Shown here: one piece after another, positions 1 through 48,101 of the stretch
How positions within the stretch are numbered: position 1 is the first letter of the stretch
How the letters are laid out: each line of letters starts with the position of its first letter
Assembly: GCA_964471745.1 (NCBI GenBank)
Contig: CAYYHI010000002.1
Span: 1-48,101 of the forward strand
DNA: 48,101 bases
Direction of reading: 5' to 3'
Origin: an uncultured bacterium
Lineage (GTDB): Bacteria > Electryoneota > AABM5-125-24 > Hatepunaeales > Hatepunaeaceae
Notes under the pieces: model-generated
Databases searched by the model: none
The model's input: only the letters and a program-made list of their open reading frames with translations
What the model was told of the DNA's origin: nothing
Translations under genes and position numbers: made by a program

Positions 1-166
1 ACATAAGAACCTCTTCGGGTGTGGTGTTTAGATCATTCTTTGAAATAATAGTTTGATTTTTTATCGCTTGTTGTGTGCAGGATCACAAAATCGGAATTTT
101 GCTGAATAAAAGGGGATTCGCTATATCGAATGGGTTCTTTGAAATATTCTCTACAACCTCAATATC

Positions 167-255
167 GTCATTCCCGCGAACCAGTCTGTTCGAGAATACT
201 GTTTTCGGTGTTGTTCCTGCCAGGTTTCATAAAGAGTCAGACAGGAATGTCTGAC
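167..255. repeat. Partial copies of intergenic palindromic repeat families
   Basis: 167-203 GTCATTCCCGCGAACCAGTCTGTTCGAGAATACTG resembles the reverse complement of 28549-28579 (GTCATTCCCGCGAAACAGTGTGTCTGAGAAT). 236-255 GTCAGACAGGAATGTCTGAC is an 8-bp-stem hairpin related to the AGACAGGAGTGTCT core at 3568-3581 and 27687-27704. Confidence 0.5.
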
Positions 256-337
256 CCACTGGTCTGATGCATAAGCTAAAACCGCGGTTCCCGATCAGGA
301 TATGAACAGGAACCGCGGCTCGACCAAACACAGCCGG

Positions 338-3322
338 TTACTTCATCAGTACCAACTTCTGGCTGGCTGTCTCAGCACCGGTTTCAAGACGAAGTATATA
401 CACACCGGCAGACAGCGAGGAGGCATCGACGTTGTAACTGTAATGCCCCGCTGCCATCCGACCTTCTGTCAGTGTGGCGATCTCGCGACCGATAAGGTCA
501 TAAAGCGCCAACTTCACGTAGTCATTCCTGTCAAGCTCAAATCCGATGTTCGTTGTTGCATTGAAAGGATTGGGGTAAGCCGGATCAAGTGCGAATTGAT
601 AGGGTGTAACCGAATCCTCATCTTTAACTTCGGTCTGACCGACCTCTTCACCATCGGTTGGCGCTACGGCGTAATATCCCTGGTTTTCCGTGAACACACC
701 GCTCATCCACTCAAACTCGGTATGAGATACAAGCCCTTTTTCGCCTCCCTCTTCGCGGAGGAATAGACCGCGGCTATCTATTACGTCTTGTGTCAAACCG
801 TTGGTAGTGAACCAACTGCTGCCGGTGTTGTCCGTTATTGCCCAGTAGCCCTTGTCTAAAGCAGCAGCGTCTATTCCACCGATTTCAAAATTCTCGATGC
901 GAACGTAAACGCCTTCGAGCTCTTCAGCGCGCTCAGTCCAGACCAGTTCACCGAGATCGACCAACAGCGGCGCCGGCTTGCCCGGGCTGTCTATGACGCT
1001 GTAGTCTGTAACGTCGATGTAAGTAGCCCACTCCCAGTAATCACGATTATCCGGATCGCGCTGCATCACCATACCAGTAACCTCGATCAGGTCGCCCTCG
1101 TTCAGGTCTGCTTCGATGCCGCGTACACAGATGCCAGCCCAGTTTCCGCCGGGACCGTTCTGGATAACATAGGCGCCGAACTGTTGGTTGAACGTCGCGG
1201 GCGTGGTAAGAACACCACGGACTGTTACTTCGTAACCCATATACGGTGAAAAGTCAACTCCCCACAGTCGCGGAAAGCTTTGAACATCCTGAATGGTCAA
1301 TCCGCCTTCCTCGCGTACAACATAAACCCAGTAATAAACAGCGGACGGGGCATATCCGTCCATATCGGCTTCGTCGGTGGCAACGACGCGGTACCATACA
1401 CTTGTGCCCTCATCCTGCGCAGGAATAGTCGCAGTGTAAATATTACCTTCACCGTTCTCCATATCGATGGAGTGCTCTTCTTCCCCGTTGATGATGTATT
1501 CGAGGACAGCGTCTACTATAGCCGCTTCTCCACCCGGTTCGATGGCAGCTGTAACGAGAACGGGACCGTCGGGCGTCGGAACGCCCGGAGCGCGTACACC
1601 TTCGCTGATAATGGGTCGCATCCCAATATGGAAGGGTGGTCCATCCGCCCAGATTGAGTCACGCAGTATCCCATCCACAGGCACACGCTGGTAAATAAAG
1701 GGACAGAGTGTATTGGCTGCATTCGCATCATTCTGAATTGTTGTGCCGGCTTCTGTCTCCAATTCGTAGAAGATGTGCAGGAAATCATTAACCCTCTCGG
1801 CAACCGTGGTGTAGCATTCACACTCGGCTTCACCCGGCTCGGCGAGATGCGATCTGGTCTCGGCGACCATCGTCGGGTAGTACCAACTGGCGCCGTTGTC
1901 CTCCGAAACGGTAACGGCAACATCGCCGTGGCAGCGTCCATAGTCGCTAACGTAATCGTTATAATCGTCCGGCGGATAGTAGTTGTAGACACAGAAAAGA
2001 TCGCCGTCATCGTTATAGGCAAGCGATGGGTAGCAGACGTTGGACCTCCACGCGCCCGGTGTGGGTTGAGCCCTGATCGTATCGTCCACAATCACATACT
2101 GCCAGTACCAGCCGTCGGCGACCGGCGAGATGTCTTCCGTTGCCTCACTCCAGTGGAACAGATAGGAGGCATCAACAGTCAATCCCGGTCGGTAAGCGCC
2201 GCCGCCGCGCCTGACGGGTGGACTTTCATCCTCATCGGGATCCCACCATAGACCACGCGCTTCAAACACGATGTGGATGTTGTCCTCGTCGTCGAAGATC
2301 ACGTCATGGGTACAATATGGCAGCAGCGTATCGCCGTATACCATTTCACCGCCCCGGTGAAGATCGGGCATGACGCAGTCGGTGACGTTGATCGGATTGT
2401 CAAAGTTCCAGTTCTCGCCGTTCTCATCGGTGTAGGCAAGATAGAGGTCGTTGTTCATCTGGTAGGCGAGGAAACCGTCCCATTCAGGCGGCGCGGGAAT
2501 ATCAGTCCGCGGGAACATCCAGGTTATGGCGACCCGCTCGCTGACCCTTGAACGCGCAATGCGATAGGAGTTCAGATGGGTCTCGCCGACCACTACCGGA
2601 TTATCAACGTCGAAGACGATTTCGTCGAACTCGATGTATGCCGGCAGATAGGCAATTCTTCCACCGTCGTCTCCCAGATCGTTGCCGACAACATGGATTG
2701 TACCGCTTTCGGCTGACATTACACCCTGGGGCCAACGGACCAGATCATCGGGGAAAGTTGGAAAAACCGTAACCATGAAAGCTCCCCAACCAGGTCGGAA
2801 GTCGAGAGCTCCTGCCCAGACCATTTCATCGGGGTACGGACCGCCCATGACGTGGGTGAAAACAATCGCCCGCTGCGCTTCCTCTTCGGTCAACCAGAGG
2901 CATCCATATCCGCTGCGGTCACCCTCATCGACCTGTTGATCGCCTACCTCCAACCATTCTTCGTCTTCTGTCACGAAGTAGTTGAATTTCTGATGACGGG
3001 TTATATTGTCCACATCATAACCATCCATCCAGCTTACATGGACATTACCGTCCTGATCAACACCGATAAACTTGCCGATGGAGCCATTGCTCTGGTAGTC
3101 GTAGTACGTATCCCCCGCTTCGAATACATCGCCGATAATGTCGTCACGCCGTGGCGTCCATTGATGGTCGGCAAGGATGAACGGTGCATCCGGTAGGGGA
3201 TCATCGGGCATGACGATCTTGTCAGCCGGTTTGTCGGCAATCGGCGGTATCGCCATGTGAGTTGTGGCGAAACCTCCGGTGACAAGCATCAGTGAAATGC
3301 AGAGACCAAGTAAAAGTCTCAT
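338..3322 (-). CDS. Secreted BNR/Asp-box repeat protein, T9SS cargo (Por C-terminal sorting domain)
   Basis: 994-aa ORF. Signal-like N-terminus MRLLLGLCISLMLVTGGFA. Asp-box-like motifs SEDNGASW and TDENGENW. The C-terminus YPNPFNATTNIGFEL...GVYILRLETG...KLVLMK has the same CTD pattern as four other ORFs here. Confidence 0.75.
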   Translation of the reverse strand: MRLLLGLCISLMLVTGGFATTHMAIPPIADKPADKIVMPDDPLPDAPFILADHQWTPRRDDIIGDVFEAGDTYYDYQSNGSIGKFIGVDQDGNVHVSWMDGYDVDNITRHQKFNYFVTEDEEWLEVGDQQVDEGDRSGYGCLWLTEEEAQRAIVFTHVMGGPYPDEMVWAGALDFRPGWGAFMVTVFPTFPDDLVRWPQGVMSAESGTIHVVGNDLGDDGGRIAYLPAYIEFDEIVFDVDNPVVVGETHLNSYRIARSRVSERVAITWMFPRTDIPAPPEWDGFLAYQMNNDLYLAYTDENGENWNFDNPINVTDCVMPDLHRGGEMVYGDTLLPYCTHDVIFDDEDNIHIVFEARGLWWDPDEDESPPVRRGGGAYRPGLTVDASYLFHWSEATEDISPVADGWYWQYVIVDDTIRAQPTPGAWRSNVCYPSLAYNDDGDLFCVYNYYPPDDYNDYVSDYGRCHGDVAVTVSEDNGASWYYPTMVAETRSHLAEPGEAECECYTTVAERVNDFLHIFYELETEAGTTIQNDANAANTLCPFIYQRVPVDGILRDSIWADGPPFHIGMRPIISEGVRAPGVPTPDGPVLVTAAIEPGGEAAIVDAVLEYIINGEEEHSIDMENGEGNIYTATIPAQDEGTSVWYRVVATDEADMDGYAPSAVYYWVYVVREEGGLTIQDVQSFPRLWGVDFSPYMGYEVTVRGVLTTPATFNQQFGAYVIQNGPGGNWAGICVRGIEADLNEGDLIEVTGMVMQRDPDNRDYWEWATYIDVTDYSVIDSPGKPAPLLVDLGELVWTERAEELEGVYVRIENFEIGGIDAAALDKGYWAITDNTGSSWFTTNGLTQDVIDSRGLFLREEGGEKGLVSHTEFEWMSGVFTENQGYYAVAPTDGEEVGQTEVKDEDSVTPYQFALDPAYPNPFNATTNIGFELDRNDYVKLALYDLIGREIATLTEGRMAAGHYSYNVDASSLSAGVYILRLETGAETASQKLVLMK

Positions 3323-3373
3323 GAGAACCTCCTGTGTTGTAAATCTATGAAGTTTTGTTTTTTCTATTTATTA

Positions 3374-3590
3374 GGGGAGCATAGACACTCTCAGTGTGTC
3401 TGAGAATACAAAATTGTCCCGGGATTCATCATTCCAACGGAAGTTGGAATCCAGAGAAGTTGCTGATATTACATGCGTTACTGGATTCCATCTTTCGATG
3501 GAATGATGAGGTTCGATGCGTTTTTCACATTCTCAGACACACTGCTCTTGTCTGTGCAAGTACGGTTAGACAGGAGTGTCTAACCTCCCC
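3374..3590. repeat. Nested MITE-like repeats: a 60-nt palindromic element interrupted by a 153-nt TIR-bounded element (3392-3544)
   Basis: Outer halves 3374-3391 and 3545-3590 match the intact copy at 21449-21508. The inner element has perfect 16-bp TIRs CAGTGTGTCTGAGAAT/ATTCTCAGACACACTG and is flanked by duplicated CTCT. Confidence 0.85.
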
Positions 3591-3676
3591 TCTAACTGCT
3601 GTTAAGGTATCCTCCGCATCCCCTCCTGCTATTGCAAAGCCTGTCCTCGATGAAACGGGGGGGAAGTTAGAGGGGA

Positions 3677-6600
3677 TTACCGTAAAAGTACCAACTTCTT
3701 CTGTGCTGTCAAACCGGCAGCTTCCAGCCGGACGATGTAAAGACCGCTGGGAAGCAATCCCGCATTCAACATCAGGCTGTGACTGCCGCCACCAACCTCG
3801 CCGCTCTGCAGAACCCTCACCAGACGACCATTCACATCCAACAATTCAAGCCGCATCTCACCGGCGCCCGGCAGGTTATAGCCGATCCTCACGCTGGAGT
3901 TGAACGGATTTGGACTGGGATGTTCGAGCCCGAAAACAACCGGCTGCAAGTCAACATCATCCGTCAGATCGAGATAACCATCCGCCGGGATCGTTGTGAA
4001 CAGAATTGCACGCTCCGGTTCCAACTCCGCCGCTGCCGGATGATAGATATTGGCATAAGTAATTTCAAGCCCGCGCCTGTGCAGCCAGTCCTGGATGCCG
4101 ACGGTTGCAAAGTTGGTCTCAGTTCGGTCGACAACGACGACATCAAGGTACTGCATCAGGATTTCACCGTCACCCGTTTCCGTCCGGTGACCTTCCGCTG
4201 TCGGGTTGAATAGTATCAGCTCGAAGGTTTCCAGATGATCTTCAACGCTTGTTCTCGCATTGACCCGGCTCCATTCGATGATAAAACGATCTTCCTCCTC
4301 GTCATAGCGCGTGAAGATATCGAGGCTATCCCGCATGTCAGAACCAATGCTATCGCCGACAAGATCCTCCCAGAACGGCGCTATCATGGAATGCGGTCCC
4401 AAAGGTGACGGCATCCCCCAGTTGCGGAAGTTGTAGTACAAGTTGGATGCCTCAAAGCTGATCCAGCCGTTGGAGCAGACCGCAATTGAATCGTACTCCT
4501 CACCGTAAAAGATGAAGGTAAATGGTAGTTCATATAAATATGTTGTATCATCTATAAATCGTTGAAGAAGCGCACCCTCACCGCCATAATCCGGATCAAG
4601 CTCTATCCAGTCGAACTCCGGCGCCTGGGGATACCGATCGCTATCGTCACAGCTCTCGTATGCATAATAACCGTATCCGTCCGGTCCGATCGGGTCTTCG
4701 GGTCCGACGTCACCGATGATGATCTTGAACGGCATGGTATTAACACGGCGGTCGTTGCTGTCGGTTAGGTGGACGATGAGCTCGACTCGCCTGCCGTCCG
4801 CTGCTCTGTCCTCAGCCTCGATGCGGAACGGGTTTCCCGAGCAGTCAACGGTTTCACCTGCGCCGATATCGCCGAATTCAGCTTCATTGTCGACGATCGT
4901 GATCGAGTTGTCATAAGTTATTATCTCAGCCGTGAGTCCCGTTAAATCCATGTCGCCACCGTTCATTACTGTGACCACCAGATCAGCAGCTTCTCCCGGA
5001 TTGATGACACCGCCCTCGAATTCATAACTGACATATTTTACAACGCCGGTGCTGATCGGCAGGCGGAAGAGAGCGTGGTAACTGTTCTGCTGGTCATCTG
5101 TAATTTGCAGCAGAAAGGGAACATGATCCGCGGATGGAATCTCATGCGAAAGGATCACTCTGAATGGTCCATTGGCGGCAACAAACTCTCCCGTTGCTAT
5201 ATCGCCGAAGTCGGCGCTTGCTTGTACGATCTCAACCTCATCAATCGCGCTGGAAAGGGTTGCAATAACACCCCTGGAGTTGTTAATACCCGTGTTGCGC
5301 AGGGTTACCGTCAGATCAACCGGTGTGCCGGTGATCAGCCTGTCATCATCGCCGTTGGAAACGATAACACCGGCAAAGCCGATGTTTCTTTCGGCGGCAC
5401 TTACCGGTATTGTAGCAAGATAAGGAAAAGCCTGCTTGGCAATTACCGTAACCTCCAAATCACCTTCACTGTCCAGTTGAACGGGAACCAGGGCTAATCC
5501 GTCGGCGTCGGTCAGTACGCTGATCCCGGTCTCATCGGTCTTGCGCAGCGTAACCATCGCGCCGTAAACAGGATTGCCTGCCTGGTTTCGCACCGTAAAC
5601 GCAGTGTAACTATCACCGATATAGAGCTGTTCAGTGTGTTCGACTTCCAATGTGAAAGGTGCATCCAGGTAAACCGTCACTTCCGGGTCGCCGATAATGT
5701 TATAGATGTAGGTGTAAAACTCAACCTCCCTGCCACGTTCCCTCTTATGCGGATAGCCGTCCCAGAGCTCCATCTTGGCAGCAAGTGTCAGCGGTGCGAA
5801 ATTCCGAATGTTCCGATAAAGGAGGCTGAAGTAGAATCCACCGAGCAACGGGTTGTTGTACCTGGTTTTTGTGTAGAGGTCGGAGGGTCCGAAAAACACC
5901 AAACCGGCGCAGGGTGTTCTCCTTGTTCCCTGAAGAATTGAATATTCACCGAAGCACTGCATATGATCGTCATTATGGAAATCGCCGGTGTTGCAGACAA
6001 AGAAGGTGGAAATCGGCAGCAATGGGTCGTTGTATAGTTCCTCAAGGTTCTCCTTGTGGAACGTCGGGAAATGAGGACCATTAGCATCACCCCAGCCGCG
6101 ATAGGCGAGAATATTAATACGGCGGTTGATCGATTCGACAATCGGACCGGGATTAACGTTATCACCCGAACGCTCCCAGTAGAACTCTTCGACGTCATAC
6201 CCGCGCTCGCGCAGTCTCTCCGCGAGCCAGCGACAGGTTTCAACAGGACTGGATGTCAGTTCTCCTGAGTCGTCGTAATTACCGCCGAAAACTGTTGCCC
6301 GGTGATAGGCACCCATATCGAGATCGCCCAGGTTCTGCATATCCCTTTCGTGCCTGAGATACCTTGCCAGGGCTCGTTGAAGTTCGCCGGGATTGGGTGA
6401 ATCGCACGAAATCCGACCTATAAAAGCATCTATGAAGTAGTCGTCGCCTTCAAGCATAACATAGGGCTGATCCGTGGGATCAGTCTCGGCGCAATCGGGG
6501 TTTCTTATATAGAAAGTCGGAAGATGAATGCCGGGGGCGTCTACGTCTCCAACCAGCAGGACGTATTCAGGCGGTCGTTCCCAGTTGTCATAAGCGTCCT

Positions 6601-7420
6601 GAATATATTCTTTGATATCTTCGTTTGTGACGCCTTGCTGATACATTGGTTCGACGACGACATCGAATCCTTTGCGCCGTTTCCATTCGGCAAAATCAGT
6701 CAGATACTGCTCAAGATAGCCATCGGTTATAATAATATAGGAGCCACGCTGAACGACGCGCCCGCTGGGAAGGATGGGAGCGCTGCTGTAACCGTTAAGC
6801 AGCATGGACTGGAACACATCTTCGAAAGCCTGCGACCAATAGCGGTCGGGGTCGGGATTCCTGCCGGAAGCGCTGCCGTCCGGGACGAACTCAAACTCCA
6901 GCTCGATTCTTTCAGCGCAGGCAAGCTGATGCTCGTCCTGCAGGTAACGAGCCGGTCGAATAACAACCGGAGCAACCCTCATCCATCTCATCCACCCCGG
7001 TTCACCAACCTCGACGGTCGACGATGGTGATATATCGTGCAATATCATTTCGTTTGTATTATCACGGTTAACGACGTGATCCACGTCAAACCGCTCTTCC
7101 CGGATGTTTCTTATCTGCGCTCGTACTGAGTATCCATCGGGAACCGCTACCAGTCTCTTGATAGCCGGCAGAGCCGGACCGACGGCTTCAAAATCAGGCA
7201 TGGCACCCGGCAGGTCAACACGCAGCCTGTTATCGGTGACTGTCAGAGAAGGCGGTTGGAATTCCATCGTCACCGTGAACCCACTCGGACCTTCAGTGAT
7301 TGTTTCGACTTTAATCGGTTCCTGCTGGATCATCGGCGCCGCAAAGCAGGTTGACAGCAGCAGAAAAAATCCGATAATCGCAGGTAAGAAAGGTGGTCTT
7401 GTCAGCATGTTGTCTTTCAA
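3677..7420 (-). CDS. Gingipain-like peptidase family C25 protein, T9SS cargo
   Basis: 1247-aa ORF with a signal-like N-terminus. C25 hallmarks are SYIIITDG, EYVLLVGDVD and FFVCNTGDF (catalytic Cys context). The T9SS CTD is PNPFNSSVRIGYNLP...GLYIVRLEAAG...KLVLLR. Confidence 0.85.
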   Translation of the reverse strand: MKDNMLTRPPFLPAIIGFFLLLSTCFAAPMIQQEPIKVETITEGPSGFTVTMEFQPPSLTVTDNRLRVDLPGAMPDFEAVGPALPAIKRLVAVPDGYSVRAQIRNIREERFDVDHVVNRDNTNEMILHDISPSSTVEVGEPGWMRWMRVAPVVIRPARYLQDEHQLACAERIELEFEFVPDGSASGRNPDPDRYWSQAFEDVFQSMLLNGYSSAPILPSGRVVQRGSYIIITDGYLEQYLTDFAEWKRRKGFDVVVEPMYQQGVTNEDIKEYIQDAYDNWERPPEYVLLVGDVDAPGIHLPTFYIRNPDCAETDPTDQPYVMLEGDDYFIDAFIGRISCDSPNPGELQRALARYLRHERDMQNLGDLDMGAYHRATVFGGNYDDSGELTSSPVETCRWLAERLRERGYDVEEFYWERSGDNVNPGPIVESINRRINILAYRGWGDANGPHFPTFHKENLEELYNDPLLPISTFFVCNTGDFHNDDHMQCFGEYSILQGTRRTPCAGLVFFGPSDLYTKTRYNNPLLGGFYFSLLYRNIRNFAPLTLAAKMELWDGYPHKRERGREVEFYTYIYNIIGDPEVTVYLDAPFTLEVEHTEQLYIGDSYTAFTVRNQAGNPVYGAMVTLRKTDETGISVLTDADGLALVPVQLDSEGDLEVTVIAKQAFPYLATIPVSAAERNIGFAGVIVSNGDDDRLITGTPVDLTVTLRNTGINNSRGVIATLSSAIDEVEIVQASADFGDIATGEFVAANGPFRVILSHEIPSADHVPFLLQITDDQQNSYHALFRLPISTGVVKYVSYEFEGGVINPGEAADLVVTVMNGGDMDLTGLTAEIITYDNSITIVDNEAEFGDIGAGETVDCSGNPFRIEAEDRAADGRRVELIVHLTDSNDRRVNTMPFKIIIGDVGPEDPIGPDGYGYYAYESCDDSDRYPQAPEFDWIELDPDYGGEGALLQRFIDDTTYLYELPFTFIFYGEEYDSIAVCSNGWISFEASNLYYNFRNWGMPSPLGPHSMIAPFWEDLVGDSIGSDMRDSLDIFTRYDEEEDRFIIEWSRVNARTSVEDHLETFELILFNPTAEGHRTETGDGEILMQYLDVVVVDRTETNFATVGIQDWLHRRGLEITYANIYHPAAAELEPERAILFTTIPADGYLDLTDDVDLQPVVFGLEHPSPNPFNSSVRIGYNLPGAGEMRLELLDVNGRLVRVLQSGEVGGGSHSLMLNAGLLPSGLYIVRLEAAGLTAQKKLVLLR

Positions 7421-7510
7421 ATTTTAATTGTAGGAATTAACAAGCAATAGCTGTATATAAAATTAACATACAATTTCACCAAAGTCAAGTTATAAATAGG
7501 ACTAATGTTC

Positions 7511-7580
7511 TGCCATTTGCCATCTTAAACTCTGCCATAATGGCATAATATCTGCCGTTTCGAGTATAATAAATGGCAGA
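7511..7580. promoter_or_regulatory. Cluster of TGCCAT/ATGGCA half-sites, candidate enhancer-binding-protein (UAS) or repressor operator sites
   Basis: TGCCAT at 7511-7516 and 7518-7523. Perfect palindrome TGCCAT-A-ATGGCA at 7533-7545. Inverted repeat TCTGCCGTTT (7551-7560) / AAATGGCAGA (7571-7580). The cluster lies 50-120 bp upstream of the sigma-54 element. Confidence 0.45.
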
Positions 7581-7630
7581 TAGTACAATCAATATAACAT
7601 ATGATCTTATATTACAGGAGTATACAAATT

Positions 7631-7646
7631 TGGCACGTAGGTTGCT
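7631..7646 (+). promoter_or_regulatory. Sigma-54 (RpoN) -24/-12 promoter upstream of hsp20
   Basis: TGGCACGTAGGTTGCT equals the consensus TGGCAC-N5-TTGCW with exact spacing, about 80 nt upstream of the hsp20 ATG. Confidence 0.65.
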
Positions 7647-7724
7647 AATATAAGTCAAAGAGATAAAGGCGGGGATTTATCCGCCTCTCGTTATCTTCAA
7701 CAACAAATTAAGGAGGAAATAAAA

Positions 7725-8180
7725 ATGGCACTTGTACGTTGGGAACCTTTCCGGAGCAGAGATGTTTTTCCGAGTCTATTCGACTTACCGCGCAGTATGG
7801 ACCATCTTTTCGAGAACTTCTTCGAGCGCGATGAAGACTTGCCGGTAGTAAAATGGTCGCCACGCGCTGAGGTGACCGAGCTTGACGATCACTTTGAAGT
7901 GAGCGCTGAACTTCCCGGCATGAAACGGGATGACATCAAGGTCGAGCTTAACGAAAGGATACTGACCATCTCCGGTGAAAAGCAAACCGAGCACGAAAAG
8001 AAGGATCGCAGCATTCATCTTTGTGAGCGGGTTTACGGGAGTTTCCACAGGTCATTCCGGCTTCCGTCGCAGGTCAAGGTCGACAAGATCAACGCTGAAT
8101 TCAAAAACGGCGTTCTGAAACTCAACCTGCCCAAGGTGGAAGAAGCTAAGCCCAAGCAGATCGCCATAAAGGTCGATTAA
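7725..8180 (+). CDS. Small heat-shock protein, Hsp20/alpha-crystallin family
   Basis: 151-aa ORF with the alpha-crystallin domain pattern (PRAEVTELDDHFEVSAELPGMKRDDIKVEL...LTISGEK...GSFHRSFRLP...I.AEFKNGVL.L.LPK). Strong RBS AAGGAGG lies 8 nt upstream of the ATG. Confidence 0.95.
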   Translation: MALVRWEPFRSRDVFPSLFDLPRSMDHLFENFFERDEDLPVVKWSPRAEVTELDDHFEVSAELPGMKRDDIKVELNERILTISGEKQTEHEKKDRSIHLCERVYGSFHRSFRLPSQVKVDKINAEFKNGVLKLNLPKVEEAKPKQIAIKVD

Positions 8181-8208
8181 GGTACAGTTCTGCTCTCCTA
8201 TGGTGAAG

Positions 8209-8246
8209 CACGCCGTTCATCCGTTTGGTGGACGGCGTGTTTTTTG
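8209..8246 (+). terminator. Rho-independent terminator after hsp20
   Basis: Stem CACGCCGT (8209-8216) pairs with ACGGCGTG (8232-8239), followed by a T6 run. Confidence 0.7.
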
Positions 8247-8332
8247 TGTTGATAAACGATGAATTTTGCATTACTTTAGAGAAACCATTCAGCCCCTGAT
8301 GTTGGACTGTCATACTAATTGTCTTACATTCA

Positions 8333-8407
8333 GAGATTGCTTCACCGACCGCCAGCGTCATCGCGAGCGAAGCGAAGCAATCTCGTCAGCGGTCGGTTCG
8401 CAATGAC
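8333..8407. repeat. Composite palindromic repeat (GTCATCGCGAGCGAAGCGAAGCAATCTC type)
   Basis: The 11-nt pair GAGATTGCTTC (8333-8343) / GAAGCAATCTC (8374-8384) is interleaved with ACCGACCGC (8344-8352) / GCGGTCGGT (8389-8397). Confidence 0.7.
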
Positions 8408-8408
8408 A

Positions 8409-8576
8409 ATTAATTAGTTCCTGTTGCAAAAGTACATGAATATGAGTAATTAGACTCTTCCTGTCATTCCAGCGAAGGCTGGAATCCAGTTACTACAATT
8501 ACTTACAAACTCATCTCTGGATTCCTGCCTTCGCTGGAATGACAAATCAATGAGTTTTTCAACCGGAACTAATTAA
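8409..8576. repeat. TIR-bounded element enclosing a GTCATTCCAGCGAAGGCTGGAATCCAG hairpin
   Basis: Outer arms are TTAATTAGTTCC (left) and GGAACTAATTAA (right). The inner 27-nt arms 8463-8489 and 8517-8543 are complementary at 26/27 positions. Confidence 0.7.
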
Positions 8577-8668
8577 GTTGAAAGTCCGACAGAGTTAACA
8601 ACCGTGTGGCACGGGTTACTTGACCCGTGTTTCATATAGAATTGCAGGATTAATTCGAGGTCTATTCC

Positions 8669-11344
8669 ATGGACATAAACAAATTCACCGAACGCGCCCA
8701 GGCGGCTCTGACTTCCGCCCAGTCCACTGCAATGGAAGCCGGCAATCCGCAGATTGAGGTTGAACATCTGTTGAAAGCCCTGATCCAGCAGGAAGACGGG
8801 TTATGCGGCAGAATTTTAAGCCGGCTGGAAGTCGATATCGATAGTTTCATAGACGACCTGGACAGAGCCGTAAGTGCGATCCCGCGCGTCAGCGGACCGG
8901 GCTTTGAGCCGGGCAAGCTGTACCTCTCACCGGAAGTGCAGCAGTTATTGGTTAAAGCAGAAAACGAAGCCAAACGGATGGGCGACGAGTATGTCAGCGT
9001 TGAACATCTGCTTCTCGAATTGTCAGACTTCGACAGACGCGCCCGGATCGGTAAACTGCTCGAAAAACACGGCATAACGCGTGACAAACTACTTAAGGCA
9101 CTCTCCTCGATCCGCGGTCATCAGCGCGTTACCAGCGCAAATCCAGAAGCCACTTACGAAGCGCTGTCCCGTTATGGTCGAGACCTGGTCTCCGAAGCAA
9201 GGAACGACAAGCTCGACCCGGTAATCGGTCGCGACGATGAGATCCGACGGATCATCCGCATCCTCTCGCGCCGCACCAAGAACAATCCGGTGCTGATCGG
9301 CGAAGCCGGCGTGGGCAAGACCGCCATCGTCGAAGGTCTGGCTCAACGCATCGTGCGCGGCGACGTGCCGGAAGGCTTAAAAGATCGCACTGTCTGGGCG
9401 CTGGACATGGCTTCTGTTGTCGCCGGTGCCAAGTTCCGCGGTGAATTCGAGGAACGGCTGAAGGCGATCCTGAAGGAGGTTCAGAAGTCCGAGGGCGAGA
9501 TAATACTGTTCATCGACGAACTGCATAACGTCGTCGGTGCCGGTCGTGCCGAGGGTTCGATGGATGCGGGCAACATCATGAAACCGATGCTCGCACGCGG
9601 CGAACTGCACTGCATCGGCGCTACGACCATCGACGAGTACCGCAGACACATCGAAAAAGATCCGGCGCTGGAGCGGCGTTTCCAGCCGTTATTGATCGAC
9701 CCGCCCGGCGTCGAGGATTCAATCTCAATCCTGCGCGGGCTGCGGGAACGATTCGAAGTACACCACGGCGTACGGATTCAGGACAACGCCCTCGTGGCGG
9801 CGGCAGTCATGTCTAACCGCTATATCTCCGACCGCTTCCTGCCCGACAAGGCTATCGACCTGGTCGATGAAGCCGCGGCGATGATCCGCAGCGAGATCGA
9901 CTCCATGCCCGCCGAACTTGACTCCATTACCCGCCGCTGCACCCAGTTGGAGATAGAACGCCAGGCGCTGCGCCGTGAAAAGGATGATAAATCAAAAGAA
10001 AGGCTTGGTGCGATCCAGAACGAACTTGAAGAATTGCAGGTACGCGGCGACAGCCTGAAGGAACGTTGGGAGGAGGAGAAAAAGCTCATCAGCCACGCGC
10101 GGGAACTGCGTGAACAGATTGAAATAAACCGCCTCGAAATCGATCGCGCCGAGCGCGAGTATGACTTGGACCGAGCCGCTGAACTGAAATACGGACGTAA
10201 GATTGAGCTGGAGAAGGAACTCAAGGCAGCCGAAGCTAAGATAGAGGAATCAAAGGGAGCAAGGCTTCTAAAAGAGGAGGTCACCGAGGACGAGATTGCC
10301 GCTATCGTATCCCAGTGGACGGGCGTTCCGGTGTCGCGCCTGATCGAGGGTGAACGCGAAAAACTGCTGCAACTTGATGAAACCTTGCATAAGAGGGTTA
10401 TCGGACAGGATGAAGCAGTCCGGGCGGTTACCGATGCGGTTATCAGGGCGCGGTCGGGAATCAAGGACCCGCGTCGACCGATCGGCTCGTTCATCTTCCT
10501 CGGACCGACCGGCGTCGGCAAGACCGAGCTGGCGAGGTCGCTGGCGGAGGCAATGTTCGACAGCGAAGACGCAATGATCCGCATCGACATGTCCGAGTAC
10601 CAGGAGCGTCACACAGTTGCACGCCTGATCGGTGCACCGCCCGGATACGTGGGCTACGAAGAGGGTGGGCAGTTGACCGAAGCCGCCCGGCGCAAGCCCT
10701 ATTCGGTTATCCTGTTCGACGAAATCGAGAAGGCGCATCGCGAGGTTTTCACGGTTCTGCTGCAACTGCTTGACGACGGTCGGTTGACCGATGGACAGGG
10801 ACGAACCGTTGATTTTAAGAACAGCGTGGTGATAATGACGTCGAACATCGGCGGCGAAATCCTTATGAATACCCCCCCTTCTCCCCCCCCGCTGAGCAGG
10901 GGGAAAATTACAGATACTCCTTCTCCCCCCCCGCTAAGCGGGGGGGGAATGAAAGGGGGGGGGATTCCGGACGGTATTCGCGAGCGTGTTATGAACGAGA
11001 TGTCCGCTCATTTCCCGCCGGAGTTCCTGAACCGCGTCGACGACGTGGTGATGTTCGAGCCGTTGACGGTTGAGGATATGGAGCAGATTGTTGATTTGCA
11101 GATCGCCGACCTGGGCATACGCCTTGCCGAACAAGGACTTGAGATCGAAATAACCGACCGTGCCCGTTCGTTCATCGCGCGGGAATCGTACGATCCACAT
11201 TACGGCGCCCGTCCATTGAAGCGTTACTTGCAGAGAAGGCTTGAGACCAGTCTTGGACGCACATTAATCGCCGGCGAAATCGGCGACGGTAAGAAGATTG
11301 TGGTTGATGTGGAGAGTGGGGAGTTGAATTTTAGGGTGCATTAA
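8669..11344 (+). CDS. clpB: ATP-dependent chaperone/disaggregase ClpB
   Basis: 891 aa. It has an N-domain, two AAA+ modules (Walker [16 protein letters not shown] and [11 protein letters not shown]), a long coiled-coil M-domain, and the C-terminal GARPLKR motif. Confidence 0.97.
10872..10963. repeat. C-run/G-run hairpin repeat (two units) inserted in frame inside clpB
   Basis: C7-TTCT-C8-GCTGAGCA-G5 ... TTCT-C8-GCTAAGC-G8-AATGAAA-G9. It translates as [31 protein letters not shown]. Confidence 0.8.
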
Positions 11345-11395
11345 CTCTTTATTAATACATGAAACCCGGGATGCAGTGAATACAAAGAGGATAAA

Positions 11396-11417
11396 CCTGT
11401 CCAGCAAGCTGGACAGG
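11396..11417. terminator. Hairpin between convergent clpB and FGE-like genes (bidirectional terminator candidate)
   Basis: CCTGTCCAGC-AA-GCTGGACAGG is a perfect 10-bp stem. A T-rich tract follows on the + strand. Confidence 0.5.
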
Positions 11418-11429
11418 CCACCCATTTTC

Positions 11430-12176
11430 CTATATTTTGAATACCAACCGGAACCCATAATTCGGGTGCCGCGAGTCCGGGTTGCAGGCGCTGCGTAGCG
11501 CGGATCGGCAGTTCTCCGGGATGTCGTTCCACGAACCGCCTCTGAGTATGCGCAGCTCTCTGCCGCCCTCGACCCAGGCGCTGCCGTCATCCGGCGCTCT
11601 CTGATAGTTGTTGTGATAACGGTCTTCGCACCACTCCAGCACATTCCCGTGCATGTCGTACAAACCCCATGAATTGGGAGGAAAGTTGTTTACGGGAGTG
11701 GTTTGTCCTCGATATGCACCCTTCTTGCCATTTTTGTATACGTAATTTCCGTTATAGTTGGCTTGATCCGTATTTATCGTATCGCCGCTATTAAAAGGAG
11801 TCTCTGAACCGGCGCGGCAGGCGTATTCCCATTCCGCTTCCGTCGGCAGTCGGTAGCCTCTGCCGGGATCGCGTTCGTTCAGCTTGAGGATGAATTCCTG
11901 AACGTCATTCCAGGAAACCCTCTCAACCGGCAGGTCATCGCCCTTGAAATAGGAGGGATTATCGTCGGTTATCGCAAACCATTGACTTTGTGTGACCGGC
12001 GTTGTCATCATGTAGAATGGTTTGATGAATACACGATGTGACGAAGCCTCGTTCTCGTTGTGCCCGAACTCAGTTTCCATTGAGCCCATAAAGAAAAATC
12101 CACTTGGGATGGCGATGAATTCCATGCCGGGCAGAGGACCGGAAATCCTCTCCTGTACTGATTCACTATCGTCCAT
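11430..12176 (-). CDS. Formylglycine-generating enzyme (FGE/SUMF1)-sulfatase domain protein
   Basis: Motifs RVSWNDVQEF, GYRLPTEAEWEYACRAG, HGNVLEWCEDRY and RILRGGSWN are typical of the FGE-sulfatase fold. Confidence 0.85.
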   Translation of the reverse strand: MDDSESVQERISGPLPGMEFIAIPSGFFFMGSMETEFGHNENEASSHRVFIKPFYMMTTPVTQSQWFAITDDNPSYFKGDDLPVERVSWNDVQEFILKLNERDPGRGYRLPTEAEWEYACRAGSETPFNSGDTINTDQANYNGNYVYKNGKKGAYRGQTTPVNNFPPNSWGLYDMHGNVLEWCEDRYHNNYQRAPDDGSAWVEGGRELRILRGGSWNDIPENCRSALRSACNPDSRHPNYGFRLVFKI

Positions 12177-12393
12177 CGTTACCTCCAGAAAATTCCATCA
12201 TTTTCAATATTCAGATCAAATATAGAGCGGAAACAGTTGTGTGTCAATTGTGCAAGCGGATTTATCGGTTCACATAACCAATGAAACTCAAATAAATAGA
12301 CCCCAATCGAAACCGGTCAGACTTGTTCAATGAAGTTTATTTTGTATATTAAGAACGCCGACTGATGGTATTATAATAATTATCTTGGCAAAA

Positions 12394-12478
12394 GGGGAGA
12401 GCCGACTTCAGTCGGCTACTTTATGAAGTTGTAATTATAATAGGATTCTAAGGAAGCCGACTGAAGTCGGCTCTCCCC
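12394..12478. repeat. 85-nt palindromic element with perfect 24-bp terminal inverted repeats
   Basis: GGGGAGAGCCGACTTCAGTCGGCT (12394-12417) is the exact reverse complement of 12455-12478. Each arm is itself a hairpin. Confidence 0.85.
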
Positions 12479-12581
12479 AACCACGTTAATTTATCTATTT
12501 AACAACCATAAGTCGGCGCTACCCAGTATATCGATAAATAATTAAAACATCCATACTTCATTGTGTAAGAGTCAAAATTTA

Positions 12582-13463
12582 ATGAAGATCATCCGCATAA
12601 TACTCCTCTGGCTGTTTGCCTTGGTGATTACGCTAAGCATCGCTCGTTACCAGCGAAAAACCGGTCCCACCAATCCTATCGAGGGTAAAGCCAGACTTGG
12701 ACAGCACACAATCGATTACAGTTTGGAACGCACGCACGGCGGGTCGGACGACCATCGAATTCTGATCAGGCTCCCGGACATGGCGATAAGCGGTAGAGTA
12801 TTCTGGAAACGCTACAAATTCGACGAACCGACGCACGTGATCGATATGGAGAGTGGTGGTTTTATAGAATCATCAAATGATGGATATCTTGAAACGTACC
12901 TTCCGCATCAGCCGCCGGCGGGGAAGCTCGAGTACCGTGTAGAGCTCAGCTTAGGTGACATGTACGTGATGCTACCGCCCGACGAACCGGCGGTGATACG
13001 GTTCAAGGGTGACGTGCCGAAGTGGGCGTTAGCGCCGCATATTATCCTGATATTCAGTGCGCTATTTGTAGGAATGAGGGCGATGTTGTCGGCGCTGTTC
13101 TGCTTGAAAGTGAAGACGCTGGCATGGGTGACGCTTGCGCTGGTTGCGGTGGGTGGTCTGATCTTCGGACCGATTGTGCAGAAATATGCCTTCGGCGCGT
13201 TCTGGACCGGCTGGCCCTTCGGCGGGGACTGGACGGATAACAAGACAGCAGTTATGGCTTTGGGCTGGTTGGTGGCTGTATGGATGATGCGCGGGAAAGA
13301 ACGCGAAAAAAGCGGTCGATGGTGGGTCGTTGCCGCAACCGTATTAATGTTCGGCATCTACCTGATCCCGCACTCGATGCACGGCAGCGAGCTTGACTAT
13401 TCAGCCTTACCTCCGGACAGTTTGGAAACGTTAAGTATACCCGAATTGGATAAATATGAATAG
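12582..13463 (+). CDS. Integral membrane protein of unknown function
   Basis: The ORF track starts at 12561 (TTG); ATG 12582 gives MKIIRIILLWLFALVITLSIA. There is one N-terminal TM, a soluble segment of about 130 aa, then four or more hydrophobic helices. No family recognised. Confidence 0.6.
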   Translation: MKIIRIILLWLFALVITLSIARYQRKTGPTNPIEGKARLGQHTIDYSLERTHGGSDDHRILIRLPDMAISGRVFWKRYKFDEPTHVIDMESGGFIESSNDGYLETYLPHQPPAGKLEYRVELSLGDMYVMLPPDEPAVIRFKGDVPKWALAPHIILIFSALFVGMRAMLSALFCLKVKTLAWVTLALVAVGGLIFGPIVQKYAFGAFWTGWPFGGDWTDNKTAVMALGWLVAVWMMRGKEREKSGRWWVVAATVLMFGIYLIPHSMHGSELDYSALPPDSLETLSIPELDKYE

Positions 13464-13523
13464 CCACAGATAAAAAAACCGGGGAATATTTATCCAAAAT
13501 TTATCTGCCTGTGATCCAGCTCA

Positions 13524-13552
13524 TTGAAAATTGGTAAGTTTTGCTTTAATAT
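13524..13552 (+). promoter_or_regulatory. Sigma-70-like promoter
   Basis: TTGAAA-N17-TAATAT, 54 nt upstream of ATG 13606. Confidence 0.4.
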
Positions 13553-13605
13553 GAATACACTTAAGCTTGGGTAAAACCTTACCCGGGCAGACTAAGGAGG
13601 ATAAT

Positions 13606-16377
13606 ATGTTAAAGATTAAGCTAATTGTCTCCTTTCTTCTTGCACTGATTTTACTCCCATTCTCTCTTTACGGCGATACTGAAGTTGCGGGAGATGTCAG
13701 TGGTGAATGGACGGCGGAAGGCAGTCCATACATAGCTACTGGAGATGTGGTTTTACGTAACGGTGAAACACTGGATATTGACGCCGGTGTCGAAGTACTC
13801 TTCAGGGATAATACGGCATTCTATATCCATGGTCAATTGACTTCGAACGGTAGCGAAGAAGATTCCATCTATTACATGCCGGAGGATGAACATCAGATCT
13901 GGCGGGGATTACGTTTTATCAACGCGGATCGACGTTCCTGTCTCTCCTACTGTGTGGTAGCCTACGGACGAGCTATCTCCAATCATGCTGTTAACGACAC
14001 AATTAACAGTGGCGGTAACATTTTTATCTGGAACAGCGATATTACGATTGAGCATTCGCGCATCTCTTATGGGCAAGTTACAGGTCATGGAGCGGGTATC
14101 GGGATTTGGAGGTCCGATCCGATCATCAGAAACTGCCTCGTAGATCAAAACCTCTCCAACGCCCAAGCCGGCGCTGTCTACCTCCATCAATCTTCACCGG
14201 ACATTCTGAATTGCCGGTTTATTGAAAATCAAACCGCCTGGGGAGGCGGCGGTTTATGTCTCGAACAGAATTCAAATCCCCTGATTGAAAACTGCGCTTT
14301 CACCGGCAATTTAGCCGCTACCGGCGGTGGCATAGCCGATTACGGTGGCAGCCCCACGATAAGACAGTGCACATTTTGCGAAAACAGCGCCAACACAATG
14401 GGAGGCGGCGCTTATCTCCGCGACGACGGGAGTGATCCATTGGTGGAGTGGTGTACATTTTACAGAAACACAGCCGATGTCGGCACGGGTTGGGGTGGAG
14501 GTTTACTATTACGCTTCAATACAGGCAGTGAGGTTCGCTATTGCAGATTTATTGAGAACGAAGCACTGTACGGCGGCGGTATCTACGTCCAGCAGAATGC
14601 CGGACAACGTCCGCAATGCAGCATCCATCATGATCTATTCTGCGATAACCTCGCCCGCGTTGCCGGTGGAGCGATTGCCGTTTCGGAAAATATGGGCAAT
14701 TCTGCATTGGACGTTGAAAACTGCACATTCATTTACAATTCCGCACAAGCTCAGGATGAACCCAACACCGCCTTCTCTCCACGAGGCTCCAGAATACATT
14801 TCAACAGCTCAATCATCCTGGGTGAACTGCCGCACTTTTGGGATCACAATCTGATAACGGTAGAGTACAGCCACATCTCAGAAGGTTATAACGGCAGAAA
14901 CAACTCGCCGGATGATCCTCAACTATTCATGAAGGATTCAACCTGGTGCCTGCTGTGGGGGAGTTCTCCGTGCGTGAACAGCGGCGATCCGAATCTGCCG
15001 GACGACCCCGACCGCAGTCGCAACGACCGCGGCTGGCTGCATTTTCCCCATGACGCCCTCGGTGGGCTTGAAACCGACACCCTGTCCGCAGATCTGGAAG
15101 CGGGAACCCGCTACCAAACGACTATCCATTTCCAAAACGACACCGGCGTGCCTATCTATGCATCGCCGATCAATAACTGGCGGGAACCGGATCGGGAAAT
15201 AACGGTCGACGTAACTGAAATCACCGAAGACAGCGAGATTCACGGCGTGGCACGGACAGCGGACGGGTATCTACTCAGTGGCGGAAACAGCGGCGATGAT
15301 CCGAACCAGATTTATTGCCTCGATAATGATTTCAACCTGGTTGAACAGCTCGATCAGCCCGGTGGAATCGATGGCGTTGGTTTCTTTGACCTGGCGTATG
15401 TCGGTAACGGCGTGTTCTACGGCGGTGATGAGGAACAGATCTGCGAGTTCAATGCTGATGGTGAGTTGCTCGATGCTTACGGTAGTCCGATGGGACTCGG
15501 ATTCGCTCGCGCTCTGGGCGTCGACGTTTTCCATGCGGATCAATTCATCGATGTATATATCGGCGGCGACGAAGGGAATATCGTGCGAACCAACGACGAG
15601 ATGCAGGAAAGGGAAAGATTTAACGTCGGCAGTCCGGTACGTGCTATCGGAATAAAGGAGAACAGCCGTGCGGTTTATATTGCCACCGAGTCGGCTGGGG
15701 GGATCGGTTTGTTATCTATACTGTTCCCGGAGGACAGCTCTGTCGTACCGCTCTACCCGCTGGATCTGCCGGATGGACGTCGGATGGGAGGCTTTGAGGT
15801 TACTCAGAACTGGGAAGCCGGTAAAGGAACCCTGATCGGCATCAAAGAGGGCGACGGGGATGTTGCAGACCAGTTGTTCGTGGAGCATTTCTACGTTTCC
15901 TGGTTGGTGGTTCGTCCCGAATGGGAATTTCTGATGCCCGGCGACGAGGCTGAGTGGGAGATCGAATTCACTTCCAACGGGATGGCAAACGGGGAATACC
16001 GGGACGTGATCTTCCTCGCGGTTAACGGTTACGGAGAGGGCAACGAAATCCAGACTATATTAAGGGTCACCGGCAGTCCTGTCGACCCGCGAGCGAATGA
16101 CAACACGATCCCGACGACGCTGCAACTGAACGCGGTTTATCCGAATCCCTTCAACTCATCAGCCATAGTCAGATACAGCCTTCCATTCGCGACACGTGCA
16201 ACGCTGACTGTTTATGACCCATTAGGACGAAGAATTGCCACATTGTTCGAAGGTTACAGGAAAGCGGGTGTTTATACTGCCAATCTGACAGCCGCGGATT
16301 TGCCGTCGGGATTGTGTTTTGTGAGGTTGAAGGCGGGAAATGAAGCAACGATACAAAAGACCATTATTATTAAATGA
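13606..16377 (+). CDS. Secreted right-handed beta-helix (pectin-lyase-fold-like) repeat protein, T9SS cargo
   Basis: The ORF track starts at 13567; ATG 13606 follows RBS AAGGAGG and gives a signal peptide MLKIKLIVSFLLALILLPFSLYG. There are many N-x-x-x-GG(G/A)I/L repeat units. The CTD is YPNPFNSSAIVRYSLP...GLCFVRLKAG...KTIIIK. Confidence 0.8.
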   Translation: MLKIKLIVSFLLALILLPFSLYGDTEVAGDVSGEWTAEGSPYIATGDVVLRNGETLDIDAGVEVLFRDNTAFYIHGQLTSNGSEEDSIYYMPEDEHQIWRGLRFINADRRSCLSYCVVAYGRAISNHAVNDTINSGGNIFIWNSDITIEHSRISYGQVTGHGAGIGIWRSDPIIRNCLVDQNLSNAQAGAVYLHQSSPDILNCRFIENQTAWGGGGLCLEQNSNPLIENCAFTGNLAATGGGIADYGGSPTIRQCTFCENSANTMGGGAYLRDDGSDPLVEWCTFYRNTADVGTGWGGGLLLRFNTGSEVRYCRFIENEALYGGGIYVQQNAGQRPQCSIHHDLFCDNLARVAGGAIAVSENMGNSALDVENCTFIYNSAQAQDEPNTAFSPRGSRIHFNSSIILGELPHFWDHNLITVEYSHISEGYNGRNNSPDDPQLFMKDSTWCLLWGSSPCVNSGDPNLPDDPDRSRNDRGWLHFPHDALGGLETDTLSADLEAGTRYQTTIHFQNDTGVPIYASPINNWREPDREITVDVTEITEDSEIHGVARTADGYLLSGGNSGDDPNQIYCLDNDFNLVEQLDQPGGIDGVGFFDLAYVGNGVFYGGDEEQICEFNADGELLDAYGSPMGLGFARALGVDVFHADQFIDVYIGGDEGNIVRTNDEMQERERFNVGSPVRAIGIKENSRAVYIATESAGGIGLLSILFPEDSSVVPLYPLDLPDGRRMGGFEVTQNWEAGKGTLIGIKEGDGDVADQLFVEHFYVSWLVVRPEWEFLMPGDEAEWEIEFTSNGMANGEYRDVIFLAVNGYGEGNEIQTILRVTGSPVDPRANDNTIPTTLQLNAVYPNPFNSSAIVRYSLPFATRATLTVYDPLGRRIATLFEGYRKAGVYTANLTAADLPSGLCFVRLKAGNEATIQKTIIIK

Positions 16378-16391
16378 GATAGATTAATTAC

Positions 16392-16420
16392 TTGACAACA
16401 GCGTAATCTTGACCTATATT
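16392..16420 (+). promoter_or_regulatory. Sigma-70-like promoter
   Basis: TTGACA-N17-TATATT upstream of ATG 16503, which has RBS AAGGAGG. Confidence 0.45.
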
Positions 16421-16502
16421 GATAGCTGATGTAAAAGGATTAATCATTTTTGTTCAATTAGATTTCTAATTGAAGATAGCAAAAACTTAAGGAGGGTTTG
16501 AA

Positions 16503-17504
16503 ATGAATCGTATCATGGTACTTTTCGCGTTAGTCTGCATCGGCGGGCTGGTTCTTGCCCCAAGCGCTGTCAATGGCGCTACTTACGTATTCGGCGAGGA
16601 CGGAAACATCAAAAACTTAACGTATTACGGCAGTACTTGGACAAGCGCCAATACTTACATCATTGCTGGTGATTGTCATGTAAACAATGACGATGAGCTT
16701 ACAATTGAGGATGGCGTCGAGGTTCTGTTCGATTACGATTATGGCGGAGATTACGGATCTCCCATGTTCCCCACCATCAAAATCTACGGAACAATCGTCT
16801 GTGAAGGAACGGAAAACTCACAAGTGTGGTTCAAGAATTACTCCGGTACGAACAAGGGTGAATTCGAGGGTCTGCTGCTTGATGGCACATCCACGAACGA
16901 AGGGGAATTGGAAGCTTCCCACACGGTCTTTGAATACGGCGGTAAATCAACAGCGCTGATTCAACTCGATGAAGACGCCGTACTCGATCTTGATAACTGC
17001 TTTATCAGGTTATCAGACACAGACGGGATTGCCACAATTGACGAATCAAGCTCCATAGACATCCACTCATGTTATATCGATTCTAATGATAACGATGGAA
17101 TCGATGCACAGAACGAGTTAGAACTTTTACAGATTGAAAATACCGTTCTATTCTATAATGGAGGTGCAGGAATCCATATAGAGTCTTTAAGGAATCATGA
17201 TGGCATGTGGTTGAAAGGTTTATATGTTAGGGGTAATAACCTTGACGGTCTTGTTTTAGGTCCTCAATCACGTGGAATTCTCGTAAGAAACTGCCAGTTC
17301 TACTGTAATGGACCGGAAGTTGCAGGGCAAGGTAATGGAATTCGTATTGATTGTGATGAAGGCAATTTCTATTGCACGATAATGAACTGCGTAGCGGCAG
17401 GGAACTCAGAAAACGGCATTTATATCGAGGATATGGATCCGTGGGAGATATTGAGTCCTATTCGAATACTTAATTCCGTGCTTTGGGATAATGGTGACAA
17501 CTGA
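16503..17504 (+). CDS. N-terminal part of a beta-helix T9SS cargo gene, ended by an in-frame TGA (possible pseudogene)
   Basis: Signal peptide MNRIMVLFALVCIGGLVLAPSAVNG followed by beta-helix repeats (NDNDGIDA, NGGAGIHI, NNLDGLVL, GQGNGIRI, NSENGIYI). The stop TGA 17502-17504 falls at the Gly position of the next repeat. Confidence 0.7.
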   Translation: MNRIMVLFALVCIGGLVLAPSAVNGATYVFGEDGNIKNLTYYGSTWTSANTYIIAGDCHVNNDDELTIEDGVEVLFDYDYGGDYGSPMFPTIKIYGTIVCEGTENSQVWFKNYSGTNKGEFEGLLLDGTSTNEGELEASHTVFEYGGKSTALIQLDEDAVLDLDNCFIRLSDTDGIATIDESSSIDIHSCYIDSNDNDGIDAQNELELLQIENTVLFYNGGAGIHIESLRNHDGMWLKGLYVRGNNLDGLVLGPQSRGILVRNCQFYCNGPEVAGQGNGIRIDCDEGNFYCTIMNCVAAGNSENGIYIEDMDPWEILSPIRILNSVLWDNGDN

Positions 17505-18239
17505 TTACTTGTTAATAACCTCAATCATTGGGATGGAGAGGATTATGATGTAATAGTTACTCAGAACAATATCTTTGGTCTTAATGAAGATTACGGAGTA
17601 AGCATTGAAGGAGAGGTATATCTACTTGATTTTAGTTCGGATATAAATGCCTTCAAAGACAATGGTATAGATTCTTATGACGATGAAGCAGATTTTCCAG
17701 GCGAAAAAATTATCGATGAGAATGGAGAACCTGATCACTTTGAGCTTGCGCTTGAGACATATCACGCGAATAATGACCCGCCGTATGATTTCCACATCGA
17801 ATGGGATGGACCTTTAAAAAACGAAAAAACGCTAATAAACTCAGGTGACTCCGACGAAGGCTGCGGAGGTGATCCGAATGGGTCTTTAACCAACATTGGA
17901 ATTTTCGGAGGACAATATGCCGACAATTTCCCTGACTTTGAATTCTATGATTTCTTCTGGGCTGATTGTGGCTTTGATCCTTTTATTGCGGTTGCACTTT
18001 CTGGAGATTGGACTGATGACGATGAAGGCGAGAAAACAGTTAAGAGAGATGACTACCGCGTTTACGAAGACTGGGAGATTGGAAGCACCTGTATTCTAGA
18101 GATTGAAGAGAGTACATTAATAGAATTCTGTGATGCTGCTTGGTTTGAGGTTAGGGGAACATTAGAAGCTAATGGCTCACCTGATAATCATATTGTTTTC
18201 AGAGGATTTGACGATACACAATGGAGAGGTATCAGGTTT

Positions 18240-19757
18240 ATGTTTGCTTCTACAGATTCTAAAATGGAATACGTTGATGTAGAGGATGTTACGGGTTATG
18301 ATGTGATTAGATTATATAACGCAAATAACGGTGATGCGGATTATTTAAGGTTGAATTATGTTACAGCAAATGGTGGCAGTAATTGGGGTTATGGAATATC
18401 GAACTCCAGAGTTTGGTTCGAAGGCTGTGAAGCGAAGGAAAACGATTTTGGAGGGTGCAAAGTTTATATAACTGATCCTCACGACGTTAAAATACTTGGT
18501 TGTAACTTCAGCGAAAACGGCAGTGTTGGAAGTTATGCGGCTGGTTTGTATTGTTCAGGTTCGAACAGTCATCCATTCATCGGATTCAATCCTGAACTTG
18601 CATGGGATGATCCCCAGCGATTTACTCGTTTCTGTCAAAATGAGAAATATGGACTCTGTTGCAGTAATAATTCTGACCCTATTTTAACAGGTCCGGCGAT
18701 TTCGGGGCTTGGGTACGTTAAAATATGGGATAACGATGATGATCAAATATCTGCTAGTAACGCCAGCTGCATACCCGATCTATCCGGGGGTCATAACGAT
18801 GTTTACTCTCCCAACTTCGAGCAATTAGCCTTCGATAACAACACCGGAAGCAGTATAGACGTCGAAGATAATTACTGGGGTACGGATGATCCTGTTACTA
18901 ATGAGGCAAGTCTTTTCGATGGAACTCTGGATTATTCACCCTGGAATATTTCGAGAAGAACATTCGACGTGGAAAACTCAAATCTTTACAGACTGGCAAG
19001 AAACACTTACTTAAGTGATGATCCGGAAGTCATCGGGAGTTCGATTCCTCTGCTGAAAAGAGTCGCAGAGGATGAACAAGCAGGCAGTCACCGTATCCAA
19101 TGTATTAATTATCTGCGTGACGCGTGTGAATGGTCAAATAATGATTTCAATGAACTAAGGGATTATTTTGTTGATTTTGCGGCTGAATGTGGAGATGACA
19201 ATTTGTCCAAATTGGCTTTAAGGCAGTCAATTTGGTGTTTAGTGGATCTCGGCAGATACGAAGACGCCTTAACACAGTTCGCTTCCCAGAGACGTAATGC
19301 TGAAAATCTGGTTGATTCCCTTTGGGCTGCCCTGGATGAAGCTTCTGTCAGACTGATAATGGGTGAGGGAGAGGAAGGCGACGGCTATAATCCCGATTGG
19401 GAAAACCAAATTGATTCTAAAATCAGTGAATTATCTGAGATGCTCGTTCAGGCTGAAGATGAGGTAATTAAATCGTCATCCGTTTTACAGCCATCAAGAT
19501 TTATATTGTACCCGCCGTACCCCAATCCCTTCAATTCCAAAGTCAGTGTATCATTCGACGCCTACAAGGCAATCCGCCCCTGTGTGAGTATCTTTGACTC
19601 AAATGGCAGGTTGATCGAAGTACTGAAGGATAATAACATAGTTATCGGCAGGAGTGAGTTCATTTGGGACGCTCATGGTCGACCATCCGGTATTTATTTC
19701 ATTAATTTGTCATCAGATAATGAGCAGAAATCGGTGAAAGCCGTTCTGGTAAGGTGA
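18240..19757 (+). CDS. C-terminal part of the same beta-helix T9SS cargo gene (frame is open from 17505)
   Basis: It is in the same frame as 16503-17504. I translated 17505-18239 as 245 sense codons with no stop and no ATG/GTG/TTG. It ends with the T9SS CTD YPNPFNSKVSVSFDA...GIYFINLSSD...KAVLVR. Confidence 0.7.
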   Translation: MFASTDSKMEYVDVEDVTGYDVIRLYNANNGDADYLRLNYVTANGGSNWGYGISNSRVWFEGCEAKENDFGGCKVYITDPHDVKILGCNFSENGSVGSYAAGLYCSGSNSHPFIGFNPELAWDDPQRFTRFCQNEKYGLCCSNNSDPILTGPAISGLGYVKIWDNDDDQISASNASCIPDLSGGHNDVYSPNFEQLAFDNNTGSSIDVEDNYWGTDDPVTNEASLFDGTLDYSPWNISRRTFDVENSNLYRLARNTYLSDDPEVIGSSIPLLKRVAEDEQAGSHRIQCINYLRDACEWSNNDFNELRDYFVDFAAECGDDNLSKLALRQSIWCLVDLGRYEDALTQFASQRRNAENLVDSLWAALDEASVRLIMGEGEEGDGYNPDWENQIDSKISELSEMLVQAEDEVIKSSSVLQPSRFILYPPYPNPFNSKVSVSFDAYKAIRPCVSIFDSNGRLIEVLKDNNIVIGRSEFIWDAHGRPSGIYFINLSSDNEQKSVKAVLVR

Positions 19758-19798
19758 TTTGTACTTCTGCTTTAATACGGTTTTATTTACAAATAAAT

Positions 19799-19831
19799 GA
19801 CCATCTTCCCGGTCTATCCGGGAAGATGGTC
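19799..19831 (+). terminator. Strong intergenic hairpin (terminator candidate, no T-run)
   Basis: GACCATCTTCCCGG-TCTAT-CCGGGAAGATGGTC is a perfect 14-bp stem. Confidence 0.4.
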
Positions 19832-19842
19832 AACAACCGGAG

Positions 19843-21375
19843 ATGAAAAAGATGTATCGACATATTAGAACGTTAATTCTACTGATTATAATTCCTGCTT
19901 TATGTTACTCTATAACGCTGGAAAGGATAAATCATTCTTATCTATATAACAGAGGTAGTGGTGCTGGATTTCATTGCATTACCCCCTTGGAAAACGGACA
20001 ATTTCTAATCGGAGGATCTTTCAGTTCTCCTCGGAATAATGAACTTGACTTTTATTTTTGGCTCGGTGAATCAAGCCTTGATTTGGACTCCGTATACTAT
20101 CAAAGACATTACGGTTCCAGTGGCTGCTTTCAATATGCTGATAAAATTGTAATCAGCTCAAATGGTAACTTAGCTCTATTTGGTGAGTTTCTGCAGGAAG
20201 ATCATGAAATCGACAATTATCGAATTGCTGCCTTTGGTCTGGATGAAGATAGAGATTCACTTTGGTATAATTGTTACGGGGAACTTCATCATTCATGTCG
20301 CTTTGTCGATGCAATTGAGAGAAATGATGACGATGGCTATATTATAATATCCCATAGACAGGATGATCTTTATAATGGGTGGAATTACGTGGAATTATAT
20401 TCAATCGATACAGATGGAAATTTGGAGGATATAATTAATTACGGCGATGACGATATCCTTGACGACGATGATTACGGTTATGATCCGAGCGGAATTATCA
20501 ACCTGAATGATGAGGGTTACTTAATCTATGGTAAATATGTTGCTCATGATGGATATAATGCTAGTCGCGGATTTCTAATGCGAATAAATAATGACTTCGA
20601 TATCGAGTGGTCCACAACCATAATAGACAGCATCAGAGGAGAAGCTGTTCATAGTGGCCGATTTAAGTGCGCAATACCTTCTGTTAATGGTGGATTTTTA
20701 TTAGCCGGTGGTACTGATTTGGGAAGACCAAGTAATTATTCTGAAAAACACTGGATTGTAAAAGTAGATGACGAAGGGGATGTTCAGTGGGAAAGGGTAT
20801 ATGTGGATTATTTTGGAGATCGCGATAACTGGTTTAAGCACATATTTGAGACTGAGGATGGTAATATTCTGGCATTTGGTAAGTCAGAGTCATCGGATAC
20901 AGGAGATCGAAGCCCGTGTATTATGCTGGCAGATAAAGACGGGGATGTAATCGAGGATTATATAGTTGAAGAGTATTATAGTACCGATTATTTTCGCGAT
21001 GTGGCGGCAATAAATAATGATGAGTATGTTGCCATTAGACCAGTTGGAATAACAGTAATTAAGATTAATCTTGGGCAAGGTTCAGTTGCTGACAATTTAA
21101 CAACAACCTGCAAGTCATTCAAATTATATCCCGCCTACCCCAATCCCTTCAACACCCAGGCTCGTTTCGTTTACTCGCTGCCGTATTCGACATCATATTC
21201 GCTGTACCTGTACGACCATGCGGGGCGGTTTGTGAGGTCGATGTCGTCCGGTTATGGCGCTGCCGGCGTGCATCACGGCTGGCTGGACGCCGGGACGCTT
21301 CCGTCGGGCAGCTACTACATCCGACTGCTGACCCCGGATGGTTCTGTCACCTCACCGATTGTGATAACGAAATAG
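19843..21375 (+). CDS. Secreted protein of unknown function, T9SS cargo; AT-rich passenger fused to a GC-rich CTD
   Basis: Signal-like MKKMYRHIRTLILLIIIPALCYS. The passenger is D/N/Y-rich. The CTD is YPNPFNTQARFVYSLP...GSYYIRLLTPDG...PIVITK. Confidence 0.75.
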   Translation: MKKMYRHIRTLILLIIIPALCYSITLERINHSYLYNRGSGAGFHCITPLENGQFLIGGSFSSPRNNELDFYFWLGESSLDLDSVYYQRHYGSSGCFQYADKIVISSNGNLALFGEFLQEDHEIDNYRIAAFGLDEDRDSLWYNCYGELHHSCRFVDAIERNDDDGYIIISHRQDDLYNGWNYVELYSIDTDGNLEDIINYGDDDILDDDDYGYDPSGIINLNDEGYLIYGKYVAHDGYNASRGFLMRINNDFDIEWSTTIIDSIRGEAVHSGRFKCAIPSVNGGFLLAGGTDLGRPSNYSEKHWIVKVDDEGDVQWERVYVDYFGDRDNWFKHIFETEDGNILAFGKSESSDTGDRSPCIMLADKDGDVIEDYIVEEYYSTDYFRDVAAINNDEYVAIRPVGITVIKINLGQGSVADNLTTTCKSFKLYPAYPNPFNTQARFVYSLPYSTSYSLYLYDHAGRFVRSMSSGYGAAGVHHGWLDAGTLPSGSYYIRLLTPDGSVTSPIVITK

Positions 21376-21405
21376 GTTTTATAGGCAGGTAAGATAATAA
21401 GGTAA

Positions 21406-21440
21406 CCCCCCCTTGCCCCCCCCCCTTTCGTAAAGGGGGA
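21406..21440. repeat. C-run/G-run hairpin repeat (intergenic copy)
   Basis: C7-TTG-C10-TTTCGTAAA-G5, the same type as the in-CDS copies at 10872-10963 and 31562-31612. Confidence 0.6.
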
Positions 21441-21448
21441 TTTCCTGA

Positions 21449-21508
21449 GGGGAGGTTAGACACTCCTGTCTGACCTTATTTGCACAGACAAGAGTGTCTA
21501 TGCTCCCC
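21449..21508. repeat. Intact 60-nt palindromic element (same family as the outer element at 3374-3590)
   Basis: GGGGAGGTTAGACACTCCTGTCT...AGACAAGAGTGTCTATGCTCCCC. Its reverse complement aligns with 3374-3391 plus 3545-3590. Confidence 0.85.
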
Positions 21509-21540
21509 ATCCTTCATCCCTCATCCTTCATCCTTCATCC
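21508..21540. repeat. Heptamer tandem repeat (CATCCTT)n, about 4.7 units
   Basis: CATCCTT CATCCCT CATCCTT CATCCTT CATCC, read directly. Confidence 0.8.
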
Positions 21541-21679
21541 AATAGGCGCTAATTATTCGTCGTGACCAGAAATATCTTTGCTCCCGGTTTGATAATCTCC
21601 CGCTCTCTTGTATAATTGGCATGATGGACGTCAACAAATCCCAATAAGTAACAAGGGGAACCGGGGAGGAAAAGTCACC

Positions 21680-22813
21680 TTGCAGATCCCTGATGCGCGC
21701 TTCCCAATAATTCTACTTGCCATACTTCTATTCGCTTTAACCGGCTCCGCCTGGTCCGCAGCCGGAAGTAATGAGGAGAACGGTCAATACCGCTTTATCG
21801 CTATGCCCTACCTGGCAGGCGGCAGCGACGAGGGTCTGGAAATCGGCATTACGTCGGGATTGGCGCGCTACCCGGATATGATGATCTACGCCATAGGTTC
21901 ATGGTCAACCAAAGGTTACACCAGCCTGGGCGTACGCGGTGAAAAAAACGCCGGAAGCTACCGCCTGATCGGGAAAGCTTACATCACAAGCATCAAGCGC
22001 TATCTTTATCATGATGAAACCGGTGTACCGGAACCATACGCTTCCGCAGCGGTCAGGCGTTTGGAAGTCAAGCTGGCAGCGCTGCGTAAAGTTCGCGCCA
22101 ACCTGGAACTGGGACCGGAGATGATCTGTGAAATCGCCGACGGCAAAGATGTCGAGGATGCCTATGGTCAGCCCGCTTCGATCGATTCCCTGCCGCGCTT
22201 CGGTTACGGGTCGATCGCACAGATCGGCATACGAGCCCGCTACCGAACTACGAGCAGTATGCGTCCGTTGAACGGTTTGATAATGGACGGATCCGTTCGG
22301 TTGGGAAGGGCGGACAGCGATGTACTCGATAATCCCTCGTTGGATTTCGGGTGCGATCTCTGGGCGGCAGCCGCGCGACCATTCAACCCGCGCACGAGGC
22401 TGTACCTGCGCGGCTGGTGGGGATATCAGCATAGAACATCCCCGCCCAACCGCCTGGCAATCGGCGGCAAATGGACGCTGCGGGGGCAGCCGGATCAGCG
22501 CGATTTCGGTCGGCGCACCATCAACGGTCGCGCACAACTGCATTACCTAGTGATCCCCGAATGGAGCCTGCCGCTAGAGACGCTGCACAACCTATGGAGT
22601 GTCATTCCGGATTACAGAATCGACCTTGAAACCGTCGCTTTCCTCGATATCGGGCGCGTCGGCGATCCGGATTACGGCTGGCGGAAAACTCGCTGTGGAT
22701 GTGGCGGCGGGTTACGCTTCGTCTTCCCCCCGGAGATGGTTTTCTTTTTCGACATTGCCGGTTCATCAGGCGGGGGTATGAGATTTTATATCGGGGTCGG
22801 GGAGACGCTGTAA
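21680..22813 (+). CDS. Omp85/BamA-superfamily-like outer-membrane beta-barrel without POTRA domains (tentative)
   Basis: The ORF track starts at 21608 (TTG). An in-frame TTG at 21680 follows GGAGGA and gives the signal peptide MQIPDARFPIILLAILLFALTGSAWSA. The C-terminal pattern IGGKWTLRGQ...FLDIGRVGD...GGGLRFVFP...FFFDIAG....RFYIGVGETL resembles bacterial surface antigen barrels. Confidence 0.5.
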   Translation: MQIPDARFPIILLAILLFALTGSAWSAAGSNEENGQYRFIAMPYLAGGSDEGLEIGITSGLARYPDMMIYAIGSWSTKGYTSLGVRGEKNAGSYRLIGKAYITSIKRYLYHDETGVPEPYASAAVRRLEVKLAALRKVRANLELGPEMICEIADGKDVEDAYGQPASIDSLPRFGYGSIAQIGIRARYRTTSSMRPLNGLIMDGSVRLGRADSDVLDNPSLDFGCDLWAAAARPFNPRTRLYLRGWWGYQHRTSPPNRLAIGGKWTLRGQPDQRDFGRRTINGRAQLHYLVIPEWSLPLETLHNLWSVIPDYRIDLETVAFLDIGRVGDPDYGWRKTRCGCGGGLRFVFPPEMVFFFDIAGSSGGGMRFYIGVGETL

Positions 22814-22922
22814 ACAGACTGGTGTCACCCGCGGAGGGGCGACACCGGTATCGTTTCTATGCATTGATTCTGTGCCGCAAATGCCCCTATATGAAAGGCT
22901 TCAGAAGCGGCATGATATCTTA

Positions 22923-23384
22923 TTATTCGTTGAGCAGTTCCAACTTCTTGCTGATTCGTTCTCTGTAGGTCCAGGGCGCTACCGGCTTGCGCTGAGACCA
23001 CAACCCTTTCCGAGCTGATCGTGCTTCCTGCTCAAGCTGGGCAAGCGTACTGTCACCAGGCGCGTACTTCCGGGACCACCAGGCAAGACCGCTTTTAATC
23101 AGCTCCAGGTTCAGGATCTTCCCGTCCGGCAGGTTAACCATACCAACCGTGACGGTAACCCATCTACCTGTAGCGAGGCTGTCGGTGAATTGCCTGGCTT
23201 CACGGCTGAACACCTGATTAGTTTCCGGTGTCTCAATTCCATACAGCCGCACAGGTATCACCTTGTCGTCAAGCTGAACCTCGATAGTGTCACCATCGAT
23301 CACCCTCACAACCTGACCGGTGAAATAGAAAGGCACCGAACCGCAAACCATTATGAAAATCAGAACGTAAAGACGAACCATCAC
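22923..23384 (-). CDS. Thermonuclease (staphylococcal nuclease, SNase) homolog, secreted
   Basis: N-terminal hydrophobic segment. SNase motifs are VVRVIDGDTIEV, VRLYGIETPE, REARQFT, LIKSGLAWW and ARSARKGLWS. Confidence 0.85.
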   Translation of the reverse strand: MMVRLYVLIFIMVCGSVPFYFTGQVVRVIDGDTIEVQLDDKVIPVRLYGIETPETNQVFSREARQFTDSLATGRWVTVTVGMVNLPDGKILNLELIKSGLAWWSRKYAPGDSTLAQLEQEARSARKGLWSQRKPVAPWTYRERISKKLELLNE

Positions 23385-23636
23385 TCTACAGTTTTTATTT
23401 TCTTAGTTCACTTTAATAATAACAAAAACATTCACGTTAATCAATACTTCGCATCACCATTTTTCCAATTTTCTTAAAGCTTGACTTCAATAATTGGTTC
23501 CTTGCTGTTTCGTGTGGATATGGTTGACAAACCTATGCGGTTGGACTAACTTATTAATAGGGTTACTTTGTAGTTGTATTAACTTGTGAACAAACCGTTT
23601 ATAACAATATATATACCATAAGAGCAAATTACGGTT

Positions 23637-24740
23637 GTGAATATCACAGATGTGATCGGTGAGGCACAGTTAACCCACGATATACTTGAGGTTGACGGCA
23701 ACATCAGCCGTTTGTCGGCTATTCTCGATCGCGGACATAATGTAACGACCATTACCCGATCGACAGAAACCGCTGTCCTGATTAAGACATTGGCTAAGCG
23801 GAGAAACTACCGGCTGAAGGTTGTCACAGCTCAGTTCCCCCTGATCGATGAGCTGGTCGACCGGAGCTTCGACCTTGTTGTCGGCAGCGGGCGGGCGGAT
23901 AATTGCAGCCCGGAGTTCTTCCGGGAAACGCTGAGGCTGCTGCGACCCGGCGGACGATTGGCGCTGGTCAATCCTGCAATTCCACGAGAACAGGTATCAA
24001 AATATCTTGTCGCATCCGGTTTTGAAATCGAACCGGTGGCGAGCGAAGATAGCCTTTCGGGTTGCGATCCGGACGAATTGATACATTGTTTACGTCCGCT
24101 GAACACCACCCCGGGAGTTCCCGCCCGCACGGTACTGCGAACAGAGCGGCTTCACATGCGACCCTGGCACCGCGAAGACATGGATGCCGAGGATGATTGG
24201 CACGACTTTGACAACCCGATTTACCGCCACTACAACCCTCCACATGACGCACAACCGGAGCGCGATATCAGGTATCGTAAGATCGTCGGTTTGTTCGACC
24301 AGAAGCTCGCCATATCCGATCGGGACGGTCTTGTCGGATACATTGCCCTATTCGGTACAGATCCGGAAGAACTTGACTCCGAGATGGGGATCAACTTCGC
24401 TGCCCACCGTTGCAATCGAGGCTACTGCAAGGAATCACTGCGGAAGCTGTGCGACGAGTATTTCCATCACTGGGGAATGGAGCGGATGCGGCTTGAAGTT
24501 GCACGGTTCAACGAATTCGGTATCCGCTGCTATAAAGCCTGCGGCTTCCGGGAAGTGAAACGCTTCTGGAACCCGCGCGCGCCTCAACGCCTGTTCTTCA
24601 ACGAGGATAACCCGCGACTGGCGCACGTCAAGCAGTTCTTTCGCCGTGGACCTAACGGCTACGAGGTAGAATTTCTCAAGATGGCGGTTACGAGATTTGA
24701 ATATGCTAAACTGCGTCAGAATTCTCGTGCCGATCGCTAA
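23637..24740 (+). CDS. Two-domain protein: class I methyltransferase-like N-domain fused to a GNAT acetyltransferase-like C-domain
   Basis: The N-half has FDLVVGSG and LRLLRPGGRLALVNP, but motif I is degenerate (LEVDGNIS). The C-half has RCNRGYCKESLRKL...GMERMRLEVARFNEFGIRCYKACGFREV, which is GNAT-like. GTG start. Confidence 0.55.
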   Translation: MNITDVIGEAQLTHDILEVDGNISRLSAILDRGHNVTTITRSTETAVLIKTLAKRRNYRLKVVTAQFPLIDELVDRSFDLVVGSGRADNCSPEFFRETLRLLRPGGRLALVNPAIPREQVSKYLVASGFEIEPVASEDSLSGCDPDELIHCLRPLNTTPGVPARTVLRTERLHMRPWHREDMDAEDDWHDFDNPIYRHYNPPHDAQPERDIRYRKIVGLFDQKLAISDRDGLVGYIALFGTDPEELDSEMGINFAAHRCNRGYCKESLRKLCDEYFHHWGMERMRLEVARFNEFGIRCYKACGFREVKRFWNPRAPQRLFFNEDNPRLAHVKQFFRRGPNGYEVEFLKMAVTRFEYAKLRQNSRADR

Positions 24741-24866
24741 TAGTGAATATGAAACCTTTTTTTATCCGCTTGGCGAATACATTCTTTCAAGACCATACAA
24801 CCTGAAGCTCATCAATATACTATCGTTCAGTTTGCAGACAGTCAAGATATTAACACAAGGAATAAC

Positions 24867-26303
24867 ATGCTGATAAAATTTGCCGCTATTGCGATTTTCA
24901 CACTTGTAATCGTCATTATCGGGATCCTGGGACTGCGGAAGACTCGCTCTTTCTCAGATTTTTTTCTGGGTGGTGGACAAATCGGCCCCTTGATGACAGC
25001 ATTTACGTATGGCACGGCATATTTTTCGGCGGTTCTGTTTATTGGCTTTGCGGGAAAGATAGGATGGAGTTTCGGGTATTCTGGTTTATGGATCGCTGTA
25101 GGTAATGCGCTGGTCGGTGTCTTCTGTGTCTGGATGTTTATGGGAGCGAGGATTAAGAGGATTTCCATTGAATATCAAGTTCAAACGATGCCGGAGTACT
25201 TTGAAAAACGTTACGGGAGCAAATTCCTAAAGCTGTTTTCATCGGTGTGTATCTTTGTATTCTTCATCCCCTATTCTGCTGCTGTTTTTATGGGTTTATC
25301 CTACCTGTTCAGAGCGACGTTCAATATTGATTACACGCACGCGCTGCTTTTTATGGGAATTTTAACTGCGCTTTACCTTGTCTTAGGCGGCTACAAATCA
25401 ATGACCATGATTGATGTAGTCTTCGGCATGATTATGATCGCAGGCGTCATTATCCTGTTATGGAATGTCATTGAAAAGGGTAATGGTCTGTTAAACATAA
25501 CAGCAGCGTTATCATCTATAAATCCCAAGTTGACCAAATTAATCGGACCACCGGGATGGTGGTCGCTCTTCAGTCTTATCTTCCTGACCTCCGTCGCACC
25601 CTTTGCCATGCCGCAGCTAATCCAGAAATTCTATGCTATTAAAGACGAACGGTCAATCAGAATCGGTATGGCGGCTTCAACTTTTTTCGCCATTCTGGTT
25701 GGAGGAATAGGTTATTTTACCGGAGCTACGACGAGATACTTCCTGTCCCCTGGGAATGCGCCCGATGCTTTCAGTAATGGAAAACCGGTTTTCGACGCTT
25801 TAATGCCGGAACTGTTGGTTAACGTGATCCCCGAAGCCCTGTCTGTTATAATCCTGCTGATGATACTATCAGCCTCGATGTCAACCCTAGCTGCATTGGT
25901 GCTGATCTCCAGCTCATCTATTGTAAAGGATGTCTATGCGGGATTTATCAACAAGGATGTTTCTGATAAACAATTGACCATGCTGATGAGGTTCTTAAGC
26001 GTGTTTTTTGTTACTTTGTCGGTGGTTATAGCATTCTATAAGCCGGCGACCATCGTTGCTATTCTCGGGATATCGTGGGGAGCGATCGGTGCGGTATTCC
26101 TCGGACCGTTTATATGGGGATTATTAAGCCGGAGGGCTAACAAATTTGGCGCCATCACTTCATCAATCCTCGGTCTGGCGGTCTGTCTTGTTTTATACAT
26201 ATCGGGTTTACCTTCACCTGAAGCAGGAACTATCGGCATGATCGTCTCTTTGACTGCTAATCCGATATTCAGTTTCTTAAGCAGAATACGAACAACAGAT
26301 TAA
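24867..26303 (+). CDS. Sodium:solute symporter family (SSF) transporter
   Basis: 478 aa with about 12-13 TM helices. The N-terminal FFLGG....G...TAFTYGTAYFSA and the overall layout are typical of SSF (PanF/PutP-like) transporters. Confidence 0.8.
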   Translation: MLIKFAAIAIFTLVIVIIGILGLRKTRSFSDFFLGGGQIGPLMTAFTYGTAYFSAVLFIGFAGKIGWSFGYSGLWIAVGNALVGVFCVWMFMGARIKRISIEYQVQTMPEYFEKRYGSKFLKLFSSVCIFVFFIPYSAAVFMGLSYLFRATFNIDYTHALLFMGILTALYLVLGGYKSMTMIDVVFGMIMIAGVIILLWNVIEKGNGLLNITAALSSINPKLTKLIGPPGWWSLFSLIFLTSVAPFAMPQLIQKFYAIKDERSIRIGMAASTFFAILVGGIGYFTGATTRYFLSPGNAPDAFSNGKPVFDALMPELLVNVIPEALSVIILLMILSASMSTLAALVLISSSSIVKDVYAGFINKDVSDKQLTMLMRFLSVFFVTLSVVIAFYKPATIVAILGISWGAIGAVFLGPFIWGLLSRRANKFGAITSSILGLAVCLVLYISGLPSPEAGTIGMIVSLTANPIFSFLSRIRTTD

Positions 26304-26382
26304 CCCATCGCATTTTTCTGTGACTCGAAAGCGTTATTCCTTATTACACTCAGTAATCCCTACTTAATTGCTTAACTTCTAC

Positions 26383-26411
26383 TTGATTAAAAGACACATG
26401 GCATGTATATT
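26383..26411 (+). promoter_or_regulatory. Sigma-70-like promoter
   Basis: TTGATT-N17-TATATT, 44 nt upstream of ATG 26455. Confidence 0.4.
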
Positions 26412-26454
26412 TGCACATTAAAGTATCTTACAACGTAAACGAGCCCAATATCAC

Positions 26455-27579
26455 ATGACAGCCGCTGAAACAATCCTCTATCTTACGATAATAACCGGAA
26501 CGGTCTGGGCGGTGACGGTCATAGCCCTGTATATCGGTTTGGGGCGGCATAAGGCGTTTTCAGGTGACTTCAAGCCCCGCCTGAGTGTGCTTATCGCTAT
26601 CCGCAACGAGGAGAAAAACATCGACGGCTGCCTGCTGGCTCTGTCGACTCAGGATTATCCGCTGGAGTTGCGTGAAATAGTGGTCATCGACGATAACTCG
26701 ACCGACCGTACGAAGGAGATTGCATCCGGATATACTGAGAGAATCCCCGGATTTAAGGTTATTGATGCCGGAACACCACGGGAAGGCGTAGCTCCCAAGA
26801 AGAGCGCTTTGATCACCGGCATAGCTGAAACGACCGGCGAGATAATTATAACAACCGACGCGGATTGCTCGCCTCCGACTGGTTGGTTATCGGAAATGGC
26901 AGGGTTGTTCGAACCGGACGTGGATGCGGTGGTTGGATTTTCACCGCTGGAAGGCAGGGGGATCGCGGGTGTACTATCCCGTTTCGACAGCCTCGTTAAT
27001 GCGGTTATATCCGCGGGCGCGCTCGGGCTGGGCGTTGCCGGCAGCGCGGTCGGACGCAACTTCGCCTATCGCCGCCAGGCATGGCTCAACACCGGCGGCT
27101 TCGGTTCCGGCGCGGCAGCCGCTTCCGGTGACGACGATCTGCTGCTGCAGAGGATCGCTGCCAACGGCGGAAAAATCCTGTTTGCCACCAATCCTGCCAC
27201 CTTCGTCCCCGCCAGTGGAAAGAAATCGCTCGTTGAATGGTGGCGGATGAAACGACGGCATTTCTCAGCGGGTAAGAGGTACAAACCCGGACTTATTTTT
27301 CTGGGAACGCTGCTCTATCTGTTTAATCCGGCGTTGATAGCCACGACCGTCTGTGCCATCTGTGGAGAGATTAAACCCTACTGGATTAATGTGTTCTGGG
27401 GACTAAAAATCGGCTTGGATGGACTGGCGCTGGAAAAGGGAGCAAACCTGTTCCGGGTTCAGGATTGGAAATATCCGTGGCTGATCGGTGAATTGGTCTC
27501 GCCGTTCATCTTAACTGTCCTGTTGCCGGCGTCGATGGTTGGAAAGATTAGCTGGAAGGGCAGATCACTGAAGACGTAA
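26455..27579 (+). CDS. Membrane-anchored family 2 glycosyltransferase (lipid-type, GT21/HpnI-like motifs), paralog 1
   Basis: Motifs LSVLIAIRNEEKNI, QDYP..LREIVVIDDNSTDRT, APKKSALITGI, IIITTDADC and GDDDLLLQRI, with N- and C-terminal TM helices. It is colinear with the ORF at 31063-32244. Confidence 0.85.
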   Translation: MTAAETILYLTIITGTVWAVTVIALYIGLGRHKAFSGDFKPRLSVLIAIRNEEKNIDGCLLALSTQDYPLELREIVVIDDNSTDRTKEIASGYTERIPGFKVIDAGTPREGVAPKKSALITGIAETTGEIIITTDADCSPPTGWLSEMAGLFEPDVDAVVGFSPLEGRGIAGVLSRFDSLVNAVISAGALGLGVAGSAVGRNFAYRRQAWLNTGGFGSGAAAASGDDDLLLQRIAANGGKILFATNPATFVPASGKKSLVEWWRMKRRHFSAGKRYKPGLIFLGTLLYLFNPALIATTVCAICGEIKPYWINVFWGLKIGLDGLALEKGANLFRVQDWKYPWLIGELVSPFILTVLLPASMVGKISWKGRSLKT

Positions 27580-27686
27580 TTTACATGCTGTTAACCTTAT
27601 TTGTGTGCCTCGATTTGCTCGCAAATCGGGTTTCAGTAAATGAATCGAAGGAAGGAAGTTCTACCCTCCCATACAATTTACAGGCA

Positions 27687-27744
27687 GGCAGGAGTGTCTA
27701 TCCCACTGTTCAACTGACACGGTGGCGCAGGCGTCCCCGCCTGC
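27687..27744. repeat. Solo half of the 60-nt element plus a GCAGGCGTCCCCGCCTGC hairpin
   Basis: GGCAGGAGTGTCTATCCC (27687-27704) matches the AGACAGGAGTGTCTAACCTCCCC arm. The core CGTCCCCGC (27732-27740) recurs at 48074-48082. Confidence 0.55.
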
Positions 27745-27778
27745 GCTTGGGCGGGTGTATGATAAGTAAGGTAATGTC

Positions 27779-28408
27779 GTGGAGAAAGGCAAGCTGAAAA
27801 ATTTGGAAACACTGCTTGAAAAGGCAGACGCATCCAAGAGAGCTGACGATGCATCTGAAGCTAAAAACAGTAAACGGGTGACCGCCGGCGGCAGTATCCG
27901 TCAACGACAGATGCGTGAACTGCGTCAAATGCTGAAACAACAGGAAGCCAGACTACTCACTCAAAAAGAGGCGGAAATTAAAAAAGCCCGCCTCAGGAAT
28001 GTAGGGTTTATTGTCTTCGACAACATACCATTGCGGATGCACAAGATCCAAGACTATCTCAATAGGATGGGCTGCCTTAATACCGTTACGGTCAAAGGCT
28101 TCGGACAATTAGTTAATGGTGCTCTTGAGCTTATGAACAACGATAAGCTTCAACATACAGCAGTTATAACTCCCGGGGAACTATATAATGAATACCAAAC
28201 TTTCGTAAATTCACCCGCCATAACAACGGCAATGCAGAAATATCCCGAACTTGAAAACATACCCGTTTTCATCGCACTCGAACCGGACGCACCCTATGAA
28301 ACGCCGTCCGGCGTAGACCCCATGATGGTAATATCGATGAGCCAGAGCCTGCAGTACAATCAGAAGAAGATAAAGCGTACATTGGAGAAACTTGGATGGG
28401 AAAACTAA
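27779..28408 (+). CDS. Hypothetical protein (charged coiled N-half; C-half possibly a degenerate receiver-like fold)
   Basis: 209-aa ORF with a GTG start. VGFIVFDN...AVITPGEL...IPVFIAL loosely follows a CheY-like beta-alpha pattern but has no obvious phospho-acceptor Asp. No family recognised with confidence. Confidence 0.45.
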   Translation: MEKGKLKNLETLLEKADASKRADDASEAKNSKRVTAGGSIRQRQMRELRQMLKQQEARLLTQKEAEIKKARLRNVGFIVFDNIPLRMHKIQDYLNRMGCLNTVTVKGFGQLVNGALELMNNDKLQHTAVITPGELYNEYQTFVNSPAITTAMQKYPELENIPVFIALEPDAPYETPSGVDPMMVISMSQSLQYNQKKIKRTLEKLGWEN

Positions 28409-28447
28409 TGCGAAGCAGTGATTTTTTAGTGGTGTCCCTTGATGTTT

Positions 28448-28579
28448 GTCATTCCCGCGAAAGCGGGAATCCAGAGAAGTTGCTGATATTGCCGGAGTTA
28501 CTGGATTCCATCTTCCGATGGAATGATGAAGTTTGGTGCGTTTTTCACATTCTCAGACACACTGTTTCGCGGGAATGAC
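28448..28579. repeat. Composite repeat: GTCATTCCCGCGAAA / TTTCGCGGGAATGAC arms enclosing a 99-nt copy of the right part of the 153-nt element
   Basis: 28466-28564 aligns with 3446-3544 at 91 of 99 positions (hand alignment). The outer 15-nt arms are perfect inverted repeats. Confidence 0.85.
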
Positions 28580-28622
28580 AATGAATAGCTGACACTACCT
28601 TAAGTTTAACCTGGAAATACAA

Positions 28623-28829
28623 ATGAATGAAATCATCTTCCTCATAGAAGAGGCGCCTGAGGGTGGGTTTACAGCCCGCGCCGTGGGCGAATCCATCTTC
28701 ACCGAAGCCGACGATCTACAAGCACTGAATGACAACATCCGTGATGCGGTAAAGTGTCATTTTGATCAGGGGAATATGCCCAAGATGATCAGACTCCATT
28801 ACGTGCGCGAAGAAGTGATCCCAGTATGA
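28623..28829 (+). CDS. hicB: HicB-like (UPF0150-type) antitoxin
   Basis: The 68-aa protein IIFLIEEAPEGGFTARAVGESIFTEADDLQALNDNIRDAV..HF is the typical small partner of HicA toxins of this subtype. It has a 4-nt ATGA overlap with the next ORF. Confidence 0.7.
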   Translation: MNEIIFLIEEAPEGGFTARAVGESIFTEADDLQALNDNIRDAVKCHFDQGNMPKMIRLHYVREEVIPV

Positions 28830-29071
28830 GGCTGCCTCGAGACCTCTCCGCGGAACAGCTCATTAAAGGTCTGAAAAGACTCGGTTACGAACAAACGAGA
28901 AAAAGTGGTTCCCATATTCGAATGACTATTCGTATTGATGGCGAGCATCATATTACAATCCCCAGTCACAGCTCGTTACGCGTGGGAACATTATCCGCTA
29001 TATTAAATGATGTCGCTTCGTACCTTAAGGTTAGCCGTGAAGATATATTAGAAAAGCTGCTTAAAGGTTAG
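28826..29071 (+). CDS. hicA: HicA-family mRNA interferase toxin
   Basis: LPRDLSAEQLIKGLKRLGYEQTRKSGSHIRMT....HHITIPSHSSLRVGTLSAILNDVA matches the HicA/YcfA dsRBD-like pattern, including the conserved GSH. Confidence 0.85.
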   Translation: MRLPRDLSAEQLIKGLKRLGYEQTRKSGSHIRMTIRIDGEHHITIPSHSSLRVGTLSAILNDVASYLKVSREDILEKLLKG

Positions 29072-29210
29072 ATAATAGCAGAGACTCACCAAACGTTAAT
29101 ATACGAGTAAGTCTAACATCCTTTTTTGAGATATTTCATTAAAGAGTTTTATCTTCTTTATTACTAATTAGATAGAAAGAAATAGAGTAATCCGTCTCCC
29201 AATCCCGATA

Positions 29211-30116
29211 ATGCTCTGGATGGAGCCTTCCGCATCCTGCAATCTCGACTGCCCGGGCTGCCCGACCGCTGCCGGCAGAGGTGGCGGGGTCATGCATCTG
29301 GAAGACTTCATCCATGTTATAGATCAACTGCCCTGGCTGCGGTTCCTCAACCTCTGGCATCGCGGCGAACCGCTGGTCGCGCCCGATTTCTCGGATATGG
29401 TCGCCGAAGCCTCCCAGCGCGGCATCTGGACACAGACATACACCAACGGACTGCTGCTGAGTAAAAACGGTCTCGCTGGAAGAATCGTCGCCGCCGGACT
29501 GAACCGCATCACCATCGGCATCGACGGTCCGGATGAGGAAACCTATTCCCGCATACGACTGGGTGGAAGCCTCGCTGATGTGGAAGCCGGAGTCCGCGCT
29601 CTATTGGAGGCACGTAAAAAACAACGGTCAAGCAAACCTAAAATCATCGCCGAATGTCTCGTGTCCCGCCAGCGTCCCGACCAGTTCCAGGCGGTTCGAG
29701 AAATGGCGCTGGCATGGGGATGTGACAGGTTCCTGTTCAAGACCTATAAAGTTGCCAACACTGACGAGCCGGACGACGCTGTCAGACTTCTTCCCGACGA
29801 CCCGGAACTCTGGCGCTACAAACGTGTGAATGGCTTTCTCGAGATGAAACGCACACGCGACAATTGCCGCCGCCTGGCATATTCGGCTGTTATAGGCTGG
29901 AACGGTGAAGTCCTGCCCTGCTGTTTCAGCACTAATGATCTCCACTCGTTCGGCAACGCCTTCCAGCAGCCGTTCAGGGAAATCTGGCGTGGGAAAACTA
30001 TCAGGGAATTCCAGCACGTCGTCAATAACGGCAGCCGCGATAAAATCCCAATGTGCCGCAACTGTACTGAAGGACTGAAACGTTTATATCTTCCTCAGAA
30101 ACTCGTCTGCAGATGA
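29211..30116 (+). CDS. Radical SAM enzyme with C-terminal SPASM/twitch-type Cys cluster
   Basis: CNLDCPGC (CxxxCxxC) lies 10 residues from the start. The C-terminal CCFS...C..C pattern is WNGEVLPCCFS....IPMCRNC. An in-frame stop 42 nt upstream limits the N-terminus. Confidence 0.85.
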   Translation: MLWMEPSASCNLDCPGCPTAAGRGGGVMHLEDFIHVIDQLPWLRFLNLWHRGEPLVAPDFSDMVAEASQRGIWTQTYTNGLLLSKNGLAGRIVAAGLNRITIGIDGPDEETYSRIRLGGSLADVEAGVRALLEARKKQRSSKPKIIAECLVSRQRPDQFQAVREMALAWGCDRFLFKTYKVANTDEPDDAVRLLPDDPELWRYKRVNGFLEMKRTRDNCRRLAYSAVIGWNGEVLPCCFSTNDLHSFGNAFQQPFREIWRGKTIREFQHVVNNGSRDKIPMCRNCTEGLKRLYLPQKLVCR

Positions 30117-31066
30117 ACAAGATTATATTTTTCTGGATCAAGGTCGCCATAGCGATCGTCCTGCTCGGATTGATGTTTTACATCGTCAAACCCGGCGCCA
30201 TCTGGGATGCCCTCAGGACTGCACGTTACGAAATGGTCGCGTTTGGTCTGGCGCTGATGCCGCTCAATATCTGGCTCCAGGAGGTCAAGTGGCGCTACCT
30301 GGTCAGGCTGGTTTATCCTCAAGCCGGTTTCAACGACACATTGGGATCGCTCCTCGGCGGCATGGCTTTCGGTATTGTAACCCCCGGTCGAATTGGTGAA
30401 TACGGGCGCGGACTATTCATTAAGCACGGCAAACCACTCAACCTGCTTGGTCTGATCGTGGTCGATAAGTTTTACAACCTCGGCTGCACCATCGCCTTCG
30501 GTCTGCCGGCGTTGATGACTCTGCCCTGGGCGACCGACCTGATCAGCGGACGTCTCTTGATATCCATGGTTCTGCTGCTTTTGTCGATAAATCTGGTTCT
30601 ACTCTACCTCGCGCTTGACCCCAAACCGGTTCGCAGTTTGATCTATGCGCTGCAGATCATGTTCCCGCAGGGCAATAAAATCGCTCAACTGGCGCACGGA
30701 CTCGACCGCTTTGGAACGCCGCAAGCCAGAACGGTTCTGATATTTACTCTGGCGCACTACATTGTTTTCCTCGTGCAGTATTTCGCTCTGATTTGCAGTT
30801 TTTTCGGTCTCGATTTCATAACCAGCTTGCGAGGCGCGGCAGCTATCCTGCTTGTAAAATCAGCACTGCCGATTGCGATTGCCGATCTCGGCATCGACCA
30901 ACTGGTATCAGTGCAGTTCTTCGGGCAGTTTGGCGCTCCTGCCGAAGCGTCTTTCAATGCGTCAATACTGCTATTCGCCATGAATGTCCTCGTGCCCGCT
31001 TTGGCGGGGCTGTTCTTTATCGGACGACTGCGTATCGGGAAAAGTAAGGAGGAGGTCAGCGATTGA
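30113..31066 (+). CDS. Flippase-like / lysylphosphatidylglycerol-synthase-TM-domain (UPF0104, HpnL-like) membrane protein
   Basis: Polytopic, 317 aa. The N-terminal pattern KVAIAIVLLGLMFYIV.....W..L.......V.F.LAL.PLNIWLQEVKWRYL is typical of this family. ATGA overlap with the radical SAM gene. Confidence 0.7.
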   Translation: MNKIIFFWIKVAIAIVLLGLMFYIVKPGAIWDALRTARYEMVAFGLALMPLNIWLQEVKWRYLVRLVYPQAGFNDTLGSLLGGMAFGIVTPGRIGEYGRGLFIKHGKPLNLLGLIVVDKFYNLGCTIAFGLPALMTLPWATDLISGRLLISMVLLLLSINLVLLYLALDPKPVRSLIYALQIMFPQGNKIAQLAHGLDRFGTPQARTVLIFTLAHYIVFLVQYFALICSFFGLDFITSLRGAAAILLVKSALPIAIADLGIDQLVSVQFFGQFGAPAEASFNASILLFAMNVLVPALAGLFFIGRLRIGKSKEEVSD

Positions 31067-32244
31067 ACCTGATCTTCAACATGATATTGACCGCCACAGG
31101 CTTGAGCTACCTGTTTCTGCTCGGGATGATCATCATTGGATTGCACAAGCTTCGGAAGACCAAGCCTGTTGATAACAATTACCAGCCATCTGTTACTATC
31201 GTTATAGCTGCACGCGATGAAGAGGAAAACCTGCCTGCCACCCTTCAAAGCCTGACCTGGCAGAACTATCCGGATGAGCTTCTCGAAATAATCGTCGTCG
31301 ATGACCGTTCCAGTGACCGAACGGCTGAAACAGTCAAGGAATTCAACGCCCGTTATTCGTTTGTCAAGCTTATCAGGCAGACTGAGACAATCCCCGGCGC
31401 AAGTCCTAAGAAACAGGCTCTTGAGAAGGGCATCAAAGCTGCCCGCGGTGAAATAATCATGACCACCGACGCCGATTGCACACATGACCGGAACTGGGTG
31501 CAGATTATGGTAGATGGCTTTACCCCGGAAGTGGGCATGGTCATCGGTCAGGCGCGGTTTGCCCCCCCCTTTATTCCCCCCCCGGTTACCGGGGGGGGAG
31601 TAAGGGGGGGGGTTCTCTGGCAGCGGCTTCAGGCGCTGGACTTCCAGGCGCTGGGCTACGCATCCGCCGGATTGATTGCCGCAGGGATGCCGTTCCATTG
31701 CAGCGGCGCCAGCCTCGCCTTCCGCAAACAGCTATTCGACGATATCCAAGGCTGGAAAGGTTACGACAAGCTGATATCAGGCGATGATGAGCTGCTGATG
31801 GCAAAAGCCGTGAAAAGCCGCTGGAAAATCGTCGCTGCTACATCACCGGCGTCGATTGTTAAGGCACGACCAGTCTCAACCTTGAAGGAATTATGGCATC
31901 AGCGTATCAGGTGGGGCTCCAAGGGATTGTACTACCGCTTTTCACGCAAGTTCGTCCTTTCGGGCGTCTTCCTGTTTCTTCTGACATTGCTTATCGGACC
32001 CTTTATCGTAATCACAACAGGCAGTTGGATATACTGGATTGAATGGATCCTTTTCAGATTTCTACTCGATTGGACCGCCGTCAAGGACGGCAGTCAGGTC
32101 TTCGGTGAGAAACTACCTTTCGCCGAATTCCTGCTAACCGAGATCATCTACCCACCAGCAATAGTTGTTTTCACGGTTGCCGGTCACTTCACCAGTTTCC
32201 GATGGAAGGATCAGCGTTTCCGCAGCCGGGGTAAAGCCCGATGA
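31063..32244 (+). CDS. Membrane-anchored family 2 glycosyltransferase (lipid-type), paralog 2, carrying an in-frame repeat insertion
   Basis: Motifs VTIVIAARDEEENL, QNYPDELLEIIVVDDRSSDRT, SPKKQALEKGI, IIMTTDADC, GDDELLMAK and QRIRWGSKG, with C-terminal TM helices. TTGA overlap upstream; an alternative ATG is at 31081. Confidence 0.85.
   Translation: MNLIFNMILTATGLSYLFLLGMIIIGLHKLRKTKPVDNNYQPSVTIVIAARDEEENLPATLQSLTWQNYPDELLEIIVVDDRSSDRTAETVKEFNARYSFVKLIRQTETIPGASPKKQALEKGIKAARGEIIMTTDADCTHDRNWVQIMVDGFTPEVGMVIGQARFAPPFIPPPVTGGGVRGGVLWQRLQALDFQALGYASAGLIAAGMPFHCSGASLAFRKQLFDDIQGWKGYDKLISGDDELLMAKAVKSRWKIVAATSPASIVKARPVSTLKELWHQRIRWGSKGLYYRFSRKFVLSGVFLFLLTLLIGPFIVITTGSWIYWIEWILFRFLLDWTAVKDGSQVFGEKLPFAEFLLTEIIYPPAIVVFTVAGHFTSFRWKDQRFRSRGKAR
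31562..31612. repeat. C8/G8 double hairpin repeat inserted in frame in the GT2 gene
   Basis: C8-TTTATT-C8-GGTTACC-G8-AGTAA-G9. It translates as PPFIPPPVTGGGVRGG and is absent from the paralog at 26455-27579. Confidence 0.8.
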
Positions 32245-32870
32245 TCAGCGACATCTTCCCGATGGTGGCATCGCGTTTGTCCTCCTGTGTCATCAGCAGA
32301 GGTGAGCCGCCCGGCGTCTACCTGACCTTCGATGACGGTCCACACCCGCAGCATACGCCGAAGTTTCTCGATATACTAACTAAGTACGACTGTAAGGCAA
32401 CCTTCTTCGTGACCGGTCGGCTGGCGGAGAAGCACCCGGAGATCGTCCGCATGACCGCCGAAGCTGGACACACCATCGGCAGCCACGGCTATAACCACTC
32501 AATTATGATCCTGAAGAAAGAGCGCGTCATTCGCGATAATCTCAAGCGTTCGTTGGACACTATTGCAGACATCACCGGCAGCAGCCCGCGTCTCTTCCGC
32601 CCGCCGCATGGCTGGTTTGGACGGTATTTGACGTCGGTGTCAAGTAAACTTGGTCTGAAGCTCGTGCTCTGGTCGCTTTCACCGGCTGACTACGTTGCCA
32701 ACCCACCCACAGTTCTCGAACGGCGCATAGTTCGCAGGATCAGACCCGGAGATATTGTTCTGCTTCATGATGGCGCTAAATATGCCGACAACATGCTGTT
32801 GGCACTGCCACGGGTGTTGGAGTTCATATCAACAACAGGGCTGAACGCCGTGGCGCTGAAGGATGAATAG
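32241..32870 (+). CDS. Polysaccharide deacetylase (NodB homology domain, CE4)
   Basis: YLTFDDGPHP, ATFFVTG, GHTIGSHGYNH and LFRPPHG are the canonical NodB motifs. ATGA overlap with the upstream GT2 gene. Confidence 0.9.
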   Translation: MISDIFPMVASRLSSCVISRGEPPGVYLTFDDGPHPQHTPKFLDILTKYDCKATFFVTGRLAEKHPEIVRMTAEAGHTIGSHGYNHSIMILKKERVIRDNLKRSLDTIADITGSSPRLFRPPHGWFGRYLTSVSSKLGLKLVLWSLSPADYVANPPTVLERRIVRRIRPGDIVLLHDGAKYADNMLLALPRVLEFISTTGLNAVALKDE

Positions 32871-32902
32871 ACGTGAATAAACCGATTCCTGCGAAATCTA
32901 CT

Positions 32903-32970
32903 ACCACCAAGACACCAAGACACAAAGAAGTAAAAAATTCTCTTTCCTCGTGTCTTTGTGACTTTGTGGT
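32903..32970. repeat. Imperfect inverted repeat (ACCACCAAGACACCAAGACACAAAG type), possible operon-end hairpin
   Basis: The left arm 32903-32930 and right arm 32946-32970 are roughly complementary, at about three quarters of positions by eye. Confidence 0.5.
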
Positions 32971-33004
32971 TTATAACTGAACTAATCTCAAGCTTCAATA
33001 ATAC

Positions 33005-34615
33005 ATGGATACAAGCTTAACTGACCTCATCCCTCTGATAGGACTTTACGCCGAAACCCACTACCGGTTTGGCTTCTTTCCATTCAGCCGGTACTACCGC
33101 CGCGAACCGGAAGTCATCTTCGACACGCCCCACCGCCTCGAACCCGATCTCCCGCTGCCGGTTACACTGATTGTCAAAGATGCAAGCCGCTTCCCTGTAA
33201 CCATTAAATCAGCGTCACTTAAAGTATATTGTAAAGATGATAGCGTAACTCTTGATATACCACTGAATACTCATATTGATACACCTTTCTGGCATAAGAT
33301 CTTCTATGTCAACGTTTCCGAATTGCCACCGGGACGGATGATCGTCGAAGCATCCGCTGTAATCTATGACGGCAGACGTACGCTAACCATACACCACGAC
33401 AATTACGCCGGTCTATCCCATGCGCCGCTCCACGTTCATAAAGCCGCCGATCCGCTGCCAAGGCTGTCCGGCTGGATACCAGGCGAACTCCATACCCATA
33501 CCGAGTACGGCGCTGACCAAGTCGAATTCGGCGCACCATTGGAAGCCATACGCAGCACAGCAGATGCCCTCGGTCTGGGCTGGGCAGCGCTGACCGATCA
33601 CTCGTATAATCTCGACGACTACGAGGACGATTACCTGCGCGATGACCCCGAACTGACCAAATGGAAGAAATTTCGACAACACGCTGAGAGTTTGAATCGC
33701 GAAGGAAACAATGTTGTTCTTATCCCTGGTGAAGAACTGACCTGCAGATCGGCGAGCGGTCGGAACGTTCACATGCTTCTGCTCGGCGAAGACAGTTTCC
33801 TGCCCGGCTCCGGTGACGGCGCCCAGAAATGGTTTCGTACCCGAAGCGAGCTCTCGGTCAAAGAGGCTCTAAACAGCGCATCCGAGGATGCCTTCTGCGC
33901 TGCCGCACATCCATTTGCACCTGTGAACTTACTCGAAAGAATGCTGGTGAAGCGCGGCGCCTGGAAGCATACCGACCTATGTCATCCACGTTTGGACGGC
34001 TGGCAGATACTGAACGGCGGAAAGGATGATAATTTCAGCAGAAGCCTCAAAGATTGGACTGCGGCACTACTCGAAGGTGAGAGGAAATACATATACGCCG
34101 GAAACGACTCCCACGGTAATTTCAACCGCTTCCGTCAGGTCAGGCTGCCGATGATCGCCCTCCACGAAAAACATGCTCACCTGTTCGGGAGATATACGAC
34201 ACATGTGAGAATCAACGGTGAACCTGACGCAGGCTCGATTATCGTTGCCTTGAAAGGCGGTCGGGCGGTTATAAGCAGCGGACCTGCCCTGGAATTGACT
34301 ATCCTGAAGAACGGTAGGGAGTTTCACAGCGGTGATGAATTGTCAACAACCAGCTCAGAAAAAATCCGGTGTAGATATAAAACCACAACCGAGTTCGGTG
34401 AAGTCATGGAACTTAATATACTTACCGCGGGAACCAATTGTGAAAAGTATATCCATAAATACAATGAAATGACCAAGCGAAGAATTAATAACTCTCTAAA
34501 TGGCGAATTCGCACTTCCTTTTGAAGGCTCGAAGTACATAAGGGCGGAAGCTCGTACACGAACCGCTGGCGGTGAGACACATTTCGCCTATTCCAATCCT
34601 ATCTGGATTAAATGA
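33005..34615 (+). CDS. PHP-domain metallophosphoesterase-like protein (CehA/McbA-like)
   Basis: GELHTHTEYG, ALTDHSY, AAHPF and GNDSHGNF are PHP-type metal-binding His/Asp motifs, preceded by an N-terminal domain of about 150 aa. Confidence 0.6.
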   Translation: MDTSLTDLIPLIGLYAETHYRFGFFPFSRYYRREPEVIFDTPHRLEPDLPLPVTLIVKDASRFPVTIKSASLKVYCKDDSVTLDIPLNTHIDTPFWHKIFYVNVSELPPGRMIVEASAVIYDGRRTLTIHHDNYAGLSHAPLHVHKAADPLPRLSGWIPGELHTHTEYGADQVEFGAPLEAIRSTADALGLGWAALTDHSYNLDDYEDDYLRDDPELTKWKKFRQHAESLNREGNNVVLIPGEELTCRSASGRNVHMLLLGEDSFLPGSGDGAQKWFRTRSELSVKEALNSASEDAFCAAAHPFAPVNLLERMLVKRGAWKHTDLCHPRLDGWQILNGGKDDNFSRSLKDWTAALLEGERKYIYAGNDSHGNFNRFRQVRLPMIALHEKHAHLFGRYTTHVRINGEPDAGSIIVALKGGRAVISSGPALELTILKNGREFHSGDELSTTSSEKIRCRYKTTTEFGEVMELNILTAGTNCEKYIHKYNEMTKRRINNSLNGEFALPFEGSKYIRAEARTRTAGGETHFAYSNPIWIK

Positions 34616-34630
34616 TGACTCGCTTCGGGA

Positions 34631-34713
34631 GACCCTTCACTAAGTTCAGGGTGACTATCCCGAAAATCATTCTGACAATCCCGGAGGTCATTCTGAGCGA
34701 AGTGAAGAATCTC
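34631..34713. repeat. Cluster of GTCAYYCTGARCGWAGTGAAGRRTC-type repeat arms
   Basis: GACCCTTCACTAAGTTCAGGGTGAC (34631-34655, reverse orientation) and GTCATTCTGAGCGAAGTGAAGAATCTC (34687-34713). The latter nearly equals 38446-38472. Confidence 0.75.
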
Positions 34714-34880
34714 ATCCCCCTTCAGAACCATGTTTCTTAAGCCTCATGCAAAACAAACAATTAGGTTTAGCTATTATTAAACAAGCATATAACAAATTCA
34801 TCTGTCTATCTCTTGTTTATTACACACTTTCTTTAATTTAGATTAATAACATTTATATTTATTAAAACTATCTTTATTGC

Positions 34881-34909
34881 TTGACTCCGCACTAAGTGCT
34901 CTCTATATT
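34881..34909 (+). promoter_or_regulatory. Sigma-70-like promoter of dnaA
   Basis: TTGACT-N17-TATATT, 57 nt upstream of the dnaA ATG. Confidence 0.45.
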
Positions 34910-34965
34910 GCTTCACCTCCACCAAGAGAATTCATAACAACCTACTTATCAAGGTATTACATAAT

Positions 34966-36348
34966 ATGATTGACCCGGCTCCCCAATTCCGTGAAGATCA
35001 CCGGACAATCTGGCGGCTAATTACCGATAAACTGCAGGAAGAGCTCCCACGACAGAGCTTTCTTACCTGGTTCAAACCGATCGAACCGTTGTCCTTCACT
35101 GACCGGGTGCTTCTACTTAAAATTCCGAGCAGGTTTTACTATGACTGGATAGAAAGCCACTACAGCGACCACCTTAGACGAGCAGTTCTGTCAACATTCG
35201 GCGAAGAGATCGAAGTTGCCTATGACATCGATCAAAATCGATCAGCTCAGAACCGTAATCTTGTAAGTGGCTCCCCAAGGACCTTTGAGAATCAATCCCT
35301 TAAGAATCTTTCGGAAAAATCCCGCTTGAATCCCCGCTACAGATTGGAAAACTTTATCGAGGGGGATTGTAACCGCTTTGCGCGTGCGGCTGCGATGTCC
35401 CTGGCGGAAGCACCAGGACGTACGCCGTTCAACCCACTTTTGATCTATGGTGGTTCCGGTCTGGGGAAAACCCACCTGATGCAGGCAATTGGCAATCACA
35501 TCCTCGAAAAAGGTATAACCAGTAAAATTCTATATGTCACCAGCGAGCAGTTTACAACCGAATTCATAAAGAGTATTCAGTCAAGCAGAACAGAATCGTT
35601 CAGTCGCATTTACAGAAAAGTAGATGTGCTTCTTCTTGATGATGTGCAGTTCTTCATGGCAAAGAACAAGACGCAGGAGGAGTTCTTCCATACGTTCAAT
35701 TCACTGCATCAATCCGGCAAGCAGCTTGTGTTCTCGTCAGACCGTTCACCCTGCGATCTTGAGGGTTTTGATGAGAGACTTGTCAGCCGTCTGCAATGGG
35801 GTCTTGTTGCGGAGCTTCGCCTTCCCGAATACGAAACTCGTCTGGCAATACTTAAAAGCTTCGCAATCTCAGAAAATATAGAACTACAGGACGACATTGC
35901 CCACTTCCTCGCTATTCACGTTACCGATAACATTCGTTCACTGCAAAGCGTACTTATACACATGCTGGCACAATCCTCGCTGGTTGGAAGATTTATTACA
36001 ATGGACCTGGCTCGCGATGCTATTAGGAGCCTTGGCAAGCACAACGTTAAGGAGGTAACCGTTGAACACATTCTGGACGTCGTTGCTCGGGAGCTAAATG
36101 TTCCCAATGATCTTCTGCGGTCAAAGACGCGCAAGCAGGAAGTATCAATAGCAAGACAGATATCAATGTTCCTCGCAACTGAATTCACACGCCTTACCCT
36201 TAAAGCCATAGGTCTTCATTTCGGTGGACGTGATCACGCCACAGTCATTCATGCACGCGAAAACATCAAAAGGCTAATCGCTGATGATCCCAGCAAAGCA
36301 GAACTTATAAGTAACCTCCGCCGAAAACTTGAATTAGCCTCTTTATAA
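34966..36348 (+). CDS. dnaA: Chromosomal replication initiator protein DnaA
   Basis: Walker A GGSGLGKTHL, LLLDDVQF, and the domain IV helix-turn-helix region RKQEVSIARQISMFL....GLHFGGRDHATVIHA. Confidence 0.97.
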   Translation: MIDPAPQFREDHRTIWRLITDKLQEELPRQSFLTWFKPIEPLSFTDRVLLLKIPSRFYYDWIESHYSDHLRRAVLSTFGEEIEVAYDIDQNRSAQNRNLVSGSPRTFENQSLKNLSEKSRLNPRYRLENFIEGDCNRFARAAAMSLAEAPGRTPFNPLLIYGGSGLGKTHLMQAIGNHILEKGITSKILYVTSEQFTTEFIKSIQSSRTESFSRIYRKVDVLLLDDVQFFMAKNKTQEEFFHTFNSLHQSGKQLVFSSDRSPCDLEGFDERLVSRLQWGLVAELRLPEYETRLAILKSFAISENIELQDDIAHFLAIHVTDNIRSLQSVLIHMLAQSSLVGRFITMDLARDAIRSLGKHNVKEVTVEHILDVVARELNVPNDLLRSKTRKQEVSIARQISMFLATEFTRLTLKAIGLHFGGRDHATVIHARENIKRLIADDPSKAELISNLRRKLELASL

Positions 36349-36784
36349 AACTAATTACTTCATTACATTTATAACCGTTACCAACATACGCACCTTAACG
36401 CTGTTAAATAATGTTCATTGAGTGTTAATTACCTACCGGATCCGCATGATTCATGCGAAAAATCAACGTTTATAAATATTCACTCTCACAATTTAACTTC
36501 GATGCTAATACCAGCACAAGCTATATATCCAAGCACACATTAAGAATAAACAATGTCTTAATATTTATTATATATAACTTTTTAACATATTCACACTACT
36601 TATTATTACTACTTTAATTTTAATTAATCTATTTTTTATAAAAGAATCTAATGGAATTTAATTTTTCAAAATATCCTCGTGTCTTGAAGTAAATAATTAA
36701 TTATACTTTATTGAATACAGTGTACTTTCTAGTAAATAAGTCCTTACAATCTAAGGAGAAAATTACAATCAGAGGTTATTCCAA
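36349..36784. promoter_or_regulatory. AT-rich dnaA-dnaN intergenic region, candidate oriC / DNA-unwinding element
   Basis: 436 nt of non-coding DNA, extremely AT-rich around 36520-36700. Only degenerate DnaA-box-like 9-mers are present (for example ATATTCACA, 8/9 to TTATNCACA). Confidence 0.45.
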
Positions 36785-37903
36785 ATGAAGTTTACCTTTA
36801 CACAAGCATCAATGATGTCTGGTTTACAGCGCGTTATGGGCGCAGTGCCTGTAAGGATGCCAATGCCATCATTGGGAAATCTTTTTTTCAAGCTTTCAGA
36901 GGGCAAGCTTGAGGTTACAGCAACAGACCTTGAGATCACAGTAATGGCAAAAGTTGAGCTCATAGAATCGGATGGCGAAGGAAGCGTGCTCATTCAGGCA
37001 AAACGTTTTCAGGAACTCATCAGGGAATTGCCTGATGTTCCGCTTGAGATAGATGTTCAGGAATCGATGAAGGTTATACTAAGAGGTGAAGGAGTTGGGG
37101 TTTATACACTTCCAGGTGGAGACCCCATGGATTTCCCTGAGCTTCCGCCTATTGATACCAAGCTGTCGTTTAGTATGGATGGTGAGAGCGTTAACAGAAT
37201 GATATTGAAGACAATGTTTTCTGTGTCGCACGACGAGATGAGACCGATACTTACCGGTGTTTTAATGCAGATAAGACCAAACGAATTAAGGATGGTAGCT
37301 ACTGACGGTCACAGGTTGTCAAGGATAATAAGAACAGGAATAGAATACTCCGGAGAGCCACGTGATGTAGTTATACCCATGAAGGCGTTTAGCCTGTTGA
37401 CACGAAGCCTGGACGAAACAGAAGCCCCAGTCATAGGAATCGCCGAGACCAGAGCCTCCTTCACAACCGATAACCAGCGACTGACAACCAGGCTTATCGA
37501 GGGTCACTACCCGAAGTACGAGAGCGTCATCCCCGAAGACAACCCTCATAAGTTAACAGCAAATACGGACGAGCTGACATCAGTGTTGAAGCGTGTATCT
37601 ATATTTGCGAATCAGATTTCACGCCAGGTCAAGTTAACAATTGATTCCAAGCAGGTTATAATGGAAACTGAAGACCCTGAGCTTGGAGGTCGAGGCGAGG
37701 AGAAGCTCGCAGTTAATTATGAGGGTACACCACTCGAGATTGCTTACAATGCAAATTACTTCATGGACATGTTGAGACAGATCGATACAGATGAAGTTGT
37801 CTTTGCATTAAATACATCCAACGATGCAGCGACTATCAGACCAACCACTCAGAAGGAGGACGAAGATTTCCTTATGTTGCTTATGCCAATAAGGCTTAGG
37901 TAA
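36785..37903 (+). CDS. dnaN: DNA polymerase III beta sliding clamp
   Basis: 372 aa located immediately after dnaA. N-terminal MKFTFTQASMMSGLQRV, ATDGHRL, LIEGHYPKYESVIP and C-terminal LMPIRL are characteristic. Confidence 0.95.
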   Translation: MKFTFTQASMMSGLQRVMGAVPVRMPMPSLGNLFFKLSEGKLEVTATDLEITVMAKVELIESDGEGSVLIQAKRFQELIRELPDVPLEIDVQESMKVILRGEGVGVYTLPGGDPMDFPELPPIDTKLSFSMDGESVNRMILKTMFSVSHDEMRPILTGVLMQIRPNELRMVATDGHRLSRIIRTGIEYSGEPRDVVIPMKAFSLLTRSLDETEAPVIGIAETRASFTTDNQRLTTRLIEGHYPKYESVIPEDNPHKLTANTDELTSVLKRVSIFANQISRQVKLTIDSKQVIMETEDPELGGRGEEKLAVNYEGTPLEIAYNANYFMDMLRQIDTDEVVFALNTSNDAATIRPTTQKEDEDFLMLLMPIRLR

Positions 37904-37960
37904 AGCACACATTTTGAACGCTTCGGTTAGAATTTAGCACAAATTTATCCTTTCAGCTTT

Positions 37961-37990
37961 GGCGGACCGAAGGTCCGCCTTGCCGGTTTT
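37961..37990 (+). terminator. Hairpin after dnaN (weak terminator candidate)
   Basis: GGCGGACC-GAA-GGTCCGCC followed by TTGCCGGTTTT. Confidence 0.4.
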
Positions 37991-38026
37991 GAGGATACTC
38001 GGTACCGTCCGCTCGAATCTCTAAAA

Positions 38027-38389
38027 ATGTCCAAAGTAACATCACGAAAGAAGAAAAAACCGCGCCTTTACGGCTACCTGAAATGGGAGAAAGAAGCGCA
38101 ACGCTGCTTGACAAGCATGTCGATAGGCAATGCTATCGGGGAGCTTGTGAGCATCTTGGGTTATAAGGAAAGGCTCGCTGAACAGGGAGCGATTACGAAC
38201 TGGGAAAGGGCAGTTGGTGAAAGAATAGCTGAGCAAGCTGTGCCGCGTTCCATAAAGAATGGTATACTGAAAGTAAAAGTAAAGAGCCCCGCCTGGCGGC
38301 AGGAACTTATGTTTATCAAAGAGGAAATCCGAAGCAAATTGAATAATGAATTGGGCGAATCTGTTGTTTCTGAAATTAAATTTTCTTAA
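38027..38389 (+). CDS. DUF721 domain protein (DciA-like), in the position usually seen between recF and gyrB
   Basis: W.RAVGERIAEQAVPRSIKNGILKVKVKSPAWRQELMF.KEEI..KLN..LG...V.EIKF follows the DUF721 pattern. The start is uncertain (Met31 is an alternative). Confidence 0.7.
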   Translation: MSKVTSRKKKKPRLYGYLKWEKEAQRCLTSMSIGNAIGELVSILGYKERLAEQGAITNWERAVGERIAEQAVPRSIKNGILKVKVKSPAWRQELMFIKEEIRSKLNNELGESVVSEIKFS

Positions 38390-38445
38390 ATTATAGGGTT
38401 AAAGTAAAAAGAAAGTGTTAACAAAATACTGACATCCACTACGTT

Positions 38446-38520
38446 GTCATTCTGAACGAAGTGAAGAATCTCCAACAGCGGGGGAATGAAAACGAGATTC
38501 TTCACTGCGTTCAGAATGAT
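38446..38520. repeat. Palindromic element GTCATTCTGAACGAAGTGAAGAATCTC / GAGATTCTTCACTGCGTTCAGAATGAT
   Basis: The 27-nt arms are complementary at 25/27 positions. Same family as 34687-34713. Confidence 0.85.
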
Positions 38521-38542
38521 AATAAAAACATTATCATTTTGA

Positions 38543-40533
<1,991 letters not shown>

Positions 40534-40534
<1 letters not shown>

Positions 40535-41448
40535 TGCAGGTTCCACGTAAAATAGACTTTGATGAGTTTATTTGCACCTGTACACCATTGTTGCGCATTC
40601 CTGAACTTGAGGTGGAAATGCGTCAACGTGTGCAGCGTTTGGTTGATGGTTTACTGGATTTTGAACCAAGTGGAAACAGGACAGACGACTTGGTTGAGTT
40701 CCTGCGACGCGATAAGGACTTTTTAGGTGTTCTGCTCGCCTTAACAAACTTGTCTCAAGAGAAGCTGTTACGAGTTATTACTGCAAAACGTTTCGCTGAT
40801 AAAGATTTTAAACCTGAGTGGGGCATAAAACGCGTTTATCGTAAGATATGTAAAGAGAAAGAGTTTGCAGTAGAGATTGCAAAAATGTTTCTTGAAGGGC
40901 GTCAGAACCCAATATTGGCTGAACAAGTCGCAGATTTCTACTTAGATCAATTGAGATTGCCAGAAAGTTGGTTTGACATTATCCGGGACGATAAACTCAT
41001 AGGAAATGTCATCCGCAAGAAACTAACAGGGGAATACAGCGACCAGAAAGGCAAGCATATAGAAAGAATGATTTGCGCACGTTTGGATAGCATGGGATTC
41101 TCTTATCGCAAAGGTCAGGTTCCATTACTTGGCAAAGAAGTCGACATCGCTATTCTGTCACTTGAAGACCCTTATGTGTTGATTATGGTGAGCTATATGG
41201 AAACTACATCCAGCGGTCAAACTACTCGCGCCAACGAGCAAAACAAGATTTTTCAAGATGTTATTGCACGTAACGTTCGCCATAATGAAAACCGTGCTCT
41301 GGTCAACATTGTAGACGGTGCGGGCTGGCTTGCCAGACGGTCTGATTTACGCAAGTTGCATAACGGTTGCCATTATTGCCTGAATTTTAAGAATCTTTAT
41401 TTACTGGAAGGGATCATTCGCTATCACGTACCGTACGGAATAAAATAA
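40534..41448 (+). CDS. Putative type II restriction endonuclease (function inferred from context only)
   Basis: A 304-305-aa ORF with no family recognised. Its ATG overlaps the gyrB TGA (TGATG) and its TAA overlaps the ATG of the DNA methyltransferase (TAATG). A VDIAI...SYMETT segment could be a PD-(D/E)xK-like core. AT-rich relative to gyrB. Confidence 0.45.
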
Positions 41449-42386
41449 TGAAAGTTGATTTGGTCAACAAAATAGTCCAAGGCGACTGCCTGAAAATCCT
41501 CGCCCAATTGGATGACAACAGCGTAGATTTATGTTTTGCTGACCCTCCGTTCAATCTGGAGAAGAAATACAATTCATATAAGGACCATAAATCAAATAGA
41601 GAATATAAGCGTTGGTGTGAGAAATGGCTGGTTGAACTTGTTCGCGTGACCAAGCCGACAGGCTCTATATTTGTCCACAACATACCTAAATGGTTGACCT
41701 ATTTTGCCGCAATTCTCAACGACATCGCCCATTTCAGACACTGGATATCTTGGGATGCAATGAGCAGTCCCATCGGTAAAACCCTGCTTCCGGCACATTA
41801 CGGTATCTTATTCTATACCAAGGTTTCGAAAGGATTTAAGTTTTACGAAATTCGCGCGCCGCATAAACGTTGTCGAGTGTGCAAGTCTTACGTCAAGGAT
41901 TATGGTGGTAAGAGCGATCAGCGTCATCCGTTTGGTTCCTTGGTTAGTGATGTTTGGACCGACTTGCATCGTATTCGTCACAACACTCGTCGCGATCCAC
42001 ACCCTTGCCAACTTCCTCTGCCTCTTTTAGAGCGTATTATCCTGATGAGCAGTGATGCAGGGGATATTGTATTGGATCCTTTCGTTGGCACCGGAACAAC
42101 AGCAATCGCTGCCAGGGCGCTGGGTCGCCGCTATATTGGTATTGATATCGACCCGCATTATGTGGACATTACGATCCAGAAGTTGTCCGCTGTGCAGCCA
42201 TCTATGTTTGAAGGTGTATATGTGTCAATGTATTTAGGGCAGATCGTAACCATCCGCGACGTGGACGCGAAGGTGTTATTTCCACCACAATTAACTTCCA
42301 TTGAAAAACGCCGTCGTAAGTATGTTATAACAAGGGATGCAATTCAGCTTAATGTTGATGTAACAAGAACAGAGCAGAAGGATTGA
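41448..42386 (+). CDS. DNA methyltransferase, N4/N6 beta-class (motif IV before motif I), probably N6-adenine
   Basis: IVQGDCL..L..L.DNSVDLCFADPPFN (motif IV DPPF) near the N-terminus, then HPCQLPLPLLERII and VLDPFVGTGTTAIAA (motif I) near the C-terminus. Confidence 0.9.
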   Translation: MKVDLVNKIVQGDCLKILAQLDDNSVDLCFADPPFNLEKKYNSYKDHKSNREYKRWCEKWLVELVRVTKPTGSIFVHNIPKWLTYFAAILNDIAHFRHWISWDAMSSPIGKTLLPAHYGILFYTKVSKGFKFYEIRAPHKRCRVCKSYVKDYGGKSDQRHPFGSLVSDVWTDLHRIRHNTRRDPHPCQLPLPLLERIILMSSDAGDIVLDPFVGTGTTAIAARALGRRYIGIDIDPHYVDITIQKLSAVQPSMFEGVYVSMYLGQIVTIRDVDAKVLFPPQLTSIEKRRRKYVITRDAIQLNVDVTRTEQKD

Positions 42387-42459
42387 ATTCACCATTACTC
42401 TATTACCCTGCAACCGCCACTCATAAATGACGGGAAATCAAAGGATAAAGGAGCAAATA

Positions 42460-43056
42460 ATGTCTCTGATGCTCGCAGACAGCCGTGACCATGCGCTGAC
42501 AGCACTGGTCATCAAAGAAGCGCATCAAGCATCAGCTCAAGGTGGGGGATTCGTTGGCAGGACTGCCGTCCAGAAGATAATGTACTTCCTCAAGGCTCTC
42601 GGTGTGCCGATGAATTACAAGTTCCGCTTGCATCACTATGGACCGTATTCTGATGATTTGCGGGACGATGTGGATTGTCTCCTGGCAGACGATGCTATAG
42701 AAGATACTTCCACAGATCAAGAGAGATATTCAAATTTTCAACCTTCAACAGAGTGTGAGAGTCTGCTTGACAGTTACCAGTCAAAGTTTGCTGAACACAA
42801 AGATGTGATAGCAAGTATTTCCCATTATCTTGCACAATTTCAACCGGATGAGTTGGAGCTCATAATGACTTTGGACTATCTCTACCGTGTTGAGAGGGCT
42901 AAGCAACCTAAGGGAGACATTAAAGAAACCGTCTTGGATCGATTTATGGATCTCAAGGGTAATAAACCTAGGAAGACCGTAACCTTGGATAAGGAGACGG
43001 TAAGTGATTGGTACGATAGGTACGACAAAATGGTCGAACTGGGACTATTTGAGTAG
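42460..43056 (+). CDS. Uncharacterised protein X1, paralog of 45438-45986 (possibly DUF4065/Panacea- or YwgA-like)
   Basis: The ORF track starts at 42427; ATG 42460 follows RBS AAGGAG. The shared core with X2 is GRTAVQKIMYFLKALGVPMNYKFRLHHYGPYSDDLRDD versus GETHLQKAVYFLKEVFRAPIDFEYILYKYGPFSFELRDE. Confidence 0.6.
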   Translation: MSLMLADSRDHALTALVIKEAHQASAQGGGFVGRTAVQKIMYFLKALGVPMNYKFRLHHYGPYSDDLRDDVDCLLADDAIEDTSTDQERYSNFQPSTECESLLDSYQSKFAEHKDVIASISHYLAQFQPDELELIMTLDYLYRVERAKQPKGDIKETVLDRFMDLKGNKPRKTVTLDKETVSDWYDRYDKMVELGLFE

Positions 43057-43173
43057 TACTACGAGTGACTAAAACTTCATACAAACCTTGAATGAATTAT
43101 CCTTGAATCCGCTATGAGATTAATGATTAGATATTCTACACCGTTTATCTATGATAATTAACTTTCTTATCCT

Positions 43174-44019
43174 GTGAAGCCACAACTATCGTCCGAACAG
43201 TCATCTCATATCAAGAGCCTCGTCTCCTCCCAATCCCTCCCTGACGGCGTCTTGGAAGCGCTGGCGTTGGTGGTGCGTATCATGGCACACCTGCGTGCGC
43301 CGGGTGGTTGCCCGTGGGATGCGGCTCAGACGCGGGAGTCGCTCTTGAAGAACCTCCTCGAAGAGACTTACGAGGTCATCAATGCGGTGGAGAGCGGGGA
43401 CATTGAAGGTATGAAGGAGGAGTTGGGCGATCTCCTGCTGCAGGTCGTTTTTCACGCCCTTATCGCTTCCGAGAGGGACGAATTCGATCTTGGCGATGTG
43501 GCTCGAACCTTGTCGGATAAGCTGATCCGCCGACATCCACACGTTTTCGGTGAAGTGAAGGCTAACAACGAAGAGGAAGCGCTTGCATCCTGGAACGCTG
43601 CCAAGAGCGCTGAGGGGGATCATACGACGAGCCTGGCTGCAGTACCGGTAACCCTTCCAGCACTTCTGAGGGCACGTAAGGTTGTAGACAAGGCGGGTAG
43701 TGTCGGTTTCGAGTGGTCAAATATCAGCGACGCGCTGGACAAGCTCGACGAGGAGGTCGGCGAGTTGCGTCGGGCGGTGAACGAGGGGGACGATAAGCAG
43801 ATCAGGGACGAGCTTGGCGATGTATTATTCATGACGGCGTGTGTTGCCAGGTATATCCATGAATGCCCGGAACTCGCGCTGCAGTCGACGATCGAGAAGT
43901 TCCTGAAACGCTTCAAGTACATCGAGAAAAGGCTCGCCGAAAAGGGCTCGTCCCCCGAACAGTCAACCCTCGAAGAGATGGATAGTTATTGGGATGAGGC
44001 GAAGGGGAAGGAGAAATAG
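43174..44019 (+). CDS. mazG: Nucleoside triphosphate pyrophosphohydrolase MazG (tandem MazG domains)
   Basis: LRAPGGCPWD..QT..SL...LLEETYEV..A......ELGDLLLQVVFHA and RRHPHVF, with a second domain ELGDVLFMTACVARY. GTG start. Confidence 0.9.
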   Translation: MKPQLSSEQSSHIKSLVSSQSLPDGVLEALALVVRIMAHLRAPGGCPWDAAQTRESLLKNLLEETYEVINAVESGDIEGMKEELGDLLLQVVFHALIASERDEFDLGDVARTLSDKLIRRHPHVFGEVKANNEEEALASWNAAKSAEGDHTTSLAAVPVTLPALLRARKVVDKAGSVGFEWSNISDALDKLDEEVGELRRAVNEGDDKQIRDELGDVLFMTACVARYIHECPELALQSTIEKFLKRFKYIEKRLAEKGSSPEQSTLEEMDSYWDEAKGKEK

Positions 44020-44057
44020 AAAAAGTTTTGTAAATAGTAAATATCTTTATTTAAAGC

Positions 44058-44086
44058 TTGACAAAGATACTGCACATTTGTATACT
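44058..44086 (+). promoter_or_regulatory. Near-consensus sigma-70 promoter of the HD-X2 operon
   Basis: TTGACA-N17-TATACT, 49 nt upstream of ATG 44135. Confidence 0.55.
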
Positions 44087-44134
44087 TATAGAAAGATATG
44101 GTTCTATGATGTATTTTTACATTGAGTAAACGTA

Positions 44135-45424
44135 ATGAAAAAGCTTTATCACGAAATACGCGACCCGATCCATATGTTTGTCAGGCTGAAGGATGATGAG
44201 AGGAAAGTTTTAGACTCCGAACCTATTCAGCGCTTACGTTATATCCATCAGCTTGGATTGACTTACTTACTATATCCCGGTGCAACACATAAACGATTTG
44301 AACATTCATTGGGTGTAATGGAACTCGCAAGTAGAGTATTTGATGTGGTTACTAACCCAGTAGAGAAAACGGATGAAATTAAAGATGTTTTACCAGAGGT
44401 TACAGATCGGGTTGCTTTAAGTTATTGGAGACAAGTAGTTCGAATGGCGGCTCTTTGTCATGATATTGGTCATTTGCCGTTTTCACATTCTGCTGAAGAA
44501 CAGCTTTTACCAGAAGGATGGGATCATGAGAGAATAACCTTCGATGTGATAAGTAAAGAGTTAGGATCAATCTGGGGGAAATTTATTCCACCTCTAAAAC
44601 CTGAATTGGTTGCGAAGATAGCAGTAGGGCCCAAGAAGGCTAAACACTTGGAATTTACGCTCTGGGAAACGATTCTATCGGAAATCATTACAGGTGATGC
44701 TTTTGGTGTTGACAGAATAGACTACCTGCTTCGCGATTCTCTCCATGTCGGTGTTGCGTATGGTAAATTTGACCATTATAGGCTTATTGACACGCTTAAG
44801 ATTCTTATCTCACGCAGCGATAATGAACCTACTATAGGTATAGAAAGTGGTGGATTACATGGAGCGGAAGCGTTACTATTGGCAAGATACTTCATGTTTA
44901 TGCAGGTGTATTATCATCGTATTCGTTGCATTTATGACAAGCACTTGGAAGATTTCCTTAAGGCATGGTTACCAAAAGGCAAATTCCCAACAGGTTTTAA
45001 GAAGTTAAAGAAATATACCGATAACTTCATCCTCAACGCTTTAACGGATCATAAGTATTCGAAAGAACCGATTCTTAACGAATTAGCAGACCGTATTGTT
45101 AATAGACGTCATTTTAAAATGGTTTATGAACTTAATCCGGTGGATTTTGAGAAGAATAATTACGCCAGTCAACTTATTAACAAAGCTTTATGTTCAGAAT
45201 TTGATAAAGGGATGGTTAGATACGTCAGAATACCAGGTAAAGGGGGAGATGTATCATTTCCTGTTGAGGAGAGTGATGGTCAAGTAGTTACATCCTTGAA
45301 AAAATCTCAAGTCTTAGGTAAATTACCCGTTACAAAAGTTGAATTCGTCTATGTTCATCCTGATATTGAGGACAAGGCGAAGAGTTGGCTGAGTGTCAAC
45401 CGTGAAGATATTCTGAAAGCCTGA
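44135..45424 (+). CDS. HD-domain phosphohydrolase, SAMHD1/EF1143/YwfO-type (putative dNTP triphosphohydrolase)
   Basis: IRDPIHMFV....E...LDS.PIQRLRYIHQLG, RFEHSLGV (His), LCHDIGHLPFSH (HD) and DRIDYLLRDS (Asp), which is the COG1078-like architecture. 429 aa. Confidence 0.85.
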   Translation: MKKLYHEIRDPIHMFVRLKDDERKVLDSEPIQRLRYIHQLGLTYLLYPGATHKRFEHSLGVMELASRVFDVVTNPVEKTDEIKDVLPEVTDRVALSYWRQVVRMAALCHDIGHLPFSHSAEEQLLPEGWDHERITFDVISKELGSIWGKFIPPLKPELVAKIAVGPKKAKHLEFTLWETILSEIITGDAFGVDRIDYLLRDSLHVGVAYGKFDHYRLIDTLKILISRSDNEPTIGIESGGLHGAEALLLARYFMFMQVYYHRIRCIYDKHLEDFLKAWLPKGKFPTGFKKLKKYTDNFILNALTDHKYSKEPILNELADRIVNRRHFKMVYELNPVDFEKNNYASQLINKALCSEFDKGMVRYVRIPGKGGDVSFPVEESDGQVVTSLKKSQVLGKLPVTKVEFVYVHPDIEDKAKSWLSVNREDILKA

Positions 45425-45437
45425 AAGGAGGAGGACA

Positions 45438-45986
45438 GTGGAGCGTAATCAAAGGTATGCTCTAATCTTAACACAGGCAAGAGAGATGCTTAATAAAGGT
45501 AGCTGGTGTGGGGAAACACATCTGCAAAAGGCGGTTTACTTCCTAAAAGAAGTATTTCGTGCGCCAATAGATTTTGAGTATATACTTTATAAATACGGTC
45601 CTTTTTCTTTTGAACTGAGGGATGAACTTACAGAGATGAGAGCCTGCAGTTTATTTGACCTGATGGTTAAGGAAGCAGGTTATGGTCCAAGTTATGTCCC
45701 AACACCAAAGGGAGGAGAGTTCCTTGAAAAGCATCAAGGAACGATCAGCGATAACCTTCAAAGTATCGATGAGATTAGTGAAATACTTAGTGATAAGGGA
45801 GTGAAGGAGCTCGAAGGAATGGCAACAGCATTATGGATTATTAGAAATGAAAAAGCTGTTGGTCAGGATCTGGATGCAATAACCAAGAAAGTAACAAAAT
45901 ACAAACCTCAAATCAATGCTGATGATGCAAGGAAATCCGCAGAATTAACCTTGCAGATAATATCGGACGCGAATAAGTCTATGTAA
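45438..45986 (+). CDS. Uncharacterised protein X2, co-transcribed partner of the HD phosphohydrolase; paralog of X1
   Basis: A GTG start 13 nt after the HD stop, preceded by AAAGGAGGAGGA. The core is LQKAVYFLKEV....P..F.Y.LYKYGPFSFELRDEL. No catalytic motif recognised. Confidence 0.7.
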   Translation: MERNQRYALILTQAREMLNKGSWCGETHLQKAVYFLKEVFRAPIDFEYILYKYGPFSFELRDELTEMRACSLFDLMVKEAGYGPSYVPTPKGGEFLEKHQGTISDNLQSIDEISEILSDKGVKELEGMATALWIIRNEKAVGQDLDAITKKVTKYKPQINADDARKSAELTLQIISDANKSM

Positions 45987-46087
45987 GGAAAAAGATTAAG
46001 TAGCATATTTTACTATTGTCCCTATAAACCTATAAGCTATTCGCGGATCCGCGTTTAAATCGATCTTTTTCTTCAATTAGCCGACTC

Positions 46088-46948
46088 TTGCCCTTCTCCA
46101 ACTACCACACACACTGCAATTTCTGTGACGGGCGCGGCACGCCGCGGCAGATCGTCGAACGGGCGGTCGCGCTGGGGATGAAATCAATCGGCTTCTCCAG
46201 CCATGCTCCGTTGCCATTTCCTGCCAGTGGGACGTTAACCGTCGCCAACCTTCCTATATACTGCAAAGAAATTATCGAATTGAAGGAACAATACCGCGGC
46301 AGGATCGAGGTTTTCCTTGGTCTTGAAATAGACTACATCCCCGGCCGAACCGGACCGAATTATCCACATTTCAACGATATTGGGCTGGATTACCGGATCG
46401 GTTCGGTGCACTTCGTTGGGAGATTCGCCGATGGGAAGCACTGCGCGGTCGACAGCCGGAATTCCTTTCCAAGAGGGCTGTCGGAGATATATAATGGCGA
46501 CATCCGCCGGTTGATCGAGGATTATTACGCATTAGTACGCCGGATGGTTCGCACCGACTGCCCGGATATCCTGGCTCACCTGGATGTCTTCAAGCTGAAC
46601 AACGGCAACGGAGGTGAGTTCTCGGAAGATGAGCCCTGGTATCGGCAGGTTGTAGCACAGACACTCGATGTTGTTGCTGAGTCGGGCGTTATCCTCGAAG
46701 TCAATTTGGGTGGAATCAATAAGGGTTTGATTGATACAACCTACCCCAGCGACTGGATTATCGCGATGTGTTTCGAACGGGGAATTCCGGTGACGATAAG
46801 TTCGGATGCACACCAACCGGACCATCTGACTTCAGGTTTTAGCGAAGCAGCCAGGGCTCTGCTGGATATCGGCTACCGGGAGATCATGGTTCTGGACGAG
46901 AACGGCTGGCGACCGTGTTCTTTCACATCAGAAGGGCTCGACTGGTGA
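46088..46948 (+). CDS. Histidinol-phosphatase, PHP (HisJ) family
   Basis: YHTHCNFCDG, GFSSHAP, GLEIDY, GSVHF, ILAHLD and SSDAH are the HisJ-type PHP metal-ligand motifs. TTG start. Confidence 0.8.
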   Translation: MPFSNYHTHCNFCDGRGTPRQIVERAVALGMKSIGFSSHAPLPFPASGTLTVANLPIYCKEIIELKEQYRGRIEVFLGLEIDYIPGRTGPNYPHFNDIGLDYRIGSVHFVGRFADGKHCAVDSRNSFPRGLSEIYNGDIRRLIEDYYALVRRMVRTDCPDILAHLDVFKLNNGNGGEFSEDEPWYRQVVAQTLDVVAESGVILEVNLGGINKGLIDTTYPSDWIIAMCFERGIPVTISSDAHQPDHLTSGFSEAARALLDIGYREIMVLDENGWRPCSFTSEGLDW

Positions 46949-47871
46949 CCACAGGCGAACCATCACACATCCAAGGCTCAGAACGGCATCGGATATTGTT
47001 CGCGACGCCGATGTTGGTGTTACTATGCGTAATCTGGGGGATGACCTTTCCTGCAACCAGGTCAGCGTTGGCGGTTACCGATCCGCTGCAGTTTCTGGCG
47101 CTTCGTTTCGGGCTGGCGATAATCCTGACGACACCGTTCATGGTGATCCGTTGGTTGCGGATTTCAAAGCATGAGGCTTCGTCTCGGGAAAGGATCATCC
47201 CGACGTTCAGACGCGGCGTATGGATCGGTATTTTCCTATTTCTTGGATTTGTGTTACAGACCGTCGGGATGCGTTATACCACCGCCTCTCGCGCAGGTTT
47301 TTTCACTGGGTTGTTGGTAGTTATGACGCCGCCGTTGGCGCTGCTGCTGCGCACGAGCCGCATGCCCGGCATTGCGTGGCTGGGGATACCGGTGGCGGTC
47401 GGCGGCGTGTACCTGATGACGGACCCGGGCGCTGGCGGATTGAACGTCGGCGACTGGTTGACCATAGCCTGTGCGCTGGTGTTTGCGTTGCAGATGATCG
47501 CGCTGGAGGTGGTTGCTCGTACAGGACGGGATACATGGACGCTGACGTATGCCCAGATGTTGACGGTCGGTATGGGTGCGCTGGTCTGGTGCCTGATCGA
47601 GGGAAACGGCTTCAGGATCACGACTACAGGCTGGCTGGCGGTTCTGTACACCGGCATATTCGGCGGCATAATCGCAACCTGGATGCAGACGCGCTTTCAG
47701 CCGATGGTACCTGCCGGGCACGCTGCGATTGTCTTCACCGCCGAACCGATATTCGCGGCGTTGTTTGCCTGGGTATTGCTAAATGAAAGCTGGTCGTTGC
47801 GGGGATTGATGGGAGCGGCTCTGATCCTGGCGGCGATGGTGATATCGAGTTTGAGTGCGGTTAGGAAGTGA
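46945..47871 (+). CDS. DMT-superfamily (EamA-like) transporter
   Basis: About ten TM helices in two EamA-type halves (LCVIWGMTFPATR...; ...FTAEPIFAALFAWVLLNE). The ORF track starts at 46915. GTG 46945 overlaps the upstream TGA (GTGA); ATG 47011 is an alternative. Confidence 0.8.
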   Translation: MTTGEPSHIQGSERHRILFATPMLVLLCVIWGMTFPATRSALAVTDPLQFLALRFGLAIILTTPFMVIRWLRISKHEASSRERIIPTFRRGVWIGIFLFLGFVLQTVGMRYTTASRAGFFTGLLVVMTPPLALLLRTSRMPGIAWLGIPVAVGGVYLMTDPGAGGLNVGDWLTIACALVFALQMIALEVVARTGRDTWTLTYAQMLTVGMGALVWCLIEGNGFRITTTGWLAVLYTGIFGGIIATWMQTRFQPMVPAGHAAIVFTAEPIFAALFAWVLLNESWSLRGLMGAALILAAMVISSLSAVRK

Positions 47872-48060
47872 TTACGTAGCCCGGATCCCTTGCGGTGCGG
47901 GGATTTGTATCTTGCATGATGGCGCTTAAGTATGAAATTAGTTTAATATTGAACAGTTTAATATTACGGGACAGTAGTCGGAAGTTCGTAAGTCGGAAGT
48001 CAGGAGATGCAAGTCGAAAATTAGATCTGTTGTTCCATTTCGCGTATTGGAAGTTGTGGA

Positions 48061-48082
48061 GCGGGGACGCCCTCGTCCCCGC
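48061..48082. repeat. GCGGGGACG/CGTCCCCGC hairpin repeat
   Basis: A perfect 9-bp stem with a 4-nt loop. It shares the CGTCCCCGC core with 27732-27740. AGTCGGAAGT direct repeats lie just upstream (about 47975-48005). Confidence 0.6.
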
Positions 48083-48101
48083 CTTTGATGACAGACTTTT
48101 C

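Follow-up and report, generated by a model that had tools for sequence, protein, structure and literature searches.

That palindromic repeats colonise housekeeping genes in frame is usually regarded as a curiosity of Rickettsia, with scattered intragenic REPs besides, and the Rickettsia palindromic elements (RPEs) reportedly go back to Ogata et al. 2000. In two accounts (PMC10969869, PMC3733652), RPEs are presented as dispersed palindromes without coding capacity of their own, many of which lie in frame in functional housekeeping genes while others are intergenic; they measure about 100-150 bp, follow family consensus sequences, are tagged with CGTC at the end and are described from Rickettsia and its close relatives only. 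REPs are GC-rich imperfect palindromes of 20-40 nt, often paired as a larger hairpin, which are abundant, genome-specific in sequence, often found downstream of genes and inserted without target duplication (PMC3116915, PMC3733652). Their mark is a GTAG (or CGTC) tetranucleotide, most copies lie outside genes, and the GTAG type is tied to a RAYT gene that has the same repeat on its flanks (PMC3116915, PMC3733652). Intragenic REPs are also known outside Rickettsia (PMC3733652).

In the window, i.e., the whole stretch of DNA that was analysed (48,101 nucleotides), a composite C/G palindromic element of 92 nt occupies positions 10872..10963 (+ strand) and encodes about residues 736-765 of ClpB. 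Its order is C7-TTCT-C8-GCTGAGC-AG5-(17 nt)-TTCT-C8-GCTAAGC-G8-AATGAAA-G9, which is exactly the sequence of two C-run/G-run hairpin units and a terminal G9 given in the original prediction, and reading the clpB frame (8669-11344) confirms that the repeat lies in frame. The outer C7 run (10872..10878, +) pairs with the terminal G9 (10955-10963). Unit 1 (C8-GCTGAGC-AG5; 10883..10903, +) has its C8 run at 10883-10890 and a decayed G arm, A+G5, at 10898-10903, and gives a weak covariance match (E 0.41). Unit 2 (C8-GCTAAGC-G8-AATGAAA-G9; 10925..10963, +), with C8 at 10925-10932 and G8 at 10940-10947, is the best-kept core, showing 0 mismatches to the core pattern; a covariance model trained on unrelated copies matches 10912-10962 at E=5e-5. 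The element also contains a direct repeat with copies at 10877..10913 and 10919..10955 (both +) that are 84% identical, the repeat unit and start-to-start spacing being 42 nt, or 14 codons; copy 1 is missing from a 95%-identical strain (L002). An RNA fold of a 100-nt stretch over the element reaches -63.5 kcal/mol (z -4.5), the core pattern gave 6 matches against 0.00 expected from 100 shuffles, and the same metagenomes contain near-identical copies of unit 2 at further loci. The C/G stretch in clpB is a genuine repeat copy, and chance is excluded as its source.

The host gene clpB (8669..11344, +) is an intact ORF of 891 aa under purifying selection. Pfam assigns its product the domains Clp_N/AAA/AAA_lid_9/AAA_2/ClpB_D2-small, so that Clp_N, two AAA+ modules and the D2-small domain are present together with the middle coiled coil, and the structure model has the expected long helices at 415-527. 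The protein matches Thermus ClpB (PDB 4lj4/1qvr) at E=6e-133, with the alignment interrupted precisely at the insert loop. Comparison with clpB of strain L002, which also carries the element, gave a dS of 0.215, a dN of 0.010 and a dN/dS of 0.046; to judge from these sequences, the gene is still functional after the insertion and has been under strong purifying selection since the strains split. The L002 ortholog (P0001) has a single-unit insert of 16 aa, and insert-free orthologs (P0002, P0003, P0005 and others) read DGSxxH at the insert site. In the tree, the window and P0001 form a clade in 50/50 bootstraps with the insert-free P0002 as their sister. The insertion is older than the divergence of the two strains, and the ortholog alignment, proposed earlier as a check, delimits its boundaries and identifies it as lineage-specific. 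Between MTSNIG and FPPEF, the linker is 53 aa in the window, whereas the nearest insert-free orthologs have 29 residues and Thermus ClpB has 28; the claim of an unusually long linker therefore stands, but not the lengths attached to it (52 here and about 27 for the comparators). AlphaFold gives residues 738-764 a pLDDT below 50 in a coil flanked by helices 729-733 and 768-781, so by the structural modelling that had likewise been suggested, the insert lies in a disordered loop of the second AAA+ module with a helix on either side. This ClpB loop is filled by unrelated insertions in P0012-14.

The covariance model finds three loci in the 48 kb, namely clpB, a GT2 glycosyltransferase gene and an intergenic site, two of them in frame in genes. 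The GT2 gene (31063..32244, +) hosts a full element of 51 nt, C8-TTTATT-C8-GGTTACC-G8-AGTAA-G9, at 31562..31612 (+), read as PPFIPPPVTGGGVRGG. This in-frame copy had been predicted and is recovered by the covariance model at 31561-31613 (E=1e-7), and its RNA fold has -56.8 kcal/mol. In the sister ortholog P0122, AQPKNAP replaces the element at this site. The intergenic copy, TAA-C7-TTG-C10-TTTCGTAAA-G5-ATTTCCTGA-GGGGAGG-TTA, spans 21403..21458 (+) with a covariance match at 21406-21454 (E=2e-7), and its first C-run (21406) lies 31 nt past the stop of ORF 19843-21375. It had been correctly recognised as the same repeat type but was ended too early, at 21440 instead of about 21458. Finally, a G7 run at 3657-3663 that had been listed as a further copy is not a member of the family (covariance E=1.2).

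Across the family, the architecture is C7, a short spacer, C7, a palindromic loop, G7, a spacer and G7, adding up to about 35-51 nt. The C7-10 runs are parted by a short T-rich spacer and the G7-9 runs by a short A-rich spacer, while the loop of 6-10 nt is itself palindromic, making the whole element foldable as a nested hairpin. The pairing is kept across copies despite differing loop sequences, and tandem expansion is frequent. Relatives with copies include L003, L046, L141, L142 (5 copies in 21 kb) and L144, and the intergenic L142 copies have C7-TTTTATT-C7 in common with the GT2 copy of the window. The same architecture was found in Calditrichota, Cyanobacteria, Planctomycetota, CPR and gammaproteobacterial genomes, in 15 viral stretches and in at least 120 metagenome contigs. 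Microcoleus isolates are among the carriers of the motif. A loose first pattern scan of genome contigs returned at least about 15 real elements, the matches listed being mostly actinomycete contig ends and poly-G/poly-C junk. Going by sequence, the family is evidently not limited to the lineage of the window and extends over several phyla and viral contigs. Rfam contains no matching family at gathering thresholds, with sub-threshold matches to generic miRNA hairpins only, and a literature search found no published description of the C/G-run repeat family.

Elements of this family are often intragenic. Among the matches listed, 82 of 159 elements lie inside spanning ORFs, and 16 of the 19 element-spanning ORFs tested are real protein families, including HypF, LpxB, Mur ligase, BipA, ValRS and A2M; in BipA, the element is a clean 18-aa insert relative to the E. 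coli protein. On low-GC contigs, 18 of the 45 elements among the matches listed (about 40%) are in a coding context. Of such copies, 16/18 keep the frame and contain no stop at GC<0.5, as do 26/33 at GC<0.6, whereas about one third would be in frame if the frame were irrelevant, which by simple arithmetic gives P about 2e-6 for 16/18. The suspected bias of CDS-internal copies towards frame preservation is thereby borne out. The broader proposal, a frame-preserving palindrome family colonising genes in an unrelated lineage, is also supported, except that the family is wider than one lineage and that intragenic REPs had already been recorded outside Rickettsia (PMC3733652). Element length from first to last run shows no modulo 3 signal in the CDS copies, so frame preservation is not inherent in element length. 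Instead, it looks like a selection filter combined with element composition, because C/G runs give Pro or Gly in every frame. In six-frame translation of the elements, 73% of frames are open, and Pro and Gly make up 30% and 26% of residues, respectively. In the other genes of the window, CCC accounts for 23% of Pro codons and GGG for 11% of Gly codons, and this minority use points to a constraint on nucleotides rather than on the peptide.

Like RPEs, the C/G element is palindromic and hairpin-capable, lies in frame in unrelated functional genes (clpB and GT2) with an additional intergenic copy, and encodes a segment compatible with the protein fold. In contrast to RPEs, it is 35-51 nt long, is built from C and G homopolymers, is conserved in architecture alone and lacks the CGTC tag, and it occurs in several phyla and viral contigs, the host here being a Calditrichota-like MAG. 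With REPs and REPINs it has in common a short, imperfect GC-rich palindrome that is multi-copy and genome-specific in sequence. However, a flank profile of 91 elements shows neither a GTAG nor a CGTC tetranucleotide at the element end, no conserved flanking tag other than an A at -1 and a T following the last G-run, and no upstream target motif apart from that A. Nor is the element chiefly extragenic, as 2/3 window loci and 18/45 low-GC elements among the matches listed are coding. The window holds no RAYT gene, and the two Y1 transposase genes seen in 1.78 Mb of element loci are both flanked by other repeats. No RAYT/REPtron mobiliser emerged from these loci: the AABM5-lineage Y1_Tnp 2 kb from clpB has different 33-nt REP flanks, and the Y1 gene of L148 carries its own TIRs. 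Clustering of the proteins within 3 kb of elements revealed no shared protein family. The element also differs from MITEs, which measure 70-300 bp, have TIRs and a target-site duplication and share their ends with a parent IS, as it is shorter, shows no target-site duplication at the single clean site (P0004) and has no associated transposase family. The Nostoc-type SDRs of Elhai et al. 2008 are reportedly 21-27 nt long, form families SDR1-8 confined to one cyanobacterial subgroup, and include families alike in hairpin structure rather than sequence as well as nested and tandem arrangements. By this description, they resemble the C/G element as mobile-looking repeats far below 100 nt, but are not known to be homopolymer-based. 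Contingency tracts are single homopolymer runs in surface or restriction-modification genes that cause phase variation; the C8-G9 runs within a gene are similarly slippage-prone, yet the C/G element joins four runs in one palindrome and is a member of a dispersed family.

Loops are identical in 44% of within-contig pairs and in 0.83% of between-contig pairs, and this 53-fold excess fits within-genome copying. Cores of 38-40 nt with 2-3 mismatches occur in different flanks, on contigs whose depth follows that of the clpB contig across five runs. In 2C+2G copies, about 18-21 nt of the target have apparently been replaced, which simple transposition does not predict, and the two spacers within one element are often non-complementary. 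The same sites are filled in non-sister lineages, i.e., the clpB site in P0004 and the GT2 site in four lineages, and to explain this pattern one has to invoke hot spots or a filter for permissive sites, recombination that spreads copies laterally, or precise losses on several occasions.

Taken as a whole, the segment is best explained, with a probability of roughly 0.7, as a short, non-autonomous, dispersed palindromic repeat of RPE/REP-like selfish character, with a core of about 40-51 nt and a 42-nt tandem unit. The repeat would have entered clpB as DNA before the window organism and its 95%-identical relative parted from their common ancestor, taking the place of about 6 codons in a variable loop of the second AAA+ module, and is modelled as adding a disordered Pro/Gly-rich loop at a permissive site. 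As the frame through the element is unbroken and stop-free, transcription and translation most likely run straight through it along with the remainder of clpB. Since C/G homopolymers encode Pro or Gly in all six frames, stop codons or bulky peptides would rarely be introduced, and selection would leave only insertions that are multiples of three. Copying within the genome may be carried out by a trans-acting factor recognising the hairpin, e.g., a single-strand hairpin (HUH-type) enzyme, or may occur by template switching from copy to copy at the replication fork via microhomology of the C/G runs. The element is most likely without benefit to clpB and may be viewed as neutral to mildly costly selfish DNA.

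It is unlikely that the element is instead a structured module beneficial to the host, i.e., a stable mRNA/DNA hairpin or a former of G-quadruplexes or i-motifs, with translational pausing at the domain boundary, mRNA stabilisation or intergenic termination, or a homopolymer on/off switch as possible roles. Such a module would suit the very stable folds (-56.8 to -63.5 kcal/mol), the intergenic copies directly past stop codons, the retention of the element through a dS of 0.2 and the pairing maintained across copies with differing loops, and the C7 run, 4-6 nt spacer and strong hairpin might even resemble a -1 frameshift signal. However, the same element occurs in unrelated genes at unrelated positions, the nearest orthologs do without it though the genes are otherwise conserved, its runs are decaying in clpB unit 1 and in a variant GT2 allele, and no Rfam family reaches threshold.

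Formation of the structure in place, by fold-back or template-switch synthesis with slippage at C-rich (Pro-Pro) and G-rich codons and later tandem duplication, is improbable as well. At the GT2 site, insert-free orthologs have xPPKNPP or AQPKNAP, where two C-rich hexamers flank an A-rich spacer at the very place of C8-TTTATT-C8 in the element; the site has grown by a net 30-39 nt, less than the 50-51 nt that the element measures, and both the frequent tandem expansion and the recurrence of the same sites in non-sister lineages would be in keeping with a local origin. Against this, the insert-free orthologs have no Pro codons at the clpB site, and a local origin sits poorly with the C7-TTTTATT-C7 sequence shared between intergenic L142 copies and the GT2 copy, the 53-fold excess of loop identity within contigs, the near-identical cores in different flanks and the often non-complementary spacers.

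Two readings that concern the protein have very little probability. Pro/Gly-rich loops are common linkers, and the ClpB insert is situated between two helices, so the loop itself might have been selected as a flexible linker with the DNA palindrome incidental; still, CCC and GGG, both of them minority codons in this genome, are used exclusively, non-coding copies occur, and palindromy is a property of nucleotides. Fungal mitochondrial GC clusters, double-hairpin elements and byp elements are short GC-rich palindromes that invade the coding sequence of a lower-GC genome, and byp elements, as in Magnusiomyces mitochondria, are skipped by the ribosome. A GC-rich hairpin within coding sequence recalls them, and the C/G element might accordingly be bypassed, or excised in an intron-like manner, before the protein is made. 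Those elements are organellar, however, and bypass or excision would leave frame and stops unconstrained, whereas the 16/18 in-frame, stop-free coding copies suggest read-through translation, and the net gains are 30, 33, 36 and 39 nt.

Assembly error is excluded as the source of the clpB element. Separate runs yielded Logan contigs that show 0 differences and 0 gaps to the window element, with X1 (2884 nt) and X4 (400 nt, 10692-11091) spanning it and X3 and X6 covering it in part, and contig X2 has 0 differences over the GT2 element, where a variant allele is also present. The diverged strain L002, an independent JGI contig from another project, has the single-unit form with substitutions and an intact frame, and the GT2-site element recurs in orthologs at 57-65% identity. 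Poly-G noise or a palindromic chimera is thus extremely improbable, despite the poly-G/poly-C junk at contig ends in the loose first scan and the low depth of the assemblies (about 2-7x) on which the exact homopolymer lengths rest.

It may tentatively be proposed, though it is rather doubtful at present, that these elements represent a pan-bacterial, phage-borne class of about 40-nt "homopolymer-clamp" hairpins that proliferate within genomes without a linked transposase and lie unusually often inside essential genes, a habit that would follow from a C/G-run design giving Pro/Gly loops in all six frames. In that case, no intragenic selfish DNA known would be smaller or more widespread than this class, which would also be inserting loops into conserved proteins time and again. 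Set beside the palindromes of Rickettsia, the present element is much smaller and appears to have the same habit across several phyla of free-living bacteria as well as in viral contigs, and its composition offers a simple reason for tolerance, namely Pro/Gly whatever the frame. Should this explanation hold, it would explain part of the short, lineage-specific Pro/Gly "signature indels" seen in conserved proteins, provide a system to ask how repeats below 100 nt move without a dedicated neighbouring transposase, and warn annotators and assemblers against discarding such segments as poly-G artefacts. It would also raise the questions of pausing, frameshifting and phase variation arising from stable hairpins and C8-G9 tracts in essential mRNAs.

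The composite C/G element in clpB (10872-10963, + strand) reads C7-TTCT-C8-GCTGAGC-A-G5-AAAATTACAGATACTCC-TTCT-C8-GCTAAGC-G8-AATGAAA-G9 and contains many nested inverted repeats as well as a direct repeat (10877-10913 and 10919-10955, + strand, spacing 42 nt) with 84% identical copies. The core pattern matched the window 6 times, against 0.00 expected from shuffles. The surrounding ORF (8669-11344, + strand, 891 aa) is ClpB by its Pfam content and its match to Thermus ClpB structures (E=6e-133), and the element reads in frame as 31 aa. Logan contigs from separate runs carry the element of this salt-marsh metagenome with 0 differences and 0 gaps, although its exact homopolymer lengths are based on low-depth assemblies; contigs of runs X1 (2884 nt) and X4 (400 nt, 10692-11091) span it, and those of X3 and X6 extend partway in. 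In L002, a JGI contig from a different project, the insert is present as one unit, with substitutions and an intact frame. Sequence, ORF, separate-run contigs and L002 thus confirm the palindromic in-frame repeat of the original prediction.

Alignment with the 120 best ClpB relatives delimits the insert. Homologue P0001 (97% aa and 94.8% nt identity) has a one-unit insert, 14 aa less than the window protein, while the nearest insert-free relatives, P0002, P0003, P0005 and others (80-74% identity, ~867 aa), have TL-DGSHDH-IPDD at the site, without C/G runs. A different, 39-nt copy, ACT/C7-TGCTTGGCA-G7-AACTGA-G9-C/GAT, interrupts the same codon boundary in P0004 of Calditrichaeota bacterium AABM5.125.24 (76% identity), where it is read as PPLLGRGGTEGGG and the ancestral DDSPHR is kept. 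With the insert masked, the window protein and P0001 form a clade in 50/50 bootstraps with insert-free P0002 as sister, while P0004 falls in another part of the tree and no bootstrap (0/50) unites the three carriers; the two insertions are therefore most simply read as independent. Between the window and L002, clpB shows dS 0.215, dN 0.010 and dN/dS 0.046, and so has been under strong purifying selection throughout carriage of the element.

An AlphaFold model using 40 homologues places the insert, as a predicted disordered loop, between helices 729-733 and 768-781; residues 738-764 have pLDDT <50 and no secondary structure, while the flanking fold is predicted with confidence. The Thermus NBD2 alignment is interrupted exactly at the insert. 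Since P0012-P0014 hold unrelated, non-palindromic insertions in the same loop, it is a permissive site, and such insertions in other lineages, of 16-40 aa in ClpB (P0012-P0014) and GT2 (P0134), mark the loops of both proteins as permissive. Separately, positions 10872-10947 and 31562-31598, each a C7-8 run, a 4-6 nt spacer and a very stable hairpin, resemble the layout of a -1 ribosomal frameshift signal, and the -1 frame of clpB is open for ~60 codons.

A covariance model of 24 elements, mostly from unrelated contigs, was run on the window with filters off and returned exactly three loci: clpB, 31561-31613 (E=1e-7) and 21406-21454 (E=2e-7). The last two recover the predicted copies in a GT2 glycosyltransferase gene and between genes near 21406, the latter with its first C-run 31 nt past a stop codon, whereas the G7 run at 3657, also proposed as a copy, was not significant (E=1.2). 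This run belongs to an imperfect long inverted repeat (TAACCTCCCCTCTAACT ... AGTTAGAGGGGATTA, 3581-3680) between two minus-strand secreted-protein genes, which could be a decayed element. Elsewhere in the window, dnaA, dnaN and gyrB follow one another (34966-40534; synteny with annotated L144 and L145), probably marking the chromosomal origin region.

The GT2 element (31562-31612, + strand, 51 nt), C8-TTTATT-C8-GGTTACC-G8-AGTAA-G9, is in frame, read as PPFIPPPVTGGGVRGG, and predicted to fold as RNA into a near-perfect 25-bp hairpin (-56.8 kcal/mol). The sister protein P0122 (59/60 bootstraps) has AQPKNAP-LWQ at the site, without the element, and the more distant P0125, P0127 and P0124 carry C8-spacer-C8-loop-G-run elements at exactly the same site, one with a clpB-like tandem duplication and one with three 33-nt in-frame tandem units. 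As the four carriers are monophyletic in 0/60 bootstraps, candidate explanations are recurrent insertion with a permissive-loop filter, recombinational lateral spread, or repeated loss. In the GT2 ortholog of L144 (1631-1900; 450 aa versus the usual ~385), three in-frame 33-nt tandem units (EAGGDVPIDSC) separate the first hairpin from another complete unit, C8-GCTTTGC-G8-AATCAAA-G8. Copies with two C-runs and two G-runs show a net gain of 30-36 nt for an element of 50-51 nt, so ~18-21 nt of target appear to be replaced.

A stop-free frame extending at least 60 codons to each side holds 82 of 159 elements, and 16 of 19 tested element-spanning ORFs are recognisable proteins with the element within a domain: HypF, LpxB, a Mur ligase, BipA, an epimerase, GT9, GT4, GT2, peptidase M16, endonuclease I, valyl-tRNA synthetase (two elements), two alpha-2-macroglobulins, an alpha/beta hydrolase, an aminotransferase and a Mu transposase. 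In BipA (L228 642-2768) the element adds a clean insertion of 18 aa compared with the E. coli protein; at residues 445-494 the ORF has a second gap of ~48 aa in the same comparison. The synthetase elements (L204 1183-4059) are separate and in frame, at about residues 238 and 762.

Where at least 80 codons were open on both sides on the same strand, elements were in frame and stop-free in 16/18 cases at GC<0.5 and 26/33 at GC<0.6, against ~1/3 expected if frame were irrelevant (P ~2e-6 for 16/18, by our own arithmetic against 1/3). Gene-internal copies thus mostly preserve frame, which argues for read-through translation under selection rather than excision or bypass. In a set of 71 distinct elements, 73% of all six-frame readings are open, and Pro and Gly make up 30% and 26% of the residues in these. 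The element uses only CCC and GGG, which make up 23% of Pro and 11% of Gly codons in other window genes, which places the constraint on the nucleotides and not the peptide. Since elements, measured from first to last run, do not have lengths divisible by three, frame preservation seems to be a filter and not a built-in design.

Further copies occur in relatives, namely L003, L046 and L142 (five in 21 kb, including C7-TTTTATT-C7-GCAAAGC-G7). Among the matches listed in a loose, noisy genome scan, the architecture appears in Microcoleus, a second cyanobacterium, Planctomycetota, a gammaproteobacterial MAG and others, and in a CPR Spechtbacteria MAG (C7-ATTCTT-C7-TTCGTAA-G7-ATTGA-G8). The element is present in 15 IMG/VR stretches, and a single viral contig can bear 4-5 copies; at least 120 metagenome contigs (GC 31-77%) carry it. 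L251, whose HIP1-like GCGATCGC sites make a cyanobacterial origin probable, contains within 9.8 kb eight hairpin units (1900-6320) that share the loop TTGCCAA, several of them clustered inside long open frames. A distinct tandem form, GGGGGGACGAT-C7-AGA-C7-TGCTCAC-G7-CTGCCCG-C7-GTA-C7, is common within long open frames of soil-type contigs (L153, L156, L165, L170-L172 and ~30 more at 66-77% GC) and could be either another kind of repeat or a coding one.

Element pairs share the same hairpin loop in 53/121 cases within contigs (44%) versus 173/20789 between contigs (0.83%), and 38-40 nt cores, 2-3 bases off the clpB and GT2 copies, occur with different flanking sequence in the same metagenomes; both are evidence of apparent within-genome copying. 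The core-bearing contigs track the clpB contig in depth across runs (X1, 7.4 vs 7.0; X3, 2.6 vs 2.6; X5, 3.1 vs 3.4; X6, 3.4 vs 2.4; X7, 2.7 vs 2.2). In X2, a variant GT2 allele has five substitutions within an element of unchanged length. At the single clean site, P0004 clpB, no target duplication is visible. Comparison of flanks found A before the first C-run (55/91 elements) and T after the last G-run, with no further conserved flank and neither a GTAG nor a CGTC tag; the genes near the elements shared no recurrent protein family.

Only two Y1 (IS200-like) genes occur in 1.78 Mb of fetched loci, each flanked by its own, different repeats. One (L003 14514-15128, also in L004 and L005), 2 kb downstream of clpB in Calditrichaeota bacterium AABM5.125.24, has perfect 33-nt inverted repeats (GTGGCCCGGCGAGCTTGCTCGCCGGGTATCTCC), forming a REPtron with a REP that bears no relation to the C/G element; the other (L148 6001-6812), 2 kb from a C/G element within an alpha/beta hydrolase gene, is TIRtron-like, with a 21-nt TIR (TAAAGGGGACGGTTCTCTTTA). 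Mobilisation might involve a trans-acting enzyme acting on single-strand hairpins or, alternatively, a switch of template from one copy to another at the C/G runs.

Like Rickettsia palindromic elements (RPEs), which have in-frame copies in housekeeping genes, the C/G element does so too (PMC10969869, PMC3733652), and with REP/REPIN sequences it shares a short GC-rich palindrome with some intragenic copies (PMC3116915, PMC3733652). Yet size, end tag, lineage and extragenic habit set it apart from these systems, and as to the RAYT linkage of REP/REPINs, the only Y1 genes in the fetched loci are flanked by other repeats. A full-text literature search of incomplete coverage found no description of a homopolymer-clamp family. 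The in-frame copies, the ortholog-delimited insert and the 16/18 count support the proposed RPE-like, frame-preserving palindromic repeat family in coding sequence, and there is a real chance that the C/G element is part of a widespread, as yet undescribed family.

Follow-up and report, generated by a model that had tools for sequence, protein, structure and literature searches.

What is the role of the compact, AT-rich two-gene unit that lies between mazG and a hisJ-like gene in the genome of an uncultured bacterium of the Electryoneota, and could it be directed against phages? The unit, a gene for an HD phosphohydrolase (HD) followed by a small gene (X2), belongs to a window of 48,101 nucleotides (the whole stretch of DNA that was analysed), whose other genes include dnaA, dnaN, dciA, gyrB, mazG and T9SS cargo genes. 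An earlier note made from the DNA letters had pointed out the principal features, all of which were found again where it had placed them (Table 1). The G+C content is 0.37-0.41 in the unit versus 0.51-0.57 in the flanks, which encode MazG upstream (NCBIfam PRK09562, 300 bits versus a cut-off of 208) and a HisJ-family PHP protein downstream (TIGR01856, 144 versus a cut-off of 90). The description of the unit as an AT-rich insert proved to be literal, since the mazG-PHP gap in the relative L172 is empty and measures 74 nt, and mazG, which had been taken as native, is found in all syntenic relatives. The promoter-like sequence TTGACA-17-TATACT ranks best among 18 promoter-like sites in the 40-47 kb interval (11.2 +/- 4.0 expected) and lies 49 nt before the HD start. 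In the related metagenome contig L003 the two hexamers are unchanged and the intergenic region is 97.4% identical. This consensus promoter drives HD and then X2, the latter from a strong ribosome-binding site of its own. The motif AAAGATA is present three times around the promoter (44042-48 on the minus strand, 44063-69 and 44092-98), such that 3 of its 10 matches in the whole window cluster inside 57 nt, and these repeats are a candidate operator.

Table 1. Coordinates of the HD-X2 cassette and of the neighbouring features in the window
Feature	Position	Strand	Basis or remark
Type II R-M pair (305-aa putative endonuclease, 312-aa N6/N4 methylase)	40531..42386	+	
YwgA-like-1, X2 paralogue, after the R-M pair	42460..43056	+	DarG profiles
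Whole AT-rich cassette	44020..46087	+	2.07 kb, between mazG and the PHP/hisJ-like gene
Candidate operator, inverted repeat ATATCTTTATTTAA / TTATAGAAAGATAT around -35 and -10	44041..44099	.	Putative
Sigma-70-type promoter TTGACA-17-TATACT	44058..44086	+	11/12 consensus match
HD gene, 429 aa, SAMHD1/EF1143-type (COG1078) HD phosphohydrolase	44135..45424	+	Pfam HD and HD_assoc_2
Hypervariable patch in HD (roughly residues 126-220)	44511..44792	+	Divergence versus L003
Spacer, 13 nt, AAGGAGGAGGACA, strong Shine-Dalgarno for X2	45425..45437	+	Read from sequence
X2, 182 aa, YwgA-family, DarG C-terminal domain homologue	45438..45986	+	Profiles and fold

The HD protein carries the motifs RFEHSLGV, LCHDIGHLPFSH and DRIDYLLRD, and scores above cut-off with both Pfam HD (34.9 bits versus 22) and HD_assoc_2. 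In comparisons with the PDB, its family profile matched 2HEK (3e-84), EF1143 (4.5e-48) and SAMHD1 (about 1e-39). The metal ligands of the H...HD...D signature (H57, H109, D110, D193) align to H167, H206, D207 and D311 of SAMHD1 and are invariant among 16 HD family members, and the catalytic His/Glu dyad is present as H131/E132 (SAMHD1 H233/E234). The triphosphate- and deoxyribose-contacting residues of SAMHD1 all have aligned counterparts in HD; R164, H210 and H215 correspond to R54, H113 and H118, K312/Y315/D319 to R194/Y197/D201, R366 to R251, Y374/H376 to Y259/H261, and Q149/L150 to Q39/L40, while the allosteric-site-1 residues D137/Q142/R145 correspond to D27/Q32/R35. Across the 16 members these counterparts are all invariant except D27 and H113, which figure neither among the invariant positions nor among those conserved in at least 90% of the alignment. 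HD is thus predicted from its residues to be a dNTP triphosphohydrolase, and the SAMHD1-type assignment made earlier agrees at the catalytic and substrate residues (SAMHD1/EF1143). The dN/dS of HD versus L003 is 0.14, and bacterial and archaeal members share 51-57% identity, a conservation that is unusually high for a defence gene and counts against the defence reading. In the hypervariable patch, nucleotide identity to L003 falls to 53-76%, compared with about 87-95% in the rest of the gene; this patch may reflect recombination, or it may be a surface caught up in an arms race. X2 has a strain-variable patch of its own, at about residues 119-152. Positive selection was considered as the source of the divergence from L003 and rejected (dN/dS 0.14-0.17, with the differences concentrated in patches); the patchiness points to recombination.

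The X2 reading frame starts with GTG at 45438, a codon that is ATG in L003, and its homologues align from residue 1, which backs this start; an alternative public gene call (P0001) begins 16 codons later and gives 166 aa. X2 matched the PADLOC DarG profile (6.3e-11) and the NCBIfam antitoxin_DarG profile (1.5e-10), the match to NCBIfam NF048014 covering only model positions 168-325, with 40.8 bits versus a cut-off of 250. The AF2 model (pLDDT 95.7) consists of an all-helical/winged-helix-like core with no extra domain. Its top Foldseek matches were chains B and D of 7YK3 (TM 0.73-0.74, probability 1.0, 188-190 aligned columns), and the fold match to the DarG C-terminal domain spans the whole length of X2; all further matches scored below 0.37. 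Searching the PDB with the X2 sequence gave no match, and the X2 family profile placed 7YK3_B first at an E-value of 0.12; the case for homology to DarG is therefore built on the profiles of NCBIfam and PADLOC together with the fold. No Pfam family was assigned to X2 or to 81 of its homologues; SocA_Panacea (PF13274) gave no match at the gathering threshold for X2 or for its paralogue YwgA-like-1, and matched 5 of the 81 homologues at noise level (best E 0.02). As for DUF4065, which the earlier note had suggested for profile searches, X2 did not reach the Pfam SocA_Panacea threshold but did match the DarG C-terminal domain, and a paper of 2026 treats that domain and DUF4065 as the same (PMC13621843). 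The relationship of X2 to Panacea is accordingly indirect, through the DarG C-terminal domain. This domain binds and inhibits DarT, according to a passage of the same paper that cites Deep et al. (2023) (PMC13621843). The homologues of X2 are named YwgA by JGI ('uncharacterized protein YwgA'), and by this name the parallel drawn with ywfO-ywgA of B. subtilis holds as a family assignment.

We then compared the two genes across homologous loci. In the HD-centred sample, intact X2 was directly downstream of HD in 73 of 73 evaluable loci. In the X2-centred sample (77 evaluable loci), HD was intact in 57, split over two frames in 10, truncated in 7 and absent in 3, meaning that the gene upstream of X2 was HD in one of these forms at 74 loci and that HD was lost or truncated at 10. 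Some of the 10 split genes may be sequencing errors of metagenome-assembled genomes. Counting full-length partners, retention was 73/73 in the HD-centred and 67/77 in the X2-centred sample, two different collections (Fisher p = 0.0015). Loss of HD with retention of X2 is the pattern expected if unrestrained HD is harmful. Distances among the HD proteins track those among the X2 proteins (r = 0.77; 0 of 999 Mantel permutations), so that the conservation and co-variation of the pair that the earlier note had proposed to check were both observed. The gap of 13 nt in this genome is replaced in most homologues by an overlap of 4 or 8 nt, and X2 is translationally coupled to HD in most of them. The pair is near-obligate and is inherited together in both bacteria and archaea, and the collected loci include at least 135 co-located pairs. 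A natural HD-X2 fusion was found at none of 160 loci, and Rosetta-stone evidence is therefore absent. The toxin-first gene order counts against a defence or toxin-antitoxin reading, this being the rarer order among type II systems.

Strict pairing bears on what X2 does to HD. If X2 were an infection sensor or an activator of HD instead of its inhibitor, the pairing and co-variation would fit equally well; enzymes of the SAMHD1 type depend on allosteric activation, and HD retains the residues of the first allosteric site. An activator, however, predicts that loss of either gene is tolerated equally, whereas HD is the only one found lost, and the DarG and Panacea domains to which X2 is related act by neutralising; we consider this reading quite improbable. 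As to whether X2 restrains or senses, we infer restraint. It is more improbable still that X2 acts solely as a winged-helix repressor of operon transcription, with no contact to HD. The winged-helix-like core, the MarR/PadR regulators among the lower Foldseek matches and the inverted and direct AAAGATA repeats around the promoter would suit a repressor, but those regulator matches are weak (TM <= 0.37) beside the full-length match to the DarG C-terminal domain. Strict coupling and co-variation with HD across differing promoters and hosts exceed the needs of a repressor, and orphan X2 genes on phage-like contigs come without this operator context.

Comparison with close relatives showed that the mazG-PHP slot, empty in L172, holds an unrelated allele (HD451 with a 188-aa gene) in L171 and an 86%-identical allele in L003, and dS of the cassette is 0.41-0.53 versus 0.08 for gyrB. 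A sister slot beside gyrB contains, in four related genomes, an R-M system, an AbiU-like gene, HD464, or HD456 with a 189-aa gene. In the window this slot is taken by the R-M pair, which the earlier note had placed about 2 kb away and which we located at 40531-42386, 1.7 kb upstream of the cassette; it occupies the position of the HD gene of the closest relative (40533-42411 versus L003 2958-4396). Its methylase match is strong (N6_N4_Mtase, 5e-50) and its endonuclease match weak (DpnII/BanI-like, below cut-off). YwgA-like-1, behind the R-M pair, is 198 aa from a conserved ATG (209 aa for the ORF from 42427) and matches the DarG profiles of PADLOC (1.7e-16) and NCBIfam (1.4e-14). Its orthologues follow HD464 in L003, the AbiU-like gene in L171, and HD456 with the 189-aa gene in L172. 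Should the broader anti-phage proposal given below hold, the YwgA-like gene that stays beside exchanged cargo (R-M, AbiU-like, HD) in the hotspot at gyrB might serve as a promiscuous partner or persist as an immunity remnant. The HD-X2 unit behaves as an accessory cassette alternating with known defence genes. A wider defence island was looked for in the window and, apart from the R-M pair, none was found.

Farther afield, HD-X2 recurs within and beside defence systems, which is what the earlier note had proposed to examine. The order HmaA > [HD-X2] > HmaB/C on one strand was found at 11 loci. An Hma neighbour is present at 19 of 162 loci, scattered over the HD tree, and the remaining loci lie outside Hma. 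Type I R-M is next to HD-X2 at 7 loci, an NsnB-like ATPase pair at 7 and BrxL at 2. A recognised defence cluster was present at 20 of 79 well-flanked loci, a raw count given without a matched background rate, and many loci (e.g., in Chloroflexota) have solely metabolic neighbours. Embedding in Hma is a published predictor of defence genes, by which a gene qualifies when hma genes enclose it in over five systems and it is also common outside Hma (10.1101/2024.01.29.577857); HD-X2 is embedded at 11 loci, and the majority of the 162 loci are outside Hma. The pair is thus cassette-like and defence-adjacent, not a ubiquitous core-genome pair with no defence association. No PADLOC model was strongly matched by the HD-X2 pair.

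The main rival explanation is a housekeeping regulated dNTPase, in which HD trims or balances the dNTP pool (replication fidelity, stationary phase) and X2 is a regulatory subunit with no phage role. It would account for the strong purifying selection (dN/dS 0.14), the high cross-domain conservation and the metabolic neighbours of the Chloroflexota loci, and in this lineage the cassettes flank mazG beside dnaA-dnaN-gyrB. The minimal genome Syn3.0 retains a YwfO homologue, and co-evolution with PolC is listed for ywfO. Presence/absence and allele replacement between close relatives argue otherwise, as do the alternation of R-M and an AbiU-like gene in the same slot, the embedding of the pair within Hma systems, the repeated decay of HD with X2 retained, the AT-richness of the cassette relative to its host, and the rarity of the close family, whose search patterns were matched in 389 of 185,579 species genomes (2,530 family representatives among 1.84 billion proteins). 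We regard this explanation as unlikely.

Orphan X2 was found on two phage-like contigs, one with a terminase (L086) and one with an RNA ligase and a dNMP phosphatase (L089). Searches with X2 gave no match in 50,697 cultured-phage records and one weak partial match in 72,556 plasmids; the unit is therefore not a typical plasmid or known-phage gene. The near-absence from plasmids also weighs against a selfish toxin-antitoxin addiction module that stabilises itself and neighbouring DNA with no anti-phage gain. Such a module would agree with the asymmetric decay (toxin gone, antitoxin retained), the homology of X2 to an antitoxin domain, the mobility of the cassette and the listing of a predicted PanAT family. 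Yet the repeated siting in Hma and beside R-M/Abi fits defence better, and many toxin-antitoxin systems of the antitoxin superfamily of X2, including DarTG, defend against phage according to passages in the literature on them. Addiction of this kind is improbable.

Judged by its distribution, HD-X2 is likely an anti-virus or toxin-antitoxin module, and the earlier proposal of a nucleotide-depletion defence or toxin-antitoxin-like system finds support in the cassette behaviour, the pairing and the defence context. That the unit is a horizontally mobile operon whose dNTP triphosphohydrolase is bound and held inactive by X2 is, on comparative grounds, a proposition we hold with even confidence and doubt. 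HD would then be a metal-dependent enzyme of the SAMHD1/EF1143 clade that hydrolyses dNTPs, and X2 a stand-alone homologue of the toxin-neutralising DarG C-terminal (Panacea-like) domain. By analogy with the action of that domain on DarT, and with that of PanA on PanT, X2 would inhibit HD by direct protein-protein contact; in addition, its winged-helix part and the AAAGATA repeats may allow it to repress the promoter. Speculatively, phage infection could remove or titrate X2, the freed HD could drain dNTPs and halt phage DNA replication, and orphan X2 on phages could counteract HD-X2. We are more tentative about the broader proposal, which we think somewhat doubtful, that HD-YwgA is a widespread anti-phage system of bacteria and archaea, the first nucleotide-depletion defence from the SAMHD1 clade proper, with a DarG/Panacea-type check, often nested in Hma and countered by phage orphan YwgA proteins as antitoxin mimics.

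Should X2 indeed restrain a dNTPase activity of HD, antiviral defence would be linked to the closest prokaryotic relatives of human SAMHD1. The pair would bring a new control principle, in which a protein inhibitor of the DarG/Panacea superfamily acts instead of nucleotides alone, would assign a role to YwgA, an unstudied family of about 2,500 representative clusters, and would add an extra effector class to the partner-swapping network of Panacea/DarG antitoxins. It would also be an Hma-embedded candidate absent from current defence-finder databases, and it predicts phage counter-defence by orphan YwgA. The pair is small and easily cloned, and is hence directly testable.

Among known systems, the nearest in gene arrangement shows that to call the pair undescribed, as the earlier note did, was too strong. 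In Dataset S1 of Kurata et al. (2022, PNAS), one of the predicted PanAT families, T34, has an HD 'toxin' of COG1078 (YdhJ) encoded ahead of a Panacea protein; it occurs in five Firmicutes genomes only, is marked 'notest' and is absent from the main-text discussion (PMC8832971). T34 resembles HD-X2 in that HD is immediately upstream of a small antitoxin-like gene, as in the 160 loci, and it has toxin-then-antitoxin order with -4/-17/0 nt overlap. The likeness is one of architecture; T34 is defined by the Pfam DUF4065 gathering threshold, which X2 and its family do not reach. The gap of 13 nt here, and of mostly -4 or -8 nt elsewhere, lies within the limit of at most 100 nt, across species, used for two-gene Panacea/PanA pairs. 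The HEC and PDC models of PADLOC-DB v2.0.0 do not include HD-X2, and no HD, DUF4065 or dNTP term occurs in Payne et al. (2024) and its supplements (10.1101/2024.01.29.577857). Literature searches on YwgA, YwfO, COG1078, DarG-like plus HD, and dNTPase plus antitoxin returned no functional study of the pair.

The toxin-blocking domain of DarG shares fold and profile similarity with X2, but X2 has no macrodomain and its partner is an HD phosphohydrolase, not DarT, and so the target and chemistry differ from those of DarTG. No DarT gene was found at the inspected X2 loci, and X2 was rejected as DarG proper for lack of both macrodomain and DarT. SAMHD1, EF1143 and Aquifex Aq_1910 (PDB 2HEK) have the HD fold, the metal ligands, the catalytic His/Glu and the substrate and allosteric-site-1 residues in common with HD, which differs from SAMHD1 in lacking the SAM domain and in having its own C-terminal region (HD_assoc_2) and a dedicated small partner. 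An anti-phage dGTPase, reportedly the subject of work by Tal and colleagues in 2022, and Clover CloA-CloB follow the same logic of an HD dNTPase effector that needs restraint. Their enzymes belong to the Dgt/dGTPase clade, and HD is outside it, scoring 17-32 bits with the models of that clade against cut-offs of 152-500 (e.g., 17.1 versus 400 for NCBIfam NF041026 and 18 versus 383 for NF003701) and matching the PADLOC dGTPase over residues 20-124 only (E 2.2e-8); membership in the anti-phage dGTPase family was rejected on these scores, far under cut-off. In Clover, restraint of the dNTPase comes from a partner gene (PMC12265719), but this regulator, a nucleotidyltransferase of the Pol-beta type, produces an inhibitory nucleotide, whereas X2 is DarG-like; membership was rejected, as X2 has the fold of the DarG C-terminal domain and no NTase motif. 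Finally, the ywfO-ywgA pair of B. subtilis, likened to HD-X2 by name and with YwfO described as an HD-type NTP hydrolase, looks core-like and persistent in Firmicutes, whereas HD-X2 in this genome behaves as a cassette.

The layout proposed in the earlier note, namely a consensus-like promoter ahead of an HD phosphohydrolase gene (HD) and a small partner gene (X2) on an AT-rich insert close to a restriction-modification (R-M) system, was recovered in full, and the two genes form an operon [table below]. The promoter ranks best among 18 promoter-like sites between 40 and 47 kb (expected 11.2 +/- 4.0) and lies 49 nt from the HD start; the ribosome-binding site of HD is weak and that of X2 strong. 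Two observations back the GTG start of X2: the related contig L003 has an ATG in its place, and homologue alignments begin at residue 1. The public protein cluster of X2 (P0001, 166 aa) was called from an internal ATG 16 codons later. The G+C content is 0.37-0.41 in the unit versus 0.51-0.57 in the flanks, where profile matches identify a bona fide mazG and the gene for a PHP phosphatase of the HisJ family (PHP). The inverted repeat and three AAAGATA copies (of only ten in the 48-kb window) bracket the -35 and -10 elements within 44041-44099 and may be an operator for autoregulation; that X2 is a repressor only is one possible reading. The stretch between X2 and PHP holds a perfect 12-nt palindrome, CGCGGATCCGCG, with a T-rich run behind it. 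It may mark the edge of the cassette or act as a weak terminator, although the terminator scan of the window did not call it. Upstream, the GTG start of the putative endonuclease lies four bases ahead of the gyrB end (40534), and the R-M cassette therefore abuts a housekeeping gene, its start overlapping the gyrB stop; L003 has an 80-nt spacer after gyrB. As a whole, the window represents the origin region (dnaA-dnaN-dciA-gyrB) of a host with T9SS-sorted proteins and holds no larger defence island within its 48 kb. Several large ORFs carry a C-terminal T9SS sorting domain (Por_Secre_tail), and one has a C25 peptidase domain, which points to an FCB-group host.

Features of the HD-X2 locus and of the contigs compared with it
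Feature	Position	Remarks
Promoter TTGACA-17-TATACT	window 44058-44086	11/12 positions match consensus
Inverted repeat	window 44041-54 / 44086-99	14 nt
HD ORF	window 44135-45424	429 aa; RFEHSLGV, LCHDIGHLPFSH, DRIDYLLRD
Spacer AAGGAGGAGGACA	HD stop to X2 start	13 nt
X2 ORF	window 45438-45986	182 aa, GTG start
Palindrome	window 46042-46053	
Type II R-M pair	window 40531-42386	1.7 kb upstream; methylase match strong, endonuclease match weak
YwgA-like-1	window 42427-43056	209-aa ORF
T9SS-domain ORFs	window 338-21375	
Hotspot incl. YwgA-like gene	window 40531-43056	endonuclease + methylase; mazG-PHP slot: HD429 + X2
Same, L003	2958-5032	gyrB 98% nt identical; HD464; mazG-PHP slot: allele 86% identical in protein
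Same, L171	3046-5588	gyrB 91%; AIPR protein; mazG-PHP slot: unrelated HD451 + 188 aa pair
Same, L172	2879-5417	gyrB 76%; HD456 + 189 aa; mazG-PHP slot: nothing, 74 nt
Hma locus, L010	9306-10552	
NsnB-like locus, L029	11-2162	adjoins X2 alone
NsnB-like locus, L053	7974-10540	adjoins X2 alone
NsnB-like loci, L049, L138, L014, L027, L039		
HD451 + 189 aa (YwgA) pair, L174	3308-6676	beside dCTP-deaminase-like gene
Orphan X2 homologue, L086	8001-8558	with terminase
Orphan X2 homologue, L089	4425-5006	with RNA ligase, dNMP phosphatase, protease-like ATPase

HD has Pfam HD and HD_assoc_2 domains, and a profile built from 16 family members matches Aquifex 2HEK (3e-84), the Enterococcus dNTPase EF1143 (4.5e-48) and human SAMHD1 (about 1e-39), in agreement with the SAMHD1-type assignment made earlier. 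In profile alignments, the metal ligands and catalytic His/Glu of SAMHD1, its triphosphate- and deoxyribose-contacting residues (Q149/L150 included) and the first allosteric-site residues D137/Q142/R145 all have counterparts in HD, which are invariant in the family except D27 and H113; HD is a predicted dNTP triphosphohydrolase. Scored as a Dgt-type anti-phage dGTPase, HD falls far under the model cut-offs. X2 homologues carry the JGI label 'YwgA', the relationship named in the earlier note, and the suggested DUF4065 affinity was upheld only indirectly: X2 matches no Pfam family, and just 5 of 81 homologues touch SocA_Panacea (E >= 0.02), but X2 aligns to the C-terminal half of the antitoxin DarG (PADLOC 6e-11, NCBIfam 1.5e-10), a domain to which DUF4065/Panacea proteins are homologous according to a 2026 paper (PMC13621843). 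Along its full length, the AlphaFold2 model of X2 (pLDDT 95.7) fits the C-terminal domain of DarG in the DarTG complex of M. tuberculosis (7YK3, TM 0.73, probability 1.0), the next matches being winged-helix regulators (TM <= 0.37). It is through this domain that DarG binds its toxin, DarT, and inhibits it (PMC13621843). The ORF after the R-M pair, YwgA-like-1, is an X2 paralogue with even stronger DarG matches.

We then estimated how tightly the two genes are linked. When a single genome of each species was scanned with an alignment of X2, 389 species matched, the best 80 of which include Acidobacteriota, Chloroflexota, Planctomycetota, Bacillota and Desulfobacterota as well as archaea (Methanothrix, Methanosarcinales, ANME). 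Among 77 evaluable loci, HD lies directly upstream on the same strand and is translationally coupled, usually by a 4- or 8-nt overlap. Of these loci, 57 have an intact HD, 10 a full-length HD divided between two frames (some possibly assembly errors), 7 a truncated HD (one, L052, with a masked N run) and 3 no HD. Conversely, a scan of metagenome contigs that started from HD yielded 80 loci through its alignment (45-63% identity), and X2 was intact in all 73 with enough downstream sequence. Hence no HD gene was seen to lack X2, whereas X2 persists where HD is lost, an asymmetry with Fisher p = 0.0015 between two samples drawn from different collections and the pattern expected if HD is harmful unless X2 is present. 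The genes are co-inherited, as their pairwise distances correlate over 135 pairs (r = 0.77; 0/999 Mantel permutations reached this value), which accords with the partnership proposed earlier; a purely selfish addiction module is also possible. At one Hma locus (L010), a 12-residue HD N-terminal remnant is still readable, the upstream ORF ending '...MAKHFHEIRDPIAAEHW...', and is followed by intact X2, a PRTase-CE gene, HmaB and HmaC.

The backbone dciA-gyrB ... mazG ... PHP is common to four related contigs, which differ in what fills two slots. The slot from gyrB to the YwgA-like gene, which is kept in 4/4 contigs, is a cargo hotspot, and the L171 AIPR protein in it matches PADLOC AbiU (1e-35); HD-X2 is an accessory cassette exchanging positions with defence genes. 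Relative to L003, gyrB has a synonymous divergence of 0.08 and mazG one of 0.18; the divergence reaches 0.53 in HD, 0.41 in X2 and 0.91 in YwgA-like-1 (dN/dS 0.14-0.24). It is patchy, with 53-76% nt identity in HD 44511-44792 (residues about 126-220), 78% in X2 45793-45892 (residues about 119-152) and about 60% in the C-terminal half of YwgA-like-1, as against 87-95% elsewhere in HD and X2. The three are functional genes, not decaying DNA, with a recombination-driven history, and the patches of HD and X2 may reflect either a tract of recombination or a surface that co-varies.

At 162 loci (several Methanothrix loci not being independent), the five ORFs flanking the pair on each side were clustered and representatives identified by PADLOC and Pfam; the most frequent neighbour families were HmaB (DUF1156 methylase, 16 loci), HmaA (SNF2 helicase, 15), HmaC (DUF499 ATPase, 7), type I R-M subunits (7), an NsnB-like ABC ATPase with a 206-aa partner (7) and BrxL (2). 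The order HmaA > HD-X2 > HmaB/C on a single strand in 11 loci, scattered over the HD tree and both domains of life, indicates that the pair is embedded in the Hma system. Genes so embedded are mostly defence systems, and seven new ones were found thereby (Payne et al., 2024; 10.1101/2024.01.29.577857); HD-X2 is absent from the text and supplements of that study and from PADLOC v2. The defence association anticipated earlier is nevertheless partial, as a recognised defence cluster occurs in only 20/79 well-flanked loci, a raw count without a matched background rate. Foremost among the rival readings is a regulated dNTPase with a housekeeping role: the minimal genome Syn3.0 retains a homologue of YwfO, the B. 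subtilis namesake, ywfO co-evolves with PolC, and HD is strongly conserved. In the family studied here, presence/absence polymorphism, swapping with R-M or Abi genes and embedding in Hma argue against this reading, an argument we do not extend to Firmicutes. In Methanothrix, the NsnB-like ATPase (PADLOC NsnB 1e-57, AAA_21/AAA_15) and its 175-206-aa partner, which is without family match, repeatedly adjoin HD-X2. On L174, the 403-aa dCTP-deaminase-like gene (DCD_N/DCD/DCD_C domains; no PADLOC match) occurs with primase-like Toprim_3, AAA_25 and DUF7146 genes, which would place two nucleotide-pool enzymes on a probable mobile element.

By homology, X2 would bind and silence the predicted dNTP hydrolase HD, as the DarG C-terminal domain does DarT and PanA does PanT, and may also repress transcription via the inverted repeat and AAAGATA copies; an activator role of X2 is possible. 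Under the silencing model, phage infection might remove X2 and the freed HD could starve phage replication of dNTPs. Orphan X2 homologues without HD occur on two phage-like IMG/VR contigs and may be antitoxin-mimic counter-defence, recalling the orphan antitoxins with which phages overcome DarTG (PMC11825919).

The module, a candidate undescribed one in the earlier note, is not wholly so: a supplementary table lists five Firmicutes loci, in each of which a Panacea protein comes after a COG1078 'YdhJ' HD protein, as PanAT family T34 (Kurata et al., 2022; PMC8832971), an architecture resembling HD-X2, although as an undiscussed prediction. The present analysis newly links the Pfam-invisible YwgA family to the C-terminal domain of DarG and shows HD and X2 to be a near-obligate pair, in bacteria as in archaea, that decays asymmetrically. 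Also new are the swapping of cassettes with R-M and AbiU at a single hotspot, the position inside Hma and the orphan X2 copies borne by phages. We rate HD-X2 as a putative nucleotide-depleting effector with a DarG/Panacea-type neutraliser, a directly testable hypothesis. Clover likewise has a dNTPase effector held in check by a partner gene, but its restraint works through a nucleotide signal (PMC12265719).
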